IMG/VR virus record: IMGVR_UViG_3300036770_008729
Span: 217,115 to 281,114 of that record
Direction: 5' to 3' (one strand)
Length of the DNA stretch: 64,000 nt
In this document: piece by piece, positions 1-64,000 of the stretch
Position numbering within the stretch: the first letter of the stretch is position 1
How the letters are laid out: every line of letters starts with the position of its first letter
Position numbers and translations under genes: made by a program
The notes under the pieces: generated by a model
What the model saw: the letters and a program-made list of their open reading frames with translations, nothing else
Told to the model about the DNA's origin: nothing
The model's database searches: none

Positions 1-462
1 ATAAGGAAGTGCAAAATCATTATATCCTGATAATTTTCTAACTATTTTTTCAAAGTGCCAGATATAAAGACGGTGCCAAACTAAAAAGTGTAATTTTTCT
101 TTACCTGATGGAGTGTGAGTACAATTATCCCAACCATCCATTTTATCACCTACATTGTGATAAGCACCACACCATCGATTGTTTTTAATTGTATCAGGAA
201 CCCAGTGAATGGCACCTTGATAATACCAACTCAGGGGATCTTTACAATCTTTTTTTCTCATAATATCTAAAGCTTTGTTTAAGGCTAAAAGGTCGTTAAT
301 GGCTTCAGGTGAATTTGCATTTTTTCTTGTAAATCTTTGTTGTTCTGTTTGTTTCTCGTTATTACTACAAGAAAAAAGAAACATACTAAAAACGATTAAG
401 AAAAAGATAATAAGACCAATAAATAACTTTTTAAGGTCTTTGTAAGTAGTGAATCGATTCAT
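1..462 (-). CDS. Tyrosinase/polyphenol oxidase family protein with lipoprotein-like signal (3' end runs off window)
   Basis: Manual translation: MNRF...FLFSC SN...SWYYQGAIHW...DNCTH...HFLVWHRLYIWHFEKIVR...DFALPY; type-3 copper CuA signature. Absent from ORF track. Confidence 0.85.
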   Translation of the reverse strand, partial: MNRFTTYKDLKKLFIGLIIFFLIVFSMFLFSCSNNEKQTEQQRFTRKNANSPEAINDLLALNKALDIMRKKDCKDPLSWYYQGAIHWVPDTIKNNRWCGAYHNVGDKMDGWDNCTHTPSGKEKLHFLVWHRLYIWHFEKIVRKLSGYNDFALPY

Positions 463-550
463 TAATTTATTTTTTATTTTTTATATAAAAATAAAAACTT
501 TTGTTTTCAAGATAGAAAATTGGCAAAATAGATTTAATATATAATGAACT

Positions 551-2245
551 ATGAAATGGATTAAAACTAGAAAACAATTTTTGATAGAAGCTATCGAGGA
601 TGAAATATTCCCTAGACAAGCTGAAGCGATTAAAAGGACTTGGGGTGAAAAATATTTAAAAATGACCAAGCCTCCTGTATCAAATGAACTTAAAAAATAT
701 GAAGGTAAATGGAAATTATCCGAAGAAGATAAATTAAAAATGCTAGGATCCTTCTTTCAATGTGATATGAAGGTCATTTTTGATAATATTGCTAGTTTAC
801 CAGATAAGTTTTGTTATACGATTGCTCAATCAATTAGTATTCCACAAACTCCAGAGCCTGAAAAGTATGAAGTAGTTCTAAAAGACTTCAATATGAAAGA
901 ACCTTCTATTGACCAAATTGTAGCAATTTTTGATAACATTTTCCGAAAATTAAATGTTAATGAAACAATTAGTGATTCTATGATTCAAAAAGATGAATCC
1001 GGAAGACCAATTAGAGATTCAGAAGGACAGATGGTAAAGGTTGCAAAAGAAAAAGGATCTCCTATTTTTACTAATAGTTGCACTAACATTACTTCTTTCT
1101 GTGATGATTACAACAGATGTTATCCAGATGAAAAAGTAGATACAAATATTTTCACTGAAAATAATATAAAAAGTTTAAGAAACTTAGCAAAAGAAGATTG
1201 TAACGGTAAATTAAAAGTAGATTTTGAAATTTTTAACAAAGATCTTTACTTATCATTTTCTCACAATGAGAAGGACATATTAAATATGTCTATATCAAAG
1301 TTCTACAATTCTTGTCAAAATCTTTATGATGGAGGATACAGAGAACAATTATTAGGTAATATATTTGATCCTAACTCAGCTCCAGCATTTATGACATTTG
1401 ATACTCCTATTTTCTGGGGAGATGAAAAGGTATCAGATCAATTACCTCTTTCAAGAACAGTAATAAGAAATATTGAGAATTTTGATGGGTCTAGTCGAGG
1501 TATTTTCTTTGATAGAACTTATCCTGATAGATGTGAAAAAGTATTCAAAGAGTTATTAGTTAAGTATAGCAAAATGCAACAAACAATAACAGATAGAGAT
1601 TCTGTTACTTACTTATTTACACCAGACATCGATCCATCAGACACAGGAGTTAAAACTCCTTATATGGATAGATTAGGTGTTGATAGAAAACCAATGATTG
1701 GAGTAAATTGTAAAGCACTTTACTTATCAAGAGTAGGTGATTGGTCTGGTATAAAGATTTCACCAAATGCAAAGATTAAAGAATTAGTGGTTGAAACAAC
1801 CGAAATTCCTCAGAACTTATTTGACCTTAAATTAAACTTAGATTGGATTAAATTTAAGTATTTACATTTGAAAGATTTAAAACCATTTGGTGGTTTATTC
1901 ACTGATTCAGTTGCTTTTGATAAATGTAAATTAAAGAATGAAGTTCTTCAAGAAAGAAAAGAAACTAAGAAGTTACAATTAATCAGTTGTGACATCGATG
2001 CGATTGATTTGTCTGGTTTCTCTAAATTAGAAGAGTTACACTTATTGTTAACTTTAAAAGATATAGATGAACTTAAAAGAACACTTACAGGAACTAAACT
2101 AAAAAAGTTAGTTATCTCTGATGAAATATTAGGATTCTCTAAAAAAGATAGAAAAATGAGAATGTCTGAAGAAGCTTCTCAATTCATCGAAGGATTAAAA
2201 AGAACTGGTGTGTCAGTAGAAATAAAAGGAATTTATAATAAATAA
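551..2245 (+). CDS. Hypothetical protein, LRR-like C-terminal region, N-terminal tag family
   Basis: 564 aa; LxxLxL repeats (LSGFSKLEELHL); TAATATATA at 535-543. Confidence 0.6.
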   Translation: MKWIKTRKQFLIEAIEDEIFPRQAEAIKRTWGEKYLKMTKPPVSNELKKYEGKWKLSEEDKLKMLGSFFQCDMKVIFDNIASLPDKFCYTIAQSISIPQTPEPEKYEVVLKDFNMKEPSIDQIVAIFDNIFRKLNVNETISDSMIQKDESGRPIRDSEGQMVKVAKEKGSPIFTNSCTNITSFCDDYNRCYPDEKVDTNIFTENNIKSLRNLAKEDCNGKLKVDFEIFNKDLYLSFSHNEKDILNMSISKFYNSCQNLYDGGYREQLLGNIFDPNSAPAFMTFDTPIFWGDEKVSDQLPLSRTVIRNIENFDGSSRGIFFDRTYPDRCEKVFKELLVKYSKMQQTITDRDSVTYLFTPDIDPSDTGVKTPYMDRLGVDRKPMIGVNCKALYLSRVGDWSGIKISPNAKIKELVVETTEIPQNLFDLKLNLDWIKFKYLHLKDLKPFGGLFTDSVAFDKCKLKNEVLQERKETKKLQLISCDIDAIDLSGFSKLEELHLLLTLKDIDELKRTLTGTKLKKLVISDEILGFSKKDRKMRMSEEASQFIEGLKRTGVSVEIKGIYNK

Positions 2246-2246
2246 T

Positions 2247-3881
2247 ATGAAATATCTAAAACTATTTGAAGCTTTCGAATCGACTATATTAAGTAAAACT
2301 TTATCTTTCATCAAAGATGAAGAGTCTAAGAAACAATTCATGTTTGCACTAGACAAGATTTGTTCTACAATTGATTATCCTAAATCTGAGTTAAAAGATG
2401 AATACTTTCAATACTTATCATTTTACCCAGCACTTAAACTAAGTGCTAAAACAGGTGATGAACCTTGTGAAGCTTTATCACGTGATTCTTATCCAGACTA
2501 TGCAGTTGATGGGGCAAAGTGTAAAGGAGGTAAAGTATTAAGAAAGTGGGGAGCAAGAACAAGAGAAGTTGAATGTAGTATATGTAAAGGAACTGGTGTT
2601 AAACCAAAGAAACCTGAAATTAAGTTAGTTAAGTTTTGGTTTTCAACAGAAGGTAAATATATTGCTGTTACAGCAGTTGATGGCTTAATAAGAAACACAA
2701 CGACTTCATCAACCGCGAGAGGGTATTCTAAAGACTATCAAGATTATATAGTAGTTAACACCACTGAAGATTCTAGAGAACTACAAACTGGAATGATAGT
2801 TAGAGTTACTATTAATGGAAGACCTACTATTTGTTATATTGTTAAAGATAGAAATACTTATCCATATGCAATACAAGATGAACACAGTGGATCCACACCA
2901 GATAACATACCTTCTAGAAACTGGAGGAATTTTGGACATAGTTCTTGGCACTTATCAAGAGGTGAATACAGAGGAACAATTGAAATACTTGAACCAAAAA
3001 GTAAAGAAGAGGTTATTGTAGAACCAAATCCTTATACTTGGAATGCAACGCTTAGCTTATCTGGTTATTCAGGTATGAAAGTAGATATTTATTCTGATGT
3101 TCAAGAAAAAATTAAGGATGCAAACTTTGCTATTGTTTTAGATTTCGGTAAGATGAAACAATCAGAATTCAAAACTACTTATTCAACGAGAAGTGAAAGA
3201 GAAGAATCTAGAACTGGTGCATTAGCATTAGAGAAACCTGAAGATATAAAAGCAACTAACATTGAAAGATATATTAAAAGTTTATCTGATAAAGTTGCAA
3301 GTGGAGATGAATTAACAAAAGTAACAAGAGTTATTCCAAGATTAATGGGTGGAAGAAATATTTTGCTTTATATTGGTATGAATAGAAATCTTTCAACTAT
3401 TGATAGTTTAGCTACACGACTTTATAGATTTATTACAGAAGATGAGGACAATAAAGAATACAATGCAAGAGAAATAGTAGCAACAATAAAAAACTCATAC
3501 AAACAAAATCTACAATTTACTACTGATTTAAATGAAGTTTTAGATGAAGTAAGAAAACAATTACAAAAACCAGGAAAAGAAGCTTATTTATCAACATTTG
3601 ACAAAATGTTAGAGATATCACAAAAGATAAATGATAAAGTATTTTCAACAGAAGTTAAATCTATTGAAGATATTGAATACATCTATCAAAAATTGAGGAC
3701 AATTCAAAATATGTTACAATCCAGTCGTAATCCAGCAAATAGATTGAGATACTTTATGGAAAGATTAAGTTATCTAACTACTGATAGATGTGTATCTAGA
3801 ATTTTAGAAATTGACCAAGATGAAATACCAAGTATAATTGAAGGTCTAGAATCAATTGGAAGATTTGTTGAGAGAGTTTAA
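2247..3881 (+). CDS. Hypothetical protein with MKYLKLFE tag and CxxCxGxG motif
   Basis: 544 aa; CSICKGTG DnaJ-type zinc motif. Confidence 0.6.
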   Translation: MKYLKLFEAFESTILSKTLSFIKDEESKKQFMFALDKICSTIDYPKSELKDEYFQYLSFYPALKLSAKTGDEPCEALSRDSYPDYAVDGAKCKGGKVLRKWGARTREVECSICKGTGVKPKKPEIKLVKFWFSTEGKYIAVTAVDGLIRNTTTSSTARGYSKDYQDYIVVNTTEDSRELQTGMIVRVTINGRPTICYIVKDRNTYPYAIQDEHSGSTPDNIPSRNWRNFGHSSWHLSRGEYRGTIEILEPKSKEEVIVEPNPYTWNATLSLSGYSGMKVDIYSDVQEKIKDANFAIVLDFGKMKQSEFKTTYSTRSEREESRTGALALEKPEDIKATNIERYIKSLSDKVASGDELTKVTRVIPRLMGGRNILLYIGMNRNLSTIDSLATRLYRFITEDEDNKEYNAREIVATIKNSYKQNLQFTTDLNEVLDEVRKQLQKPGKEAYLSTFDKMLEISQKINDKVFSTEVKSIEDIEYIYQKLRTIQNMLQSSRNPANRLRYFMERLSYLTTDRCVSRILEIDQDEIPSIIEGLESIGRFVERV

Positions 3882-3882
3882 A

Positions 3883-4476
3883 TTATTTTTTAATACCCCA
3901 AAAATATAAATCACAATGGTTATACTCAATTTCAAACTCGTATGAGGAAAAAATATCATCTACTTTTATACATTCTCGTATATCATTTTCAGTAACATTT
4001 TTGTAATATTCAGAATCCCAATTTTCACGAAATACATTAGGCATAGTTACCCAACTAGTCGTTGTATTACCTTGAGATGTAATTTGTTTTTCCCTATCTA
4101 TAGCGTCTTGTGTTTTTGTACCATGTACTGGTCTACCTGTTGTAGCACAAGTAAAAATAAAATAACCACCAGATTTTAACATTCTTACGGCATTTTGAAT
4201 ACTTTCCTTATAAAACGGATTATGTTCCCAACATTCACAAGATATTATAGTATCAAAAGTTTCGTTTGGTGCATCATATTCATTTGCCGGACATACAACA
4301 TCAACACCTTTACCTGGACCTATATCCAATCCGATAAAATCACAGTTATCAAACCACGGCTTTTCATTACCATTAACGTCAAAAGAACCTATGTCTAAAA
4401 CTTTTCTATTTTTAAAAGCATCTGGAAATTTATTTTTTAGTTTATTCAAATATTCTTTTTGTTCTTTATGTGCCAT
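3883..4476 (-). CDS. Class I SAM-dependent methyltransferase
   Basis: VLDIGS motif I, FDTIISCECWEH, LKSGG. Confidence 0.85.
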   Translation of the reverse strand: MAHKEQKEYLNKLKNKFPDAFKNRKVLDIGSFDVNGNEKPWFDNCDFIGLDIGPGKGVDVVCPANEYDAPNETFDTIISCECWEHNPFYKESIQNAVRMLKSGGYFIFTCATTGRPVHGTKTQDAIDREKQITSQGNTTTSWVTMPNVFRENWDSEYYKNVTENDIRECIKVDDIFSSYEFEIEYNHCDLYFWGIKK

Positions 4477-4570
4477 ATTAAAAATCTATTTTTTATTTTT
4501 TAAGTTACAAAATCAGATTTTAAATAACTTTAAAAGTGCTTAATAAAAGGACAAATTATATTCAAATTTT

Positions 4571-4954
4571 TTAATTTAGTTTATTGCACTTTAATTTCAT
4601 TAAGTCAATTTTTTTGAAATAGGTCACAACCATAGAAAGATTTTCACTTAACTCATATTGAGTCATATCCTTTTTTGTAGTAAAGATAAACTGATTTAAA
4701 GTCTGATTGAAACTTACATCCGACTTAAATAAATCTCTTATGTTAGCCGTAACATCTTCTTTTATGTAAGAACCATTTTGAATAAACTCAACTCTATATT
4801 GAAAAAAACTTCCAATAGAATCAACCAAAGCGGTTTCTTCTGTTTGTAAATATTCAACATCTAAAACTTCTTCTGTTTGAACAGAGTCTTTATTTTGAGA
4901 AAATAGTTGAGAAAATCCAACTGCTAATAAAATTGTAAATAAATATTTTTTCAT
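4571..4954 (-). CDS. Secreted hypothetical protein
   Basis: Signal peptide ending FSQ; TATATTTG directly upstream. Confidence 0.6.
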   Translation of the reverse strand: MKKYLFTILLAVGFSQLFSQNKDSVQTEEVLDVEYLQTEETALVDSIGSFFQYRVEFIQNGSYIKEDVTANIRDLFKSDVSFNQTLNQFIFTTKKDMTQYELSENLSMVVTYFKKIDLMKLKCNKLN

Positions 4955-5013
4955 AACACAAATATAATAAAAATATTTAATATATAAAAAAACTTTACAA
5001 ATAAAGGCTTTCC

Positions 5014-5322
5014 GTGAGAAATATTTTTCTTTTGATATTCATCTTTTTCTCATCTGTTTTTTTCTCTCAGAGCATAGGTGGTAAATTAAAAGAAGTTCAA
5101 AACCAACATAAATTAAAGAAGACTATCCTAAAAGCAGGTTGGAGGACCAGAGTCAATCAACCAAACTACTTTAGAAGAACTGAACCAGATAGAACTCTTT
5201 TCTTTAGATTTAGAAGTGCTAATGGTAAAAGATATGATAAGTTGCAAAAGAAGATTAATAAAAGGAGAACAAAAATGAGATTAAGAGGAAGAAATCAATT
5301 TCATAAAAGAAAATATACCTAA
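5014..5322 (+). CDS. Basic secreted hypothetical protein
   Basis: Signal-like N-terminus, K/R-rich. Confidence 0.5.
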   Translation: MRNIFLLIFIFFSSVFFSQSIGGKLKEVQNQHKLKKTILKAGWRTRVNQPNYFRRTEPDRTLFFRFRSANGKRYDKLQKKINKRRTKMRLRGRNQFHKRKYT

Positions 5323-5359
5323 GATTTTTAATATATACAAAAAAAGAAATTACTACGAT

Positions 5360-5584
5360 ATGAGTAAAATAATGAAATTCGATGCTTACTTTGAATGTGA
5401 AGAGTGGAAACTTAAACAGATGAAAAGAAGCACAAAACCTAACTCTTCTGATGAACAACAACACATCGGTAATAGAAAGTGGAAATATAACATTATTACT
5501 AAAAAGTATGATGATTTAAGTCCTGCTGAAGTAGATGATAAGATTCAAGCTATCGAAGATTGGGAAGAAGAAAATAAGAAATAA
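5360..5584 (+). CDS. Hypothetical protein
   Basis: TAATATATA upstream, terminator downstream. Confidence 0.6.
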   Translation: MSKIMKFDAYFECEEWKLKQMKRSTKPNSSDEQQHIGNRKWKYNIITKKYDDLSPAEVDDKIQAIEDWEEENKK

Positions 5585-5613
5585 AAAAACCTCAGAGAAA
5601 TCTGAGGTTTTTT
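5585..5613 (+). terminator. Intrinsic terminator
   Basis: AAAAACCTCAGA-GAAA-TCTGAGGTTTTT. Confidence 0.8.
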
Positions 5614-5651
5614 CGTTAAAACTTATACCAGTTATCTAAATATAACACTTT

Positions 5652-7277
5652 ATGAAAAAACTGCTTTATATCACACCACATCTTTCAACTGGTGGGCTTC
5701 CACAGTATCTACTTAAGAAAATAGAAACATTCAATAATCAATTCGAAATCTGGTGCATTGAATGGTCTAACATAAGTGACCACTTTATAGTACAAAAAAA
5801 TAAAATTAAGCACATCTTAGGTAATAAATTAATAACATTAGGTAAAGATAAATTTGAATCATTAAACATTATTGGTCAAATTAATCCAGATATAATTCAT
5901 ATTGAAGAAATACCAGAAACATTTATTGATTCAAAAATCTTAGACATCATTTACAGAGATGATAGAAATTACAGCATTGTTGTAACAACTCATTCATCTA
6001 ATACTAAACCAGGAAGTATTAAATATACGGCTGATAAATTTATATTAGTATCAGAGTGGAGTAAAGGTGTATTTGATAATATATTCAAAGGAAGTATTCC
6101 ATGTGAGGTATGGGAATATCCTGTTATAAAGGTTGACTATGATAAGGATAAGGTTAAAGAAGAATTAGGATTTGATAAAGAATATAAACATATTTTAAAT
6201 GTTGGTTTATTTACTCCTGGTAAAAATCAAAAACATATAATAGAACTGGCTAGACTTTGTGTAAATGAAAAGATTAAATTTCACTTTGTGGGAAATCAAG
6301 CTGATAATTTCAAAGATTATTGGGAACCTCTAATAGATAATCTACCAGAGAACTGTATATTACACGGTGAAAGAGATGATGTTGATAAGTTCTATATGGC
6401 TAGTGATTTATTTTATTTTCCATCATTATGGGAACTTAATCCAATATCTATAAAAGAAGCTCTTAGTTTTGGTCTTCCGATTTTCACCAAAGACTTAGAA
6501 ACATATCCTAAATACAAAGAGTCTAAATACATAACAGATAATGTATCAGTAAATAAAAATATGATATTAGAGCATTTTGGAATCACTATTGAAAATGATT
6601 CAATTTGTTTAGTTATGGCACATGCTGATACAAATTATAGAAAGAAGTTATTAAATGAATGTTTAAGTTCTATTAATCTACCGGTTGTTTTATCTACAAA
6701 CTATCCAGTAAGTGAAGAAAATCAATTATTATGTGATTATTATATTTATAACAAAAATAACCCCCTATTATATAAAGAAGAATATAGTAAATATAATGTA
6801 TTTTATAACTATTGGTATTTAGATAATAATGGAAATAAGATAACAAAACCATTTGAATTTGAGCATGGTTATGCCGCTTACTCTCTAATAAGAGATGGTT
6901 TAGAGTTTATAGAAAAACTCGGTTATAAAAAAGTTCACATCATAAACTATGATTATCAAATATCAAATAAAACACTTAATGATAATTCTAAATCTTTAGA
7001 TAATTGTGATATTATTGTTTACCAACAACTTGAAGAAAACTATGAAGCTGGATTTATATCATCTAAAATAGACCACATATTACCATTTTTTACCAAATTC
7101 AAAAGCAGAGAATCTTATTATAAATCAGGTGAACCATTTAATATTTTAGAAATAAAGTTAAAAAAATATATAGATGCTCAAAATTCAAATATATCTAAAA
7201 GACCGTTTGATTCACTAAAAGAATATAATAAAGTAAATCAAGAAGGACTCCTTCAATTTTCAAAATCAAAAGAATAA
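5652..7277 (+). CDS. GT4-family glycosyltransferase fused to a second domain
   Basis: PHLSTGG, KNQ, DLFYFPSLWELNPISIKEA. Confidence 0.85.
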   Translation: MKKLLYITPHLSTGGLPQYLLKKIETFNNQFEIWCIEWSNISDHFIVQKNKIKHILGNKLITLGKDKFESLNIIGQINPDIIHIEEIPETFIDSKILDIIYRDDRNYSIVVTTHSSNTKPGSIKYTADKFILVSEWSKGVFDNIFKGSIPCEVWEYPVIKVDYDKDKVKEELGFDKEYKHILNVGLFTPGKNQKHIIELARLCVNEKIKFHFVGNQADNFKDYWEPLIDNLPENCILHGERDDVDKFYMASDLFYFPSLWELNPISIKEALSFGLPIFTKDLETYPKYKESKYITDNVSVNKNMILEHFGITIENDSICLVMAHADTNYRKKLLNECLSSINLPVVLSTNYPVSEENQLLCDYYIYNKNNPLLYKEEYSKYNVFYNYWYLDNNGNKITKPFEFEHGYAAYSLIRDGLEFIEKLGYKKVHIINYDYQISNKTLNDNSKSLDNCDIIVYQQLEENYEAGFISSKIDHILPFFTKFKSRESYYKSGEPFNILEIKLKKYIDAQNSNISKRPFDSLKEYNKVNQEGLLQFSKSKE

Positions 7278-7320
7278 TTTATCATAATAACGAAGATTGA
7301 TTATGAAAAAAGATATTCAG

Positions 7321-8004
7321 TCATTCCTCAATAGACTTTCTTAGTTCTGTTATCTTTTCAACAATTATCCTACGTTCTTGAAATTTTCTTTTACGATATT
7401 GAAGTAAATTATCTTCAAGCTCTTTTTTGTTTCCTTTACTTTCGTTACGCATGGCTAAGTTGAAATAATGAGCAGCTAAGTCATCACTAATATCAGAAAA
7501 CTCTAATTTTAGAAAAAATATCTTTATTTTTATATTCAATGTTTTTATCCATTTCATTTGCTTATCAATAGTTCCTCGAGCTTTTTTATTAAATCTTTAT
7601 CTTTTAATTCTCTCCACTCGGTTCCATATTTTTCCCATCTATCTTTAATCTTTTTGTAAGCGCAAAAATGACCAGAACCATCTTCAACATATAGTATTTT
7701 GTATGACACTTCTTCAATCCTTAGTAGTTTCATGATTCTTTTTTTCTTTTTTAATACCATCAAAAATACCAGATATAGTCATACTTAAACCCAAACTAAT
7801 TGGTATTGTAAATTCTGGATAATGATAAAACGGTCTAACATTACCTCTAAGTAAATAAGGATGAAGTGAAAACCCAGCCCCAACTAAACACATGCCAGTA
7901 ACTATTTTAAATTCTGATTTTTCCACATAAACGGATTGTGGAATTTGTTGACTGAAACTCATCTGTAGTCTTAAAAAGAAAAGTAAAAAAAGAAACCATT
8001 TCAT
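7321..8004 (-). CDS. Three small hypothetical ORFs (7321-7557, 7554-7763, 7714-~8004 membrane protein)
   Basis: Overlapping stop/start arrangement. Confidence 0.5.
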
Positions 8005-8019
8005 ATGATATATATTATA

Positions 8020-9221
8020 ATGAAAAGTTCTATAAAAACAAAAAAAGAACATATAGATATAAAGTTCTTAAGAATGAGATTAGAACAATTAATTCATATT
8101 GAAGAATATGAAACTTGTGCAAGAATCCATAAATGGATTGAAGAATTAAAAAAACACCATGATACAATTAAAAACAATCAGAGAAATTGATGATAAAACC
8201 AACGAAGGTAAATTACTGATAGCTGCTCTCGCCATACTTACATCTCTGCAACAAGAAGACATTAAAAATAATATTTGGGGAGGATCGGTCAATCCAGACC
8301 AAGGTTTATCTCAATTGAAAGATTTAGCAAACAAAATCTATTTTGAAAAAGAATGGAAAGCAGAAGAAAAATCCAAAGAAAGGAATAGAAAAATAGAACA
8401 AGTAATAAATGATAGACTTTAATGAACTCAAATTCAAAGATTATAAAACCGTTACATTTAGAGGAATTGATATAGATGTATCTGCTGAATTATTACAAGA
8501 TATAAATGCGGGAACTCAACCACTATCATTACTTGAAAGAATAATAACTCAAGAATACAATAGGTTACTGCCAGTTATAAGAAATAAAAAAATTGACTCT
8601 ATATTAGATGCGACTAATTGATAAGATAGAATCCACGGAATTTCAATTCTTACTTTTTGTATTTGAGCACTATAAAAAATCAAAGAAAAAATACATTAAG
8701 ATAACATCGGATAGAGATTTCAAATTATCATCTCTTCTTCAAAAATCGGATGACTATAATCTAATTGTTACTAAATACAATAATCTAATAAATCTAATCA
8801 ACTCATTAAAAATAGACAATTTGGATATACCAACACTTAACATTGTTGGAAATACAATTGATGAGTTTGATAAGTTAATCTATGAGATATGTTACAAACA
8901 CAAGATTCTAATTGAAGATCCTGATGATTTGCCTTTTTAGTATAGCAAAAAATTGGTTTAAGTGTGGAAAATTATCAAGATAAATTGACATCAAAGAAAT
9001 GGAATATAAATGCTGAAATGGGTTTCATTGAGGTGGGTATAAACTTTTTTATCGGTCTTAAAATACTCAGTATAACTACACATGACATTCAAATTGATTT
9101 CATTTTATTACATTTAGAAACAGAAGAAGGAAAGTTTATTATAGATAGTAAAGATTGGCAAGAAATACAATCAATTCTTAGAACAATAAAAATTGAAGAA
9201 CTATTGAATAAAAAATCATAA
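8020..9221 (+). CDS. Operon of five small ORFs (first UVR-domain-like; three with C-terminal RxxKIxxL tag)
   Basis: EEYETCARI in first ORF; ERNRKIEQVI, IRNKKIDSIL, LRTIKIEELL. Confidence 0.6.
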
Positions 9222-9569
9222 TACCCAGTCTCTCTTAGATTCATCCCATTGCCATCTATCACCACCTGGATGAGGAACCGGTGGTTCCCAAAGACAAGTG
9301 AATTCATTTAATAACCAAGAATCATAAATCTTAGGCGGTATAAATGCATCACGAACCTCATCATAAGTGTAACCAACACCAGCAAAGTTTTTTCTAAATG
9401 GAATACCATTAAGAATATGAACTCCCCCTCTTGTATTATACGAGGTCTTTTTCCAAAAACCTCCTAAAATTTCCGAATATATTTGTTCACCAGTATTCTC
9501 ATATTCATCACCAGCAACAATCACTTGTAAAACCAAACCACTATTATCTATCTGTGCAAAATGTGCCAT
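9216..9569 (-). CDS. Conserved small phage protein (MAHFA...TSYN...FAGxGxTY), partner of Gly-rich protein
   Basis: Paralog of 43320-43676. Confidence 0.7.
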   Translation of the reverse strand: MAHFAQIDNSGLVLQVIVAGDEYENTGEQIYSEILGGFWKKTSYNTRGGVHILNGIPFRKNFAGVGYTYDEVRDAFIPPKIYDSWLLNEFTCLWEPPVPHPGGDRWQWDESKRDWVL

Positions 9570-9584
9570 ATACTATTTTAATAT

Positions 9585-10433
9585 TTATAATCTTATTGTT
9601 CCTGCTCCTGCTTTAAATCTATAAACCCTAAATCCACTTCTTGTTGGTGTATCATATGTTAAACCAACTCCTATTGTTAAAGCAGGATAAATATCAGGAT
9701 AAGCAACAATTACAACACCAGAACCACCATTACCAGACAAACTACCAGCATGTAAATTACCACCACCAGCACCTCCTCCAGTATTAGTCTGACCATTTTT
9801 TGTAGGATCTACAAACGTATCATTTCCAGAACCACCTGTTCCACCACCACCTGTTCCACCTGGACCAGCTCCACCACCACCTCCACCACCAGAGTAGTAA
9901 AGAGTTTGACCGGTGATAGAAGACTGAGTTCCAATACCTCCAACACCACCAACATAGATTATTGTATTATTACCACCAGGTCCACCAGCACCACCACCGC
10001 CACCGCCAGCATTTATAACAGCACTTCCCCCACCAAAACCTTGACCAGGAATTCCACTAGCAGCCGAATATGCTGGTGGACACCAATGAGCACCACCACC
10101 ACCAGAACCACCAGAATTAGCGTTGTAAAGTAAACCAGAACAAGGTGCTCCAGCTCCATAACCTCCACCAGTCGCAGTCAATCCAAAACACCCAGAATTA
10201 CTACCATTAGAAGGAAAAGAACTTCTACTAACACCACCAGACCCACCAGCACCAATACTAACAATGTAGTTTATATCTTTAGTCATTTGAAAACTACCAG
10301 TTCTCAATCCACCAGCACCTCCGCCACCACCAGAACCAGCACCACCACCAGCACCTCCAGCAACAACTAAGTATTCAACTAAAAACTGTACTAGTGTTGG
10401 ATTTCTCAATATACCAATAGTAGATCTAATCAT
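9585..10433 (-). CDS. Glycine-rich putative virion/fibre protein
   Basis: VEYLVVAGGAGGG...GGSGVVIV; paralog of 42473-43315. Confidence 0.7.
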   Translation of the reverse strand: MIRSTIGILRNPTLVQFLVEYLVVAGGAGGGAGSGGGGGAGGLRTGSFQMTKDINYIVSIGAGGSGGVSRSSFPSNGSNSGCFGLTATGGGYGAGAPCSGLLYNANSGGSGGGGAHWCPPAYSAASGIPGQGFGGGSAVINAGGGGGGAGGPGGNNTIIYVGGVGGIGTQSSITGQTLYYSGGGGGGGAGPGGTGGGGTGGSGNDTFVDPTKNGQTNTGGGAGGGNLHAGSLSGNGGSGVVIVAYPDIYPALTIGVGLTYDTPTRSGFRVYRFKAGAGTIRL

Positions 10434-10528
10434 ATAATAAAATTGAAGAATTAATTAATTTATGTCTTTAGGTATATATTATTTTTCATTTTTTAAACTT
10501 CTCAGTATATTTATATTAAAAAACTATT

Positions 10529-11218
10529 ATGAAATCAATTAGAAGACAATTCAGTATTGAATATTTAGGACATAACTACCCTAAACTTACCATTGAAATA
10601 ACTCACTTAAAACTCAGGAAAAAATATCAATTAATAATTGATAACCCTACCATACTCGATAACATAGATAATATTATAAACGACTATCTTTACCAAATAC
10701 AAAAAGACATAAGAGAAGATTTGATAAATAACTTTATATGAAAATCTTCAACATTAATACACAAGAAGGACCAATCTCTGTTAGTGTTAAGTTCTTCCAA
10801 GATTTAACCGAATACGAAATTATGGATTTAGGTGATACCATTTTCATTAAAGACCTTAGAAAAAACCCAATTTCTAAAAGATTTATGTTTAGTATGGCAA
10901 CAACAGAATGGAAAGAAGTTCAAATGGAAATTAGAGATAATAAAATAGAAGACTTGTTAAATGGACATTAGAAAATATTCACTCTACTATTTCGATAAAT
11001 GTAAAAACAACTTACCACACGGTGCAGAACTTGTTTCTATCTCACTAAACGGAAGACCTTATAATAACCAAATACCTCAATTCGGAGATATCGTGACACT
11101 TTACTATAAATATGGAAAAACTAAACTAAATCAATCTAAAAGAGCTCACTTCGAATACATTTGGGGTCAACTACAACAGGAAGATAGAAACAGAAAAATA
11201 GACCAACTATTTGACTAA
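10529..11218 (+). CDS. Three small ORFs with C-terminal tag
   Basis: IREDLINNF, IRDNKIEDLL, DRNRKIDQLF. Confidence 0.6.
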
Positions 11219-11461
11219 GTTAAATAAATCTTCTTTTGAAATCGGCTTAATCAAAAGACCAATCATGTTCGTCTTTTTCATTAAATTCTTTTCTTGAAAT
11301 ATCTTATCAACTCAAATACCAAATGAGCCGGCCAAATACTAATTATTAAAAGTGAAGCAATAACATTACTCTCACTAATCTTATTCTTTAATACTAACCA
11401 ATTAATCCACAGGCCTCCACAAAGTAAGTAAAGACTCCATACTAACCAAAATACTAACATA

Positions 11462-12052
11462 TTATTTCTTTTTTTTCTTTTTATTCATTTCTTTTGCAAG
11501 CAAAAAAGCCGCCTTTAACTCCTCAGTTGCTAAATCCTTATATATGCTCCTCTTCAATTCTTTATTGTATTCACCCTTTATAATCTTACAATCAATAAAG
11601 TTGTGACACTTCAAAAGAGCACATAACCACTCTGTAGAATTACTAACTTGTAAAAAATACTCTTTATTGTCTACTAATAGACCTTTAAAAGCCTTTTCAT
11701 TATCTTGAAACTTCTTTAATCTTGTAACCCAACTATCCTTTTCACTTGTTTCATATCTTTTACCATTATCTCTATTAACGTGAATAGCAACTTTACCAAT
11801 AGGTGCCAAATTTTCAAATACAGAAATCAGGTCTGTTGACTTTTTTTCAAAATCAGTTAGTTCACCTAAAACCGATCTTAACTGAAGATCACGCTCTCTT
11901 GAAAGAAGATAATCTTTAGCTTCTTGATTCGATTTAAGCTCATACTGAAGAACTTCAACAGTAGAGTTTTTACCAATACGCTTTAATAGTTCATTCTCAG
12001 ACTTACAAAGTTTCCAAGAATACTTTGATTTTAAAATCCATATCTTATCCAT
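11462..12052 (-). CDS. Hypothetical protein
   Basis: 196 aa; TATATTTG upstream. Confidence 0.6.
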   Translation of the reverse strand: MDKIWILKSKYSWKLCKSENELLKRIGKNSTVEVLQYELKSNQEAKDYLLSRERDLQLRSVLGELTDFEKKSTDLISVFENLAPIGKVAIHVNRDNGKRYETSEKDSWVTRLKKFQDNEKAFKGLLVDNKEYFLQVSNSTEWLCALLKCHNFIDCKIIKGEYNKELKRSIYKDLATEELKAAFLLAKEMNKKKKKK

Positions 12053-12237
12053 AAATACAAATATACTAAAAATATTTTAAAAACAATTATCTTCTAGTAC
12101 AAATAATCCTAATTTGATGCCAAAACTCTCTTAAAGCCCAAATTAAAATAATAATCTCAATTATTCTGTAAATCCAAATCATAACTTAAAACTTTTTTAT
12201 TATATTTATACTACAAATATAAAGTTGTTTCTCTAAA

Positions 12238-12660
12238 ATGAAATTCATTAAACTAAAAATAAGATTAGTAAAACCACCAACAATGAGTAACGCTAAACTA
12301 CATATAGTTAGACTTATTAGAGAATGCTCCGAAAAAGACTTACACTTCTCAAAACACATTTTTGAAGACATCGTTGAAAAATATACAGACTGGCACGAAA
12401 TCGATATACCAGCAAAAAACTACCATAAATTTATCTCTGAAATAAACTCCTATACAGGTGAATTTGAAATAGTAAACCACGAAGAATGGCAAAGAGAAAT
12501 CACTTTACTAAAAATTGGAGTCGGTGAAAAACAAGATTACCAAACCGCAATAAAATCAATTATTGATTTTGGATTACAAGATAAAGATATACTCCTGGAC
12601 GAAATAATTAATAAATTAACAATTGAACAATTAAAAGAAGTAATGAATCTTATCCACTAA
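12238..12660 (+). CDS. Protein with possible ribosomal L7/L12 C-terminal-like domain
   Basis: AKLHIVRLIRECSEKDLHFSKHIFE resembles the L12 CTD pattern. Confidence 0.4.
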   Translation: MKFIKLKIRLVKPPTMSNAKLHIVRLIRECSEKDLHFSKHIFEDIVEKYTDWHEIDIPAKNYHKFISEINSYTGEFEIVNHEEWQREITLLKIGVGEKQDYQTAIKSIIDFGLQDKDILLDEIINKLTIEQLKEVMNLIH

Positions 12661-12673
12661 TTCTATTTTATAA

Positions 12674-13399
12674 TTAAGGCACATTTCTGTAAATCACCGC
12701 AAGCTCCAACACACCATCACCAATCAGCCTCCAATCATCCACATATTTCCTATCAGGATCACCCTCATAAAGAGGTCCCCAATATATTATCCTCCCTCCT
12801 AAATACGACTCTAAATGCTCTAACTCACCCGACATATCCTCCACACTAAATGCGTAATTATTAGACACACAAGACCAAGCACCATCAGACATAGTTGAAT
12901 GATAAACCACAAAACCCTCTTCATCCTTCTTGAAAGCAAATATATCATCTATGTATTGAAACATATCTGAATAAATATCAACACTCTCATTAAACTTCCT
13001 TATATGTTTCATCACGGGTTTTATTTTTTAGAAATTATAAATTTCTAGTTTAATCCATCTCCTATCATCATTCACAACAACAGAATAACCTATCTTTACT
13101 TGAGGGAATTCCATTTCCACTCTTTTAATAGAAACCTTTATCTCATTACAAAATTCCTGCAACCTGGAAGATTTCTGTATATAAGAATCTAAAAATTCCA
13201 CTAAATCTTTATCAACACCCAATTCTCTTGGAGTATTAACCATACTAGGCACCGGTACCATTATCTCATAATATGGATGTGAATACTGAGGTGGTAGTTT
13301 AACCTCTTTAGCATTCCAATCTTCAATAAGATTGAGAAATATATAATGAATTGATAAAAACCCTTCATTAGATTCATTATATTTCTTTAAGTGTCTCAT
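12674..13399 (-). CDS. Two N-terminal-tag family proteins (12674-13015, 13028-13399)
   Basis: MKHIRKFNES, MRHLKKYNES. Confidence 0.6.
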
Positions 13400-13482
13400 T
13401 TTTACTTTTATTATTCTTATATATTATAACACAAACTTAAAAATTTTCAACTCACAACTTTATTCCTTATATTTACATCATA

Positions 13483-14151
13483 ATGCCATACCATAACATA
13501 TCAAAAATATCAAAACAACTACTAGATTACTCTTTCTGGCACCTACCAGAAAACTCTAGAAATAAACTATTCACAAACATCAAAAGAATAGACCTAAAAG
13601 AACTATACGCAACCATATACCTCAACCTCTACGATAGGGAAATAATAACTGAACAAACCGAACCACATATATCCACCATAATCCCCTTAATAAGAGAGTG
13701 GAAAGAAACTAAAAACCTAATAGAAGAACAAGAAAGAAAAAAACTAACCTATCAAATAAACTCATCATTCCTTAAACTACAAAATAAATACCTCATTCAC
13801 CAAGTCCTGAAAAACCTTTATACCACCCTAACCAAAGACACCAACATCATATACATCGATACAGATGTTATTTACCTAAATAACACCACCAACGACATAG
13901 TAACAAAACTAAATGGAGTATACGGAAACTACCCCTCTGAACTTAATATAACAGACTTAGACTACCTATACATAATAAGACATAAACTGGTAGCAGAACA
14001 AGGAAAAGGAATAACAAAAACAAATCTAGATAGACTAAGTATACACAGACAAAATAATACAGTAAAGTCTAAGATAATCTCAGATAATAATGACCTAAAA
14101 ACAACCTTTAATATACTTATAAGAGAAGATAAACTAAATAAAATCCTCTAA
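13483..14151 (+). CDS. Small family-B DNA-polymerase-palm-like protein with C-terminal tag
   Basis: DLKELYATI (motif A-like) and IIYIDTD (motif C-like); only 222 aa. Confidence 0.4.
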   Translation: MPYHNISKISKQLLDYSFWHLPENSRNKLFTNIKRIDLKELYATIYLNLYDREIITEQTEPHISTIIPLIREWKETKNLIEEQERKKLTYQINSSFLKLQNKYLIHQVLKNLYTTLTKDTNIIYIDTDVIYLNNTTNDIVTKLNGVYGNYPSELNITDLDYLYIIRHKLVAEQGKGITKTNLDRLSIHRQNNTVKSKIISDNNDLKTTFNILIREDKLNKIL

Positions 14152-14153
14152 CA

Positions 14154-14477
14154 ATGACATCCCAAGAAATCAAACTCTACGGCAGACAAATAGTAGAATC
14201 AATCACCAAAAGCGATATACCATACACCGATATCAATAAATGTAAAGAATTTCATATCGATTTCTCATTTCCAAGCTGGTCAATAGGCAAAGGCACAAAC
14301 CCTAATCATAATATACTCGGACACTCACATATAATACTAACCTGGAACGCAATGCCTCATAAAAAATCCAGCATAATATGGACTAACCTAAAACAAATAA
14401 AAACAACTGAATTAAACTCAATTATAGAAGCAATTAAAAGAGATATAAAATTAAATACAATACTAATCCATAACTAA
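14154..14477 (+). CDS. Hypothetical protein with C-terminal tag
   Basis: KRDIKLNTIL. Confidence 0.55.
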   Translation: MTSQEIKLYGRQIVESITKSDIPYTDINKCKEFHIDFSFPSWSIGKGTNPNHNILGHSHIILTWNAMPHKKSSIIWTNLKQIKTTELNSIIEAIKRDIKLNTILIHN

Positions 14478-14969
14478 AAACCATAAATGAATAGGTACAT
14501 AACTATTACAAATAACATCACCATTATCATTTAAATAAGATATACGACTATTTAACTTCGATACCAAATCATATACCCTAGATATCAACATATCCGTAGA
14601 ACTAAAATTCTCCTTACTCAACATCTCCTGACTACCAAAATAATTCCAACCCCATAACACAACCGGCTTCATCTCATAATCAGATATAACATTTAATATA
14701 TGCTGAACTAAATCACCTCCTCTTAACGATTCATCTAAATCATTCCAACTCATAGAAGAATAATCACATGCAAATGAGACATCTATCACCTTCTTTCCAT
14801 AAATACTCTTTGGAATACTACCACTTACCATTATAGCAAATCTATGAGGCTCACCATTTAATAAAAATTCCTTTACTCCAATCTTACTCTTTATTAAATC
14901 AGATAGTGGCCTTAACTCAGATGATTTTAAACCCGATTCAAATATTTTATACTCTTTTATATGTTTCAT
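14463..14969 (-). CDS. N-terminal-tag family protein
   Basis: MKHIKEYKIFES. Confidence 0.6.
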   Translation of the reverse strand: MKHIKEYKIFESGLKSSELRPLSDLIKSKIGVKEFLLNGEPHRFAIMVSGSIPKSIYGKKVIDVSFACDYSSMSWNDLDESLRGGDLVQHILNVISDYEMKPVVLWGWNYFGSQEMLSKENFSSTDMLISRVYDLVSKLNSRISYLNDNGDVICNSYVPIHLWFLVMD

Positions 14970-15012
14970 AATCTATATATTCTCTTTGAAAATCTAAAAG
15001 CCATAAATTTAA

Positions 15013-15462
15013 TTAAATAACTTGTTTATTAATTACAAAGAATGAACCCGACTTAGTTGGAATTATACCTGCATTTCGATAGAACTTACCATCATAAACG
15101 GAAACACCCATTACTAAGTCTGTTCCAGTCAAACTTGTATCACCATAGTGAATTATATTCTTTGATGGCCAGTCTCCAGATGTATTTGAATTCTGGAAGT
15201 GTATGAATTGCTTATCTGATCCAATGTATGCTGAGTCATCATTAGAGCCTCTTCTAAACAAAGCTCCATTAAGGACATTATTTAAGCGAAATGCTTTTGC
15301 GGACTTTTCCATAGTCTGATTTTCTATATCATATACATCAATTAACAAAACTGTTGAATGATTAATTTCTCTCAACTCGGTTTCAATTTCACCTACTTTT
15401 GCTTCTAATCCATCTACTCTTCCTCTTAGTACTGCTAAATCTTTTTCTTCTGCAAATGCCAT
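15013..15462 (-). CDS. Hypothetical protein with N-terminal coiled coil
   Basis: Heptad pattern in first 35 aa. Confidence 0.55.
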   Translation of the reverse strand: MAFAEEKDLAVLRGRVDGLEAKVGEIETELREINHSTVLLIDVYDIENQTMEKSAKAFRLNNVLNGALFRRGSNDDSAYIGSDKQFIHFQNSNTSGDWPSKNIIHYGDTSLTGTDLVMGVSVYDGKFYRNAGIIPTKSGSFFVINKQVI

Positions 15463-15478
15463 ATTATAATATTATTTT

Positions 15479-17092
15479 TTAGTTTAATAAAGGTTTTATT
15501 AGATATATCTTATCTTTTGTTAGTTGCCAAGCTCTAAAGTCAGCTGTTTTTAAGTCCCCAAACCTAAAGAACTTATTATCAACTCCTGGACCCGTAGAAG
15601 GAATAATCGCATAACTCTCATCAAATGTATCAGTCGTATAACTAGTTATAATCATCGGACAATCTGGATGTGATATAATATTAGAATAAGATAAAATTGG
15701 TATTTCTTCACCATTTTCCCCCATCCTCACCCAAGGTATGTCTGCATATGTTTCCCACCAAGTTTGAATATCTTCTATTAATTCAGTAACTACATTTGTA
15801 GTAATGTCGTATTTGCAGAAACTATAATAGGTAACACTATCTACCTCCTTATTTCTTATATAAAAGAAATTTGTACCCGTCATAAAAGAGGTATCTAAGT
15901 AGTCATTAATATCAAAGTTACCTTCAATGAAGTTATCCCATCCAGTATTCAAGTCACTAAACAAACCATAGTCAGCATCATTTACATCTCTTTTATCTAT
16001 AATCTCACTACCAGTTATTACACCATTACCATCTATAATCATTTTAAATCTTACAAAGGTATTTCCAAAATAGTCAGCAGCAACATAAAAAATTGGATAA
16101 TATATAAACTCTATACCATCTTCAATCTTTCTTAAATTGTAACCAAAAGATTGCCAATTTACATCTGGATAAACCGTATCAGTTACATTAAATGTAATGT
16201 CATTGCCGTCAACTGTTATCGAATCACCAATTTTATAATCCTTTCCAGACTCAGAAACATTAACAGTAGTTTCAATTTTATTAACCGTTTGTATAATAAA
16301 ACTAAAGGTACCATTACCAAGATCATTTGTTGTTACCACATCACCTACTAAATAGTAACCATTACCTGATGTTATTATAGGGTTAGGATCAACATAAATC
16401 TCAAAGTTACCATCTACATCAAATGTCACCTCAATTTGAGCTCCTGATCCGGATCCGGTAGTTGATTCAGCATCAAATATTAATGTTTGTCCTGCATATC
16501 CTGCAGGATCAATAAAACTTACAGTGTCTAGGCCAACTGATGTTATTTCGTAAGTTGATATTACTTCCACAACTAATCCTGTTCCTGATCCACCAGTTGT
16601 GTTATAAGTTCCATCTGAGGAAGTTCCAATTACAGGAGTATCTATTGAAATAACTTGTCCATAATCTAAAACATAATCAGATAATTTCAGACCAAGTTCT
16701 TCTATTGGTGAATGTGCGCTTGTAAATACTAACTTATTTCCTTGTTCTTTAAATAAACCCCAAATTAGCGGATATTTATTTATGTCAAAACTCGGATTTG
16801 GAAAAACATTACCTTGTTCTAGTGTTGCCATTCTACAAATATGAAAAGCATCTGAACTCACATCGAATTTACCCCAATACTCATACACATAAATGGATTG
16901 AGTTCCACGTGGAAAATTTTGACTATCACAGATTAGTGTAGTTGATTCAACACTTTTCTCATATGATGCAACTTTATCAGTTGGTGAGTCACTTCTTAAC
17001 GAAATTTCACCCGAGTCATTAAATGAAAAGGAAATATACCCCTCAGGTGGTGTGTTGGATTCACTTTTCTTAAAGAGAAGTCTTTTTGGCAT
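15479..17092 (-). CDS. Putative tail/fibre structural protein
   Basis: GSGTG/GSGSGA and GxxYxVGD repeats; TAATATATA upstream. Confidence 0.55.
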   Translation of the reverse strand: MPKRLLFKKSESNTPPEGYISFSFNDSGEISLRSDSPTDKVASYEKSVESTTLICDSQNFPRGTQSIYVYEYWGKFDVSSDAFHICRMATLEQGNVFPNPSFDINKYPLIWGLFKEQGNKLVFTSAHSPIEELGLKLSDYVLDYGQVISIDTPVIGTSSDGTYNTTGGSGTGLVVEVISTYEITSVGLDTVSFIDPAGYAGQTLIFDAESTTGSGSGAQIEVTFDVDGNFEIYVDPNPIITSGNGYYLVGDVVTTNDLGNGTFSFIIQTVNKIETTVNVSESGKDYKIGDSITVDGNDITFNVTDTVYPDVNWQSFGYNLRKIEDGIEFIYYPIFYVAADYFGNTFVRFKMIIDGNGVITGSEIIDKRDVNDADYGLFSDLNTGWDNFIEGNFDINDYLDTSFMTGTNFFYIRNKEVDSVTYYSFCKYDITTNVVTELIEDIQTWWETYADIPWVRMGENGEEIPILSYSNIISHPDCPMIITSYTTDTFDESYAIIPSTGPGVDNKFFRFGDLKTADFRAWQLTKDKIYLIKPLLN

Positions 17093-17217
17093 TTATAAAA
17101 TTATTTTCTTTATATATTAAGATAAATTAGTTAAATAACTTCAACTACCTAAAATTAAAAGAGAATCAAGCAGATGACCTCTCAGAAACCTCCAATTAAA
17201 ACAAATAAGAATATAAC

Positions 17218-17445
17218 CTATTTAAGCATTATAACACCATTGAAATTTGTAAATGAAGTATCTATCTTTTGATAAGATATCATTGAAATTTCATAAACCA
17301 CTTCATCCTTTGGAATTGATAATTGGCCTTCTAAATCAGAATAATAAACCGATTTATTTGTCCTAACCTCAACCCCAGTTAGTTTTTCTCCTGTTTTGGC
17401 ATCAGTAAATAGAAGATTAAATATTAATGTTAAATAAAGTAGCAT
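17218..17445 (-). CDS. Carboxypeptidase-regulatory-like (SusC N-terminal-like) small protein
   Basis: DAKTGEKLTGV...SDLEG...SMISY. Confidence 0.55.
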   Translation of the reverse strand: MLLYLTLIFNLLFTDAKTGEKLTGVEVRTNKSVYYSDLEGQLSIPKDEVVYEISMISYQKIDTSFTNFNGVIMLK

Positions 17446-17612
17446 AATGCAATGTTAAATTTTTAATTTATATATCATTTTTTTGAAAAAAATCGACATT
17501 TTTTTATTACATTTAATATATAAATAATAATTACTTAACAATTCCATAATATAAAAAATTAAAAAAGGTGATGGTTATTTAAAACAAGTACAAAAATATT
17601 TAAGTTTATAAT

Positions 17613-18338
17613 ATGAAATTAATAGGATTAACAAGAATACGAAATGAATCTGAAATAATACAAGATACATTAGACCATATGTCTACATTTTGTTCAGAAG
17701 TTATAGTATATGATGATTGTAGTACAGATAATACTGTTGAAATATGTGAAAATCATCCTATAGTTAGTAAAATAGTTAAAGGGTTAGAGTGGTCTAATAA
17801 TAGATTTAAAGAAGAATATAGAAATAGACAAGAATTATTTTTAGAAGCAAAAAAAATATTAGAACCAAATGATTGGTTTGTTTATATGGATGCTGATGAA
17901 AGAATAGAATTTGATTGGTCTATATTGAATAATAATATAGACGCTGTAAGAATGAGACTTTTTGATTTTTATATTACAGAAGAAGATAAACATTTAAATT
18001 ATAAAAATCGTAAATGGATGGGACCGGAATATAGAGATATTTTATTTGCATTTAGAATGGGAGCATCTTTAGGATGGTTTTATAATGACCAACGAGAATG
18101 TTCTTTGAGTTCTAATAAAATAATTTTAAGTGGTTTTGTTAAACATTATGGAAAATCAATTTCAATAGAGGAATGGGAAAAAACTTGTAATTATTATTCC
18201 AATCATTTTCCCGAACCTTATAAATCTAAATGGCAAAATAGAAAAGGTAAAGCAATTCACATAAAAAGTGATTTTGATAGACCATTAATAACTTGGGATG
18301 AAAAACAGACATCTGTACATTTATTTAAATTACATTAA
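17613..18338 (+). CDS. GT2-family glycosyltransferase
   Basis: RNE, DDCSTDNT, DADE. Confidence 0.85.
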   Translation: MKLIGLTRIRNESEIIQDTLDHMSTFCSEVIVYDDCSTDNTVEICENHPIVSKIVKGLEWSNNRFKEEYRNRQELFLEAKKILEPNDWFVYMDADERIEFDWSILNNNIDAVRMRLFDFYITEEDKHLNYKNRKWMGPEYRDILFAFRMGASLGWFYNDQRECSLSSNKIILSGFVKHYGKSISIEEWEKTCNYYSNHFPEPYKSKWQNRKGKAIHIKSDFDRPLITWDEKQTSVHLFKLH

Positions 18339-18391
18339 ATAAGAAAAGAATCTTATTAAATGTCAAATTATAAAAAATTAAACATAACACC

Positions 18392-18721
18392 ATGAAAAAA
18401 CTAATCACCATCGCACTCATCTTCAACTTAGGAGTTTGTTTCTCTCAAACACAAAAGGTTGAAAAAAAAGACCAATCTGGTCGAATCGAAGAAACTGGTT
18501 TCCTAAAATCAGGTGTTAGAGATTCCATATGGACTTCTTATTTCTCTGATGGCACAATTAAAGCAATCGCTTACTATAAAGAAGGAGTAAAAGTTGGAAC
18601 TTGGAAAACATTCCACCAAAATGGTAACTCAATGTTTGAAATATCATATTACGAAGGAAGAAAAAAATCCGGCATCCAATACGATGGTTCTGGTAATGTA
18701 GTTGAGAAAAAAGAATGGTAA
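18392..18721 (+). CDS. Secreted MORN-variant repeat protein
   Basis: YKEGVKVGTWKTFHQNG repeats; signal peptide. Confidence 0.75.
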   Translation: MKKLITIALIFNLGVCFSQTQKVEKKDQSGRIEETGFLKSGVRDSIWTSYFSDGTIKAIAYYKEGVKVGTWKTFHQNGNSMFEISYYEGRKKSGIQYDGSGNVVEKKEW

Positions 18722-18742
18722 AATCTATATGAAAATAGGAGT

Positions 18743-19342
18743 ATGAAAAATCTAATTCTATTTACATTTATTTGTATCAATTACACTTGGGCACAACAGA
18801 AAGATAGTTCTACTTCTAAAAAAACAGAAGGCTATGTTACTTATGCTACTATTATTAATGGCGATACCCTTCCTATGGTGTATTTAAATCCTGTGTGGTG
18901 TGTCGAGAAAAGAGTATTCAAAAATCAATTTCAGGCATGGAAATACCAACGATTGATAAAGAACATCAAAGCGGCTTATCCTTTTGCAAAAATTGCAGGC
19001 AGAAAAATGAAAGAATATAACAAATTACTGATCAATGTTAAAAGCGAAGAAGAAAAACATCGAATGATGAAAAAAATTGAAAAAGAATTAAAATCAGAAT
19101 TTGAAAACGATTTAAAAAACCTTACTATAACTCAGGGTAGAATTTTACTAAAACTCATAGACAGAGAAACAGGAAATACTTCATATACCATTGTAAAAGA
19201 ACTCAGAGGAACTTTTTCAGCTACTTTCTGGCAAACCATTGCCTTATTATTTGGAAATGACCTCAAATCAGAATACAATTCAACTGGTGACGACAAACAA
19301 ATCGAAGAAATCATTCAACTCATCGAAAAAGGAGAGATTTAA
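18743..19342 (+). CDS. Bacteroidota DUF4294-like secreted protein
   Basis: GDTLP...YPFAK...LTITQGRILLKLIDRETG...FWQ. Confidence 0.7.
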   Translation: MKNLILFTFICINYTWAQQKDSSTSKKTEGYVTYATIINGDTLPMVYLNPVWCVEKRVFKNQFQAWKYQRLIKNIKAAYPFAKIAGRKMKEYNKLLINVKSEEEKHRMMKKIEKELKSEFENDLKNLTITQGRILLKLIDRETGNTSYTIVKELRGTFSATFWQTIALLFGNDLKSEYNSTGDDKQIEEIIQLIEKGEI

Positions 19343-19461
19343 CCATTTTCTTTTTTTAATAAGAAATTAGATTTACTCACATTTACTCTGACGGTTCCCG
19401 GTTTAAAAAATTTTTCCCACCAACCAGTTTAAAAAAATTTCCACAAGGCCCCACCACACCA

Positions 19462-20145
19462 TCATAATCCAAACCTCGACTTAGTTGCGTTATAGTTTTG
19501 TAATACCTCTGATGGTGAAAGTGATCTGTTATATATTTTAAGATTTGGTAAATAACCATTAGTATAATTTGATGAAGTGTTTCTTCCTACAACATAGTTA
19601 GATGTATACATTTGTAAATTTAAAGAACTAGAACCCACTACTGATATGGTTATCTCAACACCATTGAGATATATTTTAGCTACTGAACCAGTTCTAGTAA
19701 AGGACAAATTATACCATTGGTTTGTGTTTAAAGTTGTAGTTGTAGTAGTATAAAAGTAAGTATTATTACTTAAACTTATCTGGAAATAAATATTTCTACT
19801 TCCATCAGTGCCAAATTGATTACTTTTTACATTCGTATCATTATCCAGATTTGAAAAAATTGTAAACCTATTACCGAGCATATAAATCCATGAATCAATT
19901 GTATATGTGTTATTTAATATTGAAGAATTTAATAAAACATAATCATCACTGCCATCAAACACAATACTTCCACCATTAACAGAACTAAATGCAGGAGAAC
20001 CACTCAAAGTTCCATTATTCAAATTTCCACTCAAATCCCTCCATAAAGTTCCCGACCCTGGATAAGAATCCTTTTTACCAGCATCTAAATGTAAAACCAA
20101 TCCATCCCCCACTATACCTCCATAATATGATATCCTTCCTGACAT
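19462..20145 (-). CDS. LamG/ConA-like domain protein
   Basis: LVLHLDAG...SYPGSG...FDGSDDY...YNRSLSPSEV; start reassigned to MSGRI. Confidence 0.8.
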   Translation of the reverse strand: MSGRISYYGGIVGDGLVLHLDAGKKDSYPGSGTLWRDLSGNLNNGTLSGSPAFSSVNGGSIVFDGSDDYVLLNSSILNNTYTIDSWIYMLGNRFTIFSNLDNDTNVKSNQFGTDGSRNIYFQISLSNNTYFYTTTTTTLNTNQWYNLSFTRTGSVAKIYLNGVEITISVVGSSSLNLQMYTSNYVVGRNTSSNYTNGYLPNLKIYNRSLSPSEVLQNYNATKSRFGL

Positions 20146-20217
20146 ATATCTATATATTCCCCAAATAATTGACAACTTCATATAAATAAATCAAAATAAT
20201 AAAGTATATTTATACTA

Positions 20218-21805
20218 ATGAAAATATCCAACAACCAACTAAAAAACAACCCAGAATTCTATCAATTCCTATGCAGAGTATGCGAAGAAACCACCGGCGA
20301 TGTATTATACAATACACACACAGAAATCGACCACATAACAAATGAAGAAGATTACAAAGATAAAACTAAAGCCTTCAGTATAAAATATAGATTAGTCTAT
20401 CTACCTATGAAGAATGACAGTAACGCAGAACAAATTGAATATTCTATATCTAAATCTCATATAATAGATAACCTCAATTGGACCTGGATATACAATATGA
20501 TAGAAAAAGAAGTTAAAATGATACTAAGAGATAATAAACTAAATGAATTAGGAATATGAATTGGCAAAGCTTTAAATGCTCAATATCACTACATAATTGG
20601 GAACATAGTAAAGAAGATATTGAATGGGAAAGTTCTATTGGTAAAAAAATAACCATATCAACAAGTATTAGAATATGCCAAAATTGCCATAAAAAACAAA
20701 GATATTCCGTTCAAGGTTGGGTAGATTGGAATAAATTATCAAAAGAACAATTGAGAGATAAAAAGATTAAACAATTAGGAATATGAAAGTAGTTTGTATA
20801 GATAATGAATTAAAAAGGTCAAGTGAGCTAGTAAAACCAATTAAACTAACAAATCTTACAATTGGTAAGGTATATGAATCACCAATTGTAGGACTACCTG
20901 GTATGTGGTCTATCATTGGTAGGGTCGCCATAACATGTGATGATGGTATTGTAAGAGATTATTCGACTACTAGATTTATTGCATTAGAAGAGTGGAGAGA
21001 AATACAATTAAATAAAATAGGATTACAATGAAACTTAGTGATTGGGAAGAAAAACTAGTCGAAGATATCGATATCATTTTTAGTGGTGGTTATAGTGAAA
21101 ACTTTAACGAAGAACAGATTGAAGAAGTAAAACAACTTTCTTTTCTTCTGAATCATATTGAGTTGAAATATAATTCAGTAGTCTTTTCTTATGATGCTTT
21201 TAACCTTATAGTTAGCGGGATAGAAGAATTACCAAGTGAATGGGCTAAAGAACATATCATACAATGCATTAAAAATTCTGATGAATTTAAGGGAGCTTAC
21301 AAATTATTTGTTCGTGATTTTACAATTGATAAGATTATTAAAAAATGAGGAATAAAATGACTTACTGGATAGAAATTAATATAGATGAAATCTACTTATA
21401 TGGAAAAAAAACTCCACTATTAAAAGACCAACAACTCGAAGTCCAAATGATAAACGGAGAAGCTAAAATAATAATAGACGGAATACCACACAAAAACCTC
21501 CTCCTATTCAAAGATAAAACTTATACCATATCATCACTAATCGGAATGAATTATATCTCCGACATAACTGGACAAATCGAAAGAAATAACAAACTAAATA
21601 AATTAGGAATAGAATGACCAATAATACCTCAATAGTCGATATCAATCCAAATAGATGTCAAATCATAGAAATTATCAATCAACAAGATGATTGGATAGTA
21701 GCTATAGTTAAAGCCAGACTAATAGGTGGCAAACGATGGAAAAAGAGAAAAGTACTCCTAAGTAAATCTGAATTCAGACAAATACAATTAGGTAAATTAG
21801 TATGA
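20218..21805 (+). CDS. Operon of six small ORFs, all ending in the C-terminal tag
   Basis: LRDNKLNELGI, LRDKKIKQLGI, WREIQLNKIGL, VRDFTIDKII, ERNNKLNKLGI, FRQIQLGKLV. Confidence 0.7.
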
Positions 21806-21808
21806 AGA

Positions 21809-22444
21809 TTATATACTGAACTTTCTTACTGCACGTACAGATTGACTATTAGACTTACCAGTGACATTGGCTAACCCAGTTAGAAAGTTAAAATTACAAG
21901 CGTTAACGCTGAAGTTTTCCGTACTACTCCAATATGCACTCAAAGATAATTGAGTACCACCAACAATCTCTAATCCTTGTGCCACTTCTAACATATTACA
22001 ATATAGCTTATTAAGCTCATGTATAGCAGGAAGATACCAATCATTTTTCCCACCATTAGTTGATGAATCACACAAAAAAGCAGCACCTGAAGTAGCTCCT
22101 GACTGTGTAATAATAAATTGTGTATTTACATCACCACTCCACAAACTATTACCCGATGTTTCACTGTTGGTAATATTACTCCAAGCACTTGATGCTAAAT
22201 TTTGCAAATCCACTACAAGATAAGATTGTGTACTACCTGTTAAATACCTATGAAATATAACCCCACCCTGATCACTAACATATTCACCAACCTCATAAGT
22301 GAATTCTGATGACCCACCAGCATTACTTATTGTCGCTCCACTCTGAATCGATAAATTTCCACCACTTATTCCTAAATATTTATAACCAGTTGGAGCTATT
22401 CCACCAGTTAGACCATTTTCTGATAAAACTATTCTTTTTGCCAT
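21809..22444 (-). CDS. DUF1566/Lcl-type (C-type-lectin fold) protein
   Basis: DWYLPAIHEL...YWSSTE...VRAVRKF. Confidence 0.75.
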   Translation of the reverse strand: MAKRIVLSENGLTGGIAPTGYKYLGISGGNLSIQSGATISNAGGSSEFTYEVGEYVSDQGGVIFHRYLTGSTQSYLVVDLQNLASSAWSNITNSETSGNSLWSGDVNTQFIITQSGATSGAAFLCDSSTNGGKNDWYLPAIHELNKLYCNMLEVAQGLEIVGGTQLSLSAYWSSTENFSVNACNFNFLTGLANVTGKSNSQSVRAVRKFSI

Positions 22445-22642
22445 TTCTATTACATTATTTTTATATAACTATATATTAAATCACAGAATAAAGTATTATG
22501 GCTTCTTCTTAGTATCTAAACTCTTTAAGTAATAATACCACCACATATATGGGAACTGATAGGTTGCTATAACTAGTGTCATGTAGTTTAATATTAGGTC
22601 TTGAGCAGTATCATTATTTGACTTCATATAGTATATATTATG

Positions 22643-22797
22643 ATACAAAAAAGATATAATTATTTTGTATTACGGGGTAAAATGGGCGAAATTTTATACA
22701 AAAAGATGAACGGAATTTTGTAAAGGTTTGAAACAGGATACAGAAAAGTGCGGCGGAATTTTGTATCAGATACAGAAAAATGTGCATATTTTTGTAT
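22643..22797. repeat. Four degenerate palindromes ATACA(A/G)AAA-N-TTTTGTA(T); candidate origin/operator array
   Basis: Copies at 22643, 22696, 22738, 22770 in a non-coding gap. Confidence 0.65.
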
Positions 22798-22948
22798 TAA
22801 AATGAGTCAATCCTATGACGATTCCTAAAAGCCTGTCAGAACCCATCTTTCAGTACTTCAAAGTAAATACACAGTGTCGAAAAAAATCTCACAGCCGTTT
22901 CACACAACTTGATTGAAAACCTGCGCACATTTTCTCCATATATAGTAT

Positions 22949-23128
22949 ATGGAACAGAATGATGAATTTGAATCGGCCAAAAAAGGCGTAAAGAAAACTA
23001 AGAGATTAGCAGTCAGTATTAGCTCAGAAACTTTTGACCGCCTCAAAGCCTATATAGAGGTGAATGGTTATGATACTTCTAAGTTAGTTGATAAGATATT
23101 GCAGAAGTTTTTAGATGTGAAGAAGTGA
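22949..23128 (+). CDS. Ribbon-helix-helix DNA-binding protein (59 aa, below track cutoff)
   Basis: KRLAVSISSETFDRLKAYIEVNGYDTSKLVDKILQKFL. Confidence 0.7.
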   Translation: MEQNDEFESAKKGVKKTKRLAVSISSETFDRLKAYIEVNGYDTSKLVDKILQKFLDVKK

Positions 23129-23143
23129 GACATAATGTGACAT

Positions 23144-23705
23144 CTAACTCTCTCTACTGATAATTATACTATTATGGCGTTGTATTATTAATTCACCACT
23201 CTCACTTTTAGAAGTAGATATCCAACTAGGAATATCAATAGTAGAGGTGGTATCATCTAATAAGGTAATAGTAATGGTTTTCGATGTGATTTCGAGTTTT
23301 TTGATATTGTCTAATTTTGGTGAGTTTCTCATTTGTTTAATATTTTATTTTGGTTTCTGAAGTGAGAGATATTCTCCAAAAAAAGGTTTTTACCATAATA
23401 CAAATATAGGTATTTTATATAAGAAATACAAAAATCCGCTACGTTTTTTTGTATTGTTAGAATTATAACATTGCATGTGGGCAACTTAATTTATAGCACC
23501 ATTCTTGTGCTTCTGAATAGTTTTTGCAGGGGATTAATTGGTGAGACTTTGCATTAACTACAAAATGTTCTTTATTAATTAGTATATGTGTATATCCAAC
23601 TACATCTTTCATAAGGTCAAATATAGTGAAAGGATCCCCATTGGGATGTAGGGTAATTTCAGCTTTAATATAATGACCGCTTTGAGGTGTGAGGAATTTT
23701 ATCAT
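23144..23705 (-). CDS. Two small hypothetical ORFs (23144-23332, 23463-23705)
   Basis: Each lies downstream of a copy of the promoter module. Confidence 0.5.
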
Positions 23706-23823
23706 AATACAAATATAGGTATTTTATATAAGAAATACAAAAATCCGCTACGTTTTTTTGTATTAATAGGCACAAAAAAAGGAGAAAGTTTAATTTCTCC
23801 TCACTCATTGTTTTTCATTGAAT

Positions 23824-24363
23824 TTAAAAATTCAATTTAGGTTTTAAAATTGTTCCACCTTTCTGATTAGACTTCCAATCAGATGCTGAGCTATGTGTCT
23901 TATCTTTTTGTTTATCAAAACCAAAAGAGGTATATGAACTTTTAGCAGTCATACCAATTTTCGCCAAGTGTTCGAATTTTTCTTGATCCATTTCACCCAC
24001 AGTAATTATAACAGCCTTTATAATGCTTTTAGTTTCTTCACCAAAGTCTTGGAGATTCCTGTTGATTCCATCTCTTCTATCTTGAAAGTATTGTCGAGCT
24101 TCTAAATATGGAGTTCTTTCATCAAGCTTCACATCATTTGATACTTCATTTGTAAATACAAGACAAGCTGCTAAAAACTTTTTTTGTGTTGATTTATCTT
24201 CAATTGACTTTTCAATAGTATTTAGTGGTTTACTCATCTGATTCGCAACTGCTGTTGTTGAAACACCACCTAAAAGTGCAATACTTGCTAGTAGATTATG
24301 ATACCAAGCTTCATTGATACTTTGATATTCATTATAATTTTTTACAAACTTCATCTTTTTCAT
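23824..24363 (-). CDS. N-terminal-tag protein with hydrophobic segment
   Basis: MKFVKNYNEYQSINE then LLASIALLGG; start reassigned. Confidence 0.6.
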   Translation of the reverse strand: MKKMKFVKNYNEYQSINEAWYHNLLASIALLGGVSTTAVANQMSKPLNTIEKSIEDKSTQKKFLAACLVFTNEVSNDVKLDERTPYLEARQYFQDRRDGINRNLQDFGEETKSIIKAVIITVGEMDQEKFEHLAKIGMTAKSSYTSFGFDKQKDKTHSSASDWKSNQKGGTILKPKLNF

Positions 24364-24477
24364 AATTACATTTATTTTTATGATGTATATATTAAAATGG
24401 AGGAGATATTTTTTTGTATTTAATAGGCACAAAAAAAGGAGAAAGTTTAATTTCTCCTAATTTGTTTATCATTCTAA

Positions 24478-24996
24478 TTAACTCTTTTTTGTTAACCATT
24501 CTTTGTTAATACGCTCACGTTCACGATTCACATAATAGCGTTTGGTATATATATACTTTTCTCTTAATGACTCAGGTACTTTTGAATATTCCACTTGAGT
24601 TTCAGGAAAAATTAATGAAGAATTTACTGATATTTCAGGTAAAGTTCTTAGCTGAGGTTTTACTAATTCTTTATTTACTTTTGATTCCCATTCACTATGA
24701 TACTCCGACATTACTGATTCTGGTTCCATATCTTCTCTATACATAACATATAATTTTAATCTATATGAACCCATTTGCATAGAATCAGATATTGCAAAAT
24801 TGACAGTTTTTTCATCATTAAGGTATAAATTTTCATTCTCATTTAAAGAATTAACAATATTAACTTTCCAACCATTTTTTTCTAAATGTAATTGTAAGCC
24901 TTCTATAAAATCTTTCATTTTATGATCAATGTGTTCAGAAGTCTTTTGTATAGATAACCAGTTTTCAAATAACTTAATATACTTTAGATTTTTCAT
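24478..24996 (-). CDS. N-terminal-tag family protein
   Basis: MKNLKYIKLFEN. Confidence 0.6.
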   Translation of the reverse strand: MKNLKYIKLFENWLSIQKTSEHIDHKMKDFIEGLQLHLEKNGWKVNIVNSLNENENLYLNDEKTVNFAISDSMQMGSYRLKLYVMYREDMEPESVMSEYHSEWESKVNKELVKPQLRTLPEISVNSSLIFPETQVEYSKVPESLREKYIYTKRYYVNRERERINKEWLTKKS

Positions 24997-25181
24997 AGTA
25001 ATAATTTTACTTTTTAGTATATATTAAAAAAATGAGATTTTTTATATAGGTATTTTATTTAAGAAATACTCACTTCGTGAGAGTGTCTTTAGACACTACA
25101 AAAATCCGCTACGTTTTTTTGTATTAATAGGCACAAAAAAAGGAGAAAGTTTAATTTCTCCCTTCATATTTTTATTATTTT

Positions 25182-26492
25182 TTATTGTTCATCTGATAGA
25201 GAGTAGTTGATTTCATCCAGAATTGAATCGGTTGGGAATTTTTCTCCTCTTTTATTATAAAAGAAACCATCTCTAAATTTTACCAATTCGGAATCATCAT
25301 TCATATTATCAGGTAATACACAATCATTCCATAATTCGATAATTTGATTAGGTGTAGTAGTTTTGCCAATTTCCACTCTTAATACTTCGAGTTCTTCTGG
25401 AATTTCAATTTGGGGTTCTTGCTCTGATTTAGCTCCTTGTTCTGCTTTTATACGAGCTTCTATTTCTTTGGCATGATCTTCTAAGTTCTTTGCTGAGGCA
25501 TCTGCCTTTCTAATAGGATTGCCTTTTTCGTCCTTAATTAGATTGCCGTCTTTATCTAAAAGAAAGTCTTCTTCATATTCTGGTAGCAACCCTAACTTTT
25601 TACGTTGTTCTAAATCTTTTTTATCTCTTTCTCTAATACCAGCAGCGGCTCTTTTATAAGTCTCTGGATTTAATTCTTCATTAACGAATGATTCAAATAA
25701 TTTTAGGTATTTCATATTATTTTTACTTTCAGCAACTGATTTTTCAGACTCATCAATTACTCTTTTAAGTTCAGCTGTATTATCAACACTAACAACTTCA
25801 TCAAATCCTTCTTTTGATAAAACATCTTTTATTTTTTCTTCATCAAAAGGAATGCCTTTATCATCTTGTAAGTCATATGATGTAAACATTCTATCAAATG
25901 CAGCAGGTGGTATAGTTTTAGATTTACCTTTAGCTTTCATTTCTTCTGATCTTTTAGCTGCCATTTTTTTGATAATTTCTTCAGCTCCTTTGAAGTTAAA
26001 AACAACTGCTACTTTATGATATTCGCCTTCAACACCTTCAATAACTTTAAGTGCTCCTTTTCTTGAACCAGAGTTCATATTGGTCATATCGACTACAATA
26101 TTTTCTTTTCCTTTACCTTCGGCAATTCTTTTGTTAAATATATCTTGAATTTTACCGTTAGCTTCTAAAACTCTATCATAAGAAAGTGGTGCCCAAGTCA
26201 TATAAGCTGGTGATTTAATAACGGTGCCATATTTTTCATTTTTATCACCTTCTTTTTCAACATCTTTAATGGGTAATGAGAAAAGGTCATCATATGTCCA
26301 ACCATACTCTGCATACTCTTCAGCAACTTTTTCGACAATATCATCTCTATTTATTACAAATGGTTGTATTTCACCAAATTTGGTTTTTATCCAAGTTGAT
26401 TTACCTACAGATGGAGGTCCAATAAGAACATATATTGTTTTATCTTTAACTTCTTCACCTTCAAATACTCTGAAATTTTTAATATTCCTCAT
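25182..26492 (-). CDS. P-loop kinase (AAA_33/PNK-like) fused in frame to a second tagged module
   Basis: GPPSVGKS, INRDD, VVDMTN; internal MKYLKLFES at 25715. Confidence 0.8.
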   Translation of the reverse strand: MRNIKNFRVFEGEEVKDKTIYVLIGPPSVGKSTWIKTKFGEIQPFVINRDDIVEKVAEEYAEYGWTYDDLFSLPIKDVEKEGDKNEKYGTVIKSPAYMTWAPLSYDRVLEANGKIQDIFNKRIAEGKGKENIVVDMTNMNSGSRKGALKVIEGVEGEYHKVAVVFNFKGAEEIIKKMAAKRSEEMKAKGKSKTIPPAAFDRMFTSYDLQDDKGIPFDEEKIKDVLSKEGFDEVVSVDNTAELKRVIDESEKSVAESKNNMKYLKLFESFVNEELNPETYKRAAAGIRERDKKDLEQRKKLGLLPEYEEDFLLDKDGNLIKDEKGNPIRKADASAKNLEDHAKEIEARIKAEQGAKSEQEPQIEIPEELEVLRVEIGKTTTPNQIIELWNDCVLPDNMNDDSELVKFRDGFFYNKRGEKFPTDSILDEINYSLSDEQ

Positions 26493-26583
26493 GCTATTAT
26501 ATTTCCTTTTTTATTTATAGTATATATTATAAATTGAGGAGATATTTTTAATAATCAGTTCAACGGTGTATTGGACTCTTTTG

Positions 26584-26696
26584 TAGTCAGGACAGGAATC
26601 GAACCTGCATGTGGGCCTTGTGTGTATTTCAACTATACTGCGGGTTTATCCACTCCGTTTAACTATTCGGTGCGTTTACCATTTCGCTACCTGACT
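26584..26696 (-). ncRNA. tRNA-shelled RNA copy 1
   Basis: AGTCAGG/CCTGACT acceptor, D arm, TTCGATT T loop, no canonical anticodon arm. Confidence 0.7.
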
Positions 26697-26700
26697 ATTT

Positions 26701-26778
26701 GAGGATGAGAAGCCCTCTGTGTTGGTAGTAACTCAACTATCTACATTTACTCATCTCCTTTCTCAAGGGAACAACACA
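26701..26778 (-). ncRNA. Repeated kissing-loop RNA, copy 1
   Basis: TGTGTTG/CAACACA helix; TGAGAA and TTCTCA complementary loops. Confidence 0.6.
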
Positions 26779-26862
26779 AAAAATTAGAGTTGTTTCGGGA
26801 GCTTCACCCGCCTTCGAATATACTTGTATCTCTCAGTTAAGAGTCAATACGAGCTTTTTACT

Positions 26863-27234
26863 TTACAACTCAAATAGTATATTATTTAATTTCATTTCTC
26901 TTATTTTTTCATTTAAGTAAGGTCTTTTAGAAAGCATTGACCATACTGGTCCATAATTGTTAATTAGTGGTTTTGTATGGATTGTGATATCAGATATATT
27001 TAATGTGTAGTCCATTTTTACATAGCCATATCTTTTATCTGCTTTTGCAACACCGGTAGATTCTACTCTGATAAATTCATCAGATATGTTAATAATGTTA
27101 TATTCCCACATATCACCAGCTTCTTCATATCCAGAGTCGTTAGGTATAAACAACCTAAATTGGACTATTGGATCATAAACAAATCCTAGACTGGCAAATA
27201 TATCAATCAGGTCTTTAAGTATTTTATTTTTCAT
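26863..27234 (-). CDS. Hypothetical protein with C-terminal tag
   Basis: IREMKLNNIL. Confidence 0.6.
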   Translation of the reverse strand: MKNKILKDLIDIFASLGFVYDPIVQFRLFIPNDSGYEEAGDMWEYNIINISDEFIRVESTGVAKADKRYGYVKMDYTLNISDITIHTKPLINNYGPVWSMLSKRPYLNEKIREMKLNNILFEL

Positions 27235-27343
27235 AAATTATTAAAACCAATATAAGCAATTATTATTACTAGTATCATAAGGATTAAACATCCATTATCT
27301 TCTGCACCAATTGGGTCGTTATCTAAATTATCATTCATAAATG

Positions 27344-27449
27344 TAGTCAGGACAGGACTCGAACCTATAATCTGAATAACCTATATCATCTTGATTTATT
27401 ACCAATGATATTTTGTATTCACGCTTTAACCCAATTTCGCCACCTGACT
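27344..27449 (-). ncRNA. tRNA-shelled RNA copy 2
   Basis: Same shell; one long hairpin TGAATA/TATTCA, ATATCAT/ATGATAT. Confidence 0.7.
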
Positions 27450-27455
27450 AATTAA

Positions 27456-27595
27456 AATATGAAGGCATATCGGTCGTTCCCAAGTTTGAATGATTAACCC
27501 CTGCCATACTCTTTGACTCGCTAAAGTCATACCATTTGAGATGTTAATCCTTGTCTGATTGGACTATACGTAACTCATCCACTCAGCTTCATATT
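27456..27595 (-). ncRNA. Stem-closed multibranch RNA (~140 nt)
   Basis: 9-bp terminal IR AATATGAAG/CTTCATATT; internal GATTAAC/GTTAATC, TGACT/AGTCA. Confidence 0.55.
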
Positions 27596-27598
27596 GTG

Positions 27599-27769
27599 TA
27601 GTCAGGACAGGACTTGAACCTGTATGTTTAGTTTTTACACTTTCACTTTTGATCAGATACTTGTGAAGGATGTTAATCAGACTTCGGTGAGATCAAATCA
27701 CCTACACATCTACTCTAAACTTAACCTACCCTTTAGGATTTTCACGTCTACTAATTCCGTCACCTGACT
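27599..27769 (-). ncRNA. tRNA-shelled RNA copy 3 (longest)
   Basis: Same shell; insert closed by GTTTAG/CTAAAC. Confidence 0.7.
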
Positions 27770-27775
27770 ATATTT

Positions 27776-27866
27776 GAGGATGAGAAGTCCTCTGTGTTGT
27801 AGAAGATTACACATCTATTCTTCTCTTTGCATTTCAGTTTCATTCCTTTCTCAAGGGAACAACACA
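27776..27866 (-). ncRNA. Repeated kissing-loop RNA, copy 2
   Basis: Conserved ends, variable middle relative to 26701-26778. Confidence 0.6.
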
Positions 27867-27874
27867 ATATTTTA

Positions 27875-28089
27875 TAAACAACTACCGCCTTCTAAGTTGG
27901 GTGTTTGTATAGGCCCAAACCCCTATACTCCATCCTTTACATAATTTTTCAATGTATCTATAAACACATTAACCTAAACCACCCACATCTTAGAAATGTG
28001 AGGTAACTCTTCCTACTCTGACATGATTAATAATGACCGTTGATAATCATTAATAGAGTCAATATTTAGTGTTAATCAGTAGTTGTTTA
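27875..28089 (-). ncRNA. Stem-closed RNA (~215 nt) with possible pseudoknot
   Basis: 11-bp terminal IR TAAACAACTAC/GTAGTTGTTTA; several internal helices. Confidence 0.6.
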
Positions 28090-28109
28090 ATATTTCAAAG
28101 AACTATTTG

Positions 28110-28231
28110 TAGTCAGGACAGGATTCGAACCTGTAAGGTAACATTCGGTTTCAAGACTCTCCTCTATACCGATCAGAGGATGTAGTTACCACTTTACTCG
28201 TCTAATGCGTCTACCATTCCGCCACCTGACT
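28110..28231 (-). ncRNA. tRNA-shelled RNA copy 4
   Basis: Leu-like D arm GCGGAATGGTAGACGC; insert closed by GGTAAC/GTTACC. Confidence 0.7.
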
Positions 28232-28236
28232 ATGAA

Positions 28237-28308
28237 ATACCGATGCCTTTACTTTCACGAGGACTTGCGTGTCTTCTTAACATTACTGTCTTAGGACCCC
28301 ATCGGTAT
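28237..28308 (-). ncRNA. Repeated conserved-core RNA, copy 1
   Basis: 9-bp closing helix; core shared with 40994-41064. Confidence 0.6.
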
Positions 28309-28312
28309 ATTA

Positions 28313-28539
28313 TGAATCAATCAAGAGCACTTATCTTTATGTTCAGAAGGTCATTCTCTATTCCACAAATTAATTTTACAGATGGTAGTACTTTTACAAA
28401 AACTTTTGCGTGTTTTATGCTCGGACTTATACACGTTATCAGCCATTAAAAAAGCAGGCCTATCGTAAACACTTACTCAAAGGATGGACATCAAGGAGCC
28501 TAATCCCCAATGAATTGGGTTTAACCAGTGATTGATTCA
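28313..28539 (-). ncRNA. Stem-closed RNA (~227 nt)
   Basis: 11-bp terminal IR TGAATCAATCA/TGATTGATTCA. Confidence 0.5.
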
Positions 28540-28560
28540 ATATATTCAAAGAACTATTTG

Positions 28561-28636
28561 TCGTTAGGGTAGGACTCGAACCTACAATCTTTCGGGATTT
28601 TCACCCGAACGCTCTATCAAATTGAGCCACCTAACT
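28561..28636 (-). tRNA. Atypical tRNA (Phe-like, enlarged anticodon arm)
   Basis: Cloverleaf; TTCGGG-TGAAAAT-CCCGAA arm; A1:G72 mismatch; D loop lacks GG. Confidence 0.55.
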
Positions 28637-28642
28637 ATAATA

Positions 28643-28674
28643 CAAAGATAATAATAATTTTTATTATGACCAAA
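28643..28674 (-). promoter_or_regulatory. Bacteroidota sigma-70-type promoter driving the ncRNA array
   Basis: TTTG-N20-TATCTTTG. Confidence 0.75.
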
Positions 28675-28725
28675 TTTATTCTGCTTTTAAACAATACAAA
28701 AAAACGTAGCGGATTTTTGTATTGT

Positions 28726-29526
28726 TTAAATTGGTAGATTTACTTTGGATAATATTTGGTTCGAAACATGAGTGTAAATTTCAGTAGTTTTTACATTTGA
28801 GTGACCTAATATTTTCTGAATTACTCTTAAATCAGTACCATTTTCCAATAGATTTGTTGCACAACTATGTCTCAATTGGTGAATGTGATATTTTTCACCC
28901 AAATATTTTTTAACAATTTGATTACAGCTACCAGAACTATATTGTAAACTATTTTGACCATTGAAAAGGTATTCTTTTGGTCTATATTCTTTAAAATATT
29001 CTCTAAGTAATTCTAATATTTTCTGGGATAGGGGTAAGACTCTATCTTTTCTACCTTTAGCATTTTTAATATGAATAATCATTCTTTTGGAATCGATATC
29101 TTCAATTTTAAGGTTAATTACTTCCGATACTCTTAATCCGACTGAATAAGTTAAAGATAATATCGTTTTATGTTTAAGATTAGTAATTTTAGATAATTGT
29201 TCTTTAATGTAATCACCATCAATAACCTGTGGTAACTTCTTCTCAGATTTGGGTCTTTTGAAACTAACCTTATCATATTTCTTATTAAGTCCGAATTTGT
29301 AGAGGAAACGGATTGCGTTAATAACCTGATTTTGTTGTGAAACAGAAGTAAAACTATAAGTATCTAAATATGATTGAAAATCATTAGATGTGAGTCTAGT
29401 TGGTGAAATTTTTATTGTAGCTAAAAATTGATTAATATAATGGAGATAGGATTTTATTGTCCTATCTGAGTAATTTAAATACTTCAATTTTTGATTACAA
29501 ATTTCGTAATAATCTGTTTTTTTCAT
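28726..29526 (-). CDS. Tyrosine recombinase (IntI/XerD-like, SAM-like N-terminus)
   Basis: GLRVSE, KGRKDR, HQLRH, LGH, IYTH. Confidence 0.95.
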   Translation of the reverse strand: MKKTDYYEICNQKLKYLNYSDRTIKSYLHYINQFLATIKISPTRLTSNDFQSYLDTYSFTSVSQQNQVINAIRFLYKFGLNKKYDKVSFKRPKSEKKLPQVIDGDYIKEQLSKITNLKHKTILSLTYSVGLRVSEVINLKIEDIDSKRMIIHIKNAKGRKDRVLPLSQKILELLREYFKEYRPKEYLFNGQNSLQYSSGSCNQIVKKYLGEKYHIHQLRHSCATNLLENGTDLRVIQKILGHSNVKTTEIYTHVSNQILSKVNLPI

Positions 29527-29585
29527 ATGTGAAATATATATGAAATAAGAAAAAAAGTTTAATTATAGATATAATCTAGTTAGTG

Positions 29586-29843
29586 TCAATATTGCCTATG
29601 CTTATTTACTACCTCTTTACCGCAGCTTTTACACGTCCACTTACCATACTGCTCGCCATTAACCCCAGTTCGGCTAACGCATTGGCAATACTTTTTGCTT
29701 CGCCCACTAACATCGTGTATGCGTAAGGCTGCTTCGTACCCTGCAATAAAATCTCGTACTTTTTGTTCGTACCATCCTGCATCGTCTATCTTATATCTGA
29801 AACTTTCAGCATATAATTCAGCTTGTTTTTTTATATCTTCCAT
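29586..29843 (-). CDS. Cassette gene, C-terminal zinc ribbon
   Basis: CQC...CKSC; starts inside attC-like site 1. Confidence 0.6.
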   Translation of the reverse strand: MEDIKKQAELYAESFRYKIDDAGWYEQKVRDFIAGYEAALRIHDVSGRSKKYCQCVSRTGVNGEQYGKWTCKSCGKEVVNKHRQY

Positions 29844-29892
29844 TCTAATTAAATTTATCGTTAATAAATCGCCCTACGCATACACGCAGCCG

Positions 29893-30168
29893 TTATACGC
29901 AATTATATAACACCCAATCGTGAATAAATTTTATTGAAGAATTAAAAGCATCAATCCAATCAGGATAACATCCACAATCTTCTTCTACCCATTCACCATT
30001 TTGCTTCCAATAAACATATCCACGCCAACATATGCCAACATCTTCCAGCTTATATCCATCAGCAAGAACTTCAATAAAAATTCCTTTATCTGAATAACTG
30101 CGTATAACAGCAGGTATATTCAATTGCGGTTTCTGTGCTTCATTCAAGTTTTGTTCTTCTATGCTCAT
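29893..30168 (-). CDS. Cassette gene, hypothetical
   Basis: Start reassigned to MSIEEQ inside site 2; stop supplied by GTTA box. Confidence 0.6.
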   Translation of the reverse strand: MSIEEQNLNEAQKPQLNIPAVIRSYSDKGIFIEVLADGYKLEDVGICWRGYVYWKQNGEWVEEDCGCYPDWIDAFNSSIKFIHDWVLYNCV

Positions 30169-30301
30169 TTGTTCTAAATTTAAGTTTTGTAATTTTAAGT
30201 CCGCAACTAAATATACCTGCAAAACGTTATGTGTAAGTGTTCCGTTCATCTTACTAATCAACATTTTGGTTGAAAATTTTAAAAGAAAAATCCCACACAC
30301 A

Positions 30302-31132
30302 TTAAATGATTTTAATATATTTTGGTGGTATATTATCATATGTGAAAAAACCACCCTTGAATCTCAAATCTTTATATAAAGATAATCCTTTGAAGTTTTC
30401 TATTCTTAAATTAACATATTCACCACCTTTATCACCAACTAACTCTTGTTTTATTGAAGACATCCATTCTTCATTAGGCGATAAATAAATTCTCTCAGGA
30501 TAAAAACTTCTAGTATTTTTTGTTTTTGGTATTAAACCATATTTCATTATCTTATCTAAATTTTTGGAGTCGGTTGTGTGATAAAGATATTCACCTTCAA
30601 AATTAACTTTGTCATCATAATTTGGTTCTATCATTATGGATATTCTATCACTAGATATTAAGGTTTTTTCTATATCATTTTTATCAGTTAGTTTTTCACC
30701 TGGTTTAAGATTTACGACAGATATAAAATATCCCATATTATCTATTAATGATATAAGACCAAGTGATAATTCCTTATTATTAAAATCTGTAAATATTGAT
30801 ATATCACCATAATTAAATTCACTTATTTGTTTTTCTAAATCCGAGATAGTCTTGTCTATATCAACCCCTCCTTTAATTAGACTTTTTGTTAATGAATCAT
30901 TTTTGTCTTTATAGCCTTTTAACATTCTATTCATCGTAAATTTATCGGTGATGATTTGATAATATGGTGAATTCACATCTTCGCCAAAATTAGATTTTTT
31001 ATTTAGACCATTTCCAATAAAGAAATTATCTAATTTTTTTATAACAATATCAAGTTTATCTGATTTTAGTGTTTCGTTAAGTAAATTAAATTTTCTAAAA
31101 CTGTTTATATATTTTCTCATTTCCTTACTCAT
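30302..31132 (-). CDS. Cassette gene with ADP-ribosyltransferase/Tpt1-like C-terminal domain
   Basis: YLYHTT...IMKYGLIP...RIYLS...IPPKYI. Confidence 0.55.
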   Translation of the reverse strand: MSKEMRKYINSFRKFNLLNETLKSDKLDIVIKKLDNFFIGNGLNKKSNFGEDVNSPYYQIITDKFTMNRMLKGYKDKNDSLTKSLIKGGVDIDKTISDLEKQISEFNYGDISIFTDFNNKELSLGLISLIDNMGYFISVVNLKPGEKLTDKNDIEKTLISSDRISIMIEPNYDDKVNFEGEYLYHTTDSKNLDKIMKYGLIPKTKNTRSFYPERIYLSPNEEWMSSIKQELVGDKGGEYVNLRIENFKGLSLYKDLRFKGGFFTYDNIPPKYIKII

Positions 31133-31306
31133 AGTATTTCTTTTATATATAAATATTGAGAATTAAAACTTCCACCCTTCTTTTTCTTTTAAAATTTTTG
31201 TTTAGTTCTCCGAATGAAATTTAGTAGTTAATAACCCACACCTACACATAACAAATGATAAACAACATTAAAACGATTGTTTATCATTAGTCGTTAGAAG
31301 CAATGC

Positions 31307-32211
31307 CTAATCAAGCGTTACTTCACTTTTATAAAGTCCGATGTTAAATCGGTATGTTTCGTTCTTTGAGAATGATACAAAAATACTTCCTCCGTATTGG
31401 TTTATATTTGTTGGTTCTCTGCCAAGCGATACATTTTTATAAGTTTCTGCTAAGTATTTTTGTACTTCCATAGGCACAGCTTCTAACAGCAAGTTAGCGT
31501 TATTGCCTATTTCGTTGGTATTCGATGTTTCATTTTTCATATTAAAATTTGTTTAAAATTGATACTGTATTATTTCAAATGTCGGCAACAAACGCCAACT
31601 TGCGAATCGTTATATGCAATTAAAAATGGGCAACGACCATCGTTTTGCATTTGGAAATTTCTTTTTATACATTGCTTTTACTCGAAGTTTTACGAGTTCT
31701 TTAATCTGCTCATCATTCATCCATTGGCTTGCTCTGTCATTCAGCCTTGTTTCTACAATTATGTCTGCTTCTTCGGATAGTAGGAATGGGTGTCCGTGTT
31801 TGAACTCGTAAAACCATCTTTTCAACTGCCAATTTTTAACAGCATATAACAAAGTATTGCCAATAGTGGCAGTTTGTGAGTTGTTTGAAGTTTGTTGCAT
31901 CTTATTTAGTTTATTGGTTAATCAAAATTTATCTCTTTTAATGCCACCATCGGCAATACTTGGCACGTTATAAAACAGTTTAATTATAGTATTTTACCAC
32001 ACTTACTGCACACATAACATTGTCCTTTTTCAATAGCATTATGGTTACAAACCGATTTTATAACATCGGCTTGTTGCAATTTTTTTACTAACTTATCCAG
32101 TTCACTATAAGCTAAGTGTTCCAGTTGAGTTTTGTCGTGTTCACCAAAGTAGTTTCTAATTAACTTTAGGTCTTTAATTTCCTGTTCTGTTATTTCAATT
32201 TCTATTTTCAT
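31307..32211 (-). CDS. Three cassette genes (31307-31540, 31610-31900, 31984-32211)
   Basis: Each starts inside its attC-like loop. Confidence 0.6.
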
Positions 32212-32263
32212 TATTATTTAGTGTTGCAAATCCGTAAAAAAACTGACAACAAGCCGCAAACAG

Positions 32264-32551
32264 TTATAAAACATTTAATGAATCGTCAGTAATATCATCC
32301 ATCACTAAACAAGACTCATTATTAGTTTCGTGATAATTTAAAAATCCTTTTGGGTATTCAAATATTGTTGTTAATAATTTCATCCCTTCACCACAATGAG
32401 AACATTTTAATTCACCACGATATGTGTGTTCGTATTCAAAACTAATTGAGCGTTGTTCCTTATCTGTTCCTATGTGTTTCATTTCAATAAAATGTTCTTC
32501 TCTACATTCTAAACATCTTACTCTAACCAAAGGATTTTTAAATTCTACCAT
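32264..32551 (-). CDS. Cassette gene, zinc-binding protein
   Basis: CLEC...CSHC. Confidence 0.65.
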   Translation of the reverse strand: MVEFKNPLVRVRCLECREEHFIEMKHIGTDKEQRSISFEYEHTYRGELKCSHCGEGMKLLTTIFEYPKGFLNYHETNNESCLVMDDITDDSLNVL

Positions 32552-32678
32552 AAATAAACGTTTTATAACAAGGTATATATGAAATACCCTATTAAGGTTT
32601 CTACTAATTTTTAAATTAATCGTTAGGGTACTTCATATATACCCAACCGTTATGTATAATAAATTAAAAAATATGAGT

Positions 32679-34125
32679 TTATTCATTTTCCTTAATCCAT
32701 TTATCAAAAAGCTTTTGTGGATTTTTATTATAAAGTCTCCATAATGTAAATCTCATCAAATCACTTTGGTTTAAACACTTCGGATGTTCCTTAACTATCA
32801 AATCAGCTTTCTGTTCATCAGTTAAACAATGTCTCCACCAAGCAAGTGCTTCTTCGGTTGCTGGTGTTTCTTTAGCTATGTGAGATGTATTCGATTTGAA
32901 TCCATACCCTAATTGTGGAAATGCTGCCATATTTTTATTAAGTTGTATATTTTTTAATTTACTGATACATAACAACAAATATAAGAAATAAGTTTCTATA
33001 AACAAAAAAAGGAGTAATAAACTTACTCCTCATATTTGAGACCGTTATATTCAATGTTTTAAAACTTATTGTCTTTCCATTTGATAATATCATTTACAAT
33101 TTCCTGATTTCTATCCAATACTCGTTTCGCTTCCGTAAAATCTTCTTGTGATACCAGTTTAGGATTTATACATTCCACTCTCGTTTCTCCTTCTCCAATA
33201 GGAATCCAATATGAAATGATATTGTCTTCTTCCTTCGGGGAGAATTTTCTTACAACATCTTCCATAACTTTTGAAACATCATTACGATCTATATTACCTA
33301 CATAGATGTAATAAATTAAAATAATTTTTTCCATAATTTTTTATTTTTTTATTCTTTTAATTTGTATAAGTTTTAAAAAACTAAATATAACAAATGATAA
33401 ACAAAATTAAAACGATGTTTTAATTGTTTTAGAAACCCGTTCAACAAAATAATCTATTCGACTTTCTATTTCGTTATCACTTGCCATTGGTTTAAATTTT
33501 AAACCATGTTGTTGATAGTGTGATTTTACATCACAAGCACCATATGCTTCTTCAATCATAAATTGTTTAACAAGTTCCTTGAACTCATTTGTTTTTACCA
33601 TTTCTTCTTTTTTCATATGTTAAAATAATTTTTTCCATAAACATAACAAAGTATAAACAAAATAAAACCTAACAGAATAGTGCTAAGTCCCATCGTTATA
33701 AATATTCTTTTTATTCTATTGTAGTTGAAAAAGGGGTCTTTCTCAACTGATTTATAAGCGTATCGTATTTCTAATACACCAATTAAAATTGCCATTATTG
33801 TTAATATCCACATATTGTTAGGTTTTACTTCGTTTATAATAATTCATTAGTGAGAATAAAGAAGAATATAGATTTTATCATCTTCTGGTAGTTTTATATA
33901 ACCAACATCTTCCATAATAGAAATACCAGATTTTATTTTATCTTGTAAATTTGCTATTTCAGATAAAGATGATAAAATCTTCTTGTATTTTTTACCACCA
34001 ATTTCAATCGTTTCTTCTTTACTCTCACTAACATCAGATATACTCGAAGAAGTATCCTTCGAGAGTTCACTATTCAAGTTTTCTTCCGACTCGTTAAATC
34101 TCCTTATGTGTTTTAAATCTTTCAT
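32679..34125 (-). CDS. Five cassette-region genes (32679-~32930, 33059-33334, 33407-33616, 33613-33813, 33847-34125)
   Basis: Small ORFs between or inside attC-like sites; last carries MKDLKHIRRFNES tag. Confidence 0.6.
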
Positions 34126-34487
34126 CTTCGTTTATTAGTTTTTAGTATATATTAAAAAGAAAACCTAAATATATCTGAGGAACGTTATGCGTAATAAAAG
34201 ACTATATTTTATCTTTAAACTCTTTTTTGAGAATATCTATTTTATCTTGTATTTTAGAAGCTCTTTCTAAATCTCCTCTTCTCTCATATCTATTCTTAAT
34301 ATCCTGTAACATGCTGAGGTACTCATTAGAAGTTCATTAGTTGATCCTTTTTTTGATTCTGGATGAGAACAAGATTGGAGTCACAAAATGAGGGCACTTA
34401 TTACAATTAGTTTTTTCATGTTTTAATTAGATAACAAATTTAAGGATTTTTTTTAATATATAGTATAACGTAAAAAAAATAAACATT

Positions 34488-35009
34488 ATGAAATACTTAA
34501 AATTATTTGAAAATTTTCGATTAAATGAAGAGATTGATATAGATTCAGGAGCCGATAATAAAATGAGAGAACAAAGTCCTAAAATGGTTGAACAAGCCAA
34601 GAAGATTCAAAGTACTTTAAAAGGATTAAAGTTTACATCAAAAGATGTATCAGACAATGACGAAAAAGATAAACTTTGGAAAGAAGCCATTCAAAAAGTA
34701 AAAGAAAAAGAGTGTAAAGAAGCTTATGGCATTATGAAATGGTCAGGTAGTATTTGTCAAAGTTTCAGTATAATAGCACCAGCTAGTGCAATTGAAATTT
34801 TACGTCAACCCCTATATGGATGGGCTAGAAAAATATACTACAGAGAAACACCTGGTGAGTTTTGCACGTTAGAAGTTTATAACAACCCAGGAGGTAAAGG
34901 CGATTCAACATCTCTCTATATGCAATCAGACGGTGAAGTTTTATTTCAGTGGGATGACTATGAAAATGTAGCAAAAGGAAAATTAAAAGATAAAGGAAAA
35001 TCTTTATAA
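34488..35009 (+). CDS. N-terminal-tag family protein
   Basis: MKYLKLFENFRLNEE; TAATATATA 34454-34462; terminator 35012-35039. Confidence 0.65.
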   Translation: MKYLKLFENFRLNEEIDIDSGADNKMREQSPKMVEQAKKIQSTLKGLKFTSKDVSDNDEKDKLWKEAIQKVKEKECKEAYGIMKWSGSICQSFSIIAPASAIEILRQPLYGWARKIYYRETPGEFCTLEVYNNPGGKGDSTSLYMQSDGEVLFQWDDYENVAKGKLKDKGKSL

Positions 35010-35083
35010 ATAAAAACCCTCTTTAAGAGGGTTTTTTTATTCCTAAATTTGTAAATAGAAATTTATTTCTTATCTTTGCCACT

Positions 35084-35464
35084 ATGATAGATCCTAATTA
35101 TTTACAACAGGAAATATTAAAGATAAATGATAAATACCCAAATATAAACTATGGTGGGTGTGGCACATTCTCCTATCATTTACATAAGACACTAAAAGAT
35201 AAGTATAATATAGATACTGAGATTTGTTATATGCCGGGTCCTCGATGTGCTATTGAATATGATATTAAATTCACACATATCTTACTTAAATGGGAAGGTC
35301 TTCTAATAGATAATACGGGTTTTTATTTGAGTAGTGAGCATCAGGATTTAGAAAGTTTATCTCCTGATAAGTTAGAAGAAATGATAAATATTCCCCAGTT
35401 ATGGAATAATGTATTTGATATGAGTACAAAAGATGAACTCATAAAAGAAATATGGTCTATATAA
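35084..35464 (+). CDS. Small protein with possible Cys-His-Asp papain/transglutaminase-like triad
   Basis: GGCGTFS...FTHILL...LIDNTG. Confidence 0.45.
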   Translation: MIDPNYLQQEILKINDKYPNINYGGCGTFSYHLHKTLKDKYNIDTEICYMPGPRCAIEYDIKFTHILLKWEGLLIDNTGFYLSSEHQDLESLSPDKLEEMINIPQLWNNVFDMSTKDELIKEIWSI

Positions 35465-35551
35465 TCTGAATAATATGGATTCTGAGTCAAATAGAAATAA
35501 TAAAACCCTTTCAAAAAGGGTTTTATTTATAAAGAATATAATTATCCATAG

Positions 35552-35839
35552 TTAATTTCTTGGGGGATAAATACCTTCTATACAAATATAACTTTCTATA
35601 TAAGGTGTTCCATCTGGTAAGTGTTCACCTTGTGAGTAATAATTACCATCAGCTTTTCTTTTTCTTAAATCAGGTAAAACAAACGACACTCTACCATCAC
35701 CACCAAAAGTAGTTCCTAAAAGTGAAAAAAGAGCTTGATTTTCATTAATGAGCATATACTGACCATGACATGCCACCCATCCTCTGATAGGATAGTTAAA
35801 TCCAAATTGTAAAATTGATCCTAAATAACTTTCGTCCAT
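35552..35839 (-). CDS. Phage tail collar domain protein
   Basis: GWVACHGQ...ALFSLLGTTFGGDG...LPDLR. Confidence 0.9.
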   Translation of the reverse strand: MDESYLGSILQFGFNYPIRGWVACHGQYMLINENQALFSLLGTTFGGDGRVSFVLPDLRKRKADGNYYSQGEHLPDGTPYIESYICIEGIYPPRN

Positions 35840-35951
35840 AATAAATATTTTGTTTTATAAGGTGTGAATATCACACGATTGAGTTATATATTACAAACTT
35901 TATCTTTGATCGTAAAAAAATTGGCATTGTAATCTGAATAATAATTTAAAT

Positions 35952-36398
35952 CTAATCATTCATAAATAACTCCCAAACATCAGGTCGAAACTCCCTAAAG
36001 TATTCTAATTCATTATTAGTAGTCTCAACCTCACCTTTATTTCTATTCTCTTCATACTGAGCATGATGTGTAAGTTCATGAATAATTGAAGAACAAGTAA
36101 TATCCCATCTACCTACTTCATTAACTCTATTTCTCACCATACCTAATGATGGTCTCCAATATAAGATAGCGTCTTCTCTATTAGTTGGAATTTGAATAAC
36201 AGGTCTCTCATACTTAGAATCTTTATGGTCATTTCGATAATATCTTGCTCTTGACAAAGATCCACTGAATATAATATCAACTCCAGAGAAATCTACACGT
36301 GGGTATTTGTTTTTAACAAAACATAAGGCTTTGTCTAATATTTCGGATAAGTTCTCCTTATCGTATTTACCTACTGACTTTCTGATTGTTATTGTCAT
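35952..36398 (-). CDS. HEXXH zinc metallopeptidase-like protein
   Basis: IIHELTHHAQ...GEVE. Confidence 0.65.
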   Translation of the reverse strand: MTITIRKSVGKYDKENLSEILDKALCFVKNKYPRVDFSGVDIIFSGSLSRARYYRNDHKDSKYERPVIQIPTNREDAILYWRPSLGMVRNRVNEVGRWDITCSSIIHELTHHAQYEENRNKGEVETTNNELEYFREFRPDVWELFMND

Positions 36399-36649
36399 TT
36401 ATTTATATTTAGAATACAAAAGTAGTAAAAATGAGACAATTGACAAATAAATCTTTAAGATTATCTTTATGATGTATATACGTGCCGCCCTCGAGTTACC
36501 CCGTGGTTTTACCCCCGCCCTTCATACTTCAATAAACTATCGGCAAATACTTTATCTTTTCTGACATAACAAATATAAGGACTATTTTTGTAATTTTCAA
36601 AATTTTAATCTTTTTTTAATATATAGTATATAAAAATTAACATCACAAT

Positions 36650-37279
36650 ATGAAATATTTGAAACTGTTTGATAATTTCAATCTAGTAAAGGAATCGGCA
36701 GACTATGAGCCAGAAGGCGGTCCAGAAAAAAATCTTTTTATTTATGGTAATAAAACTCCGAATAATAAAATGATAATGCATACCTACTTCACCTACAAAA
36801 AGAAAAAATTTTCAGAAAATGAAAATTTGTTTAAAAAATTGATGGATAAAAAAAATTATGGAGCTGCTCAGAATTGGAAATGGGCATATGAGGATGGTGG
36901 TTTTTATGAATATATCGAAGATGATCACGGTCATATTCCAATGATTAGAATACTCAATAAAGATGGAATGCCATCAACAATTGCGGATGATGGAATCGAT
37001 TTAGTTGAAGGTTGGATATCCAGCTCTGTGTTCGCCGGTCATCCATTAAATCCACAAAACTTTAAAGATTTGACTAAACGGAATTCCAGTCCAAGCGGTG
37101 CGTTTATATGTGTGTACGAATTGGAAAAGTTCATCACCTATAACAAAATTACCCACCCAGATGGATTCAAAAAAGCTCTTAGAGCATCTGGATATGGATT
37201 CGTTGAAAATAAAAATATAGAATTTATACACGATCCACAAATTGACCCATCCACAGGATACAAAAAGTGGTCACCATAA
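36650..37279 (+). CDS. N-terminal-tag family protein
   Basis: MKYLKLFDNF; TAATATATA 36617-36625. Confidence 0.65.
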   Translation: MKYLKLFDNFNLVKESADYEPEGGPEKNLFIYGNKTPNNKMIMHTYFTYKKKKFSENENLFKKLMDKKNYGAAQNWKWAYEDGGFYEYIEDDHGHIPMIRILNKDGMPSTIADDGIDLVEGWISSSVFAGHPLNPQNFKDLTKRNSSPSGAFICVYELEKFITYNKITHPDGFKKALRASGYGFVENKNIEFIHDPQIDPSTGYKKWSP

Positions 37280-37309
37280 AATAAAAAATAAGGCAAAAAG
37301 ACAATAATA

Positions 37310-37339
37310 AAAAAAACCAGTCAATTGACTGGTTTTTTT
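37310..37339. terminator. Bidirectional terminator
   Basis: A-tract CCAGTCAATTGACTGG T-tract between convergent genes. Confidence 0.8.
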
Positions 37340-37357
37340 GTTATACAACATAGTGAC

Positions 37358-38530
37358 TTAAAAATATAAAGATAATCTCCCAAGTCTATACAACCAATTT
37401 CTTTTTGTAGAAACAATACCCCAGTTTTCAAATATATCCTGTCTGGTTGTCAAACCAGCTTCATTTGTTTCTTTCCCAGTATGGTCATCTCTAAATAAGA
37501 AATTAGTTAAAGATTCAGGTGCAGTACCACCATTGAAGTCTTGTAATTCATATCTATCAAATTTCCATCCAACCCACTTTTCATCATCAGTAAACCAATT
37601 GTGAACATAAGTATCAGTATTATATGGATCTCCAAAATTAGTAACTGGATTTACAGGTCCTCTAAATATAGTATAAGCCTTTTTCGGTCTATCTGAATAA
37701 GCTGGTTGTTCACCCTCATAAAAACAAAAATAATGTTCTAAAGGTCCCATCCAATATCCAAATAAATACTGCCATCCAGTTGTTCCACCATCAGGAGTTG
37801 GCCTGTCATTTTGCCATTGTGGTCCGTTCCAGTCATGACTATCATTCCATCTGGTATAAAATTTATCCCATACATTAGCACTATCAATATGTTTGATAGT
37901 CCATTTAGAAGGTAACATTTTTTTAGTCATCATATATTTAGATTTACCAGCTATAAAAATAGCAGCACTATCATAAGCAACATTTCCCTCTTCTGGTATC
38001 CAATCTATATTAGCCAAATCACTAATAGAAGCTGAATTACCATTGTAGGTATAAACCACCGACCAGTATTGTTCTATATTATCATTCCAAGTATCAATTG
38101 ATAATACAGTAGTATCAAAGGCGCCTTTTACTCCATCCCATACCACATTATAAGTATCTTGTAAATGGTCTGGTTTATTTTCTTTTTCGGTCCATTTATC
38201 TACAAGACCGGTAAGGAGATAAGAAACAACTTTACCACCTAATGTTCCAAAATAAGGAAATTCAATGTCTGCTATTTTTTCAAATCCATATTTCAATAGA
38301 TCGATTAGGTAATCAGAGGTGGTTTTAATGGGTGCGTTAGCAGCAACACTTATATTCTGTGTGATGTTTGCATATTCTAACTCTGATTTATCTTGGCAGT
38401 GATTGATAAATTTAGAAAGTTTTTGTAGTTGTAGATGTACTTTTTGCACTGTTGGGTCATCATATACCTTTTCTCCATTTACTATTTTATAAGTAAATTG
38501 GGGTGTTGTGGTTGTTTTTTTCTTAGGCAT
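37358..38530 (-). CDS. Hypothetical Trp-rich protein
   Basis: 390 aa ORF; no family recognised. Confidence 0.6.
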   Translation of the reverse strand: MPKKKTTTTPQFTYKIVNGEKVYDDPTVQKVHLQLQKLSKFINHCQDKSELEYANITQNISVAANAPIKTTSDYLIDLLKYGFEKIADIEFPYFGTLGGKVVSYLLTGLVDKWTEKENKPDHLQDTYNVVWDGVKGAFDTTVLSIDTWNDNIEQYWSVVYTYNGNSASISDLANIDWIPEEGNVAYDSAAIFIAGKSKYMMTKKMLPSKWTIKHIDSANVWDKFYTRWNDSHDWNGPQWQNDRPTPDGGTTGWQYLFGYWMGPLEHYFCFYEGEQPAYSDRPKKAYTIFRGPVNPVTNFGDPYNTDTYVHNWFTDDEKWVGWKFDRYELQDFNGGTAPESLTNFLFRDDHTGKETNEAGLTTRQDIFENWGIVSTKRNWLYRLGRLSLYF

Positions 38531-38630
38531 AAAATCTATCTTTTTTTTGTATATATCTTAATTCTTAATTTATACTGCACAATTCCAGATTTTAATTATT
38601 ATATATAAGTAGTAAAATTTAATCAAACAT

Positions 38631-40698
38631 ATGAAATACATTAAAACATTCGAGAGTTATGATGAATTTCCTGATATGTTTAATAACACACTGATGAGAG
38701 GAGTCAAAACTGATAAAGATGAATATATCGATGATCCTAAGTTGAGAAATATTAACACCGGTGCTTCATCTGATAAAAACTATTTAGAATTCCTGAAGAA
38801 CTATATAAAATTTGGCATTCCTGATCCAACTAAATCAATTCATATGTTTTTTAGACCAAATAGAGATTCAATTGATATGATAAGTTTTTATGGAAATTCA
38901 TATAGAGTAATTCCACAAGAGGGTACCGTATTCGGATTTAATAGAGAGATGAGAAATGGTGGATTGGGTAGTACATGGTTTTATCCACAAAGAACAATAA
39001 AAAAATACTTAGGTAAAGATCTAAATATAGATTTAGAATCAATGAGTAATGATGAGATTACTGAATATCAAAAAATGCTAATTGATAGTGGTGTAGTTGG
39101 TATATTGACTTATGAAGAATTACTTAAAATGTCTACGGAAAAAGGTGAACCTTTACAGGTTTGGACTGAATCACCTTGTTTACATAAAAAAATTTAATCA
39201 AACATATGAAATACATTAAAACATTCGAGAGTTATAATCAATCAGAGAAAGTTGATGAAAATCTTAAATCATTCATCGCTGGTACTCTATTATCATTATC
39301 ATCATTGTTTCCTGGTAAAGCAGATGCTTTTATAGGAGGTGGTGTTTCAGGTGGTCATGTTGTAGCAACAACTAACCATTCAATTAATACTCAAGAGATA
39401 AAGGATGATAGTCAACAGATAAAAGATGATATAACAGATCCAGTATTGAAAGATATAAAAAAATCAATAGATGATGGTATACAATCAAAGGCTGAAATTG
39501 ATAGTATTATAACTAAACTTAAAGCATATGCAGATAAAAACAATTCTCATAGTGATGTTAAAAAAGTATTGGAAGATTTATCTAAAATAGATTTCAATGG
39601 AGATAAAGAAGTAGTAAAAGGTGACTTACTGAAAATAATTATTAAGTTAAATGAAATGCAAAAAAGTGGATCCTTTTCTATTAATGATTTAATGGTCATT
39701 GCTATTTTATTACTTTTTTTAACACTTTTCATTAAATTGATGAATGAAAATGATTAATGGGTAAATGAATATGAAACGAATTAAGAAATTTAATGAAAAT
39801 AATCTGGATTTAGATTATGATTATATCTATAATTGTTTTGCAGAACTTATAGACGATAATAAAGCTTCTATAAGAAATTTTCAAAATGACCATCAAAGAT
39901 ATATTACCATAGATTTAAAGATGAAACCTTTTTCATCAGTTGAGGTAGGCACCAGTTCGAGATTTAATAGAACTCCCGTAGGACCGACTGAAAAGATTAT
40001 CAATTCTAAAATATTTGATTATATAGATGGTGTTAAATACAACTATGATTTACTTAAAGAAGTTGAAGTTGGATTGACGAGATTATCAGAAGAATATCCA
40101 GAGTATATAACTAACTTTGAGATATTTGATAATGTAAACTCAATTCATATTAATATATTTAATAGTTGGAGGACTTACATTAAAGAATAGAGTCTAATTT
40201 CATTTTTCTAAATTCTGATAGCGAAAACAACCCACGCATTTCATCTTCATTTAAGGTAATTGAATATCTACCCTTTTTAGAATTTTGTTCATCTATAATA
40301 CTTTTCATAGCATTCTTTATTAAAGTTAATTAATATTTTTTTTAATATATACATTATAAAATTATATTAAAAATATGAAACATATTAAAAAATTCAATGA
40401 AGGATATCTTAGTGTTTATAATGCTAAACCTATGGAAATAAACGATGCATTTGTAGGGGTTTTGTCAGCATTGGCTACTTTAGAGACTTCTTTAGAAAAA
40501 AGCGAGTTTAAACAAGGAATTCATGATCCAAAAAAAGGAATTGAAGTTCAAAGAACTAAAGAAGAATTCCTTAAGGCTGTCGAAGACATTGCAAAAGAAG
40601 TTGACTCACTTAAATCAGAATATGAAGGATCTCTTGGTAGAGGTGGTACTATGAATGTAGTCGGTAAAGGTGGTGTTTCTCAAACAAGAAGTTATTAA
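38631..40698 (+). CDS. Four N-terminal-tag family proteins (38631-39197, 39206-39757, 39765-40190, 40375-40698)
   Basis: MKYIKTFESY x2, MKRIKKFNE, MKHIKKFNE. Confidence 0.65.
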
Positions 40699-40763
40699 AA
40701 AACTAAATACCGATATCTAAAACCCCAGAATATCTGGGGTTTTGTTTTTTAATTTTAGATAAA

Positions 40764-40892
40764 AAGTCAGGACAGGAATCGAACCTGTGCTGTCATAAAA
40801 GGACTTCGGCCTCGGGTTACATCACGTATAGTTATTTCTAACACCCCGATACTATGCGACGGCTTAAGCGTTTTCCACTCCGCCACCTGACT
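40764..40892 (-). ncRNA. tRNA-shelled RNA copy 5
   Basis: Same AGTCAGG shell; insert with TCGGG/CCCGA helix. Confidence 0.7.
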
Positions 40893-40906
40893 ATTTATAT
40901 TTACAG

Positions 40907-40978
40907 TAGCCCGTACGAGAATCGAACTCGTGTCTACACCGTGAAAGGGTGCCGTCCTAACCCCTAGACGAACGGGCC
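40907..40978 (-). tRNA. tRNA-Glu(TTC)
   Basis: Cloverleaf; near copy of 44884-44955. Confidence 0.9.
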
Positions 40979-40993
40979 AAAATTGTTATTTAA

Positions 40994-41064
40994 TATAGAC
41001 GCCTTTACTTTCACGAGGTCTTGCATATCTTCTTCAGGTATTATCCCTTAGGACTCCGCCTACA
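40994..41064 (-). ncRNA. Repeated conserved-core RNA, copy 2
   Basis: Closing helix TAGGCG/CGTCTA; promoter TTTG-N20-TATGTTTG at 41078-41109. Confidence 0.6.
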
Positions 41065-41120
41065 TCAAATAACAATACAAACATAAGAATAATATTATTA
41101 ATATCCAAATTTATAGAGAA

Positions 41121-41654
41121 TTAATTTATAACCCTATCTAAATTATGAGCTATTACTTTATAAATCGGTAAATCACCATGTGGATCATTTACCTTACCTA
41201 TTGCCGGTTCTACCACCTCAACACCTAATTCCTTAAACTTATTATAATAAAGATTTACCTTTTGTTCCGTAACTGATTTATTACCACCCCATCCCCAAGA
41301 TCCTTTCACTACAAAAAGCTTTGCATTTGGAAACTTCTTTTTAATAACCTCTATTAATCCAGGTATATCTTCATTTAAATTAAAACGCCCATTTGTTCCT
41401 ATATTAATAACTACATTCTTTATATCTTTATTTAGAGAGTATTTACTAACCGCCAACTTTAACCATTCTAAGTTGATACCACCTTTCCATAAAGATGATT
41501 GTTGTGGCTTTTTATCAAGCATCTTTACTTTAGATGATTGTTTGGCGATATAAGGAGTTTGACTATCACCGATTATTATAGAATGTGGATTGGTGGTTAA
41601 TGAGAATCTTGTGAAGATAGATAAGATTATAATAAGTATAATGAGTTTATACAT
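41121..41654 (-). CDS. SGNH/GDSL-like hydrolase, secreted
   Basis: IIGDSQ, IGTNG, DPH. Confidence 0.65.
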   Translation of the reverse strand: MYKLIILIIILSIFTRFSLTTNPHSIIIGDSQTPYIAKQSSKVKMLDKKPQQSSLWKGGINLEWLKLAVSKYSLNKDIKNVVINIGTNGRFNLNEDIPGLIEVIKKKFPNAKLFVVKGSWGWGGNKSVTEQKVNLYYNKFKELGVEVVEPAIGKVNDPHGDLPIYKVIAHNLDRVIN

Positions 41655-41715
41655 ATTATTTATATATCAATTTTATTAATTATAAAAACAATATACAAAA
41701 TTTAATAAATAGTGT

Positions 41716-42393
41716 ATGAGTGGTAGAATCGCACCTAGAATAGTAACCGATAAATTAATCTTATGTTTGGATGCGGCTAACCCTAAATCATATCCTGGTT
41801 CTGGATTGAATTGGAATAATATTACTAATAATAATGTAGATTTTGTATTAAATGGCACTACTTTCAACTCATCAAATGCTGGCTCTTTGGTATTTAATGG
41901 CACTAGTGATTATGGAACTACATCATATAATTCTAATTTTGATTTATCAAGTACTGATTACACATTAGAAGGGTGGTTTAATTCAAACACATTTTCAACA
42001 CAACAATCTTTAATATCTAAAGATACATATGGAATTAATTTTGATTGGTCATTGCTTATATCAGATTCAACAACATTACTTTTTTATAGTAACGGAACTT
42101 CAACAAACGTTACTGCAACTGTACCAACAATGTCTACAGGTCAATGGTATCAATATGTTGTAACTAGTATATCAGAAACGATTAGAATTTATCTAAATGG
42201 TATTTTATATCAAACCGGATCAATGTCTACATCAAACAATAGCCAATCTCAAATTACGGTAGGTTGTTATTCCTGGAATAATCCAGATGCATTTACCAAT
42301 GGTAAAATATCAATATTAAGAGTTTATAGAAAAGGATTAACAGATAGTGAAGTATTGCAAAATTTTAATACTATAAAATGGAGATTTAAGTAA
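41716..42393 (+). CDS. LamG/ConA-like domain protein
   Basis: Paralog of 19462-20145. Confidence 0.8.
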   Translation: MSGRIAPRIVTDKLILCLDAANPKSYPGSGLNWNNITNNNVDFVLNGTTFNSSNAGSLVFNGTSDYGTTSYNSNFDLSSTDYTLEGWFNSNTFSTQQSLISKDTYGINFDWSLLISDSTTLLFYSNGTSTNVTATVPTMSTGQWYQYVVTSISETIRIYLNGILYQTGSMSTSNNSQSQITVGCYSWNNPDAFTNGKISILRVYRKGLTDSEVLQNFNTIKWRFK

Positions 42394-42472
42394 TTGGGAC
42401 GTATCTAGTGTAACAAACATGTATTATATATCAATATTGGTCTTTTAAATTGATATGATTAATATATAGTAA

Positions 42473-43315
42473 ATGATTAGGTCTACTCTTGGAATAATAA
42501 AAGCAGCATCATCTGTATTAGTCGAATATTTTATAGTTGGTGGAGGTGGTAGTTCCGGTGGTAATGGAGGCGGCGGAGGTGGTGCTGGTGGAGTATTAAT
42601 AGGCAGTGAAACATTATTATCAGGAACTGTTTTAACCATATCTGTTGGAAGTGGAGGAACTCCTTATTCTAATGGAGGTCCTTCTAGTATTATAGGTACC
42701 GGACTTTCTAAAACATCTAGCGGCGGTGGTAGAGGTGGAACAAGAGATGGTTCACCCGGTCTTACAGGGGGAAGTGGAGGTGGAGGTTGTGCATCACAAT
42801 CTCCTCCTGCTGGTCCAGCTGGATTCGCCGGTGTATCTGGTCAAGGTAACTCAGGTGGTAGTGGAACTTCATATGCACTATCCACACAAGCTGCTGGTGG
42901 TGGAGGAGGTGGAAAAGGGTCAGTTGGAACCAATGGTTCGGCAACCCAAGGTGGTAATGGAGGAAATGGTTATTTATTAGTTTGGAATAACACAGGATAT
43001 GCTGGTGGTGGTGCTGGATCGGGTCTAAACTATAGTGGTTTTGGTGGAAAAGCTGGAACTGTACAAGCTGGATATGGTGGGGGTGGTCCTCAGAATGGAA
43101 CAAATGTAGGTAGAGTTAATAGCGGAGGTGGTGGGGGAAGTATCGCTAATGGTTTAGGTGGTGGTGATACTGGAGGAGGATTTGCTGGAGGTTCTGGTGT
43201 AGTTATAATTAGATTAAACACATTAGCTTCATCGACTACTGGTCTTCCTACTATATCAGCGAGTGGTTCTTATACTATATATACTTTCACAGGAGGAGGA
43301 ACAATAACAATATAA
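42473..43315 (+). CDS. Glycine-rich putative virion/fibre protein
   Basis: Paralog of 9585-10433. Confidence 0.7.
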   Translation: MIRSTLGIIKAASSVLVEYFIVGGGGSSGGNGGGGGGAGGVLIGSETLLSGTVLTISVGSGGTPYSNGGPSSIIGTGLSKTSSGGGRGGTRDGSPGLTGGSGGGGCASQSPPAGPAGFAGVSGQGNSGGSGTSYALSTQAAGGGGGGKGSVGTNGSATQGGNGGNGYLLVWNNTGYAGGGAGSGLNYSGFGGKAGTVQAGYGGGGPQNGTNVGRVNSGGGGGSIANGLGGGDTGGGFAGGSGVVIIRLNTLASSTTGLPTISASGSYTIYTFTGGGTITI

Positions 43316-43319
43316 TAAT

Positions 43320-43676
43320 ATGGCTCATTTTGCAAGAATAAATAATAATAATGAAGTAATAGAAGTTGTTGTAATAAATAACGGGGTTTTATTAGATGAT
43401 AATGGATTAGAATCCGAAGTTAAAGGCATTGAGTTCTGTAAAACTCTATATGGGTTAGATAGTAATTGGATACAAACTTCATATAATTCAAAATTCCGTG
43501 GAGTTTTTGCAGGTATAGGTTTTACCTATAATGTAGAGAAAGATGTTTTTACACCACCAAAGCCATTTGAATCTTGGTCATTAAGTAGTGATGGGTTTAC
43601 CTGGTTATCACCAGTTCCTTATCCAAGTGATGGTGGTTTTTATATTTGGAGTGAACAAAACTTAAATTGGATTTAA
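43320..43676 (+). CDS. MAHFA-type partner of Gly-rich protein
   Basis: Paralog of 9216-9569. Confidence 0.7.
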   Translation: MAHFARINNNNEVIEVVVINNGVLLDDNGLESEVKGIEFCKTLYGLDSNWIQTSYNSKFRGVFAGIGFTYNVEKDVFTPPKPFESWSLSSDGFTWLSPVPYPSDGGFYIWSEQNLNWI

Positions 43677-43681
43677 AATTG

Positions 43682-43754
43682 TCGGGAAGACAGGACTTGA
43701 ACCTGCGGCCTCCTGGTCCCAAACCAGGCGATCTACCAACTGATCTACTTCCCG
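43682..43754 (-). tRNA. tRNA-Pro(TGG)
   Basis: CCTGG-TTTGGGA-CCAGG. Confidence 0.9.
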
Positions 43755-43759
43755 AAAAT

Positions 43760-43834
43760 TGGCGGTCTATGACGGTTACGATCCGTCTACTTCTGCGTGA
43801 CAGGCAGATATGATAGCCACTTCACCAATAGACC
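43760..43834 (-). tRNA. tRNA-Asp(GTC)
   Basis: TCTGC-CTGTCAC-GCAGA; encoded CCA; T loop ATCGTAA. Confidence 0.9.
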
Positions 43835-43838
43835 TTAG

Positions 43839-43909
43839 TTGTCAGAGATGGAATCGAACCACCATTTTGTGAGCCAAAATCACATGTCCTCCCTTTAGAC
43901 GACCTGACA
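43839..43909 (-). tRNA. tRNA-Gln(TTG)
   Basis: TGTGA-TTTTGGC-TCACA. Confidence 0.85.
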
Positions 43910-43913
43910 GTAT

Positions 43914-43954
43914 AAAAACAAAAAACCCAGTTAATCTGAGACTAACTGGGTTTT
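43914..43954 (-). terminator. Attenuator terminator 1
   Basis: CCCAGTTAGT-CTCAG-ATTAACTGGG-TTTTTTGTTTT directly before tRNA-Gln. Confidence 0.85.
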
Positions 43955-43974
43955 ACAATGTTTATATTAATATC

Positions 43975-44067
43975 TTAAATTGTAAATACATAGTTAGTCC
44001 TTACGGCACGATCTTGGTCTTGCGGTTGAGGTTGATTAACTGGAGTATTTACAATCATATTTTTCAT
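43975..44067 (-). CDS. Leader peptide 1 (Gln/Pro/Asp sensor)
   Basis: MKNMIVNTPVNQPQPQDQDRAVRTNYVFTI*; antiterminator GACTAACT 43992-43999. Confidence 0.85.
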   Translation of the reverse strand: MKNMIVNTPVNQPQPQDQDRAVRTNYVFTI

Positions 44068-44247
44068 TATAGTATATATTAGAATATTTTCTTTTGTTTA
44101 GACAAATATAGAAAAAGTTTTAAATAAATTGAAATTTTTTTTAAAAAAGACAAAACAAAGAAAAAATAATTGATATATAGTGTATATATTGAAACCCAAT
44201 AAAAGAGGAATATATAAACGGGGTTCTTCTGAAATTCAATATTTATT

Positions 44248-44278
44248 TTTGAAAATTAAAAATTAGTAATTATATTTG
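44248..44278 (+). promoter_or_regulatory. Bacteroidota sigma-70-type promoter
   Basis: TTTG-N19-TATATTTG. Confidence 0.75.
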
Positions 44279-44282
44279 TAAA

Positions 44283-44363
44283 ATGAAAACAACATTAAAC
44301 ATAGCGTGTTATTATGAGGGCGGGAATCCAATTCCGGTCAGACTAACAATTGCAATGTTTTAA
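44283..44363 (+). CDS. Leader peptide 2 (Ile/Ala/Tyr/Glu/Gly sensor)
   Basis: MKTTLNIACYYEGGNPIPVRLTIAMF*; antiterminator GTCAGACT 44337-44344. Confidence 0.85.
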   Translation: MKTTLNIACYYEGGNPIPVRLTIAMF

Positions 44364-44385
44364 GTGTTTCATAAAACAAAACAAT

Positions 44386-44422
44386 AACCCAGTCTGATTA
44401 ATTAGATTGGGTTTTTTGTTTT
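44386..44422 (+). terminator. Attenuator terminator 2
   Basis: AACCCAGTCTGAT...ATTAGATTGGGTT-TTTTGTTTT. Confidence 0.85.
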
Positions 44423-44432
44423 AAACACATTT

Positions 44433-44526
44433 GGGAGGCTTCGCCACAAAGAGTCTGTAAAACTCTTCTTCGTTAACAAAATGGTGGCTGGTCTGGAGTT
44501 TAGAGGTTCGATTCTTCGGTCTCCCA
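44433..44526 (+). tRNA. tRNA-Tyr(GTA), non-canonical (no local D arm)
   Basis: AGAGT-CTGTAAA-ACTCT; acceptor GGGAGGC/GTCTCCC. Confidence 0.7.
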
Positions 44527-44534
44527 CAAAATAT

Positions 44535-44608
44535 AGGTGAGTAGCTTAGATGGTAAAAGCATGTGTCTTATACACACAAGATAGTGGGATCGTTACCCAC
44601 CTCACCTA
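44535..44608 (+). tRNA. tRNA-Ile(TAT)
   Basis: TGTGT-CTTATAC-ACACA; T loop ATCGTTA. Confidence 0.85.
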
Positions 44609-44615
44609 CAGAAAA

Positions 44616-44687
44616 GCGAGTATCGTATAATGGTCATTACTCCAGTCTTCCAAACTGGAGATGTCAGTTCGATTCTGACTACTCGCT
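44616..44687 (+). tRNA. tRNA-Gly(TCC)
   Basis: CCAGT-CTTCCAA-ACTGG. Confidence 0.9.
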
Positions 44688-44694
44688 CTAATTT

Positions 44695-44770
44695 GGGGTT
44701 ACATGTTCCAAGGCTTTGGCGAGACTGCTTTGCAAGCAATCTGTGGTGGGTTCGATTCCCACTAGCTCCA
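44695..44770 (+). tRNA. tRNA-Ala(TGC)
   Basis: G3:U70 pair; loop TTTGCAA; weak D arm. Confidence 0.8.
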
Positions 44771-44883
44771 CAAAAAAAATTGAAAAAAGATTTGGTAGAA
44801 TAAAAAACTCTTCTTATCTTTGTAATCAATTAAAACGAAGGTTGGTAATCTACTGTAAAACTCTGGTTTCCTTCTTAAATAAT

Positions 44884-44955
44884 GGTCCGTTCGTCTAGGG
44901 GTCAGGACGACACCCTTTCACGGTGTAGACACGAGTTCGATTCTCGTACGGACTA
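44884..44955 (+). tRNA. tRNA-Glu(TTC)
   Basis: ACACC-CTTTCAC-GGTGT; extra promoter TTTG-N20-TATCTTTG at 44791-44822. Confidence 0.9.
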
Positions 44956-44957
44956 CA

Positions 44958-45108
44958 GCTCATCAGAGTAATTAACTGATGAAGGAGGAACCGTCTTCGA
45001 AGCGGTAAAATGATTAGAGTGTAGGCTGCACACTGGCTCTTGAGTCTTAGACGCGGGTTTAAGATATCGGAGCCGGAGGTTAAAGGATCGTGTCCTTTTT
45101 AATCAGCA
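44958..45108 (+). ncRNA. Unidentified structured RNA (~150 nt)
   Basis: Helices CATCAG/CTGATG, ACCG/CGGT, TGATTA/TAATCA, GGCTC/GAGCC, TCTTAGAC/GTTTAAGA, AAAGGA/TCCTTT. Confidence 0.55.
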
Positions 45109-45162
45109 AATAAAAAATAAAGAGAGAAAAACTTCTTAATATATAGTAATATAATTAATACA

Positions 45163-45267
45163 ATGAAAAATATGAATCTAAATATCAATTTAATGCTCAC
45201 GGTGGTGAATACGTTATGTATTAGACCTACTGAGGGTGAATTTCTATTTAGAGAATTAAGTATGTAA
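45163..45267 (+). CDS. Leader peptide 3 (Asn/Met/Leu/Ile/Thr/Val/Cys/Arg sensor)
   Basis: MKNMNLNINLMLTVVNTLCIRPTEGEFLFRELSM*. Confidence 0.85.
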   Translation: MKNMNLNINLMLTVVNTLCIRPTEGEFLFRELSM

Positions 45268-45292
45268 AATATTTAACTTTAATAAAGTGATT

Positions 45293-45330
45293 AACCCTTA
45301 GATAGAAAAAATCTAAGGGTTTTTTGTTTT
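45293..45330 (+). terminator. Attenuator terminator 3
   Basis: AACCCTTAGAT-AGAAAAA-ATCTAAGGGTT-TTTTGTTTT. Confidence 0.85.
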
Positions 45331-45335
45331 ATACT

Positions 45336-45407
45336 GGAGTAGTAGCTTAATGGGGAAGCAATCGGCTGTTAACCGATAGATTATAGGTTCGAGTCCTATC
45401 TACTCCG
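45336..45407 (+). tRNA. tRNA-Asn(GTT)
   Basis: ATCGG-CTGTTAA-CCGAT. Confidence 0.9.
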
Positions 45408-45413
45408 CAACAC

Positions 45414-45487
45414 TGATGTGTAGCTCAAATGGTCAGAGCGCGAACCTGATAAGTTCGAGGTAGTGGGATCGTTACCCACCACATCAA
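45414..45487 (+). tRNA. tRNA-Ile(GAT)
   Basis: CGAAC-CTGATAA-GTTCG; T loop ATCGTTA. Confidence 0.9.
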
Positions 45488-45496
45488 CAAATAAAT

Positions 45497-45575
45497 GCCC
45501 CAATAACCGAGGTTGCCTTCTAAGCAACTAATCGTAACGGAGTGGAAGATATAGGTTCGAATCCTATTTGGGGTA
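45497..45575 (+). tRNA. tRNA-Arg(TCT), non-canonical (no local D arm)
   Basis: GTTGC-CTTCTAA-GCAAC; acceptor GCCCCAA/TTGGGGT. Confidence 0.7.
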
Positions 45576-45580
45576 CAAAT

Positions 45581-45661
45581 GCCGAGATGGCGGAACGGTA
45601 GACGCGCTAGTCTTAGGAACTAGTGTCTAAAGGCGTGAGGGTTCGATTCCCTCTCTCGGTA
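45581..45661 (+). tRNA. tRNA-Leu(TAG)
   Basis: CTAGT-CTTAGGA-ACTAG; variable arm. Confidence 0.9.
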
Positions 45662-45668
45662 CAAAAAT

Positions 45669-45741
45669 AGTTCTGTAGCTCAGAGGAACGAGCAACTCGC
45701 TTACATCGAGAAGGTCACTGGTTCGATCCCAGTCAGAACTA
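45669..45741 (+). tRNA. tRNA-Val(TAC)
   Basis: CTCG-CTTACAT-CGAG. Confidence 0.9.
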
Positions 45742-45748
45742 CAAATAT

Positions 45749-45821
45749 GACACTGTGTCTGAATGGCTTAGGTCCCGGTCTGCAAAATCGTGGTATGTCG
45801 GTTCGAATCCGACCAGTGTCT
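45749..45821 (+). tRNA. tRNA-Cys(GCA)
   Basis: Loop CTGCAAA; U73. Confidence 0.85.
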
Positions 45822-45828
45822 CAGATAA

Positions 45829-45900
45829 GCTTCTTAAGCATTAATGGTGATGCGCTAGTCTTGTAAACTAGAGAAATCGGATCGTTACCGGTAAGAAGCT
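45829..45900 (+). tRNA. tRNA-Thr(TGT)
   Basis: CTAGT-CTTGTAA-ACTAG; T loop ATCGTTA. Confidence 0.9.
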
Positions 45901-45906
45901 CAAAAT

Positions 45907-45978
45907 AGTTCTGTAGCTTAATGGTAGAGCACTTCCTTGACATGGAAGAGGTAGTCGGATCGTTACCGACCAGAACTA
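45907..45978 (+). tRNA. tRNA-Val(GAC)
   Basis: CTTCC-TTGACAT-GGAAG; T loop ATCGTTA. Confidence 0.9.
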
Positions 45979-45985
45979 CAAAAAT

Positions 45986-46076
45986 GCTCCAGTGGCGAAA
46001 CCTGGTTGAAACGCATAGGACTTAAAATCCTATACCCTTGAGGTAAACATTGTCGGTTCGAATCCGACCTGGAGTA
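45986..46076 (+). tRNA. tRNA-Leu(TAA)
   Basis: TAGGA-CTTAAAA-TCCTA; variable arm. Confidence 0.9.
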
Positions 46077-46082
46077 CAAAAT

Positions 46083-46152
46083 GCCGCGGCTTAGTGGAAA
46101 AGAACCTAATCTCATAAGTTGGGTTAAATGAGTTCGACCCTCATACGCGGTA
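46083..46152 (+). tRNA. tRNA-Met/Ile2(CAT), compact
   Basis: CTAAT-CTCATAA-GTTGG; short D arm. Confidence 0.7.
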
Positions 46153-46249
46153 CAAAAAATAAATTAAAAATATTTGGTAAATTCAAAACTTCTTCCTTTA
46201 TTTGTGTAAAATAAGAAAACAGAGAAAAACTTTTTAATATATAGAAATT

Positions 46250-46345
46250 ATGACAACAATTCGCTCACATAAACATTTTAGTAAATCGAGTAAGTGGTTT
46301 AATACCCGCAGGTTCGGTACTAATAGCGTATTGTTTAAATTTTAA
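46250..46345 (+). CDS. Leader peptide 4 (Arg/Ser/His/Lys/Phe/Trp sensor)
   Basis: MTTIRSHKHFSKSSKWFNTRRFGTNSVLFKF*; antiterminator GGTTCGG 46311-46317. Confidence 0.85.
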   Translation: MTTIRSHKHFSKSSKWFNTRRFGTNSVLFKF

Positions 46346-46371
46346 TTTAATTATAATAACAATATTCAATT

Positions 46372-46406
46372 AACCCGAACCGTAAAAAGTTCGGGTTTTT
46401 TGTTTT
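46372..46406 (+). terminator. Attenuator terminator 4
   Basis: AACCCGAAC-CGTAAAAA-GTTCGGGTT-TTTTGTTTT. Confidence 0.85.
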
Positions 46407-46417
46407 AAACATATTTT

Positions 46418-46490
46418 GGAATCTAAGCTAATCAGGTGAAAGCACTGGACTGAAAATCCAGAGAGTCCGGATCGTTACCGGAAGATTCCA
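46418..46490 (+). tRNA. tRNA-Phe(GAA)
   Basis: CTGGA-CTGAAAA-TCCAG; T loop ATCGTTA. Confidence 0.9.
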
Positions 46491-46495
46491 CAAAT

Positions 46496-46569
46496 GGTGA
46501 ATGTAGCTCAATTGGTAGAGCGCTTGATTGTGGTTCAAGAGGTAGCGGGATCGTAACCCGTCATTTACC
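46496..46569 (+). tRNA. tRNA-His(GTG)
   Basis: G-1/C73; CTTGA-TTGTGGT-TCAAG; T loop ATCGTAA. Confidence 0.9.
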
Positions 46570-46578
46570 CAAATATAC

Positions 46579-46649
46579 ACACGATACAGACAAGGTGTCG
46601 GTCAGGTCTCCAAAACCTCGATGGGTGAGTTCGATTCTTACATCGTGTG
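46579..46649 (+). tRNA. tRNA-Trp(CCA)
   Basis: AGGT-CTCCAAA-ACCT. Confidence 0.8.
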
Positions 46650-46668
46650 CAAAAAAAAGAATAAGAAA

Positions 46669-46686
46669 ATGAAACGAAAACGTTAA
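46669..46686 (+). CDS. Mini leader MKRKR* followed by hairpin 46686-46715
   Basis: ATG AAA CGA AAA CGT TAA after A-rich tract; precedes tRNA-Lys(TTT) and tRNA-Arg(ACG). Confidence 0.55.
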   Translation: MKRKR

Positions 46687-46727
46687 GTGATGACTAAAGC
46701 TATTAGGTCATCACTCATAAAAAATAT

Positions 46728-46800
46728 GACTTCGTAGCTTAGTAGGTAGAGCACCTGGCTTTTAACCAGGGGGTCGCGAGTTCGAATCTCGCCGGAGTCA
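46728..46800 (+). tRNA. tRNA-Lys(TTT)
   Basis: CCTGG-CTTTTAA-CCAGG. Confidence 0.9.
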
Positions 46801-46812
46801 CAAAAATATAAT

Positions 46813-46947
46813 GGGGATGTAGCTCAGTGGTAGAGTTTTAAAATATCTCTTTTGAGGTTTTACCTCTTGAAAAGGAGTGTTGATTAAAAGAGTTACTTCG
46901 TTTGAATTGAAATCAAAAGGTCGTGGGTTCGAATCCCACCATCCCCG
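46813..46947 (+). tRNA. tRNA (TGA anticodon) with ~60-nt hairpin inserted between D and anticodon arms
   Basis: GGGGATG/CATCCCC, G73; TTTGA-ATTGAAA-TCAAA. Confidence 0.65.
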
Positions 46948-46952
46948 CAAAT

Positions 46953-47025
46953 AGTCTTATCGTCTAATTGGAAAGACGTCTGAATACGAATCAGGAGATT
47001 GAGGGTTCGAGTCCTTCTAAGACTA
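46953..47025 (+). tRNA. tRNA-Arg(ACG)
   Basis: TCTGA-ATACGAA-TCAGG. Confidence 0.85.
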
Positions 47026-47029
47026 CAAT

Positions 47030-47113
47030 GGAGAGCGTCCGGATGGTCGAGGATGGCGTCTTGAAAACGTTCTGGGTGTAATAGCTTCTGGGGTTCGAAT
47101 CCCTAGCTCTCCG
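47030..47113 (+). tRNA. tRNA-Ser(TGA)
   Basis: Loop CTTGAAA; long variable region; G73. Confidence 0.85.
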
Positions 47114-47118
47114 CAAAA

Positions 47119-47204
47119 GGAAAATAAACTAATCAGGGTATTAGTCACGATTGGAAATCGTTGAGTTCGTTAATTTGGATGTGGTTCGAGTCCACTGTTT
47201 TCCG
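47119..47204 (+). tRNA. tRNA-Ser(GGA)
   Basis: ACGA-TTGGAAA-TCGT; G73. Confidence 0.8.
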
Positions 47205-47208
47205 CTAA

Positions 47209-47295
47209 GGAAGATTGACCGAGAGGTAAGGTACCAGTTTGCTAAACTGAGGTTAGGTCTTAAAGCCTAGACAGGATCGTTACCTGTATCTTCCG
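47209..47295 (+). tRNA. tRNA-Ser(GCT)
   Basis: CAGT-TTGCTAA-ACTG; T loop ATCGTTA. Confidence 0.85.
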
Positions 47296-47371
47296 CATTT
47301 TGATACAATCTATTTTTTTATAATAATTATAATATTATATATACATAACTAAAATAACTTTAGTTTAAATT

Positions 47372-47917
47372 ATGAAATACTTAAAATTATTTGAAGACTT
47401 AGAAGAAGACAACTCAAAATATCTTATCGAATTATCATCTGCTAATAGCAGAGGTATTATGGATATGACTAATCCATCAGAATCAATTAAAAAAGGTGCT
47501 GAAGAATGGTGGTCACTTAATGTTGATGCTATCGTTAAATTAGAAATGTATAATAGATACAAGAATTTATCAAATGATATTTTAACAAAACTAATTGGAT
47601 GTAGAAGTGATGTTTATAAATTTGGTCCAAGTTATCTAAGAGCTATTGGTGATTTATCTGAACAAGATATAAAAAGATTTAGATTTACCGGAACTTCTGA
47701 TAAAAACTGTGAAGATACTTATAAGATACTATCCAGAGTTGTAAAGAAGTTCAAGAGAATGAAATTAGACCAGAAAATTTCTTTTTTTGGTGAATTAGAA
47801 AGTGATGAGTTTTTAATTGTAAGAAATTCATATATCTATAAAGTAGTAGATGGGAAGAATCTAATGAATGAAGTCATGGGTATATCAAACAAATTAGATA
47901 TTATATCTCAGGAATAA
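47372..47917 (+). CDS. N-terminal-tag family protein
   Basis: MKYLKLFED. Confidence 0.6.
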   Translation: MKYLKLFEDLEEDNSKYLIELSSANSRGIMDMTNPSESIKKGAEEWWSLNVDAIVKLEMYNRYKNLSNDILTKLIGCRSDVYKFGPSYLRAIGDLSEQDIKRFRFTGTSDKNCEDTYKILSRVVKKFKRMKLDQKISFFGELESDEFLIVRNSYIYKVVDGKNLMNEVMGISNKLDIISQE

Positions 47918-48002
47918 GTATGAAGCATTCAAGAGATAGAGAATATGTTATTGAATTATGGAGTAGGTGTGGAAAATATATGGGCGGTTCTACAATAGGT
48001 TA

Positions 48003-48377
48003 TTACCATCTTCCTAAAGATTTTAACCAATCAAATGATTCTCTTACCTCACCAGTTTCACACCAATGGTTCCAATTATCTCTTAGTCCATCAGTTGGAT
48101 AGTTTAGGGCAGAACCATTATGTCTAGTTACATAAGACATAATTGATTCTGTATGTATGGAGAAATGCCTATATTCGTTTTCACCACAACCACAGGCGGT
48201 TGAACTACCGTTATTAAATTCCCAAGTAAGAGGTTTCAGATTGCAATTAGGACACTCTTTCCATTCAGATGGTCTATCCGGTATTTTATAGGCAGATATG
48301 GCTTTATGCCTACCTTGTAAAAGGTCGATTTTCATATCTCTGGTAAAGACAGAATTTCCATAGTTATCTACATTCAT
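48003..48377 (-). CDS. Zinc-finger-containing hypothetical protein
   Basis: CPNC...CGC. Confidence 0.6.
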   Translation of the reverse strand: MNVDNYGNSVFTRDMKIDLLQGRHKAISAYKIPDRPSEWKECPNCNLKPLTWEFNNGSSTACGCGENEYRHFSIHTESIMSYVTRHNGSALNYPTDGLRDNWNHWCETGEVRESFDWLKSLGRW

Positions 48378-49055
48378 TTATAATTCGAATATATTTCCGT
48401 TACTACTTAACTTACCAAACTTGCCATCAGTCACAACAGTTCCATTACTAAAAATGGTATCAGCGATACTTAGTTTCATAGTTCCTGAATTTATGATATC
48501 CTCACAATTGTGAATGTGCCCAAATAAACAAAGTTTAGGATTTAGACTAATCATCTTCTTTTTTAGAGCAGAATCTCCACAAAATTCTAGTTCATTCTGA
48601 ACATTATAAGATAGGTCTAAAACACCTTTTGGTGGACCGTGACAAATAACTATGTCAGTTCCATCTGGAATTTTACTCCAAACTTCGTGAGTTTTTGCTC
48701 GATTTTTATTGAAAGCCCAACCAGTTCCAAAAGTGGGAGTGATTGGTGAACCCCAAATTTTTATACCTTCAATTTCAGTGAAATCATTCTCTAAATAGAT
48801 AATACCATTAGAAGCAAAATCTAATTTAGTGATTAGTTTCTTTTCGATAGAGGTATCGTGATTACCAGCAACAAATACTTTATATTTGATTGGCAGTTTA
48901 CTAAGCCAGTAGATAAAGTTTTCCATTTCAGCCTTATTAGAATAAGGTTCTTTTGGATTAGTTGCATCACCACTGTGAATAACTATATCTATATTTTCGG
49001 GTATAGTAAGTAGACCGTGAAAGGTGTGAGTATCGGATATGTGCCAGATTTTCAT
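48378..49055 (-). CDS. Calcineurin-like metallophosphoesterase
   Basis: SDTH, HSGD, GNHD, HGPP, GHIH; start reassigned to MKIWH. Confidence 0.9.
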   Translation of the reverse strand: MKIWHISDTHTFHGLLTIPENIDIVIHSGDATNPKEPYSNKAEMENFIYWLSKLPIKYKVFVAGNHDTSIEKKLITKLDFASNGIIYLENDFTEIEGIKIWGSPITPTFGTGWAFNKNRAKTHEVWSKIPDGTDIVICHGPPKGVLDLSYNVQNELEFCGDSALKKKMISLNPKLCLFGHIHNCEDIINSGTMKLSIADTIFSNGTVVTDGKFGKLSSNGNIFEL

Positions 49056-49115
49056 AATACAAATATAAGGAGTAATTTCGGTGAAACAAATTAATATATA
49101 CAAAAAAATAAATTT

Positions 49116-49508
49116 ATGAGTGTTATGGAAAGATTAAAGAAACTTATTTTTGGAGAAACTCCTTATGTAAAAGTAGAAGATAAAAATAGATTCTACTACA
49201 TGCTTCAGCAAATGCAAGCAAACAGATGGAAAATAACAGGCATTGTTCTTTTTCTTTTCTTCTTTATAATCTTTGGAATTAATATGGCTGTTATGTTCAA
49301 TGTTGAGATTGCTGAAAATTGGAAAGAAATGTTGCTAATTTTATTAGGTGCTTTTGTTGGTAACTTAAATAAAGTAGTTGATTATTGGTTTAACTCAGAA
49401 GATAGAGATAAGATGTTAATTCAAAAGGTTGATGAAGAAGATGGAAATACTTTATCATCTGTTTTAGAATACTCTAAACCTAAAAAAGACGCTGAAGGCG
49501 AATCTTAA
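49116..49508 (+). CDS. Two-TM membrane protein (holin-like)
   Basis: Two hydrophobic helices, VVDYWFNS, charged tail. Confidence 0.45.
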   Translation: MSVMERLKKLIFGETPYVKVEDKNRFYYMLQQMQANRWKITGIVLFLFFFIIFGINMAVMFNVEIAENWKEMLLILLGAFVGNLNKVVDYWFNSEDRDKMLIQKVDEEDGNTLSSVLEYSKPKKDAEGES

Positions 49509-49510
49509 AT

Positions 49511-50422
49511 ATGAAGTATTTAAAGTCATTTAGAATATTTGAATCAGCTAGTAAAAGTGTTTTTTACAATGAGCTAATGGGTAAGTTATTACACCTTTAT
49601 GGTTCTATTCCAGTTCCTAAAGAAAAATCGTCCGTTGTTATAAGTAAGATTATTTATAATTCAATGGGTAAGTTATTTAAGTTAGGAGAGAATGTGGATA
49701 TTAACTTTTGTAAATTACATGATAGAATTAGATTCAGTGATTACTTTGATTCTTTATTAGAAGATAAAGATGTAAGAGGTCATAATTTTGAAGGATTGGT
49801 TTCTGGTCTATTTGGTGGTAAGTTATCTGCTAGAGGAGCTAAATGGGATGTTACGTTAGATGGTTTGAAATATAGTGTAAAGTTTGTGGATAATAAAGGA
49901 AAGGCACCTGAGATTGGTAGATTTAAATATCTTATTAAGGCAAATCCAGAGATAGATAATAAAGTGATGGATGCTGGTGGACTTACTAGAGTTTTTCAAT
50001 CATCTGACTCAGAACTTAAGCTAGATGTTTGGAATTTAATTTCAAAAGATATAGAAGGATGGATAATGGCTTATCCAGATAATATAGAAAATCCAAATAA
50101 TATAGTTATCAACAAGATAGATAAGGCTGAAATGTTTAACTTATTAAATAAGGCGTGTGTTGTGTCACCAAAAGGTGGTTATAGTGATTGGTATTCACTT
50201 GCTTTAAGTTCTACATATGTAAAGAAAGGGGTTTTTACAAGCAGTGTGGTTAAGATACCAAAGGTGACTTTAGATGAGTTACAAGAAGAGATGAAAGCAG
50301 TACAATCAGAAAAATGGGCTGAATCTGTATTTGGTGAGATGGGAAATAAGATAAGACCGGATGTATTGAGATATATCAGAGCTAATAAAGATATGGTGAT
50401 AAAAAGATTAAGTCAGATTTAA
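49511..50422 (+). CDS. Tagged protein with PD-(D/E)xK nuclease-like motifs
   Basis: RGHNFEGL...KWDV...YSVK. Confidence 0.4.
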   Translation: MKYLKSFRIFESASKSVFYNELMGKLLHLYGSIPVPKEKSSVVISKIIYNSMGKLFKLGENVDINFCKLHDRIRFSDYFDSLLEDKDVRGHNFEGLVSGLFGGKLSARGAKWDVTLDGLKYSVKFVDNKGKAPEIGRFKYLIKANPEIDNKVMDAGGLTRVFQSSDSELKLDVWNLISKDIEGWIMAYPDNIENPNNIVINKIDKAEMFNLLNKACVVSPKGGYSDWYSLALSSTYVKKGVFTSSVVKIPKVTLDELQEEMKAVQSEKWAESVFGEMGNKIRPDVLRYIRANKDMVIKRLSQI

Positions 50423-50525
50423 TTTGTAAATCTGTATACATTTTGTAGAAAATTATATTTACCTGATTAAAAGTAAAACTTGATACCTACCAACAATATA
50501 TAAATTAAAACTAATCCTATTTAAC

Positions 50526-50837
50526 ATGAAAAAACTAATCTTAACAGCATCACTGATTGTTTCAGTATTTACTATTGCAACCAGCCAATCAACCATCGAT
50601 GACCAATATTCTTGTGTCAATCAACATTATTCAAACTTAACTAACTGTTTTCAAGTAAATGATGTCACTGGGACATATACTGGATCTGGATCAATTCTTT
50701 ATTTTCAACCATCAGCGGGTATAAGATTTGAACAATTTAATCCCTGTGTTGACACTTATAATAAAGACAGAGTTAGTTGTCCGACTTCACCACTCTTAGT
50801 TGTTGGCCAATCAAGGAAAAAGAAAACGATATTGTAA
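50526..50837 (+). CDS. Secreted Cys-containing hypothetical protein
   Basis: Signal peptide; 4 Cys. Confidence 0.5.
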   Translation: MKKLILTASLIVSVFTIATSQSTIDDQYSCVNQHYSNLTNCFQVNDVTGTYTGSGSILYFQPSAGIRFEQFNPCVDTYNKDRVSCPTSPLLVVGQSRKKKTIL

Positions 50838-50838
50838 T

Positions 50839-52059
50839 TTATCTTGTTATCTCTTCCCAATCAATAGATCCCCAAACTTGATTTCCACCTCCACCAGCCA
50901 CTTCAGCCGCGATACAAAGTGTAAATTCGGTCGCAACGCTTGTAAAGGTGTTTCTTTTTAATTGATATTGAAATAGTTTGTTTCTGTCTAAAGTCGATGT
51001 AATTGAACCCTGATTTGTATTACTAAAAAATCCTTGACTAATCACTCTACCACTTGAAAATGTATCACCAACTAAATTGTATTCCACAATTGAATCTGTG
51101 TAATTACTCCAAGTGCCTCCTGTTGTTGTTCCACCCTCTACTAACCTCCATGAATAATTACCAGAATCTTGAGCCAGACACGAAATTCCAGTTGGAATAG
51201 CAATACCATCTAAACTATTAGATTTTAGTCTTATTGACACAACTGGATAATATGTACCGGAAACACTCAGTGTGTAAGGTGATAACAATGACGTAGTAGC
51301 ATTTCTTGATTCACCTTTTATTTCGTATCCACCTTCTGAAATCACACTTGAGCAAATTTGCTTAAGTGTACTGGAACCAGAAGTATTTGATGTATTTGTT
51401 ATTTCATAACGCAATGGTAAACAAGCAGTAGTTGTGTATGTTGAATCAATTAAATTAGCATGATGGAATTTATGACAAGTGTAAAATTCACCATCTATTA
51501 CAAAACCACACCTTACTGTTCCAACGCCTAGCCATTCTATGTCCATCCAAAAAATTTGAGCCTTTGTTAGATCCAAGCTTTTACCGGATAATCCACTACC
51601 ATCAAATTTATCTATATTCCAAGATGATTTCTCTACTTCTGTATTTATAATAGCACCAGAAACTTTACTTCTTTTTACTAAATTAATTGTGTTGTCTTTT
51701 TGCTCGAGATAAATGCCATTTTCCAATCCAAAATAACCACATCTTTGTCTTAACCCCGATTGAGTTGCGCCAAAAACAAAAGTGTTTAACACTAACAAAC
51801 TTTTACCTGGTTGGTATGCGAATGTTTTATCAGTTTCTCTTATAACTTCCGATCCACTTATATTATCAACTTGCAATCTTATCAATCCCTGATTGGAATC
51901 AAAGGAAAATGTTCCTCCTCCAGAAATTTTTGTATTCCAATAACCATTATCCCTAAATCTATGACTTGAATCAAACAATGTGAAAGGTTCGGATACTCTT
52001 GTTCTACCGAAGGCGTCTGAATTTTTTGGAATTACTGTATTACTAAATAGGTATGACAT
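50839..52059 (-). CDS. Conserved beta-rich phage protein, probably structural
   Basis: DAFGRTRVS...YQPGKS...WLGVG. Confidence 0.6.
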   Translation of the reverse strand: MSYLFSNTVIPKNSDAFGRTRVSEPFTLFDSSHRFRDNGYWNTKISGGGTFSFDSNQGLIRLQVDNISGSEVIRETDKTFAYQPGKSLLVLNTFVFGATQSGLRQRCGYFGLENGIYLEQKDNTINLVKRSKVSGAIINTEVEKSSWNIDKFDGSGLSGKSLDLTKAQIFWMDIEWLGVGTVRCGFVIDGEFYTCHKFHHANLIDSTYTTTACLPLRYEITNTSNTSGSSTLKQICSSVISEGGYEIKGESRNATTSLLSPYTLSVSGTYYPVVSIRLKSNSLDGIAIPTGISCLAQDSGNYSWRLVEGGTTTGGTWSNYTDSIVEYNLVGDTFSSGRVISQGFFSNTNQGSITSTLDRNKLFQYQLKRNTFTSVATEFTLCIAAEVAGGGGNQVWGSIDWEEITR

Positions 52060-52075
52060 AGTTTATTTATTATTT

Positions 52076-52759
52076 TTATATTATCCACCAAGTATTTACT
52101 CTCCACATCAAAGTAATTGAACCATTATCTAAAGCTATTATTGCTTGATTTGATTGGTCAATTTTAGATGCATTAACCGTTATCGGAAAAGTTGCAGCAT
52201 TTCCTGATTCATCTTTTATAATAACTACTTTACCATCAGATGTATAATCCGGTATCGTAATTGTAGCAGATGTTGATGAGTGAGATATTCCGAAATATTG
52301 TGTTGGTGTATTATCAATGACTATACTATATGAGGCTGATGTTACACCAATCGCGGTGTGAAATCCTGAGCTACCGGTTGGACCAATAGGGCCTTGAGGT
52401 CCCGTTGAACCAGTTATACCAGCAATCATCAATGTCCAATGTACTAAATCTAAATCAGGACTTGAATATGTTGGTCCGGGAGTTAGTGAGTCAATACATA
52501 GATAGGTATTTCCATTATAAGACACAATATCATAAAAAGAATATAACATCATATCATCCCAAGAACCAGCCCAATATAAAGAAGTTCCATTTGCACCGGT
52601 TGCTCCTGTTGGACCAACTGGTCCGACTGAATAGGTACCTGGTCCTAAATCGAGTAGTGTTCCAAATCCGTCATAGTATGTATTTGGTGTTCCTAAAACG
52701 ACTTGAACTATTCTACCATATGTTGAAGATACGGTTGCTCCGGTAAGATTATAACTCAT
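52076..52759 (-). CDS. Collagen-like fibre protein
   Basis: GPTGATG repeats; IKDESG C-terminal domain. Confidence 0.7.
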   Translation of the reverse strand: MSYNLTGATVSSTYGRIVQVVLGTPNTYYDGFGTLLDLGPGTYSVGPVGPTGATGANGTSLYWAGSWDDMMLYSFYDIVSYNGNTYLCIDSLTPGPTYSSPDLDLVHWTLMIAGITGSTGPQGPIGPTGSSGFHTAIGVTSASYSIVIDNTPTQYFGISHSSTSATITIPDYTSDGKVVIIKDESGNAATFPITVNASKIDQSNQAIIALDNGSITLMWRVNTWWII

Positions 52760-52804
52760 GATTGTATATATAAAGTTTAAGACGGTCAAATTAATATATA
52801 ACTT

Positions 52805-53808
52805 ATGTCTCAATTTTATTCTACACTTTTAGGAACATTAATAGATTGGACCGATTCTGAAATTGCTATCGGTAAAAAATTTCTTGATTGGAACGAAGTT
52901 TCTATAAACTGGGAAGAGGTAGACTTGCACTGGGAAGATGTTTTTATACTGTTACAAAGAAGAGGAGGTTCTGGTGGTCAAGGTAGAGGTGATCTGCAAA
53001 AAGAGTTAGAAAAACTTTATCAAGAAGGTAATCCTTGGAAAAAACTATCTGAGATTAATCCAGAAAAAGGCGAAAGGTTAATTAAAGTTATTTGCAAAAT
53101 GAAAGGAATTGAATACTCAACTATTTTAGAAAAAAAGGATGGTGTTAGAGTTTTAATTAATGATTTTGTCAGAAAAGAAAATAAAGTGAGCGTAAAAGTA
53201 AAATTTTAATTTTTAATATATATCTTATGAAAAAAGACATTCTTACATTTAATGATTTCTTAAGTGATAAACCAACAATCAATTCACACATTGATGATTT
53301 ACAAGATATTACTGAAAACATTGAAGAAATTTTAGAAGAAGAAACAACTGAAGAGGAATTTAATTTATCCATTGATAAGTTAAATCTATTGAAAGAAGAA
53401 TTTGAATTAACTGACGATGAAATTAATAAAATCTCAAGTAATACAAAGAAATCAGAGGATGATGATTTTTACAAATTATGGAGGGACATCAATGAAAAGT
53501 TTGAATGTGATATCTTTATCGAAGGTGCTAGACATGAAGAAACAGAGGTTAGATTAGTAATTGAATCAGAAGATTGGAATTTAATATTCAGAGGATATAT
53601 ACAGGACGGTAAATGTCATATACCAATTAAGAAACTTGAAATATTAGAAGAGAATCTAATCGGTGATATAAAATTAGAGGTTATAGCAGAAGGTAGTGTA
53701 TTTATTCCGTGGAGTGGAAAGTTTGTTGTTAAGTCGTCAAAAAATATAAAAACTCTAAATGAGGGATTGAGACCTAAGATTGGAGTTGAAGTAGGTAAAG
53801 TAAAATGA
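52805..53808 (+). CDS. Two hypothetical proteins (52805-53209, 53227-53808)
   Basis: Each preceded by TAATATATA. Confidence 0.6.
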
Positions 53809-53831
53809 ATCAAATGATTCAATCATATTGA

Positions 53832-54182
53832 TCATAAAATGTTATCTAATTTTTCATCACGCCATTTCGCTATAAGCTCAGGTATCATTTCAAAATCAAC
53901 CCCAAAACTCATTTCTTCTATATCTAACTTTTTAAAGTATTTTAATTTAGAGGCTAAAAAGTCTAATTCAATGCAAACATTGCTTATCACATTTGCACCA
54001 TAGATTTTACTTTTAAGTAGATGTTCAATTTTATTTAAATCTTTTTTATCAGATAAAGTGATTATTGATTCTACTTGACCATGTAAATCTTCTCTGATAC
54101 ATTTTTTTGCCTTTTCAATTAATTCTAATCTTTCCCACCAATCAGGTGAAGGTAAGTCACTGTAGTTGCACCAATCTTCCAT
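53832..54182 (-). CDS. Hypothetical protein with C-terminal tag
   Basis: WRDEKLDNIL. Confidence 0.6.
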   Translation of the reverse strand: MEDWCNYSDLPSPDWWERLELIEKAKKCIREDLHGQVESIITLSDKKDLNKIEHLLKSKIYGANVISNVCIELDFLASKLKYFKKLDIEEMSFGVDFEMIPELIAKWRDEKLDNIL

Positions 54183-54220
54183 TTTACAAAAATAGTTATT
54201 ATAATTTATATATATACATT

Positions 54221-54718
54221 ATGAGGTATATAAAAAGTTTTCATATTTTTGAAAATAAAAATAGTCCAGAAGTAGTATCTTACCTACAAGAGATATTGGA
54301 TAGTGCAAAGTTAGATGGATTCAAAGTTAATTTTAGCATTAACGATCCTAATTTGTTTCTTAGAGGATTTGCCAGAGTCGTTGGTGCTGGAAAAATACCA
54401 GACATCAATATTAATTTAGAAAAAAATCCAGTAGTTGGATATAATGAAATAGGTCCTTATATTGATCATGTCTTTAGTTATCTCATTGAACAAAAATATA
54501 CAATATATGATTTTTCTGTTTCTACAGTTCATCAAGGAGTTACAGATAATAGAATACCATATAAGTATCCAAGTCATTTAGTATTTGTAAAAGAGGGAGT
54601 TGTTAAAATACCTAATTCTACAGATAAAACATTTGATTGGGTTTATGAATATTTCAACACACCTAAAATGGAAGACGCTTTAGTGAAATCGGTATCAATT
54701 TCATTTGTAAAATCCTAA
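54221..54718 (+). CDS. N-terminal-tag family protein
   Basis: MRYIKSFHIFE; start reassigned. Confidence 0.6.
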   Translation: MRYIKSFHIFENKNSPEVVSYLQEILDSAKLDGFKVNFSINDPNLFLRGFARVVGAGKIPDININLEKNPVVGYNEIGPYIDHVFSYLIEQKYTIYDFSVSTVHQGVTDNRIPYKYPSHLVFVKEGVVKIPNSTDKTFDWVYEYFNTPKMEDALVKSVSISFVKS

Positions 54719-55243
54719 ACTAAATGCTTCTATCTGTAATTTATTTTGGTCAATAGGATCTCTACCTGTCATATGATAATTGGCTTGTTCTTTATCATTT
54801 AAAAATTGTCTAATACTCTGAAAATCTTTGAAATATAAAAATCCACCATATCCACCCCGACGATTGAAAATTTTGATTTTTGAATAGATATAGTTTGGAA
54901 CTAAACCATAAGCCGAATTTAAATAAGAGGAAAAATAATTATAATAAGTATCTAATTCATCAATATTGAATAACTCGATTTGACCGGATTTAGCTTCAAG
55001 ATTAACCGTAAAAGAATTATTATTGAATGGTTGTAAAACATATTTATTCAATTCAGATGAATTGATATAAAATTGACCTGTTTCTCTTTCTTTCTTATCA
55101 AAATCTATAATAAGAGATGATGATAGACTTAAAGTAACATTGAAATTTAGTTGTTTAAAGTCAATTAATCGGTCTTCAACTTCTTCTAAATCAATTTCAT
55201 CTTTAAGTGATTCAAAAATTCTAAAGGTCTTAATCCATTTCAT
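54701..55243 (-). CDS. N-terminal-tag family protein
   Basis: MKWIKTFRIFES; start reassigned. Confidence 0.6.
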   Translation of the reverse strand: MKWIKTFRIFESLKDEIDLEEVEDRLIDFKQLNFNVTLSLSSSLIIDFDKKERETGQFYINSSELNKYVLQPFNNNSFTVNLEAKSGQIELFNIDELDTYYNYFSSYLNSAYGLVPNYIYSKIKIFNRRGGYGGFLYFKDFQSIRQFLNDKEQANYHMTGRDPIDQNKLQIEAFSLGFYK

Positions 55244-55268
55244 ATTGTTATATATTAATATATAAATC

Positions 55269-55808
55269 ATGAAATTTATTTCATCTTATAACTTATTTAA
55301 AATTAATGAGTCTTCACAAGAAGAAGCATGGGAATTAGTTGGCCAATCGCACCCAGTAATTAGCTTTACTGTAAATTCATTAGGTTATAGTTTTGATGAA
55401 GAATCGGTTATTAGATTGAGTGCTATTATAAATGGTCTCCCAGAGTATTTAGCAAATTACTATCATATTAAGGACTTCGAAAATTTAGAAAATAAAGATA
55501 GTGATATTGGTCTTTTACAAAAAATGAAAGAAATATCTACTCTACCAAATGCTAGAAATCTTTACAGAAAACTAATGCTACAAAGAGATTTGATGGATGT
55601 TGATAATGAAGGTAGACCGAGAAAAAGAAGTTATAATGTGGTAGAAAATTTTGATAGAATTTTATCGAGTCAATATGAACCACCGGTAATATTTTATGAT
55701 GGAGAAAAGTATTATGTAGTAGGAGGTAGAACTAGACTTTTTGCATCGGTTGCTGCTAATGTTCCAATTAGAGTAAAGATTTTAACTAAAGAAGACTTAG
55801 TAGTATAG
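55269..55808 (+). CDS. ParB/Srx-like domain protein with tag
   Basis: PPVIF...YYVVGGRTRL. Confidence 0.55.
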   Translation: MKFISSYNLFKINESSQEEAWELVGQSHPVISFTVNSLGYSFDEESVIRLSAIINGLPEYLANYYHIKDFENLENKDSDIGLLQKMKEISTLPNARNLYRKLMLQRDLMDVDNEGRPRKRSYNVVENFDRILSSQYEPPVIFYDGEKYYVVGGRTRLFASVAANVPIRVKILTKEDLVV

Positions 55809-55919
55809 TAAATAATTTAATACTTAAGTATTTTGTCTAATTTTTTATCTCTTAGTTCATCAGAAGATAAAGAAAAAATTACAGATTAGTTGTTAATAAA
55901 TTTTATCAATTTGGTGATA

Positions 55920-56540
55920 TTATGCTATTGAATCAAAACGTTTTATAGAAAATGGCCCTACTTGTTTTTTGATTGATGGATCATTTTTACCTAATCTTTT
56001 TCCTCTTTTTTCTCTCAGTCTCAAAAACCTTTCTTTCTGAGTTCCACGAATTTCAGAATCGCCAAGATTTAAAGCACCAACAGCTTTATCATCGGCGAGT
56101 TTGAATTCAGAGTCTGTTGTTTCTTGTTTCTCAATTTCTTCTGTTGGATTTACTGGTGTTGGTTCAACTTCAACTGGTTTTTTTATTTCACCTAAGATTT
56201 CACCTACAAGTTTTTCAAAAGTATCAACAACTGATTTATATTTTCTACCATCAGTTCCACTAAGCCAAATACCTCTATTTGTTTGTGAAATAATTTTAGT
56301 GATGAAGTTTTTCCAAAGACCTACTTCTCTTTTAGCTCTTGATAAATCATTATACTTACATTCTCTTTCTAACTTATCAAGTCTCATTTGAATTTCTTTA
56401 GCTTCTTGTTTATATCTCTGAGGAACCATAGATTCGTAAGCCATTAATAAAACTCGTTTGGTCTTATTGATATGATTAGTCAATTCTCTAGTGTCTATTT
56501 GATTAGAGGTTGATTCGTTGAATGTCATTAAGTATTTCAT
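55920..56540 (-). CDS. N-terminal-tag family protein
   Basis: MKYLMTFNES. Confidence 0.6.
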   Translation of the reverse strand: MKYLMTFNESTSNQIDTRELTNHINKTKRVLLMAYESMVPQRYKQEAKEIQMRLDKLERECKYNDLSRAKREVGLWKNFITKIISQTNRGIWLSGTDGRKYKSVVDTFEKLVGEILGEIKKPVEVEPTPVNPTEEIEKQETTDSEFKLADDKAVGALNLGDSEIRGTQKERFLRLREKRGKRLGKNDPSIKKQVGPFSIKRFDSIA

Positions 56541-56958
56541 ACTTTGATTATTATTTTATAGTTTATATATAAATAAATCTTACAAAAAAGATCTCAAAGT
56601 GTTAAGGATTTAGATAAGGCAGTGTGATCCAAAATAAATTATTTTATATTTGGATTTTGACATTTAAGTTGACCAGTATTTTCGTAATGGTTAAGTCGTT
56701 GTTGTAATTGATATACTTGGTAAGATTGGTAGGCAATAAAGATTCCTAATAAGATGTTGATTATTAATTTAATGGTTTTTTGCATTTTTAAATTTTAATT
56801 ACAAATATACAAAATATTTTTCAATTTTTTTAGAATTTAGTCATTGTTGGATCGTTTAGTAAAAAAGTTCCTAATTCTTACTGGTGTTAAGTTTGAAGAT
56901 CCTATGAAAATTGGTGTTGTATTTCCTGTTGTTGCTGACATATGTTATTTGTTATTTT

Positions 56959-57600
56959 TTAAATAAAATTATAATAATTGAATAAGTTTATAGATGGTGA
57001 TGTATAAGTAGTTCCTGCTAATCCTTGAGCACCTTGTGGTCCTTGAACACCCTGACTACCAGTTGGACCTGCAGGACCCTGTGGACCAATTGACCCCTGA
57101 ACACCTTGTGGCCCTTGTGGACCTTGAGAACCTTGTGAAGATAACAATGCCCATCCGATAGTATCTTCATAAGGAGTGCTTGTTGTTGCCGTTGAAATTG
57201 TAGCAATACAAAACCAAGAAGAACCACTAAATCCAACAGCATCATTCACACTATATGTTGATGATGATGTCCATGCTCCCTGCCAATAAAGACCCGCTGG
57301 TCCTACCGGACCTTGTGTTCCTTGAGCACCTTGTGGACCTTGAACACCATTTGGTCCAGTTGGACCTGCTTCTCCTTGTGGACCAGCTATACCCTGTACA
57401 CCTTGAGCACCTTGTGGACCTTGAGGTCCAGCAGGTCCGGTTGGACCAGTAGCGCCACCTCCCCCACCACCTCCACCTTGAACCTCTCTATATTCACCGT
57501 TCTCAAGTATGGTTATGTTATCATTTAGTATACCAATAGCACTATATCCAGGTGCAATTGACCCAGTAAGTCCACTATTTTTAAATATTATTTTTCTCAT
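56959..57600 (-). CDS. Collagen triple-helix repeat protein
   Basis: Two long G-X-Y runs (GPQ/GPT/GAQ). Confidence 0.85.
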
Positions 57601-57662
57601 TGAAGTATATATAAAATTTAGAAATTGAATCTTTTTTGAAAATTCAAATTAATATATAAACT

Positions 57663-57923
57663 ATGAAATATTTAAAATTATTTGAGGATTTTGAAGAAGG
57701 AGCTGAAGTCGAAATCCATGATGAACCATCAGGAGATACTGATGATGTAAAGGTAAAAGGTCATGATTTGACTATTGCTCAATTGAAGCAACAAGGATTT
57801 GTAATCGGGAGCTTTGCATGTGAAGATGGTGAAGTTGTTATGATCAACGGAATGGAAGCTGACGAATGGTTAGATAACCAAGGACCTATGGAAGGAACAG
57901 AAGAAAGTCCAGATAATTATTAA
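57663..57923 (+). CDS. Acidic N-terminal-tag family protein
   Basis: MKYLKLFEDF; TAATATATA 57650-57658. Confidence 0.6.
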   Translation: MKYLKLFEDFEEGAEVEIHDEPSGDTDDVKVKGHDLTIAQLKQQGFVIGSFACEDGEVVMINGMEADEWLDNQGPMEGTEESPDNY

Positions 57924-58436
57924 TTCCTATCTGAAAATTTTGATACTATTCCTGCGATAAGTACCACAACAGGTACTATTATTGCTACTATTTGTTCTGT
58001 ATTCATACTACAAATATAAGCACAGAAATTTAATTTTCCAAATTTATTATTTGATTTATTAAACATGATTCTATATTAATTAGAAGTTAATAAAAAAGAT
58101 ATATAAAATAAAAAGTATTACTATGACAGAAGAATTACCAACAATCAAATTTTTAGAAGATAAAATTATTACAACTAAAGATGGTGTTGTAGAAGTTTGG
58201 AGTAGATGGAACGGAGACGAATCAAAATTTATCGTCTATCAAGGAATAAGATATAAGTTATCAAGAACAAAAGAAGCCTCTCAATAATGAGAGGTTTTTT
58301 CATGATAAGATGATGTAAATAAAAAATGCTAATACGATATAAAAAATAGTTTTTGCGAAGAAAGTACATTCATCAGAATTTCTATTTGTAATGCTTTTAA
58401 TAATATTTTTCATAGCACAAATATAATAAAATTTTT

Positions 58437-60375
58437 TTATATAATGAATTTTCTAATTGCTCTTACAGAAATAGCTAGTGATGATAGTGTCGATACCGTT
58501 TTTGTAGCAACTGTTCCCAATGAATTATCAACTCTATAAATAAGGGCACGTGTGTCAAACTCTGTACTAGTCCAATAATATGGCCTAGCTCTTAAGTCGA
58601 AAGAGACTCCCCCAGCATCTTCAATTCCTTGTGAAACATGAAAAAGATTATTTGTCATTGTTTCAAATTCTTGTGAGGATGGTAAATACCAATCTGTTTT
58701 CCCATTTCTGGAACTATCTAAGCAAAGTTGAGCAGCCGATTGAGTGTGTCCAACTTGTTGTGTAATAGCAACCGAATTACTTAAGCCATTGAATAAACTC
58801 TGAGCACTTACTCCTATGACAGATGTTGTTCCTGACCATCTTGTACCAACTGCTAAATTATCAGTATCAACCACTAAGTAATGTTGTCTACTATTCTCAA
58901 TCCATCTTTCGCAGATTACACCACCCTCATCAGGTACCCACTGACCAATTTCATACTTGAAGTCTAATAATGTGGTTTCGTTACCTACTTTTGTAGATAG
59001 AACACCAGATGTTGCTCCTAATACTACAAATCCAATTGGACTCTTCGAGTCAAGACCGCCATTTTGTATGTATATTTTTGTAATCATTTATATGACTAAT
59101 TTTCTTATTGCTCTGACTCTATAGCTAAGACTTTTTAAGTTACCAAATGAATCTGTAATTCTAGATCGATAGTACATTGCATAGTTTGTAAAATCATATT
59201 CCGTACTTGTCCAGTATGCATTAGGTGGTTCGAAAGCAGTTGCTCCAATACTTTCAAGTGTTCTAGAAACTTCAAACATATTAACTAAAAGTAAATCAAA
59301 TTCTTTCAAAGAAGGCAAATACCAATCATTTTTTCCATTATTTGTAGAGTTTAGACAAAGACTCGCCGCTGATGTTGAATGACCAACTTGATTGATTACA
59401 GCGACTGAATTGCTCATCCCATTCCAAACACTTTGAGCAGATGATCCGATAGTAGTAGAAACATTACTCCAGACGGTTCCAGAAGATATATCAGATGTGT
59501 CTACAATCAGATAACTTTGTGAAGCACCTGATAACCATCTATAGTAGACAATTCCACCCTCTGATGGTAAATAGTCACCTATCTCGTATGTAAATCTAAA
59601 TACTCTGGTATTACCAGTCACTAATAATTGACTACTGGTTGCTGTAATAGATATCAGACCTTGATTTGAATCGGAATAATTTGAATTATTAATATACAGT
59701 CTACTCATATTAAATGCTAAATTTTCTTACAGCCCTCACAAGTTGTTTATTTGATTTACTGACAAGACTATTAAAGAATCCAGAAAAAAATGAATGACTA
59801 TAGGCCTGAGTAGCAGTTTGTTCAGTACTGCTCCAATGTCCAATATTTGGATTGAATGCTGAGGCACCAGCAGCTACAACACCTTGACTCACATGAAAAT
59901 AATTTATCCATATCTTATTCATTTCAAATATAGCTGGTAAATACCAATCATTCTTACCACCATTCGTGCTCGTATCACAAAGATAAGCCGCACCACTAAC
60001 ATCACCCTGATTTAACATAGCAACTGAATTAGATGGTCCATTCCAAAGACTCTGTGATGTAGTTCCTATCAGAGAAGATGTTACGGAGCTAAAACTTGCA
60101 GATCCACCAAGATATCCAGTATCAACAACCAAATACCATTGCTTTGAGTCTTCGACCCATCTATGAAAAATTATACCACCTTCATCAGAAACCCATTGTC
60201 CTATTTTGTATGTAAATTGAACATCTGCATTTCCAATTGGAGCATCTACTATAGTAGTTGTTACTAATTCAGTTGAATTCTGAATAGCTAAGTTACTTCC
60301 AGTGGAGGTAATTAAAATACCATTAGGTAACGAAGTACTATTGAGTCCAGTTCTTAGAAATATTCTTTTAGGCAT
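58437..60375 (-). CDS. Three tandem DUF1566/Lcl-type paralogs (58437-59087, 59088-59708, 59710-60375)
   Basis: YxIG...GG...DWYLP...W(T/S)STE...VRA(I/V)RK. Confidence 0.75.
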
Positions 60376-60606
60376 AATCTATATATTAAAAACTTATTGA
60401 AAAATTTTTCTATATATATATGTATGTATAAATTGCTAATCTAAAATTAGTAACCCTATAGTAAGAATAGGGAGTATCTCAGAATAGATCTTACCTCTCT
60501 TTCTGTTTCGCACTAACATCGAGCGAGTTGTTTTGGTTTAAAAATCTAAAACTGCCTTCTTTCAAAAAGGTACTCAAAGTGAGAACGAATCGATGTTTTT
60601 TATTAG

Positions 60607-61207
60607 ATGATAATATTCAATACTATAAAACAAGCCGAGCACTATGTTAAATGGTGTCAAAAAAACATGGACTATAATGTTGGTCATTATGAGTGGAGAT
60701 CTCAAACTACTTATATAAAGGATAATCTAGTCCTACAAAACAACAGTGGTGATAGTTGTGGGTGTGGTTGTGATAATGGTAAATATAGTGATATAATAGT
60801 ATTGGGTAGAATAAAGTCGTATAATACTAAAACGATTAGAGATAGAAAAATGATTCAAATTTTAGATAAATAAATTTGAAAATACTTTGACTTTCCAAAA
60901 AAAGCCTTATATTTGTATAAGGAAATAATAACTAAAAAATAAAATTATGAAAACAAAAATTTTCAACTTTTACTTAGGAAATTATAAATCAATTCATCAT
61001 TTGATAACTATATCAATGATGTTTTCATTTATGTGTTTCATAGATTCGTTAATTGTGAAGTTACCTCTTTTCGAACCTACTATTGACTCTTTCTTATTCA
61101 ATTTTATTTTACTTTTCCTTTCTTATAAAGTAACTAATTTCACTTTAGATAAATCTGGATTAGATGCTCAAATTCAAAAAGAGATCAAAAAAAAACAGAC
61201 AATATAA
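60607..61207 (+). CDS. Two small ORFs (60607-60873 with C-terminal tag; 60947-61207 membrane)
   Basis: IRDRKMIQIL; two TM segments. Confidence 0.55.
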
Positions 61208-61233
61208 TTGTCTGTTTTTTTAGTTTGATAAAT

Positions 61234-61746
61234 CTACCCTTCGGTCATCGCACCACCGGCAGCACCAATCATAGATGAAACAAAAGCTGTTCCCATCAAT
61301 ATTCCAATAAGATTACCTAATGTACAAAGGCCACCTAAAACCATTACAAATCCACTTCCAACTATTGCGATTTTAATTACAGCAATTAGTAATCCAACAA
61401 ATGAGATAGCTGCAACTGAGTAACCTAACCATTTAAGAATTGTCCCAACAACTTCTTTTGCCCCCTCATCTACTTTTCCACCTGGATCAGTTTTAGGATC
61501 AGGTAAATTTTCCTGATTAGCGATTTCTCTAGTTCTCTTCTTGTCCTCTTCTGGTAAAGCTGCAAAAGCCTTTTTAGCCTCTTCTAATTTTTTCATAGCT
61601 TCTGGATTCTTCTCGATAGCTTCAACCATTTTATTACCCAATTCCTGTTTTTGTTTTTGCCACCAAGCTTTTACAGCTTTAAGAAACTCCTCCTCATTGA
61701 TAGGCTCAAATTGACTGAAATTTTCGAAAGTTTTAACGTATTTCAT
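61234..61746 (-). CDS. Tagged protein with C-terminal TM hairpin
   Basis: MKYVKTFENF...INEE; hydrophobic C-terminus. Confidence 0.65.
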   Translation of the reverse strand: MKYVKTFENFSQFEPINEEEFLKAVKAWWQKQKQELGNKMVEAIEKNPEAMKKLEEAKKAFAALPEEDKKRTREIANQENLPDPKTDPGGKVDEGAKEVVGTILKWLGYSVAAISFVGLLIAVIKIAIVGSGFVMVLGGLCTLGNLIGILMGTAFVSSMIGAAGGAMTEG

Positions 61747-61895
61747 AACAATGTTTTTTATTTTTATTATTTATATATTAACTTTCTAAAGTGATTTTTT
61801 CGAATAAAAGGCTATAAAATTTATAAAATATTAAAAAAAGTAATAAAAATGAGATTTAAAAGTAAATATATAAATTATAAAAAAAAATTAAAATT

Positions 61896-62492
61896 ATGAG
61901 ATACATAAAAACATTTGAATCGTATTCGATTAATGAAAATGAAAATTCAGCAGTAGGGGATGTTAAAACACCTGAGGCTGAAACAGCTAAAAAAGAAATG
62001 GTAGCTGCAGTTGCTGAGGAGATTAAAAAGAATCCTGAAGCTCAAAAACAAGCTGGTCAACAGTTGGAAGATATTTCTAAAAAATTTGGTTTATCAGTTG
62101 AAGACTTAAAAGATCCAGCTAAAGTTGTTGCAGCAGCTGAGAAAAATCCAGCTCTTAAACAAGCATTGGAAGCTTTAGTTCAAGCAACAAACGAGGCAAT
62201 TTCATATTTTGGATATGATAGTCTAAACGAAGAAATTGATTTTGGTAAAATCAAAAATTGGATCAAAGAAAAAGGACAAAAGTTTGCAACAGCACTTGGT
62301 ATGACAGGACTCTTTGGAACAATATTGGGTGTAGCATTAACAGTTGGTACAGGAGCTGTAGCATTTGCAGCAGCTGCTCCAGTAGCTGCTGGTGCATTGG
62401 CTATATCAGCTTTAGCACTTGCAATTGGTGGTAAAAAAGGTGCGGCTGATATAGGTTGGACTGGTGGAGGATCAGGAGGAAGATATTCGTAA
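61896..62492 (+). CDS. Tagged protein with C-terminal TM hairpin
   Basis: MRYIKTFESYSINE; Gly/Ala-rich hydrophobic C-terminus. Confidence 0.65.
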   Translation: MRYIKTFESYSINENENSAVGDVKTPEAETAKKEMVAAVAEEIKKNPEAQKQAGQQLEDISKKFGLSVEDLKDPAKVVAAAEKNPALKQALEALVQATNEAISYFGYDSLNEEIDFGKIKNWIKEKGQKFATALGMTGLFGTILGVALTVGTGAVAFAAAAPVAAGALAISALALAIGGKKGAADIGWTGGGSGGRYS

Positions 62493-62587
62493 TTTTTCTA
62501 TCTCTTAAAAAACATTCTTTAAAATCGACTTCCACGTTCTTGCTTTGCGTAAATCAAACAAACATAAAAAAAAAAGAGTTAATTTAA

Positions 62588-62887
62588 TTAACTCTTTTTT
62601 TGTTTTAAAAGGTCTTTATACTCTTGATGAATTTTACAAATTTCAGAATATGCCTCTGAAAGCTCTAAAATTGAATACAACTTTTTGTAAACAAAAAAGA
62701 AAGAAATAAAGTGAACTACTACTAAAGCAAAAATCAACGAAATATCAAAGTTTTTGAAATAAGCAATTAAAAAAAGAGGTATTGCTATAAAGATAAATGC
62801 GAATGATTGTGAAGACAAAAATTTTAATAAACCTGAGATAAGAATAGCTAGTCTAATTTTTAGGTTTTCTTTAATTTGATTTTTCAT
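62588..62887 (-). CDS. Membrane protein
   Basis: Two to three hydrophobic helices. Confidence 0.55.
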   Translation of the reverse strand: MKNQIKENLKIRLAILISGLLKFLSSQSFAFIFIAIPLFLIAYFKNFDISLIFALVVVHFISFFFVYKKLYSILELSEAYSEICKIHQEYKDLLKQKKS

Positions 62888-63143
62888 AATAAGTTTTTAT
62901 TTATTGTTTTTATCTATTGTTATATACAATACAAATATAAGAATAATTTTCTAATAGACAACTATTTTTTTCAATTTTTTTCTTAAAAATATTTTATAAG
63001 TTTCTATTATCTATTTCCAAAAAACCCCAAAAATCGAAATTAAAAGTGGATTGTCTTTTGCCCATTTCCAGAAGAACTGACTTTGTAATTGTAGATATGT
63101 CAATGACTGTGCTATAACAATCAAAAGAAAAGATAAAAATAAT

Positions 63144-63809
63144 TTATTCATAATCTATTGTTTTTAAAACTTCTTTTATTTGCTCCTTACTAAATGTCTT
63201 AGATAATTTTTGTAAAAAATGGTGACCAACCGGTATATGTTTATCTTTTCTTATCCAACAACTTAGAATCCACTTTTCGCCTTCATTAGGTGAAGTACCA
63301 GAATGTAACGAGTCTGTAAATACTTTACCATCCAAATCTAAATTATTCCAATAAATACATTCACCAGTATTTAGTTTTATATCAACTCCTAAATTGTCAA
63401 ATCTGGTGAAACCACCAGACACTGCCTCTCTCAGACAAACAATAGATGTAAACAATCTTTGTCCACCCACTAATTCTTCCAATTCTAATTCATTGTCACT
63501 GAAAAAGTCATAATGAGTTTCAAATCTTTGACCTGGCTTATACCTTATTATAGTAAGTAGTTCTTGATTTCTAATCGGTAGACCAGATATATCAGAGAAC
63601 TTTTTCTTGAGTTCTAAAATTATATTTTTAACAGACTGGTCAGTAATCTCATTATGATTGATAAAAAAATCATCGGAGTTTCTTAAAGATGAATCACCAA
63701 TAACTTCAGATGATTTTAGTTTATCTTTAAAATAATCAATTAGTTTATCACAATCAGTATAAGAAATGAATCCAGTCTGTTGAAAATATTTGAATGTTTC
63801 TAAAGCCAA
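63144..63809 (-). CDS. 2OG-Fe(II) oxygenase, prolyl-4-hydroxylase-like
   Basis: RY...HYD...GGFTRF...LHSG...GEKW. Confidence 0.85.
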   Translation of the reverse strand: MALETFKYFQQTGFISYTDCDKLIDYFKDKLKSSEVIGDSSLRNSDDFFINHNEITDQSVKNIILELKKKFSDISGLPIRNQELLTIIRYKPGQRFETHYDFFSDNELELEELVGGQRLFTSIVCLREAVSGGFTRFDNLGVDIKLNTGECIYWNNLDLDGKVFTDSLHSGTSPNEGEKWILSCWIRKDKHIPVGHHFLQKLSKTFSKEQIKEVLKTIDYE

Positions 63810-64000
63810 AGCATTTGTAATTTATTTATTGTACCTCTTTGAACAATAGAAAATTGCTTTTCATTCGTAAGAGGCTTTGCTAATTTCCAATCTTCGGTAA
63901 AAGAAGGATATCCGCCTTTTAATCCACAGAATACTTGGTCATAATCATTTATTATTATGAATTGTTTCTGAGGTTCAATTTTACTTAATAACCTTTTCAT
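63800..64000 (-). CDS. Hypothetical protein
   Basis: 66 aa ORF at window edge. Confidence 0.45.
   Translation of the reverse strand: MKRLLSKIEPQKQFIIINDYDQVFCGLKGGYPSFTEDWKLAKPLTNEKQFSIVQRGTINKLQMLWL

Follow-up and report, generated by a model that had tools for sequence, protein, structure and literature searches.

Each of the four tRNA gene clusters of a 281 kb freshwater phage (IMG/VR record IMGVR_UViG_3300036770_008729) is preceded by a short leader open reading frame (ORF) that is written in the codons read by the downstream tRNAs and is joined to a strong terminator able to enter alternative RNA pairings. The most likely explanation is that each unit is a ribosome-mediated transcription attenuator whose output is a tRNA operon, such that the phage makes those tRNAs only when ribosomes run short of them. 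This is a classical bacterial switch in a role for which we found no precedent in full-text literature searches or in Rfam. Coordinates below are those of the window, the 64,000-nucleotide stretch of the record (positions 217,115–281,114) that was analyzed.

Anatomy of the four leader units

The four ORFs of 26–34 codons are each followed, 22–30 nt after the stop codon, by a hairpin and T-tract ending GGGTTTTTTGTTTT. This 14-mer occurs exactly four times in the 281 kb genome, always at these sites, with 0 matches to the reversed control, and an independent terminator scan ranks the same four hairpins as its top four. When compared with 1013 small ORFs of the genome, L1, L3, and L4 rank first for their own operon and L2 ties for third, with Monte-Carlo probabilities of 2e-6 (L1), 0.018 (L2), 2e-6 (L3), and below 5e-7 (L4). 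The match of leader to operon is real and far beyond chance, although L2 is the weakest of the four. Folding gives the three alternative pairings of a classical attenuator in all four leaders: region 1 (sensor segment) with region 2, region 2 with the terminator 5' arm (2:3), and the terminator itself (3:4). Complementarity of region 2 to the terminator 5' arm exceeds that of dinucleotide shuffles (Fisher P = 1.3e-5).

The L1 unit lies on the minus strand. A Bacteroidota-type promoter (TTTC-N20-TATATTTG) at 44103–44134 (-) precedes the 30-codon leader (MKNMIVNTPVNQPQPQDQDRAVRTNYVFTI) at 44067–43975 (-), within which the sensor run PVNQPQPQDQD occupies 44011–44043 (-), and 9 of its 11 codons are served by the operon. 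Region 2 (GGACUAACU) at 43992–44000 (-) pairs with the terminator 5' arm when the 3' arm is absent (duplex shuffle P = 0.006), and the terminator, an 11-bp stem plus T-tract, lies at 43912–43950 (-). Operon 1 at 43681–43909 (-) encodes tRNA-Gln(TTG), Asp(GTC), and Pro(TGG). The promoter class is enriched in the window, with 15 matches against 3.2 expected.

The L2 promoter (TTTG-N19-TATATTTG) at 44248–44278 (+) has a -7 box that ends 4 nt before the ATG, so the mRNA may be leaderless. The 26-codon ORF (MKTTLNIACYYEGGNPIPVRLTIAMF) at 44283–44363 (+) contains the sensor run IACYYEGG (ATA, GCG, TGT, TAT, TAT, GAG, GGC, GGG) at 44301–44324 (+), of which ATA matches Ile-TAT, followed by region 2 (GGUCAGACUA) at 44336–44345 (+) and the terminator at 44388–44422 (+). 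Two variants within region 2 in a related strain (44339 C>T and 44340 A>G) would, in our reading, keep pairing as G–U wobbles. Operon 2 at 44433–44956 (+) comprises a Tyr-like gene, Ile(TAT), Gly(TCC), Ala(TGC), an internal promoter at 44791–44822, and Glu(TTC).

The L3 leader of 34 codons (MKNMNLNINLMLTVVNTLCIRPTEGEFLFRELSM) lies at 45163–45267 (+), and its sensor run (NMNLNINLMLTVVNTLCIR) at 45169–45225 (+) has 19 codons that cover all 8 amino acids served by operon 3. The region 2 strand supported by covariation (CUACUGAGGGUG) is at 45227–45238 (+), and a conserved segment (UUUCUAUUUAG) at 45241–45251 (+) pairs with sensor nt 15–22 in the 1:2 pairing and may serve as a secondary antiterminator. 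The terminator is at 45295–45330 (+) and operon 3 at 45336–46153 (+), with Asn, Ile(GAT), Arg(TCT), Leu(TAG), Val(TAC), Cys, Thr(TGT), Val(GAC), Leu(TAA), and a tRNA-like gene with a CAU loop.

The L4 promoter (TTTG-N20-TTTATTTG), at 46173–46204 (+), is near consensus. The 31-codon ORF (MTTIRSHKHFSKSSKWFNTRRFGTNSVLFKF) at 46250–46345 (+) contains the sensor run RSHKHFSKSSKWF at 46262–46300 (+), in which 13 of 13 codons match and all 6 amino acids of operon 4 are represented. Region 2 (GGUUCGG) at 46311–46317 (+) changes together with the terminator arm in relatives, for example GAUUCGA with UCGAAU, and the terminator is at 46374–46406 (+). Operon 4 at 46418–47296 (+) encodes Phe, His, Trp, Lys, a tRNA-like gene with a long insert, Arg(ACG), Ser(TGA), Ser(GGA), and Ser(GCT).

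Most of these tRNAs are confirmed by ARAGORN and Rfam. However, Ala-TGC and Trp-CCA appear only at a relaxed ARAGORN threshold, and Arg-TCT is found only by Rfam, at 38.7 bits. The gene initially read as Met is an atypical tRNA-like gene with a CAU loop, and that read as Tyr (44433–44529) is a tRNA-like gene with a GUA loop and no D arm that no tool called; the function of both is unproven. The sequence-only reading, which had proposed ribosome-mediated attenuation with matching down to isoacceptors, is otherwise supported by every computational test it suggested, but three further details required correction. It had assigned a promoter to every operon, but L3 has no recognizable promoter within 110 nt upstream in this genome. 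The antiterminator supported by covariation in L3 is CUGAGGGU (45227–45238), whereas TTTCTATTTAG mainly pairs with the sensor segment. Finally, it had placed the complementary segment about 10–15 nt after each run, and a spacing of 11–13 nt from the sensor run to region 2 holds for L1, L2, and L4 but not for L3.

Homologous leaders in related phages

We collected 100 unique homologous leaders (88 peptides) from about 70 phage contigs, drawn from IMG/VR, JGI metagenomes, and two 640 kb phages; for L3, 59 unique homologues were found. Leader composition tracks operon content against permuted nulls (z = 11.5, and z = 14.6 across 80 leaders), and within contigs the leader's own operon ranks first in 24 of 26 and 37 of 40 cases, respectively. 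Seven leader types map onto pooled tRNA content: YE onto E13 Y8, Q onto Q8, SR onto S14 R6, PQD onto D16 P13 Q11, IGA onto G13 A8 I5, KHFW onto K12 F9 W8 H6, and NILVTCMR onto L100 N71 T58 V49 I47 R43 M19 C15. Where relatives split an operon, each part has its own matching leader (QQIQQQQ before Gln only, SSRSRSS before Arg/Ser), the homologues of L2 are split into a Tyr/Glu leader and an Ile/Gly/Ala leader, and a downstream leader lacks the amino acids served only upstream (in one such leader, L060, no Leu or Arg). The family members are related and sequence counts therefore overstate the number of independent events; the clearly independent changes are fewer, at least 5 arm classes and several operon splits.

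The antiterminator segment co-varies with its cognate terminator arm in 94 of 100 leaders (mean ddG -3.5 kcal/mol, P = 5.5e-17). Within the L3 family there are five arm classes with compensated region 2, in which 202 of 232 cells are paired against 176 when arms are permuted. The 1:2 pairing exceeds codon-order shuffles in 27 of 34 leaders (P = 2e-6). Synonymous codon choice also fits the anticodons of the leader's own operon, with 290 of 313 against 264.6 expected (z = 5.35), and ATA goes with Ile-TAT, ATY with Ile-GAT, AGR with Arg-TCT, and CGN with Arg-ACG in 34 of 37 cases. Sensor codons are enriched in rare synonymous codons (P = 1e-5). The frame stays open in all leaders (median chance 0.06 each), A occupies position -3 in 29 of 35, codons 2–3 are conserved, and the stop lies 22–36 nt before the terminator in 35 of 35. 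The architecture is absent from the negative controls, namely T4-like and T5 tRNA clusters examined with the same pipeline, the five scattered tRNAs of this genome, and 19 Bacteroidota tRNA clusters.

A model of tRNA supply and its alternatives

These observations lead us, with good confidence, to a model in which leader translation, termination efficiency, the kinetic order of folding, and the physiological trigger are inferred. Transcription would start at a Bacteroidota-type promoter or continue from the operon upstream, and a ribosome would translate the leader, the first two thirds of which are a run of codons read by the tRNAs encoded downstream. Just after the run, still inside the ORF, lies region 2. 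When decoding is fast the ribosome would run through region 2 to the stop codon, 1:2 would re-form behind it, and the terminator would form, so that the tRNAs are not made. When any sensor codon is decoded slowly because its charged tRNA is scarce, the stalled ribosome would cover region 1, region 2 would capture the terminator arm as it emerges, and RNA polymerase would read through into the operon. The new tRNAs would then decode the sensor codons and switch the unit off again, a negative-feedback homeostat for tRNA supply, one per operon, with OR-logic over 3–8 amino acids, several of which are sensed by a single codon.

Stall simulation and prefix folding behave as the model needs. With a ribosome footprint masked codon by codon, the antiterminator stays formable up to the last sensor codon (in L2, one codon further) and then drops sharply in L1, after the last Asp codon, in L2, and in L4, where it collapses immediately after the last Phe codon. 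Region 2 is held by region 1 in free RNA and released by a mid-run stall. However, equilibrium folding without a ribosome also gives 2:3 in three of four leaders, so the model depends on kinetic formation of 1:2 first. The stop codon lies 15–39 nt beyond region 2, and a terminating ribosome therefore does not mask region 2 as it does in trpL. In L3-type leaders the last sensor codons (Cys, Ile, Arg) abut region 2, and the stall profile there is only gradual. Amino-acid starvation would also trigger read-through, and extra tRNA would not help in that case. As for transcripts, one 151-nt metatranscriptome contig lies on Asn/Ile-GAT, with DNA carry-over not excluded, and nothing lies on the leaders.

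It is possible, although doubtful on present evidence, that the same hardware serves specifically as counter-defense, replacing exactly those tRNAs cleaved by host anticodon nucleases (PrrC, RloC, PARIS AriB, or colicin-like enzymes). The per-operon, per-codon resolution is what such a role would need, phage tRNAs are known to rescue infection from tRNA-cleaving defenses (PMC11464382; PMC12409363), and several tRNAs in the cluster have unusual structures. Nothing in the sequence points to nucleases, however, and the link remains speculation: all 20 amino acids are covered rather than only the known nuclease targets, the host and its defenses are unknown, and a plain supply-and-demand feedback explains the same data. 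An infection clock or starvation sensor, in which read-through reports global decay of the host tRNA pool or amino-acid starvation, appears somewhat less likely still. Attenuators such as trpL, hisL, and thrL probably respond to charged tRNA, so that uncharged and absent tRNAs would look the same to them, and host translation machinery decays during lytic infection. However, extra tRNA does not relieve amino-acid starvation, and if only a global signal mattered there would be no need for each leader to list its own operon's codons nor reason for split operons to acquire leaders restricted to their own subset.

Two further readings are very unlikely. AT-rich genomes contain many small ORFs, and without expression data the hairpins might be taken for ordinary constitutive terminators or insulators beside fortuitous or non-regulatory ORFs, but this is contradicted by the match probabilities of three leaders, the association across the family, the covariation of region 2 with its arm, the conserved frame, start context, and stop-to-terminator distance, and the lack of the pattern in control clusters. 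A translation-independent switch that binds tRNAs directly by codon–anticodon pairing, as T-box leaders read tRNA through a specifier codon, or a functional micro-peptide might be suggested by the conserved C-terminal halves of the peptides (RPSEGF.LF, NYVFTIS). Yet Rfam finds no T-box or any other family at E up to 1, there are 8–19 consecutive in-frame codons with a conserved ATG, open frame, and fixed stop position, and the conserved C-terminal codons coincide with region 2, which co-varies at the RNA level with the terminator arm even when the peptide changes (PTEG, PCSG, PESG, TAGSG).

Relation to known attenuators and phage tRNA clusters

The leader-peptide attenuators of amino-acid biosynthetic operons (trpL, hisL, pheL, leuL, and the multivalent thrL and ilvL) likewise have a short translated leader with a run of regulatory codons, an intrinsic terminator preceded by an overlapping antiterminator and anti-antiterminator, and read-through upon stalling; several amino acids can be sensed in one leader (thrL, ilvL), and rare codons appear to raise sensitivity, as with CUA in leuL. 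Here the output is tRNA genes rather than enzymes, the leader lists up to 8 amino acids and matches the operon's tRNA content down to isoacceptors, region 2 lies inside the ORF with the stop codon beyond it, and the units occur in a phage, in series and inside polycistronic tRNA arrays, without sequence or structure homology detectable by Rfam. The pheM leader of the Escherichia coli pheST operon appears to control a component of the translation apparatus according to the supply of charged tRNA, but that component is a synthetase (phenylalanyl-tRNA synthetase), a single amino acid is sensed, and the system is bacterial. In T-box riboswitches, which regulate translation-related genes, read-through of a terminator is also decided by the state of a particular tRNA and specified by a leader codon, but a T-box binds uncharged tRNA directly and needs no ribosome.

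Large phage tRNA sets, such as the T4 and T5 clusters and tRNAs that neutralize PARIS, are thought to keep translation going when host tRNAs are depleted or cleaved (PMC11464382; 10.1101/2024.01.02.573894), but those clusters are not known to be gated by codon-sensing leaders. Polycysteine leaderless small ORFs act as Cys-responsive attenuators in mycobacteria (bioRxiv 10.1101/834739), and these too are short, possibly leaderless sensor ORFs, rich in one codon, that control downstream genes through ribosome stalling; they sense a single amino acid and control protein-coding cysteine-related operons in a different phylum.

Genomic setting and the match between leaders and tRNA operons

The 281,114-bp virus record has a CheckV completeness of 94% and a GC content of 30%, and it is classed by IMG/VR as a provirus. 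Near-identical DNA occurs in subsurface and freshwater metagenomes, while the nearest database records are two uncultured phages of 635 and 642 kb (LR745206 and LR756502) that share only the tRNA region, at 77-79% identity. The sequence TTTG-N18-21-TAnnTTTG, taken here as the Bacteroidota-type promoter consensus, occurs 15 times in the window against 3.2 expected, a count that no shuffle reached, and the host is therefore probably a member of the Bacteroidota. Large ORFs in the window are mostly without Pfam matches; an ORF just upstream of the tRNA cluster, at 42474-43316 (+), encodes a protein dominated by Gly-rich repeats (GGGG and GGxGG runs).

The four small ORFs (L1-L4, the leaders of operons 1-4) read exactly as the sequence-only reading had described them. 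Each is followed by a strong hairpin and a T-tract ending GGGTTTTTTGTTTT, a 14-mer that occurs four times in the whole genome, all at these sites, and an independent terminator scan ranks these four first. ARAGORN and Rfam confirm the downstream genes for Gln, Asp, Pro, Ile-TAT, Gly, Glu, Asn, Ile-GAT, Leu-TAG, Val-TAC, Cys, Thr, Val-GAC, Leu-TAA, Phe, His, Lys, Arg-ACG and three Ser, whereas Arg-TCT is found by Rfam only and Ala-TGC and Trp-CCA appear only at a relaxed ARAGORN threshold. Together the four operons cover all 20 amino acids, split into the sets QDP, YIGAE, NIRLVCTM and FHWKRS.

Four of these tRNAs are structurally atypical, and standard tools miss them or barely detect them: a Tyr-like gene with a GUA loop and no D arm (44433-44529), which no tool calls and which showed no homology to the Tyr tRNAs of LR745206; a tRNA-like gene with a CAU loop on an 8-bp anticodon stem (46083-46153), read as Met; an Arg-TCT with a long variable arm (45497-45577); and an Ala-TGC with an odd D arm but G3:U70 (44695-44771). 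The leader codons (Tyr, Met, Arg-AGA, Ala) suggest that they are functional. An extra consensus Bacteroidota-type promoter sits inside operon 2 between tRNA-Ala and tRNA-Glu and is followed by a hairpin (together 44791-44875, +) containing CTGTAAAACTCT, the same sequence as the anticodon arm of the Tyr-like gene, which may be a remnant of a second Tyr gene. Directly after tRNA-Glu lies a 144-nt structured RNA (44957-45100, +; fold z = -2.5) that ends in a hairpin plus T run and probably terminates operon 2; it has no Rfam match and no similarity in the relatives examined. In operon 4 a perfect 10-bp hairpin between tRNA-Trp and tRNA-Lys (46687-46717, +) is not followed by a T run on this strand and may be a processing site or a terminator for the opposite strand. 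A further tRNA-like gene (46813-46950, +) has normal acceptor, D and T arms but an insert of about 85 nt before an anticodon-like hairpin (UGA loop); it gives a weak tmRNA hit below threshold and a fold z of -2.9, is partly similar in L141, L014 and L012 of the collected sequences, and in a DNA run other contigs carry a 20-nt ordinary anticodon arm in place of 46836-46920.

To ask whether the correspondence could be fortuitous, the best segment of each leader was scored against each operon's amino-acid set as log-odds against the genome's own amino-acid usage. The leaders L1-L4 score 15.5, 5.8, 14.9 and 15.4 nats on their own operons and at most 4.7 on the others. Among all 1013 ATG ORFs of 20-45 codons in the genome, L1, L3 and L4 rank first for their operon and L2 ties for third, and random peptides reach these scores with P = 2e-6, 0.018, 2e-6 and below 5e-7. 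L3 has no recognisable promoter of its own in this genome and may depend on read-through from operon 2. The -7 box of the L2 promoter ends 4 nt before the ATG (44271-44285), so L2 may be a leaderless mRNA, and a copy of a conserved 5'UTR motif (TTGATATATAG) lies about 100 nt further upstream, at about 44165-44185, before a TTG-start small ORF.

Alternative RNA pairings and signs of translation

The full-length leaders fold with the terminator (3:4) and with a long hairpin that joins the sensor segment to a segment just after it (1:2). If the terminator 3' arm is withheld, the 5' arm pairs in all four cases with that same segment (region 2), which lies at nt 68-76, 54-62, 65-76 and 62-68 from the AUG, inside the ORF. 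This 2:3 complementarity beats dinucleotide shuffles with individual P values of 0.006, 0.078, 0.002 and 0.010 (Fisher combination 1.3e-5), and the 1:2 pairing beats codon-order shuffles in 27 of 34 family members (P = 2e-6). When a 28-nt ribosome footprint was masked at every codon in turn, the modelled capture of the terminator arm stayed at 0.68-0.88 for stalls up to the last sensor codon, or one codon beyond it in L2, and then fell sharply, to 0.01-0.06 in L2 and L4 and to 0.46 and then 0.12-0.38 in L1. Before region 3 is transcribed, region 2 is paired upstream with probability 0.5-0.79 in free RNA, and with probability 0.03-0.32 when a ribosome is stalled mid-run. It might be expected that the last sensor codon would always sit one half-footprint (10-13 nt) before region 2, but this spacing holds for L1, L2 and L4 and not for the L3 type.

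Several features of the leaders are consistent with translation. The frame stays open in every family member, although shuffled leaders keep it open with a median probability of 0.06; A occupies position -3 in 29 of 35 leaders; codons 2-3 are nearly always AAA/AGA/ACA followed by ACA; and the stop codon always lies 22-36 nt before the terminator. These features would fit the Shine-Dalgarno-poor, A-rich initiation that appears to characterize Bacteroidota, but they do not prove translation, and the RNA data searched gave no usable coverage of the leaders. The window's sensor codons are also enriched in rare synonymous codons, with 10 G-ending codons against 3.1 expected (P = 3e-4) and a summed log usage of P = 1e-5, a bias that is either tuning for sensitivity, as may occur in leuL, or a by-product of the need to build helices.

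Coevolution of leaders and operons in related phages

The two huge phages carry homologous units with the same layout of promoter, a conserved 5'UTR motif (TTTTAATATATA), ORF, region 2, terminator and tRNAs. Pattern scans of IMG/VR and of JGI metagenomes, the latter finding 67 contigs, brought the set to 100 unique leader sequences (88 peptides), of which 80 have at least two downstream tRNAs recovered, from 53 loci. Leader composition tracks operon content: the summed diagonal score is 386 against 148 +/- 21 on permutation (z = 11.5), and on the larger set 865 against 428 +/- 30 (z = 14.6). Within contigs that carry several units, a leader's own operon ranks first in 24 of 26 cases (7 expected) and in 37 of 40 (13 expected), and seven leader types map cleanly onto pooled tRNA content. 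Sequence counts overstate independent events, however, because the phages are related.

The most telling cases are operons that are arranged differently in different phages. In LR745206 and two other phages the Gln genes sit behind their own leader, rich in Gln codons (QQIQQQQ, QFQQQQ, SQYQQQQQ), while in LR756502 and others the window's operon 4 is divided into Phe/His/Trp/Lys behind KHKHFSK.NKWF and Arg/Ser behind SSRSRSS. The window's operon 2 corresponds to two units, Tyr/Glu behind YYYEAYEE and Ile/Gly/Ala behind IAIIGGGAGAG. In L060, another of the collected sequences, the L3-type operon is divided, and the internal leader (TNTVNINVITITNCVNNTT) lacks exactly the Leu and Arg codons whose tRNAs lie upstream of it. 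In LR756502 (L002, 6227-6430) a 67-codon ORF is inserted between the L3-type terminator and the first tRNA, so in this phage the attenuator would also gate a small protein. In the 508-kb record IMGVR_UViG_3300049793_000366, downstream of 8465, a tRNA with anticodon TTA (an ochre suppressor) sits inside the Lys/His/Phe/Trp operon, which raises the question whether leaders of recoded phages use the reassigned stop codon as a sensor; the ORF calling used here would have cut such a leader short.

Each leader binds its own terminator 5' arm better than the arms of other leaders in 30 of 35 cases (P = 3e-7) and, in the full set, in 94 of 100, with mean ddG -3.5 kcal/mol (P = 5.5e-17). Within the homologous L3 family, which was selected on the sensor segment only, the arm occurs in five classes (CCCUCAG, CCCUUAG, CCCGAAC, CCCAGAU and CCCAAUU), and each class faces a matching region 2 (CUGAGGG, GUUCGGG, AUCUGGG or GUUGGG). 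Given that a MAFFT alignment of L3 leaders misplaced region 2 in sequences with indels, pairs were counted by GGG/CCC anchoring instead of by column, which gave 46 of 52 cells paired against 31.7 with arms permuted and, in the larger set, 202 of 232 against 176 (P at most 1e-4 in both). The encoded peptide changes freely at these positions (PTEG, PCEG, PCSG, PESG, TAGSG), so the constraint is on the RNA. The correspondence extends to isoacceptors: of 313 sensor codons for degenerate amino acids, 290 can be read by an anticodon of the leader's own operon under strict wobble, where genome synonymous usage predicts 264.6 (z = 5.35), and ATA goes with Ile-TAT, ATY with Ile-GAT, AGR with Arg-TCT and CGN with Arg-ACG in 34 of 37 cases.

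This architecture was absent from the comparison sets. The five tRNAs scattered elsewhere in the genome have no leader or terminator; two isolated tRNAs, each with its own consensus promoter and no leader, are a tRNA-Phe with the unusual anticodon AAA next to the end of an integrase-like ORF (28560-28636, -) and a second tRNA-Glu(TTC) (40906-40978, -). The tRNA clusters of a T4-like phage and of T5 give no unit and no matching small ORF with the same pipeline, and none of the 40 cellular-genome contigs that share the 18-nt core has the architecture, all being chance matches. The 19 multi-tRNA clusters from four Bacteroidota genomes (Aquimarina, Flavobacterium, a Chitinophagaceae MAG, Xylanibacter) show only ordinary upstream-gene terminators, with match scores of 4.5 nats or less, although this sample is too small to exclude a cellular origin.

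Proposed mechanism and comparison with known attenuators

Chance ORFs with constitutive terminators, T-box-like direct tRNA binding and functional micro-peptides were considered as alternative accounts and rejected. Within the attenuation account, the trigger in nature could be host tRNA decay, codon demand, anticodon nucleases or starvation. The weakest step of the mechanism concerns the unstalled state. At equilibrium and without a ribosome, three of the four leaders would also form 2:3, and the stop codon lies 15-39 nt beyond region 2, so that in the model a ribosome at the stop leaves region 2 free. Termination therefore has to rest on timing, with both strands of 1:2 available behind the moving ribosome before region 3 leaves the polymerase, and this timing argument is inference.

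It is likely, though leader translation, termination and the response to scarce charged tRNA are inferred from sequence, that these units represent the first case of tRNA genes controlled by leader-peptide attenuation: a modular, codon-resolved tRNA homeostat in which each operon's leader is a translated table of contents of the tRNAs behind it. No description of leader-peptide control of tRNA genes in phages or cells was found in full-text searches over 8.1 million PMC papers and 0.36 million preprints, which do not cover subscription-only literature. On this reading the family is widespread in a clade of large and huge (55 kb fragments to 640 kb) freshwater and subsurface phages with Bacteroidota-type promoters and evolves by splitting leader and operon together, and, if it is confirmed, phages measure their own decoding capacity codon by codon during infection and top up only what is short.

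How phages regulate their often large tRNA sets is essentially unknown, and the debate over why they carry them (codon-usage compensation, host tRNA decay, or escape from anticodon nucleases) has lacked a handle. These leaders are such a handle, and they state, in the phage's own sequence, which codons it treats as limiting. They can also be used to annotate aberrant tRNA-like genes that standard tools miss, as the Tyr and Met codons point here to the GUA-loop and CAU-loop genes, and they give a signature for finding this phage clade in metagenomes. They would offer natural, compact, codon-specific biosensors for synthetic biology.

The anatomy of the units is that of classical leader-peptide attenuators in each defining feature that could be examined: a short ORF with a usable start, a run of codons cognate to what the operon supplies, an intrinsic terminator before the regulated genes, a mutually exclusive antiterminator that uses the terminator 5' arm, and an anti-antiterminator that overlaps the regulatory codons, so that a stalled ribosome would free region 2. 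The exception is the masking of region 2 by the terminating ribosome, as in trpL. A covariance-model search of 43500-47500 at E up to 1 gave only tRNA-clan hits and chance hits, none of them on the leaders, and thus no match to the Rfam Thr, Leu, Trp, His and Phe leaders or to the T-box (RF00230). The units differ in what they control, which is tRNA genes, and would extend leader-peptide attenuation from metabolic genes to the decoding machinery itself, with multivalent sensing of up to eight amino acids in one leader. They also differ in the resulting logic, because the product of read-through is the molecule whose shortage caused the stall, and the loop closes directly.

Follow-up and report, generated by a model that had tools for sequence, protein, structure and literature searches.

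The variant tRNA genes and their cluster

A cluster of tRNA genes lies within a 64,000-nucleotide stretch of DNA (hereafter, the window; positions 217,115 to 281,114 of the 281,114-base IMG/VR virus record IMGVR_UViG_3300036770_008729), belonging to a large freshwater phage that encodes about 30 tRNA genes in total (Table 1). Eight of these genes carry a T arm in which the almost universal U54·A58 reverse-Hoogsteen pair of the T loop is replaced by A54·U58. The 11-mer GGATCGT(T/A)ACC has 8 exact matches in the window, against 0.00 expected in 100 dinucleotide-preserving shuffles, with none elsewhere in the virus record, and each match forms the T arm of a tRNA called by ARAGORN.

Table 1. Variant tRNA genes and the cluster that contains them (positions in the window; T arms given as stem-loop-stem).
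Feature	Position	Strand	T arm	Residue 15	Residue 48	Rfam score (bits)	11-mer match	Remarks
tRNA-Asp(GTC)	43760..43834	-	gacgg-ATCGTAA-ccgtc	G	A	52.4	43774-43784 (-)	Only one of the eight whose ARAGORN-printed sequence ends in CCA
tRNA-Ile(TAT)	44535..44609	+	gtggg-ATCGTTA-cccac	G	A	61.1	44587-44597
tRNA-Ile(GAT)	45414..45488	+	gtggg-ATCGTTA-cccac	A	A	60.2	45466-45476	Arm identical to that of Ile-TAT; same isoacceptor carries the variant in LR745206.1 and LR756502.1
tRNA-Thr(TGT)	45829..45901	+	atcgg-ATCGTTA-ccggt	A	A	45.3
tRNA-Val(GAC)	45907..45979	+	gtcgg-ATCGTTA-ccgac	A	A	61.1
tRNA-Phe(GAA)	46418..46491	+	tccgg-ATCGTTA-ccgga	A	G	54
tRNA-His(GTG)	46497..46570	+	gcggg-ATCGTAA-cccgt	A	A	57.7		G-1 encoded
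tRNA-Ser(GCT)	47209..47296	+	acagg-ATCGTTA-cctgt		A (position before the T stem)		47274-47284	Class II
tRNA gene cluster	40764..47296	.						Eight variant genes among 14 canonical-loop ARAGORN tRNAs (Glu x2, Pro, Gln, Gly, Asn, Leu x2, Val-TAC, Cys, Lys, Arg, Ser x2) and about six further low-scoring or insert-bearing tRNA-like genes; three short ORFs between the tRNA blocks

All eight genes pass the gathering score of 29 bits for the Rfam tRNA family (RF00005), seven of them matching model positions 1-71 at 45.3-61.1 bits, with Ser-GCT called as a tRNA by ARAGORN. The ARAGORN structure strings give a 5-bp stem and the 7-nt loop ATCGT(T/A)A in every case; and, for Thr and Val-GAC, the Rfam alignment places A, U, C, G, U, U, A of the gene opposite consensus U54 U55 C56 g57 A58 a59 U60 at full posterior probability. 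The assignment of A to position 54 and U to position 58 is therefore right, and the original prediction, that a swapped T loop is shared by eight tRNAs of unrelated isotypes, is confirmed as an observation.

The change is, however, more than a two-base swap, a point that the original prediction missed. All eight variant tRNAs also carry A60 and a purine at position 48 (A in seven, G in Phe). By contrast, the other 19 ARAGORN tRNAs of the genome have TTCRA loops with a pyrimidine at position 60 (A60 in 0/19), and those with a short variable loop have a pyrimidine at 48. Restricting the comparison to cleanly parsed genes, a purine at 48 is present in 7/7 variant and 0/14 canonical class-I tRNAs (p = 8.6e-6), with Ser-GCT also having A there; the ARAGORN parse of position 48 is approximate where variable loops are unusual. 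The remaining elbow contacts are retained, as all eight have the D-loop GG (G18 G19), U55, C56 and G53:C61.

It is possible that such genes are decaying, or serve as tRNA-like elements outside translation, given that phage tRNA arrays contain odd members and that this cluster has several low-scoring or insert-bearing tRNA-like genes. We consider this very unlikely: the eight variant genes have complete cloverleaves with 7-nt anticodon loops, whereas the odd genes of the cluster all have canonical T loops. Furthermore, in an alignment of 15 sequences, 14 of them variant tRNA-His genes (one row, the Patescibacteria tRNA-His at locus L364, was entered on the wrong strand), 17 of 20 helix pairs show compensatory change, with such changes in all stems, and G-1 of tRNA-His is kept. 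Orthologs in LR745206.1 and LR756502.1 likewise keep the loop while the stems change, and none of the eight anticodons has a canonical duplicate in this phage.

Covariation across phage tRNAs

In a pooled set of 1263 unique phage tRNAs, positions 54/58 are T/A in 1132, A/T in 105, A/A in 10 and T/T in 0, which argues that the two positions still pair in the variant. A60 occurs in 81/93 variant against 24/828 canonical tRNAs (p = 1.5e-80), and a purine at 48 in 70/93 against 128/828 (p = 2.1e-32); inside the variant class, A60 goes with the purine at 48 (67/81 against 3/12, p = 1e-4). In variant loops, U55 is kept in 97/105, C56 in 105/105, G53:C61 in 99/105 and G52:C62 in 99/105. The pool includes loci picked for a variant T arm and many related arrays, such that the sequences are not independent and the isotype frequencies in particular are biased; with that proviso, Val-GAC is the isoacceptor that most often carries the variant (12 of 14), whilst none was seen in 140 Leu, 86 Arg or 45 Pro tRNAs.

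The constraint on position 58 is not absolute. Freshwater contigs related to this phage show, in tRNA-Phe, a compensatory change of pair 51:63 together with T58>A (places 46468, 46475 and 46480), giving an A54/A58 intermediate, and the relative LR745206.1 has a tRNA-His with an A54/A58/A60 loop (ATCAAAA).

Distribution in phages and cells

That the variant might simply be common in host tRNAs had been named beforehand as grounds for rejecting the idea; both phage and cellular sequences were surveyed. In a control sample of viral contigs chosen by a canonical T arm, which is the cleaner set but holds only 13 variant tRNAs, the swap is carried by 13/596 tRNAs (2.2%) and 7/104 loci. It is also present in the syntenic arrays of the 634-642 kb ‘Mahaphage’ relatives and, as a minimal form (A54/U58), in tRNA-His of the cultured Vibrio phage Ceto and Aeromonas phage Aes012. 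Carrier contigs span 27-66% G+C.

Across one genome each of 185,579 species, the commonest variant T arm lies in tRNAs of only 17: 12 Patescibacteria tRNA-Met, 3 archaeal loci and two further loci that sit in phage-like tRNA arrays. In Bacteroidota, a host phylum predicted only for the closest relatives of this phage (PMC7162821), 0 of 30 sampled pattern hits in 301 genomes lie in tRNAs, and 41 unique tRNAs are all T54/A58 with a pyrimidine at 60. As far as these samples reach, the variant is not a copy of host tRNAs, and the phage tRNAs do differ from those sampled in that phylum.

The review PMC7912444 treats U54/A58 as universal, with only the eukaryotic initiator as an exception, and text searches of the literature found no description of A54/U58 loops and no paper describing the coordinated variant.

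Origin of the variant T arms

The original prediction had offered exchange of T arms as one source of the variant, which in its local form would involve one variant arm being copied, by exchange or gene conversion inside the cluster, onto neighbouring genes of other isotypes. The two Ile genes do share an identical 17-nt T arm while differing elsewhere, and as position 48 abuts the T stem, a copied tract could carry it along. However, the other six T stems all differ, and each variant arm is shared with the same isoacceptor in other genomes, distant ones included, rather than with its neighbours. The His stem gcggg/cccgt recurs at the loci labelled L049 and L410 (the latter in LR745206.1), in phage Ceto and in the Patescibacteria tRNA-His at L364; the Thr arm atcgg/ccggt is identical in the close relatives L181 and L182; and the Val-GAC stem gtcgg recurs at locus L046. 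In addition, the Val-GAC stem equals that of its canonical-loop neighbours Cys and Leu-TAA, so stem and loop do not travel together. Local T-arm exchange is therefore not supported, and is already largely refuted.

A proposed alternative elbow for phage tRNAs

Synthesising these observations, we propose, with a probability of roughly 0.6, that these are eight functional elongator tRNA genes of a large freshwater phage related to the ‘Mahaphage’ huge phages, which carry a co-adapted alternative elbow. In this view, the tertiary pair 54·58 is inverted, position 60 is A instead of a pyrimidine, and position 48, the partner of 15 in the Levitt pair on which nucleotide 59 stacks, is a purine; whilst the contacts that build the L shape (U55, C56, G53:C61, G52:C62 and the D-loop GG) are kept. 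The tRNA should then still fold and be used in translation, but would lack the U54 and A58 that host T-loop enzymes modify or read. The module would be inherited along isoacceptor lineages (His, Val-GAC, Ile, Thr-UGU, Phe, Asp, Asn, Ser-GCU and Ala) that circulate among very different phages and turn up in a few Patescibacteria and archaea, being neither made by local T-arm exchange nor copied from the tRNAs of the likely host phylum.

What the analysis itself establishes are the sequence states, their covariation, the conservation of the loop alongside compensatory stem changes, the enrichment in phages and the scarcity in cells. In the T-loop structural motif, position 1 of the loop pairs with position 5 by trans Watson-Crick/Hoogsteen contacts, and 59-60 are bulged. 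Here the geometry of the A54·U58 pair, the intercalation gap for G18 and the roles of A60 and the purine at 48 are inferred from covariation and from textbook tRNA structure; likewise inferred, as no RNA run was found to hold the locus, are expression, modification, CCA-tailing, aminoacylation and use on the ribosome, for which compensatory changes and conserved identity elements such as G-1 of tRNA-His give indirect support only, together with any selective benefit. We suggest that the benefit is most likely to be insensitivity to host proteins that bind, modify or cut the canonical T loop, although no nuclease or modification enzyme whose action would be blocked was identified in a host.

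The interpretation first placed upon the swap is thus supported only in part. The inversion in unrelated isotypes holds, and by sequence it removes the m5U54 and m1A58 targets. Of the two origins suggested, selection is favoured: the loop stays fixed while stems change with compensation, four sites covary, and each variant loop carries a GATC although the genome avoids this motif (observed/expected 0.42). Escape from nucleases that read the T arm is plausible, but rests here on sequence alone.

It remains possible, if less likely in our view, that the variant is neutral or nearly so; simply a second workable solution for the elbow that arose a few times, hitch-hikes with particular tRNA gene lineages that move between phages, persists because phage tRNAs are under weaker or different constraint, and gives no benefit against host enzymes. 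The distribution is certainly patchy: close relatives differ in which isoacceptors carry the variant (Ile-TAT is variant here and canonical in L181/L182, and Asn is the reverse), variant and canonical copies of the same anticodon coexist in relatives (Thr-TGT; and Phe, where the variant ortholog in LR745206.1 lies next to a canonical copy, at L410), the A54/A58 intermediates described above exist, a few cellular lineages use the variant for single tRNAs, and no partner enzyme or nuclease was found. Set against this, four sites must change together and T54/T58 is never seen in the pooled set, so that the paths between the two states are narrow; the loop is held fixed over large divergence and despite GATC avoidance; and there is both strong enrichment in phages over cells and strong isotype bias.

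A further, improbable, reading is that the variant elbow serves as a recognition mark for a phage-encoded partner, be it the phage's own CCA-adding enzyme, or a factor that spares phage tRNAs while host tRNAs are attacked. CCA-adding enzymes hold the tRNA by its elbow, the phage encodes a PolyA_pol/CCA-adding family protein (113.6 bits; G000:C1:96615-96983 of the phage sequence, outside the window), and seven of the eight variant genes, as printed by ARAGORN, do not end in CCA. Yet only 11 of 49 variant-bearing viral records, and only 1 of the 6 that are at least 90% complete, have a match over the family's cut-off, and the 19 canonical tRNAs of this phage mostly lack an encoded CCA too, so the enzyme is not specific to the variant class. 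No TruB, TrmA or Rnl2-type ligase gene is present in the phage.

We also speculate, while regarding it as unlikely on present evidence, that a purine at 48 with A54, U58 and A60 defines a distinct structural class of tRNA elbow, an ‘inverted T loop’, which phages maintain because it makes selected isoacceptors invisible to host proteins that recognise, modify or cut the canonical TΨC loop. This would be a second, elbow-based route of tRNA-level counter-defence, beside the known anticodon-arm route, and the presence of the variant in single tRNAs of Patescibacteria and some archaea would then reflect exchange with, or the same pressure from, their own viruses.

Relation to known tRNAs

Relative to canonical bacterial and phage elongator tRNAs, the variant genes share the full cloverleaf, the 5-bp T stem with G53:C61, the 7-nt T loop with U55 and C56, the D-loop GG, standard anticodon loops and scores above the Rfam gathering threshold; they differ in having A54, U58 and A60 in place of U54, A58 and a pyrimidine, and a purine in place of a pyrimidine at 48, such that the m5U54 and m1A58 sites do not exist.

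The T loop of eukaryotic cytoplasmic initiator tRNA-Met (A54, A60, m1A58) offers a partial parallel, being the one exception to U54 named in PMC7912444, where A54 pairs with A58. A60 is also a feature of initiators. The phage variants have A54 and A60, but position 58 is U in all eight, none has a CAU anticodon, they are elongators of eight anticodons, and a purine at 48 is part of the pattern.

Purine-purine 15·48 pairs in cellular tRNAs, such as G15·G48 of E. coli tRNA-Cys, and the T-loop variants reportedly selected in vivo (G54·A58 and G54·G58), show that the 15·48 layer and the 54·58 pair tolerate non-standard partners in working tRNAs; neither is known to combine an inverted A54·U58 with A60 and a purine at 48, or to be linked to phages.

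Finally, phage tRNAs that resist host tRNA nucleases (mycobacteriophage tRNAs; T5 tRNA-Lys against PARIS; tRNA-Tyr against retron-Eco7 PtuAB; phage tRNA-Thr(UGU) against P2 OLD) are, as here, phage-encoded copies of host-type tRNAs that differ at otherwise conserved positions, and Thr-UGU is among the variant isoacceptors of the present phage (PMC10264068, PMC10802454, PMC12445682). In the published cases that we found, the resistance determinants all lie in the anticodon loop or stem, whereas here the change is in the elbow, with no nuclease known to which it might respond.

Genomic context

The window forms the last 64 kb of a 281,114-base IMG/VR virus record (G000) that is classed as 'provirus' with an estimated completeness of 94%. 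It has a G+C content of about 30% and reads well under the standard code, with ORFs of 80 aa or more covering 86% under translation table 11, such that no alternative genetic code was needed. A PrkA-like protein of the record is 86% identical to those of the 634 kb and 642 kb uncultured phages LR745206.1 and LR756502.1 (the 'Mahaphage' relatives), which also give the best DNA matches to the tRNA region. Nearly identical copies of that region occur in subsurface and freshwater metagenomes from 13 studies, but a search for RNA runs containing it found none. A search of the neighbouring ORFs gave no tRNA-related Pfam domain.

The genome has 27 tRNAs called by ARAGORN under default settings, eight with a variant T loop and 19 with TTCRA, although the full set is larger; about six further low-scoring or insert-bearing tRNA-like genes in the cluster also have canonical loops. 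These, together with other features encountered during the analysis, are collected in the table below.

Additional features of the phage record and of related loci
Location	Strand	Feature
Window 46813-46948	+	tRNA-like gene with normal acceptor, D and T arms (canonical TTCGAAT loop), in which an insert of about 82 nt sits where the 17-nt anticodon arm should be; called by ARAGORN only with introns allowed; Rfam gives only a sub-threshold tmRNA-like hit (21.6 bits); contigs from other organisms in freshwater runs join 46835/6 to 46917/20 with an ordinary anticodon arm in between
Window 40764-40892	-	Second tRNA with an insert; Rfam tRNA score of 36.7 bits over model positions 1-71 across 129 nt; ARAGORN with introns allowed gives a 58-nt intron in the anticodon loop (Arg-CCT by its reading)
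Window 44433-44527, 44695-44771, 45497-45575, 46078-46145, 46579-46650	+	Further tRNA-like genes missed by default ARAGORN, including an Ala-TGC-like and a Trp-CCA-like gene (found at a lowered threshold), an Rfam tRNA hit of 38.7 bits and a CAT-anticodon gene; all have canonical TTCGA loops
Window 28560-28636	-	tRNA-Phe with the unusual anticodon AAA (A34), far from the main cluster; canonical T loop
Window 44284-44364, 45165-45269, 46251-46346	+	Three short ORFs (about 26-34 codons) interleaved with the tRNA blocks, each preceded by a similar AT-rich stretch containing TTAATATATAG or TTGATATATAG and followed by a hairpin plus T-run of the form AACCC...GGGTTTTTT; they look like small independent transcription units
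G000:C1:88500-90422 and 27826-29994 (outside the window; loci L173:12500-14422 and L170:8826-10994)		PrkA/YeaG-like serine kinase homolog (full-length match to phrog_22605; 86% identical to the Mahaphage copies) and Lon-like ATP-dependent protease (phrog_4871, E = 5.5e-251)
L160:7127-7143 and L168:4055-4071 (loci from bacterial genome bins)		High-G+C, phage-like tRNA arrays containing a tRNA with anticodon UCA (it would read UGA) and the variant T arm GTGGGATCGTTACCCAC; not called by ARAGORN
L029, L054, L245 (viral contigs)		Some variant tRNA-Val(GAC) genes with AGCGTAA loops, that is G55 instead of U55, in which even the Ψ55 site is gone; they also encode CCA

A coordinated change at four positions

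The original prediction, that eight tRNAs of unrelated isotypes carry an inverted 54/58 pair, proved to be correct. GGATCGTWACC occurs eight times in the window, against none in 100 shuffles, and nowhere else in the record; each copy is the T arm of a tRNA gene, namely Asp-GTC, Ile-TAT, Ile-GAT, Thr-TGT, Val-GAC, Phe-GAA, His-GTG and Ser-GCT. All eight pass the Rfam gathering score, seven of them at 45-61 bits, and the ARAGORN structure strings give a 5-bp stem and the 7-nt loop ATCGT(T/A)A. The covariance-model alignment places these letters opposite U54 U55 C56 G57 A58 N59 U60 at full posterior probability, so the numbering A54/U58 is correct, and both chance occurrence and mis-numbering can be rejected.

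The change amounts to more than a swap, as all eight genes also have A at position 60 and a purine at position 48 (A in seven, G in Phe). No canonical tRNA of the phage has A60, and all 14 canonical class-I tRNAs that parse cleanly have a pyrimidine at 48, giving standard G15·C48 or A15·U48 pairs; the split is 7/7 against 0/14 (p = 8.6e-6). To place this in a wider setting, we pooled 1263 unique tRNAs from this genome, two Mahaphage loci and 183 IMG/VR loci, bearing in mind that these sequences are not independent and that some of the loci were picked for the variant. Positions 54/58 are T/A in 1132, A/T in 105, A/A in 10, a handful of other states, and T/T in none. Counting only tRNAs with a cleanly parsed short variable loop, and with the assignment of position 48 dependent on the ARAGORN parse, A60 occurs in 81/93 variant (A54/T58) against 24/828 canonical (T54/A58) tRNAs (p = 1.5e-80), and a purine at 48 in 70/93 against 128/828 (p = 2.1e-32).

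Within the swapped class, A60 and R48 go together (67/81 against 3/12, p = 1e-4), so there is a minimal form (A54/U58 only) and a full module (R48/A54/U58/A60), with the eight tRNAs of the window all being of the latter kind. In swapped loops U55 is kept in 97/105, C56 in 105/105, and G53:C61 and G52:C62 in 99/105 each, whilst D-loop length, the position of GG, and nucleotides 14, 21, 46 and 47 do not differ clearly between variant and canonical tRNAs. In established tRNA structure, the 54·58 pair stacks on 53:61 and nucleotide 59 stacks on the 15·48 pair; we infer from this, rather than from any three-dimensional model, that the four changed positions lie in adjacent layers of the elbow-core junction. 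We also observed a bias towards G34 among the variant tRNAs, both in this genome (6/8 against 3/19, p = 0.006) and in the pooled set (57% against 28%), but this could not be separated from isotype bias.

Evidence for function and selection

Orthologs in the syntenic arrays of LR745206.1 and LR756502.1 keep the variant loop in Ile-GAT, Thr-TGT and Val-GAC while the T stems change with compensation (gtggg/cccac, gtggg/cccgc, ctggg/cccag), and the Phe-His pair is likewise variant in LR745206.1. An alignment of variant tRNA-His genes from very different contigs shows compensatory change in 17 of 20 helix pairs and keeps the encoded G-1; of its 15 rows, 14 are such genes and one (locus L364) was entered on the wrong strand. 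None of the eight anticodons has a canonical duplicate in this phage.

Across the whole record, the window included, several 4-bp palindromes are strongly under-represented against a second-order expectation (observed/expected of 0.42 for GATC, 0.44 for CATG, 0.46 for GTAC and 0.49 for CTAG), whereas TCGA, AATT and TATA are near 1, which suggests pressure from restriction systems. The genome thus avoids GATC, yet each variant loop contains one.

Distribution in phages

The exact Ile T arm GTGGGATCGTTACCCAC occurs in 65 stretches of IMG/VR, in 41 of which it lies inside an ARAGORN tRNA, and many of these arrays have further variant loops on other stems and isotypes. As a control, we retrieved 118 loci by the canonical counterpart GTGGGTTCGAATCCCAC (a lower bound on the number in the database), among which 13 of 596 tRNAs (2.2%) and 7 of 104 tRNA-bearing loci carry A54/T58. 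Carrier contigs span 27-66% G+C, and eight variant tRNAs is the highest count that we saw in one genome, the next being six and five. Among cultured phages, Vibrio phage Ceto (Demerecviridae) has a tRNA-His with the loop ATCGTAC and Aeromonas phage Aes012 (Straboviridae) a tRNA-His with ATCATCC, whereas T5 and Bacillus phage G have no variant loops. The spread across isotypes is uneven: the variant is common in Val-GAC, His, Ile, Ala, Phe, Asn, Asp, Ser-GCT and Thr-TGT, but absent from 140 Leu, 86 Arg and 45 Pro genes, although this tabulation is biased by how the loci were picked.

Distribution in cells

Short patterns proved to be a poor guide in whole genomes, as 11- and 13-mers hit coding DNA often (all 17 hits in one Pedobacter genome, for example, lie outside tRNAs) and a reversed-pattern control underestimates this coding noise; counts alone are useless here, and every claim rests on examination of the individual loci with ARAGORN. 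Scanned through one genome for each of 185,579 species, GTGGGATCGTWACCCAC was found in 95 stretches, of which only 15 lie in ARAGORN tRNAs: 12 tRNA-Met(CAT) genes of Patescibacteria, a tRNA-Tyr and a tRNA-Thr of Hadesarchaea, and a tRNA-Ala of Woesearchaeota. Two more sit in phage-like high-G+C tRNA arrays, as the UCA-anticodon tRNAs listed in the table, and the rest are coding DNA.

In 301 Bacteroidota genomes the 13-mer SGGATCGTWACCS hits about 0.9 times per genome, with none of 30 sampled hits in or near a tRNA, and 41 unique Bacteroidota tRNAs from five genomes, a sample of best-scoring tRNAs, are all T54/A58/Y60. In 81 Patescibacteria genomes the same pattern found a tRNA-His whose T arm equals that of the phage, and a tRNA-Met, both with A48 and A60. 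Cells can thus use the module, but rarely and for single tRNAs; and whilst cellular sampling beyond one T-arm sequence is thin, the idea that the phage genes are copies of host tRNAs is not supported.

Origin of the variant

The original prediction had offered selection or T-arm exchange as explanations for the inverted pair, and of these the second, as exchange between genes inside the cluster, is not supported. The eight T stems differ, except for those of the two Ile genes, and each variant arm is shared with the same isoacceptor elsewhere: the His arm with L049 and L410 (labels of retrieved loci, as are those that follow), phage Ceto and the Patescibacteria gene; the Thr arm with L181 and L182; and the Val-GAC stem with L046. 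The module therefore travels with whole tRNA genes, rather than by exchange between neighbours.

Which isoacceptors carry the module differs between close relatives, with Ile-TAT being variant here and canonical there, and Asn and Val-TAC the reverse; relatives also hold variant and canonical copies of one anticodon side by side, as seen for Thr-TGT and for Phe. An A54/A58/A60 tRNA-His in LR745206.1 and a T58>A tRNA-Phe in related strains are possible intermediates, the latter coming from reads of four freshwater runs that were mostly noise from other organisms' tRNAs at 80% likeness, and in which only the tRNA-Phe T-arm variants were usable.

Possible mechanism and significance

Synthesising these findings, what the sequences themselves demonstrate is a co-varying, conserved and phage-enriched alternative to the canonical elbow, in which m5U54 and m1A58 cannot be made, U55 is still present and the D-loop partners are intact; how the altered nucleotides sit within the elbow, the use of these tRNAs in translation, and any benefit to the phage are our inferences. 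The interpretation offered by the original prediction is thus supported in part: the loss of the two modification sites follows directly from the sequence and selection is favoured, T-arm exchange is not supported, and evasion of nucleases that read the T arm is plausible, but only as an inference. A neutral variant, carried along with particular tRNA lineages, remains a serious rival; however, the four-site covariation, the constancy of the loop, the isotype bias and the retained GATC lead us to favour selection.

We also considered whether the variant might be tied to a partner encoded by the phage. The phage does encode a CCA-adding family enzyme, but no TruB, TrmA or Rnl2-type RNA ligase was found, and the CCA-adding enzyme is not a regular companion of the variant, being found in 11 of 49 carrier records and in 1 of 6 near-complete ones, such that an obligatory link can be rejected.

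U54·A58 is one of the most conserved tertiary pairs in biology, and is also the docking site of widespread modification enzymes (m5U54, Ψ55, m1A58). A natural four-site alternative that keeps working would give structural biologists a compensatory 'experiment of nature' on how the tRNA elbow is built, as well as a ready marker for tRNA lineages of phage origin in metagenomes. Should the variant block host enzymes or nucleases, it would open a new front in the phage-host conflict over tRNAs, and it could also provide parts for orthogonal tRNAs; that two cultured phages, Ceto and Aes012, carry the minimal form makes the question directly testable.

Literature searches on A54/U58, on the loop sequences and on phage T-loop variants found nothing relevant, although coverage of subscription journals was limited, such that an older mention cannot be excluded. 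A review of T-loop conservation names only the eukaryotic initiator as an exception to U54 (PMC7912444), whereas the tRNAs described here depart from the canonical elbow at positions 48, 54, 58 and 60. Published cases of phage tRNAs escaping host nucleases all map to the anticodon arm (PMC10264068, PMC10802454, PMC12445682); an escape based on the elbow, were it to occur, would be new.

What the first reader, a model, noticed from the sequence alone, without database searches (positions are those of the whole stretch)
44433..45575. Two tRNAs with a rewired core: D-stem partner and GG motif relocated into the variable region
tRNA-Tyr(GTA) and tRNA-Arg(TCT) have only 8-10 nt between acceptor and anticodon stems. 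That short strand is complementary to a stretch in an enlarged variable region (GCCAC/GTGGC; CCG/CGG), followed by a D-loop-like TGG motif. Both amino acids are in the cognate leader (TAT TAT; AGA), which argues they are functional. Inference: an alternative topology giving the L-shape.
Basis: partly seen in the sequence, partly recalled or inferred. Interest (0 to 1): 0.72.

Follow-up and report, generated by a model that had tools for sequence, protein, structure and literature searches.

The report
Phage tRNAs with a rewired D-arm
Two tRNA genes in this jumbo-phage tRNA array lack a normal D-arm and instead build one by pairing the short 5' connector with a strand moved into the enlarged variable region; they belong to two widespread, apparently undescribed, phage-specific tRNA architectures that standard tRNA finders miss.

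Summary
Both genes are real: tRNA-Tyr(GTA) at 44433-44526 and tRNA-Arg(TCT) at 45497-45575. Each has normal acceptor, anticodon and T arms, but only a 10- or 8-nt connector where the D-arm should be, and a 35- or 22-nt variable region.

Homologs from viral contigs show two structural classes.
- **Class A:** 70 distinct sequences, only Arg and Ile anticodons. A 3-bp helix forms between the connector and a strand 3-5 nt after the anticodon stem, followed by U-A-R-N-G-G-N. The helix covaries: 94% paired against 64% in shuffles. A Levitt-like R15/Y48 covariation holds in 69 of 70. The base after GG is A in Arg (position 20 if GG is G18-G19; A20 is the ArgRS identity base) and U in Ile.
- **Class B:** 24 distinct Tyr sequences with an 8/4 acceptor/T stem. 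A 5-7-bp helix joins the connector to a strand inside the variable-arm loop, followed by UGGUC.

His CCG/CGG pairing for Arg is not. The covarying pair there is CGA/TCG, and his "CGG" contains the relocated GG.

Leader peptides, array position and completion of the 20-amino-acid set argue that these tRNAs decode. Expression, charging and 3D shape are untested. I found no prior description.

The parts
44433..44526 (+). tRNA-Tyr(GTA), class B (rewired, 8/4 type), 94 nt, no encoded CCA
   Evidence: Parsed from the sequence. Covariance model R2, built from 13 other class B genes without this sequence, hits it at 51.5 bits, E 2e-10, as the only hit in the 281-kb genome. A homolog in L148 is 82% identical.
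44433..44440 (+). Tyr acceptor stem 5' strand, 8 nt; pairs with 44518-44525. T44440 pairs with G44518 as the 8th pair.
   Evidence: The 8:65 pair covaries across the class: U.G, G:C, A:U (in A5, GC 12 and AU 1).
44443..44447 (+). Tyr strand a (GCCAC): the connector strand of the D-like helix
   Evidence: Pairs with 44484-44488. The change C:G to U:A in L148 is compensatory. The class-wide helix averages 6.1 bp against 4.1 in shuffles, 0/1000. It is 92.3% paired, with 4 pairs changed on both sides.
44450..44466 (+). Tyr anticodon arm (AGAGT CTGTAAA ACTCT); anticodon GTA at 44457-44459
   Evidence: Sequence; the stem covaries with L148 (CAGGT/ACCTG).
44468..44472 (+). Tyr strand c (CTTCG): 5' strand of the variable-arm stem
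   Evidence: Pairs with TGGAG at 44494-44498. It becomes CTGCG/TGCAG in L148 (U.G to G:C on both sides). The class mean is 4.25 bp against 3.2 in shuffles, 0/1000. The variant T44470C seen in relatives turns U.G into C:G.
44484..44488 (+). Tyr strand a' (GTGGC): the relocated D-stem partner, inside the variable-arm loop
44489..44493 (+). Tyr UGGUC motif, the candidate G18-G19 equivalent
   Evidence: Present in the three members found without requiring it: the window, L148 (by BLAST) and L166 (by an anticodon-arm pattern). In the other members the search pattern imposed it.
44494..44498 (+). Tyr strand c' (TGGAG): 3' strand of the variable-arm stem
44503..44517 (+). Tyr T arm: 4-bp stem GAGG/CTTC and loop TTCGATT
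   Evidence: Sequence.
45497..45575 (+). tRNA-Arg(TCT), class A (D-swapped), 79 nt, no encoded CCA
   Evidence: Rfam tRNA match of 38.7 bits with the D-arm deleted. Orthologs in L001, L002, L061, L081, L087 and L090.
45504..45505 (+). Arg U8-A9 equivalents
   Evidence: All 70 class A connectors begin with TA, and no search required this.
45508..45510 (+). Arg strand a (CGA): equivalent to D-stem positions 23-25; G45511 is then position 26
   Evidence: Pairs with TCG at 45532-45534. Covariation includes CGA:TCG, CCC:GGG, CGG:CCG, CAG:CTG and CGT:GCG. It is 93.8% paired against 63.7% +/- 2.4 in shuffles, 0/2000. On A3 it is 95.1% paired, with 3 of 3 pairs changed on both sides. The minimum-free-energy fold also forms it.
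45512..45528 (+). Arg anticodon arm (GTTGC CTTCTAA GCAAC); anticodon TCT at 45519-45521
45532..45534 (+). Arg strand a' (TCG): equivalent to D-stem positions 10-12, relocated 3 nt after the anticodon stem
45535..45541 (+). Arg relocated D-loop-like motif U-A14-A15-C16-G18-G19-A20 (TAACGGA)
   Evidence: The motif TA-R-N(N)-GG-N is also found in members retrieved by the covariance model rather than by pattern. The base after GG is A in 29 of 31 Arg genes and T in 36 of 38 Ile genes.
45550..45550 (+). Arg U48 equivalent, the candidate Levitt partner of A15 (45537)
   Evidence: Covariation of R15 with the last variable-region base: G with C 37 times, A with T 32 times, one exception in 70.
45551..45567 (+). 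Arg T arm (ATAGG TTCGAAT CCTAT)
44283..44363 (+). Leader ORF 1 (MKTTLNIACYYEGGNPIPVRLTIAMF), followed by a terminator hairpin around 44389-44420, upstream of the Tyr-Ile-Gly-Ala-Glu sub-array
Evidence: Seven of the eight residues IACYYEGG match the tRNAs that follow.
45163..45267 (+). Leader ORF 2 (MKNMNLNINLMLTVVNTLCIRPTEGEFLFRELSM), followed by a terminator around 45291-45330, upstream of the sub-array that holds Arg(TCT)
   Evidence: A run of 19 residues all drawn from the amino acids of the 10 downstream tRNAs, including AGA (background 0.41 per residue, p about 4.5e-8). The ORF is conserved in L001 and L002.

Best explanation
Both genes most likely encode working elongator tRNAs whose D-domain is assembled in trans rather than as a hairpin. 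[quoted passage not shown] The strand that normally returns from the D-loop into the anticodon stem (positions 22-25) stays in place as the short 5' connector. Its partner (positions 10-13) and a GG-bearing D-loop remnant have moved to the 3' side of the anticodon arm, into the variable region.

In Arg (class A, shared with phage Ile tRNAs) the relocated block is TCG + U-A14-A15-C-G18-G19-A20. It ends in U48, which can pair with A15. The canonical core contacts (U8:A14, R15:Y48, G18G19 with the T loop, D helix stacked on the anticodon stem) can therefore all re-form. This amounts to rejoining the chain 9 to 22, 45 to 10 and 21 to 46.

In Tyr (class B) the acceptor/T helix is 8/4. A 5-bp helix (5-7 bp across the class) forms between the connector and a strand inside the loop of a short variable arm, followed by UGGUC. 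This gives a pseudoknot-like core.

Shown: the helices, their covariation, the conserved motifs, the phage-wide distribution and the array context. Inferred: the L-shape, processing, charging by host ArgRS and TyrRS (the phage encodes neither), and use in decoding. Why phages keep such tRNAs is unknown. One speculative idea is escape from nucleases that recognise tRNA shape.
For: **Structure**
- Class A helix: 93.8% paired against 63.7% +/- 2.4 in shuffles, 0/2000, with 21 different strand pairs.
- On the covariance-model alignment of 70 sequences it is 95.1% paired, and all 3 pairs change on both sides.
- R15/Y48 covaries in 69 of 70 sequences.
- All 70 connectors start with TA.
- The base after GG is A in 29 of 31 Arg genes and U in 36 of 38 Ile genes. 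If GG is G18-G19 this base is position 20, and from my own knowledge A20 is the main E. coli ArgRS identity base.
- Class B helix a:a' averages 6.1 bp against 4.1, and c:c' 4.25 against 3.2, both 0/1000.
- On A5, a:a' is 92.3% paired with 4 pairs changed on both sides, and the 8:65 pair covaries.
- Model R2, built without the window, finds the window Tyr at 51.5 bits.

**Function**
- The genes sit in register inside tight tRNA arrays. In L408 the class B Tyr fills the Asn|Trp gap in a 22-tRNA array that has no other Tyr. L166 shows the same arrangement.
- Half of the class B genes encode CCA.
- ARAGORN's tRNAs for this genome cover 17 amino acids. The missing Tyr, Ala and Trp are supplied exactly by the odd genes.
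- Leader peptides upstream of each sub-array are made of the amino acids of the tRNAs that follow, including TAT TAT and AGA.

**Distribution**
- Members have 36-63% GC and come from 55 loci.
- One is in the cultured Streptomyces phage Coruscant.
- The same pattern gave 32 class A loci among 120 viral hits, but only 1 among 120 hits in cellular genomes.
Against: - There is no expression, end-mapping, modification or aminoacylation data. No RNA run holds this phage.
- The 3D fold was not modelled, so contact between GG and the T loop is inferred only from motif conservation.
- Parts of the motifs (TA-R-N-GG in class A, TGGTC in class B) were imposed by the search patterns for most members.
- The genome also has a canonical tRNA-Arg(TCT) at G000 151868-151940, so the rewired Arg is not needed for decoding.
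- G002 has canonical Tyr genes beside the rewired one.
- The window Tyr has a weak 4-bp T stem with a G.U pair.
- The class A D-like helix is only 3 bp.
- The genome encodes no ArgRS, IleRS or TyrRS, so host enzymes would have to accept the altered core.
Confidence: 0.65

Rival explanations
1. They are functional tRNAs but are truly D-armless, like animal mitochondrial tRNA-Ser(AGY). The connector/variable-region pairing would only lengthen the anticodon helix. The GG would not dock on the T loop, and the molecule would be a flexible Y or boomerang rather than a canonical L.
For: The a:a' helix is nested around the anticodon arm and nearly coaxial with it. That is how extended anticodon stems are drawn for D-armless mitochondrial tRNAs (my own knowledge). 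The E. coli translation machinery accepts an artificial tRNA with no D-arm (PMC11551756). Lak-like phages also carry 66-67-nt Tyr tRNAs with only a TTGG connector.
Against: Unlike mitochondrial D-armless tRNAs, these keep a fully canonical T loop (GTTCRANTC) and conserved U8, A14-like and GG positions. They also keep an R15/Y48 covariation (69 of 70) and an identity-linked base after GG. None of these would be under selection without a D-loop-like tertiary core. Their total length is not reduced (73-94 nt).
Confidence: 0.15
2. They are tRNA-like RNAs that are made and processed but not used for decoding. They could be decoys that soak up host tRNA-targeting nucleases, regulators, or substrates for another enzyme.
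For: Phage tRNAs are known counter-defences against tRNA-depleting systems, for example T5 tRNA-Tyr against retron-Eco7 (PMC11555353). Several genomes carry canonical isoacceptors next to the rewired ones. T5-like phages hold a relative of the class A 3' half within 'RNAX', whose anticodon loop is reduced to 4 nt.
Against: The anticodon loops are canonical 7-nt loops with U33 and R37, restricted to a few identities (Arg, Ile, Tyr). Identity-linked bases and discriminator A are kept. In L408, L166 and this genome the rewired Tyr is the only Tyr tRNA found. Leader peptide codons match them.
Confidence: 0.13
3. They are decaying tRNA pseudogenes that lost the D-arm, and the complementarity is chance.
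For: In the single window sequence, a 5-bp and a 3-bp complement are not beyond chance. ARAGORN and default Rfam miss both genes.
Against: The same architectures recur in 70 and 24 distinct sequences from unrelated phages, with compensatory changes in every helix, including the new ones. Variants in relatives preserve the pairing.
Confidence: 0.03
4. The genes are intron-bearing, split or permuted precursors that are processed into an ordinary cloverleaf.
For: The same array holds a 135-nt tRNA gene with an internal insert (46813-46947) and long tRNA-like genes.
Against: Removing any single contiguous segment cannot create a D hairpin between the acceptor and anticodon stems, because only 8-10 nt lie there. 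Some class A genes are only 73 nt long in total (L087). No bulge-helix-bulge or group I features were seen.
Confidence: 0.02

Closest known systems
Canonical bacterial and phage elongator tRNAs (Rfam RF00005)
   Same: A 12-bp acceptor/T helix, a T loop GTTCRANTC, a 5-bp anticodon stem with a 7-nt loop (U33, R37), discriminator A, and genes placed in tRNA arrays. The class A core bases can be mapped one-to-one onto U8, A14, R15, G18, G19, N20 and Y48.
   Different: There is no D hairpin. The two strands of the D stem lie on opposite sides of the anticodon arm, and the D-loop remnant sits in the variable region. ARAGORN finds 5 of 70 class A and 0 of 24 class B genes.
D-armless mitochondrial tRNA-Ser(AGY), and the engineered 'mini HisT' (PMC11551756)
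   Same: A short connector replaces the D-arm, and extra pairs extend the anticodon helix.
   Different: Those molecules lose the D-loop/T-loop contacts and are shortened. Here the T loop is canonical, a GG-bearing D-loop-like motif is retained elsewhere, and length is normal or larger. The setting is bacterial viruses, not organelles. PMC11551756 states that all known bacterial tRNAs are cloverleaf.
(8/4) tRNAs and allo-tRNAs of bacteria and phages (Mukai et al. 2017, PMC5389517), and tRNA-Sec
   Same: Class B Tyr has an 8-bp acceptor stem and a 4-bp T stem, a 2-nt connector, a long (5-7 bp) D-like helix and a variable arm. The best (weak) Rfam hit of the window Tyr is the tRNA-Sec model.
   Different: Allo-tRNAs and tRNA-Sec have a normal D hairpin (long stem, tetraloop). 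In class B the 'D stem' encloses the whole anticodon arm and its 3' strand lies in the variable-arm loop. The identity is Tyr, whereas that paper describes 8/4 Ser and His tRNAs in phages.
Bacterial class II tRNA-Tyr
   Same: Anticodon GUA, discriminator A and a base-paired variable arm (c:c').
   Different: The variable-arm loop is expanded to 18-25 nt and supplies the D-stem strand and the GG. There is no D hairpin.

Membership tests
Canonical tRNA (Rfam RF00005 / ARAGORN cloverleaf) | Acceptor stem, T arm with a T-psi-C-type loop, and an anticodon arm with a 7-nt loop | tested here: met
   Both genes. The stems covary in homologs.
Canonical tRNA (Rfam RF00005 / ARAGORN cloverleaf) | D-arm hairpin between the acceptor and anticodon stems | tested here: not met
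   Only 10 nt (Tyr) and 8 nt (Arg) lie there. The Rfam alignment deletes the D-arm.
Canonical tRNA (Rfam RF00005 / ARAGORN cloverleaf) | Score at or above the curated gathering threshold (29 bits), or an ARAGORN call | tested here: inconclusive
   Arg scores 38.7 bits, but only with relaxed filters, and is absent from the default scan. Tyr has no RF00005 hit. ARAGORN calls neither.
Class A 'D-swapped' phage tRNA (Arg/Ile), defined here | Connector starting UA; a 3-bp covarying helix between the connector and a strand 3-5 nt after the anticodon stem; then U-A-R-N(N)-G-G-N; the last variable-region base complementary to R15 | tested here: met
   The window Arg has all of these features. It scores 99.5 bits against R1, but it is one of the sequences R1 was built from.
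Class B rewired phage tRNA-Tyr, defined here | 8/4 acceptor/T stems; a 5-7-bp helix between the connector and a strand in the variable-arm loop; UGGUC; a variable-arm stem c:c' | tested here: met
   The window Tyr has T8.G65, GCCAC:GTGGC, TGGTC and CTTCG:TGGAG. It scores 51.5 bits against R2, which was built without it.
Mitochondrial-type D-armless tRNA | Loss of the D-loop/T-loop interaction elements (degenerate T loop, no GG) and reduced length | tested here: not met
   The T loops are canonical, the GG motif is conserved, and lengths are 73-94 nt.
(8/4) allo-tRNA / tRNA-Sec-like | 8-bp acceptor stem with a 4-bp T stem | tested here: met
   Tyr class only: the 8:65 pair covaries. Arg is 7/5.
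(8/4) allo-tRNA / tRNA-Sec-like | Long D stem closed by a tetraloop hairpin; RF01852 gathering score (47 bits) | tested here: not met
   No D hairpin. RF01852 gives 16.9 bits. The anticodon is GTA.
Functional aminoacylated tRNA | Mature 5' and 3' ends, CCA, charging with the cognate amino acid | not testable with these tools
   No RNA run holds the phage. Half of the class B genes encode CCA. The window genes do not.

The most novel reading that the evidence does not exclude
Bacterial viruses carry at least two families of genuinely non-cloverleaf tRNAs that work on bacterial ribosomes: Arg/Ile, and Tyr. In both, the D-domain is assembled in trans from the 5' connector and the variable region. 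They may be kept because the altered core makes them invisible to host (or phage-encoded) nucleases and defence systems that recognise the shape of tRNA-Tyr, tRNA-Arg or tRNA-Ile. If so, the phage keeps translating while host tRNAs are destroyed.
Probability: 0.3. Interest if true: 0.9.

Novelty: new variant of a known kind. Interest (0 to 1): 0.8.

Why it matters
[quoted passage not shown] Known exceptions are confined to animal mitochondria. If these RNAs are charged and used, three things follow.
- The cloverleaf is not obligatory in bacterial translation. The tertiary core can be rebuilt with a different chain topology, which is a natural "strand swap" experiment on tRNA folding.
- Standard annotation undercounts phage tRNAs. 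ARAGORN finds 5 of 94. In a RefSeq phage genome, one such gene is overlapped by a CDS start.
- These scaffolds would be ready-made orthogonal tRNAs for genetic-code engineering.

They could also reveal which features host synthetases, RNase P, EF-Tu and anti-phage tRNA nucleases really read. A cultured phage (Streptomyces phage Coruscant) carries one, so the question can be tested directly.

Tried and rejected
**Searches that added little**
- BLAST of the Tyr gene against 50,697 phage records found nothing. BLAST of three other family members against the same collection gave only Streptomyces phage Coruscant.
- The first viral scan pattern gave about 100 chance hits and 5 real ones.
- The one metagenome scan returned only a duplicate of L412.
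- No RNA-seq run holds this phage, so expression and ends could not be examined. Laying DNA contigs gave a few natural variants only.

**Analyses that did not work**
- My first permissive motif scanner was too noisy.
- A MAFFT alignment of all class B genes put the three subgroups out of register (A4). I therefore used a 13-sequence subgroup (A5) for the pair-counting tool and a structure-anchored parse for the rest. On A5 the c:c' helix scores only 59.6% because some c' strands are offset by one base.

**Readings rejected**
- An alternative 6-7-bp wobble register for the window Tyr (TCGCCA/TGGTGG) fails in L412.
- A phage-encoded TyrRS, ArgRS or IleRS that might explain acceptance was sought and not found.

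**Not run**
- I did not run complex prediction. It gives no verdict for RNA and would not report the intramolecular contacts at issue.
- tRNAscan-SE was not available.
Full report
**Context.** The window is the last 64 kb of a 281-kb virus record. IMG/VR classes it as a provirus and CheckV estimates 94% completeness. GC content is about 30%. DNA runs that hold it come from subsurface and freshwater metagenomes, and no RNA run holds it. The nearest public relatives of the tRNA region are two uncultured phages of 635 and 642 kb, LR745206.1 and LR756502.1. Bacteroidota-type promoter motifs (TTTG-N17-21-TAnnTTTG) occur 15 times against 4.1 expected, including just upstream of the arrays. This hints at a Bacteroidota host; the consensus is from my own knowledge.

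**Checking the observation.** ARAGORN finds 23 tRNAs in the window but none at the two sites. Default Rfam also misses both.
- *Tyr, 44433-44526.* Reading the sequence gives:

  | Element | Sequence |
  |---|---|
  | Acceptor 5' strand | GGGAGGC |
  | Connector | TTCGCCACAA |
  | Anticodon arm | AGAGT-CTGTAAA-ACTCT |
  | Variable region | 35 nt |
  | T-arm region (5' strand, loop, 3' strand) | AGAGG-TTCGATT-CTTCG |
  | Acceptor 3' strand | GTCTCCC |
  | Discriminator | A |

- *Arg, 45497-45575.* The gene reads:

  | Element | Sequence |
  |---|---|
  | Acceptor 5' strand | GCCCCAA |
  | Connector | TAACCGAG |
  | Anticodon arm | GTTGC-CTTCTAA-GCAAC |
  | Variable region | TAATCGTAACGGAGTGGAAGAT |
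  | T arm | ATAGG-TTCGAAT-CCTAT |
  | Acceptor 3' strand | TTGGGGT |
  | Discriminator | A |

- With relaxed filters the Rfam tRNA model matches Arg at 38.7 bits, deleting the D-arm and inserting 19 nt in the variable loop. Tyr gets only 16.9 bits, from the tRNA-Sec model.

In a single sequence, however, a 5-bp or 3-bp complement is not beyond chance. The test has to be comparative.

**The Arg gene belongs to a large class (class A).**
- *How members were found.* Orthologs lie at the syntenic place in the two large phages. A first viral-contig pattern scan added five more. These already showed CGA:TCG changing to CCC:GGG and to CGG:CCG. A covariance model (R1) then found members with other anticodons in the related genomes. 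Two anticodon-agnostic scans (GTAAYGG or GTAGCGG, 6-13 nt, then a T loop) were capped at about 120 rows each.
- *Size and identity.* My structure-anchored parse gives 70 distinct genes from 55 loci, with 36-63% GC. The anticodons are only Arg (TCT 18, TCG 8, ACG 4, CCT 1) and Ile (TAT 26, GAT 12, CAT 1).
- *Shared plan.* The genes share this order:
  1. acceptor stem (7 bp);
  2. U-A;
  3. 0-1 nt;
  4. one unpaired base (position 22), then a 3-nt strand a;
  5. one nt, then the anticodon arm;
  6. 3-5 A-rich nt;
  7. a 3-nt strand a';
  8. U-A-R-N(N)-G-G-N;
  9. 4-11 nt (rarely about 20), ending in Y;
  10. a canonical T arm.
- *The helix covaries.* Strands a and a' are paired in 93.8% of positions against 63.7% +/- 2.4 when partners are shuffled among sequences (0/2000). 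There are 21 different strand pairs. On the model-fitted alignment A3, the pair-counting tool gives 95.1% paired, with all three pairs changed on both sides in 5, 24 and 29 sequences. This is comparable to the classical stems.
Its apparent complementarity comes from conserved composition.

**Class A maps onto the canonical tRNA core.** If a is positions 23-25 and a' is positions 10-12, the block after a' reads U13-A14-R15-N16(17)-G18-G19-N20. Three features that my searches did not impose fit this mapping:
- Every connector starts with UA (U8, A9).
- R15 covaries with the last variable-region base: G with C 37 times, A with U 32 times, one exception. This is the signature of the 15:48 Levitt pair.
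- The base after GG is A in 29 of 31 Arg genes and U in 36 of 38 Ile genes. From my own knowledge, A20 is the main E. coli ArgRS identity base.

Topologically this is the ordinary tRNA core with the chain rejoined 9 to 22, 45 to 10 and 21 to 46. In the canonical structure these junctions are spatial neighbours (my own knowledge), so an L-shape is plausible. That step is inference.

In the window the elements are CGA 45508-45510, TCG 45532-45534, TAACGGA 45535-45541 and U48 at 45550.

**The Tyr gene belongs to a second class (class B).**
- *How members were found.* BLAST in related genomes found one homolog at 82% identity (L148). It carries two compensatory changes outside the classical stems: GCCAC/GTGGC becomes GCTAC/GTAGC, and CTTCG/TGGAG becomes CTGCG/TGCAG. 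An anticodon-arm pattern found an unrelated member, L166 (CCTCAT/ATGAGG; ACCC/GGGT), which also has TGGTC. A targeted scan brought the total to 24 distinct genes.
- *Shared plan.* The genes share this order:
  1. an 8-bp acceptor stem;
  2. 2 nt;
  3. strand a (5-7 nt; 3 nt in one subgroup), abutting or nearly abutting the anticodon stem;
  4. the anticodon arm (GTA);
  5. strand c (4-5 nt);
  6. an A/U-rich loop of 6-13 nt;
  7. strand a';
  8. UGGUC;
  9. strand c';
  10. 0-3 nt;
  11. a 4-bp T stem.
- *Both new helices covary.* The a:a' helix averages 6.1 bp against 4.1 +/- 0.23 in shuffles, and c:c' 4.25 against 3.2 +/- 0.15, both 0/1000. On a 13-sequence alignment the tool gives 92.3% pairing for a:a', with four pairs changed on both sides, and a covarying 8:65 pair.
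- *The window gene is a member by an independent test.* Model R2, built from that subgroup without the window sequence, recovers the window gene at 51.5 bits as the only hit in the genome.
The c:c' stem makes the fold pseudoknot-like: the variable-arm loop supplies the D-stem strand and the GG. The 8/4 arrangement links this class loosely to the (8/4) Ser and His tRNAs of phages described by Mukai et al. (PMC5389517), but those keep a D hairpin.

**Evidence that these are working tRNAs (indirect).**
- *Array position.* The genes sit in register in tight tRNA arrays. In L408 the class B Tyr exactly fills the gap between Asn and Trp in a 22-tRNA array that otherwise lacks Tyr. L166 is similar.
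- *Encoded CCA.* Half of the class B genes encode CCA.
- *Completing the amino-acid set.* In this genome ARAGORN's tRNAs cover 17 amino acids. The missing Tyr, Ala and Trp are provided exactly by three odd genes at 44433, 44695 and 46579.
- *Leader peptides.* Each sub-array is preceded by a small ORF and a terminator, and the peptide is made of the amino acids whose tRNAs follow.
  - Leader 2 has a run of 19 such residues (p about 4.5e-8), including AGA.
  - Leader 3 has a run of 13 (p about 5e-8).
  - Leader 1 reads I-A-C-Y-Y-E-G-G before Tyr, Ile(TAT), Gly, Ala and Glu; this is weaker, at roughly 1e-3 per position.
  - The leaders are conserved in the 640-kb phages.
- *Synthetases.* The genome encodes no TyrRS, ArgRS or IleRS, so host enzymes would have to charge these tRNAs.

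**Distribution and novelty.**
- The same search pattern gave 32 class A loci among 120 viral hits, but 1 among 120 hits in 185,579 cellular genomes. That one sits in a phage-like tRNA array.
- ARAGORN recognises 5 of 70 class A and 0 of 24 class B genes.
- In the RefSeq record of the cultured Streptomyces phage Coruscant, a class A Ile(GAT) at 73025-73101 is unannotated, and the start of an FtsK-like CDS overlaps it.
- Full-text searches found no description of phage or bacterial tRNAs without a D hairpin. A 2024 paper states that all known bacterial tRNAs are cloverleaf (PMC11551756). A 2020 review of non-canonical tRNAs does not mention phages (PMC7609411).
- I therefore rate this as a new structural variant of a known kind of molecule.

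**Open points.** Expression, processing, modification, charging and the 3D fold are all untested. The main rival is that the molecules function but are mitochondrial-style D-armless tRNAs without a D/T elbow. A second rival is that they are decoys. Canonical isoacceptors coexist in several genomes, and tRNA-Tyr is a known target of phage defence (PMC11555353). Lak-like phages even carry a third kind, a 66-67-nt Tyr tRNA with only a TTGG connector. This suggests particular pressure on the D region of tRNA-Tyr. The link to nuclease evasion is speculation.

Noticed in passing
window 44283-44363, 45163-45267, 46250-46345 (each followed by a terminator hairpin ending near 44420, 45330 and 46405): Three leader ORFs with terminators precede the three tRNA sub-arrays. 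Each leader peptide is composed of the amino acids of the tRNAs that follow (runs of 19 and 13 matching residues in leaders 2 and 3). The 3' part of leader 2 (CTGAGGGT) is complementary to the 5' arm of its terminator (ACCCTTAG). This looks like ribosome-mediated attenuation that senses the supply of the array's own tRNAs. It is conserved in LR756502.1 and LR745206.1.
   Followed up: partly
window 44695-44770, 46083-46152, 46579-46649: Three more tRNA genes that ARAGORN misses: Ala(TGC), Met(CAT) and Trp(CCA). They have miniature D-arms (4-bp stem with loop GGCT; 3-bp stem with a 7-nt loop; 4-bp stem with a 3-nt loop AGG). With Tyr, they complete the phage's set of 20 amino acids.
   Followed up: partly
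window minus strand 26584-26696, 27344-27449, 27599-27769, 28110-28231, 40764-40892: Five paralogous tRNA-like genes of 106-171 nt. They share the same acceptor stem (AGTCAGG/CCTGACT), a class-II-like D-arm and a T arm, but have very different middles. Two reach the Rfam tRNA threshold. Whether these are introns, inserts or another non-canonical class was not determined.
   Followed up: no
window 46813-46947: A 135-nt tRNA gene with a normal acceptor, D-arm and T arm and an insert of about 60 nt before or around the anticodon arm. Rfam gives weak tRNA and tmRNA matches.
   Followed up: no
G001:C1:231736-231802; LR756502.1 389278-389343; LR745206.1 365671-365736; G002:C1:18830-18896: Tyr(GTA) tRNA genes of 66-67 nt in Lak-like megaphages. 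A connector of only about 4 nt (TTGG) replaces the whole D-arm, beside a normal short variable hairpin and T arm. This would be a third, truly D-armless kind.
   Followed up: partly
L003 281-352 (phage BF23/T5 'RNAX', AJ604530.1): T5-like phages carry a tRNA-like segment whose 3' half (CGTAACTGGTGGAAGAT plus the T arm and a G1.U72 acceptor) resembles class A. Its anticodon loop is reduced to 4 nt. Different records annotate it as RNAX, tRNA-OTHER or pseudo.
   Followed up: partly
L453 1495-1571 (Streptomyces phage Coruscant NC_070782.1 73025-73101): An unannotated class A tRNA-Ile(GAT) in a cultured phage. It lies directly after a nucleotidyltransferase gene, and the annotated start of an FtsK/SpoIIIE-like CDS overlaps it.
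   Followed up: yes
window, 15 sites including 44248-44278, 44791-44822, 28643-28674(-), 41078-41109(-): The Bacteroidota-type promoter consensus TTTG-N17-21-TAnnTTTG is enriched (15 against 4.1 expected, 0 of 100 shuffles) and lies upstream of the tRNA arrays. This hints at a Bacteroidota host. The -7 box at 44271-44278 ends 4 nt before the leader-1 ATG, so that leader may be translated from a leaderless transcript.
   Followed up: partly
window 28560-28636 (-) and 44535-44609 (+): Rare anticodons: tRNA-Phe(AAA) and tRNA-Ile(TAT), both called by ARAGORN.
   Followed up: no
window 44957-45100; G000 132974-133052: A non-tRNA segment of about 140 nt lies inside the array, between tRNA-Glu and leader 2, and ends in a hairpin plus a T run. 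One relative's contig skips 44956-45008. Elsewhere in the genome there is a 79-nt tRNA-like element with acceptor and T arms but no standard anticodon loop. Neither is explained.
   Followed up: no

Follow-up and report, generated by a model that had tools for sequence, protein, structure and literature searches.

A conserved lysine/arginine-rich mini-ORF and hairpin preceding a phage tRNA-Lys gene: a candidate ribosome-operated switch of tRNA folding

The 64,000-nucleotide stretch of DNA analysed here (the window) comprises positions 217,115 to 281,114 of the IMG/VR virus record IMGVR_UViG_3300036770_008729, that is, the last 64 kb of a 281-kb record from a large uncultured phage. It is AT-rich and its proteins are mostly unassignable; Pfam and PHROGs scans returned little beyond a glycosyltransferase, structural proteins, an integrase and an AAA_33 kinase-like protein. 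A block of more than 25 tRNA genes occupies 43.6-47.3 kb. The Bacteroidetes-type promoter motif TTTG-N17-22-TAnnTTTG is enriched in the window, with 15 exact matches against 4.7 expected and 0 of 100 shuffles reaching 15. DNA sequencing runs that contain the sequence are subsurface and freshwater metagenomes, and a Bacteroidota-like host that does not use Shine-Dalgarno sequences is inferred. Within operon 4 of the tRNA block, a five-codon reading frame ends on a stable hairpin shortly before a tRNA-Lys gene (Table 1).

Table 1. Features of operon 4 around the mini-ORF, with leader B for comparison (window coordinates)
Position	Strand	Feature	Basis
45163-45267		Leader B, ORF preceding the operon-B tRNAs	22 of 33 codons read by operon-B tRNAs (P = 5e-5)
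46174-46210	+	Promoter-like stretch of operon 4, near the TTTG ... TAnnTTTG consensus	Read from the sequence; a near match, not an exact one
46250-46345	+	Leader C, main leader ORF of the operon (31 aa), MTTIRSHKHFSKSSKWFNTRRFGTNSVLFKF*	19 of 30 codons read by the operon's own tRNAs (7.5 expected, P = 1e-5); conserved in about 20 related loci
46311-46317		GGTTCGG, candidate anti-terminator partner	Reading of the sequence
46372-46407	+	Intrinsic terminator of the main leader, GC hairpin plus T-run	Terminator scan; conserved with the leader
46578-46650	+	tRNA-Trp(CCA)-like gene, upstream border of the element	Rfam match; cloverleaf fold with an 8-bp acceptor stem; missed by ARAGORN here but called at the same position in related loci L003 and L029
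46651-46668	+	A-rich, unstructured tract, presumed ribosome landing site, no Shine-Dalgarno sequence	Sequence and folding; A-rich tract present in all 21 related elements
46669-46686	+	Mini-ORF MKRKR*: ATG 46669-71, AAA 46672-74, CGA 46675-77, AAA 46678-80, CGT 46681-83, TAA 46684-86	Sequence; 19 distinct homologous ORFs
46686-46694 / 46707-46715	+	Perfect 9-bp core of the hairpin, AGTGATGAC / GTCATCACT	Sequence; extended to 12 pairs by RNAfold
46686-46698	+	Region 1, 5' arm of the hairpin, starting at the last base of the stop codon	Folding; would be covered by a ribosome at the end of the ORF
46703-46715	+	Region 2, 3' arm of the hairpin; AGGTCAT (46705-46711) can alternatively pair with region 3	Folding and duplex calculations
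46716-46727	+	A-rich spacer CATAAAAAATAT, 5' leader of the tRNA-Lys precursor	Sequence; terminator scan
46726-46732	+	Region 3, ATGACTT, last two leader bases plus bases 1-5 of tRNA-Lys, spanning the RNase P cleavage site (46727/46728)	Duplex with region 2, -6.4 kcal/mol
46728-46801	+	tRNA-Lys(UUU), proposed to be gated; its 3' acceptor strand is region 4	ARAGORN; Rfam (74.6 bits)
46813-46950		138-nt tRNA-like gene between Lys and Arg
46953-47026	+	tRNA-Arg(ACG), reading CGA and CGT of the mini-ORF	ARAGORN; linked in cis in this window only

The original prediction, a mini-leader MKRKR placed behind an A-rich tract, abutting a 9-bp hairpin without a U-tract and lying ahead of tRNA-Lys(TTT) and tRNA-Arg(ACG), is borne out as an observation. 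Two corrections are needed: the element directly follows the tRNA-Trp(CCA)-like gene, and a further tRNA-like gene separates Lys from Arg. The stop codon overlaps the stem by one base, and the spacer folds at -15 kcal/mol (z = -6.3; 0 of 200 shuffles as stable). A scan for intrinsic terminators, requiring a stem directly followed by at least 5 U in 8 nt, does not list the site on either strand, although it lists the genuine terminators of this region, which end in TTTTTTGTTTTA. A terminator on the minus strand is rejected as well, since the tail TTAACGTTTTCG is interrupted and no gene converges on it. Nor does a U-tract follow the alternative pairing of region 2 with the tRNA, which would have made a hidden terminator. 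An Hfq-type (ARN)n site was ruled out by reading the sequence, because the triplets are not ARN in any frame. In the window alone the configuration is about what chance gives: an ATG ORF whose stop touches a perfect hairpin of 9 bp or more occurs twice, against 0.7 expected in shuffles. The single instance is therefore not significant by itself, and its weight comes from relatives.

No close relative was found among GenBank phages, where only tRNA-level matches were returned, but two uncultured phage records of 635-642 kb share the Phe-His-Trp tRNAs. Both have the same arrangement after their Trp tRNA: L002 (L numbers denote individual related loci) has MKTKRKYKR*, a hairpin and three tRNA-Lys genes, and L003 has MKTKLKYKR*, a hairpin and four tRNA-Lys genes. 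A search anchored on the core of the Trp tRNA, a key independent of the ORF, returned 3 IMG/VR and 21 metagenome loci, and a tRNA-Lys anchor added two more. Of 25 related huge-phage loci, 21 carry the element, with the order A-rich tract, ATG, Lys/Arg-rich ORF, stop touching a hairpin, A-rich spacer of 7-17 nt and tRNA-Lys. In L004-L006 and L016 an HNH-like gene has been inserted between the Trp tRNA and the mini-ORF, and the mini-ORF stays with tRNA-Lys. Four loci (L020, L026, L028 and L030) have a different order of tRNA-Lys genes and lack the element. Other searches gave little. The neighbouring 181-aa protein had no relatives in IMG/VR, and the exact 3' half of the Trp tRNA had no hits. 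In a genome collection the leader pattern returned nothing, whereas the Trp anchor returned one phage-like contig binned with a Dehalococcoidales MAG, which has a different gene order and no element and is not usable as host evidence.

Is the mini-ORF a genuine reading frame? The 19 distinct sequences have 5-17 codons, of which 44% are Lys and 15% Arg. All start with ATG behind an A-rich tract and end in TAA, TAG or TGA, with the endings ...K-R-K-[Y/C]-K-[R/Q]-stop or K-R-K-R-stop. Counting back from the stop, codons -2 and -4 are AAA in 18 of 19, while codon -1 is Arg in 16 of 19 and is written CGA (10), CGC (3), CGT (2) or AGA (1), a synonymous variation that includes a change at the first codon position. 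AAA and AAG exchange, and the ORF of the window differs from its nearest relatives (METKRKR*) by an in-frame 6-nt deletion. In L031 the usual TAG has become CAA and the preceding CGA has become TGA, which keeps a stop next to the hairpin. The contact between stop and stem is the fixed quantity, with an overlap of 1 nt in most loci, whereas ORF length and hairpin-to-tRNA distance both float. This pattern is what selection on the position of a terminating ribosome would produce, and not what an RNA motif or a relic would show. As a negative control, the ORF-tail motif was used as a search key in IMG/VR: 80 of 84 matches were chance hits inside unrelated AT-rich sequence, none of them next to a tRNA, with a mean folding energy after the stop of -3.8 kcal/mol against -15.2 for the true elements.

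The hairpin is conserved as a structure and not as a sequence. Thirteen representatives fall into nine stem families with no resemblance to each other (AGTGATGAC, ACTGCTC, GGTTAGTAAC, GTAATAGTTCCA, GGCAACGGTTC, TGCCAATTC, GGCAAATGTTCC, GGGTTGGTGAGTGA and the ACTGCTCTTAAC variant), each with a dG of -10 to -19 kcal/mol and z of -4.6 to -8.4. The tail is A-rich in all nine families. Among 145 tRNAs with long upstream gaps in the loci examined, all 18 distinct ORF-stop-hairpin elements precede tRNA-Lys, with no convincing example before another tRNA.

In almost every family the 3' arm of the hairpin is complementary to the last leader bases plus the 5' acceptor strand of the tRNA-Lys that follows. 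In the window AGGTCAT matches ATGACTT; in L006 GGAATTAT matches ATGATTCC; in L015, L024 and L029 GATCGTT matches AACGATC; in L019 GCTACGAG matches CTCGTAGC; and in L002 ATGGGCA matches TGTCCGT. The first tRNA-Lys differs between lineages, starting with GACTTCG, GTGTCCG, GCGTTCG, GATTCCG, GATCTCG, GATCTGG, CCTCTCG or CCGTCCG, and the arm follows it. Where three families share the start GATTCCG (L006, L010 and L017), the leader bases differ so as to fit each arm. Cognate duplexes average -9.2 kcal/mol against -5.1 for non-cognate pairs. With one representative per family, 0 of 7429 derangements reach the observed sum (-82.5 against -47.9, sd 6.9), and the same holds when the weakest representative per family is used. 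Two controls, the 5' arm against the tRNA start and the 3' arm against interior tRNA segments, are at background. The fit is not uniform, however: the duplex of the window is the weakest of its family (shuffle P = 0.06), and that of L014 is also weak.

Folding of the precursor from the hairpin to the tRNA end gives hairpin plus cloverleaf in all 13 representatives. When the 5' arm is masked, the 3' arm pairs with the tRNA start in 11 of 13 (L013 and L021 do not switch) and the acceptor stem is lost. The mean probability that tRNA nt 1-7 pair with the arm is then 0.63, against 0.15 in chimeras carrying the hairpin of another family and 0.09 with shuffled arms, while that of the acceptor stem is 0.18, against 0.73 and 0.75. 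In the window, P(2:3) is 0.43 when the arm alone is masked and 0.82-0.83 with a ribosome footprint at the end of the ORF. When a footprint was placed at successive codons, P(acceptor stem) was 0.81 with no ribosome, 0.83-0.84 with the A-site at codon -4 and 0.12-0.18 at codon -1 or the stop; the corresponding values for the window are 0.99, 0.99 and 0.00-0.01. Codon -2 is borderline. With a 3' footprint edge of 12 nt instead of 9 nt, a stall at this last Lys codon already flips the switch, and only stalls at codon -4 or earlier would read as shortage, which in the five-codon ORF of the window leaves only codons 2-3.

The surrounding operons are organized along similar lines. Each tRNA group in the window is preceded by a 26-34-codon ORF and a strong terminator. 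Leaders C and B are both enriched in codons read by the tRNAs of their own operon (Phe, His, Trp, Lys, Arg and Ser for leader C), with no cross-enrichment between operons, and leader A is only weakly enriched (P = 0.07); some of the anticodons in this count were assigned by reading genes that ARAGORN missed. Leader C has the consensus ..I[RN].HKHFSKS..WF.. and is always followed by a terminator. Codon sensing by leader ORFs therefore appears to be the regulatory style of these operons, with the mini-ORF, all four of whose Lys and Arg codons are read by tRNAs of the same operon, as a second, Lys-specific layer inside one of them.

The best reading is a ribosome-operated RNA switch of the leader-peptide type whose output is the folding, and hence the 5' processing, of the next tRNA, rather than transcription termination. 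In this view, with no ribosome, or with one stalled at an early AAA or CGN codon because charged tRNA-Lys or tRNA-Arg is short, regions 1 and 2 pair, region 3 is free, 3:4 closes the cloverleaf and RNase P can mature tRNA-Lys. When decoding is easy, ribosomes would run to the last codons and the stop and melt region 1, and region 2 would pair with region 3 across the RNase P site, leaving a misfolded, unprocessed precursor that is probably degraded. The result would be negative feedback, or emergency induction, specific to Lys decoding and superimposed on the main leader-terminator attenuator. The analysis itself establishes the anatomy, its conservation, the codon-level constraint, the co-variation of region 2 with region 3 and, in silico, the thermodynamic bistability; translation of the ORF, the regulatory effect and its direction, the block to RNase P and the loss of misfolded precursor are inferred. 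The RNase P step rests on a synthetic riboswitch in which sequestration of a tRNA 5' leader controls cleavage in E. coli (PMC7897497), and the loss of precursor on the tRNA quality control of E. coli. Of 24 sequencing runs that contain the sequence or relatives of it, almost all are DNA, and the three RNA runs, examined together with one DNA run, gave only scattered tRNA-like pieces from other organisms. The calculations are equilibrium folds and not kinetics. Once the ribosome leaves, the more stable 1:2 hairpin should re-form, so that an irreversible step, such as nuclease attack or repeated ribosome passage, has to be assumed. Only the first of the 3-5 tRNA-Lys genes in relatives is touched by the pairing. 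A probability of roughly 0.5 seems appropriate for the specific switch, while it is rather more likely that this is a functional, translated cis-element coupled to tRNA-Lys.

The interpretation offered in the original prediction is thus partly supported. Conservation in related genomes, which had been set as a test beforehand, is clear, the setting in an operon with a leader peptide and terminator is real, and the inference that the output is not an intrinsic terminator holds, with the data now pointing to tRNA-Lys folding and 5' processing. The link to tRNA-Arg is a feature of this window, since in relatives the element always precedes tRNA-Lys arrays and Arg often lies in a separate unit. 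The suggestion of a second checkpoint related to PrrC and PARIS, for which tRNA-Lys is a target, is plausible but speculative, without direct evidence here. A broader and, at present, unlikely reading would be that huge phages of freshwater and subsurface Bacteroidota-like hosts control their tRNA supply by ribosome-sensed codon checkpoints at two levels: leader peptides that list the operon's own amino acids and drive terminators, and this mini-ORF, which would make maturation of the first phage tRNA-Lys conditional on ribosomes stalling at AAA codons. The element would then be an inducible counter-defence, releasing phage tRNA-Lys when a host anticodon nuclease (PrrC-, RloC- or PARIS-like) or late-infection tRNA decay depletes tRNA-Lys.

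Alternatively, the hairpin may be a processing or stability element, an RNase site or a block to 3' exonucleases separating the Phe-His-Trp part of the precursor from the Lys part, with the mini-ORF incidental or only keeping the spacer unstructured. Stable hairpins between genes in polycistronic precursors commonly serve this purpose, and conservation of structure without sequence would fit. However, this doubtful alternative predicts no conserved ATG, reading frame, Lys/Arg codons or synonymous substitutions, no fixed stop-to-stem contact and no co-variation with the 5' end of the tRNA, and other tRNA junctions in the same operons are 3-7 nt long and have no hairpin. Slightly less likely is transcriptional control without a U-tract, in which the hairpin is a pause or Rho-type termination signal melted by a ribosome reaching the stop codon, so that efficient translation would license transcription of the Lys, Arg and Ser tRNAs. 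The contact between stop and hairpin is the geometry of ribosome-dependent melting, and the operon already uses a leader and terminator upstream. Against it, the tail is never U-rich, the C-poor spacer is a poor Rho loading site, the logic would be positive feedback (shortage of tRNA-Lys would yield less tRNA-Lys), and the co-variation is left unexplained. It is improbable that the product of the minigene is what matters, either as a tiny basic peptide or through shedding of peptidyl-tRNA-Lys/Arg in the manner of bar. ORFs of 3-8 codons cause peptidyl-tRNA drop-off and tRNA sequestration (PMC2490762), and the C-terminal K-R-K-Y-K-R sequence is conserved, and the ORF of the window, with 5 codons, falls within the minigene size range of 2-8 codons, but length varies up to 17 in relatives, the N-terminal half is not conserved, neither the contact of the hairpin with the stop nor its match to the tRNA is explained, and a phage that adds tRNA-Lys genes has no obvious reason to sequester tRNA-Lys. 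An equally improbable relic, a decayed leader-terminator module (the ATGAAAAC(T/A) start resembles those of the full leaders, and some lineages lack the element) or a decayed tRNA copy, would not keep the frame, the stop position, a stable stem through nine complete sequence turnovers and complementarity to whichever tRNA-Lys follows, and a tRNA copy is further rejected because the pairing includes leader bases (-5 to -1) and positions 8-12, not just the 7-nt acceptor strand.

tRNA genes are usually treated as constitutively matured once transcribed, and the roles of phage tRNA arrays are still debated (codon supply versus evasion of tRNA-cleaving defences). A natural cis-element that reads decoding capacity with a ribosome, and answers by allowing or preventing the acceptor stem of a tRNA, would provide leader-peptide control with a new output, RNA folding and RNase P access instead of termination or RBS exposure. 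It would be the first natural counterpart of a principle so far shown only with a synthetic riboswitch, and it would show that phages regulate specifically tRNA-Lys, the tRNA most often targeted by anticodon nucleases. The element also offers a compact, portable design of about 60 nt for codon-specific sensors and, together with the conserved leader peptides nearby, points to an unrecognised regulatory layer in huge-phage tRNA operons. Literature searches found no natural case of a leader ORF controlling tRNA genes or tRNA folding, which in an incomplete library counts as absence of evidence only.

Among known systems, T-box riboswitches are, as is proposed for this element, cis-acting RNAs that report the state of one specific tRNA and feed back on the translation apparatus. 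They bind uncharged tRNA directly through a specifier loop and a T-box bulge, and control a terminator or an RBS of synthetase or transporter genes; nothing in the T-box family matched here, and an Rfam E-value scan of 43000-48000 found only tRNA-type matches in this stretch. Minigenes (lambda bar; 3-8 codon ORFs) and the tpr ORF of the E. coli tyrT tRNA operon are also very short ORFs. That of tpr is small, basic and co-transcribed with tRNA genes, and minigenes interact with the tRNA pool (PMC2490762). They have no stop-abutting hairpin and no complementarity to a neighbouring tRNA, and their effects are toxicity or unknown, not cis control. In translational attenuation (ermC, ermB and cat leader peptides) a ribosome on a leader ORF remodels a downstream hairpin after transcription, without any effect on transcription, as is proposed here. 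There, a stall that depends on a drug and the nascent peptide frees the ribosome-binding site of a protein gene, whereas here the downstream gene is a tRNA, no ORF follows, and the proposed signal is codon decoding.

Ribosome-mediated transcription attenuation (trpL, hisL, pheL, thrL and leuL; pheM of pheST) likewise uses a short ORF rich in the codons being sensed, on which ribosome position selects between mutually exclusive pairings (1:2, 2:3 and 3:4) and a stall signals shortage and turns expression up. In the present element these pairings compete in folding calculations, but there is no terminator and no U-tract. Pairing 3:4 is the acceptor stem of a tRNA, so that the proposed output is RNA folding and processing, and the regulated product would be the tRNA itself, not a biosynthetic enzyme or synthetase. 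The ORF can be as short as 5 codons and sits inside the operon rather than at its head. The output resembles that of the synthetic RNase P riboswitch, in which maturation of a tRNA is controlled by sequestering or exposing the 5' leader of the precursor in an alternative hairpin (Ender et al., 2021, PMC7897497). The predicted 2:3 duplex spans the -1/+1 cleavage site in the window and in most families. That device is engineered and ligand-driven through a theophylline-type aptamer, whereas this element is natural and appears to be driven by the ribosome, and its predicted pairing invades the acceptor strand as well as the leader.

In addition to the genes called by ARAGORN, the tRNA block contains five tRNA-like genes missed by that program, with plausible folds (Trp(CCA), a CAT-anticodon tRNA that could be Met or Ile2, Ala(UGC)-like, a long Tyr(GUA)-like and Arg(UCU)-like), although only two of them have Rfam matches. 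A further tRNA-like gene of 138 nt has acceptor, D and T arms and an anticodon-like loop, AUUGAAA, with an extra arm of about 55 nt placed between the D arm and the anticodon arm. Rfam gives a weak tmRNA match for this gene (21.6 bits), but there is no G3:U70 pair. The gene is conserved in three of the related loci (L020, L028, and L030). Finally, a stretch of about 140 nt after tRNA-Glu contains several hairpins without any tRNA or Rfam call, and it may be another small RNA.

Relatives (L002, L003, L004-L006, and L011-L031) carry 3-5 tRNA-Lys genes in a row, with UUU two or three times, plus CUU. Several of these genes are 84-91 nt long and have a long extra arm, which is unusual for tRNA-Lys and could reflect pressure from nucleases that target this tRNA. 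In one relative (L018), the first tRNA-Lys after the mini-ORF and hairpin element has a shortened anticodon loop (GGCTTAACC) and is called a "tRNA-Stop" by ARAGORN. It is probably a damaged copy, yet the mini-ORF and hairpin are intact. HNH-type or other small ORFs are inserted between tRNA genes in L004-L006 and also in L017, L021, L025, and L026; in L004-L006 the insertion lies exactly between the Trp tRNA and the mini-ORF. Homing-endonuclease traffic may drive the shuffling of tRNA genes.

Two features lie outside the tRNA block. A tyrosine-integrase-like gene (PHROG 1, E = 4e-47) is located next to a tRNA that ARAGORN calls Phe with anticodon AAA, and the record is labeled a provirus in IMG/VR. 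This may be an integration module or an element within the phage. In addition, a 436-aa protein has an AAA_33 domain and weak similarity to polynucleotide kinase. It could be part of an RNA-repair function, which would be relevant to tRNA cleavage defences.

Positions of the additional features in the window and in related loci
Sequence	Position	Strand	Feature
window	25182-26492	-	AAA_33-domain protein
window	28560-28636	-	tRNA called Phe
window	28726-29526	-	tyrosine-integrase-like gene
window	44171-44181		recurrent motif
window	44283-44363		leader ORF
window	44386-44423		terminator
window	about 44432-44526		long Tyr(GUA)-like tRNA
window	about 44695-44771		Ala(UGC)-like tRNA
window	44957-45100		stretch with several hairpins
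window	45137-45147		recurrent motif
window	45163-45267		leader ORF (leader B)
window	45293-45331		terminator
window	45497-45575		Arg(UCU)-like tRNA
window	about 46082-46153		CAT-anticodon tRNA
window	46233-46243		recurrent motif
window	46250-46345		leader ORF (leader C)
window	46311-46317		GGTTCGG, possible anti-terminator segment
window	46372-46407		terminator
window	46375-46381		5' arm of the terminator
window	46578-46650		Trp(CCA) tRNA-like gene
window	46813-46950		138-nt tRNA-like gene
L002	2983-3252		example of tRNA-Lys genes in a row
L004	about 3770-4310	-	inserted ORF
L006	about 3470-4010		inserted ORF
L018	about 341-412		first tRNA-Lys after the element

Each tRNA group is headed by an ORF of 26-34 codons and a strong terminator. 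Shortly upstream of the leader ORFs, and of their homologues in L003 and L020, the motif T(A/G)ATATATAG recurs; it may be a phage-specific promoter or start-site element, distinct from the TTTG ... TAnnTTTG motif. Leaders B and C are strongly enriched in codons read by the tRNAs of their own operon (P = 5e-5 and 1e-5, respectively), with no cross-enrichment, and leader C is conserved in about 20 related loci. Within leader C, GGTTCGG could pair with the 5' arm of the terminator that follows, acting as an anti-terminator. The arrangement looks like leader-peptide attenuation, in this case of tRNA operons.
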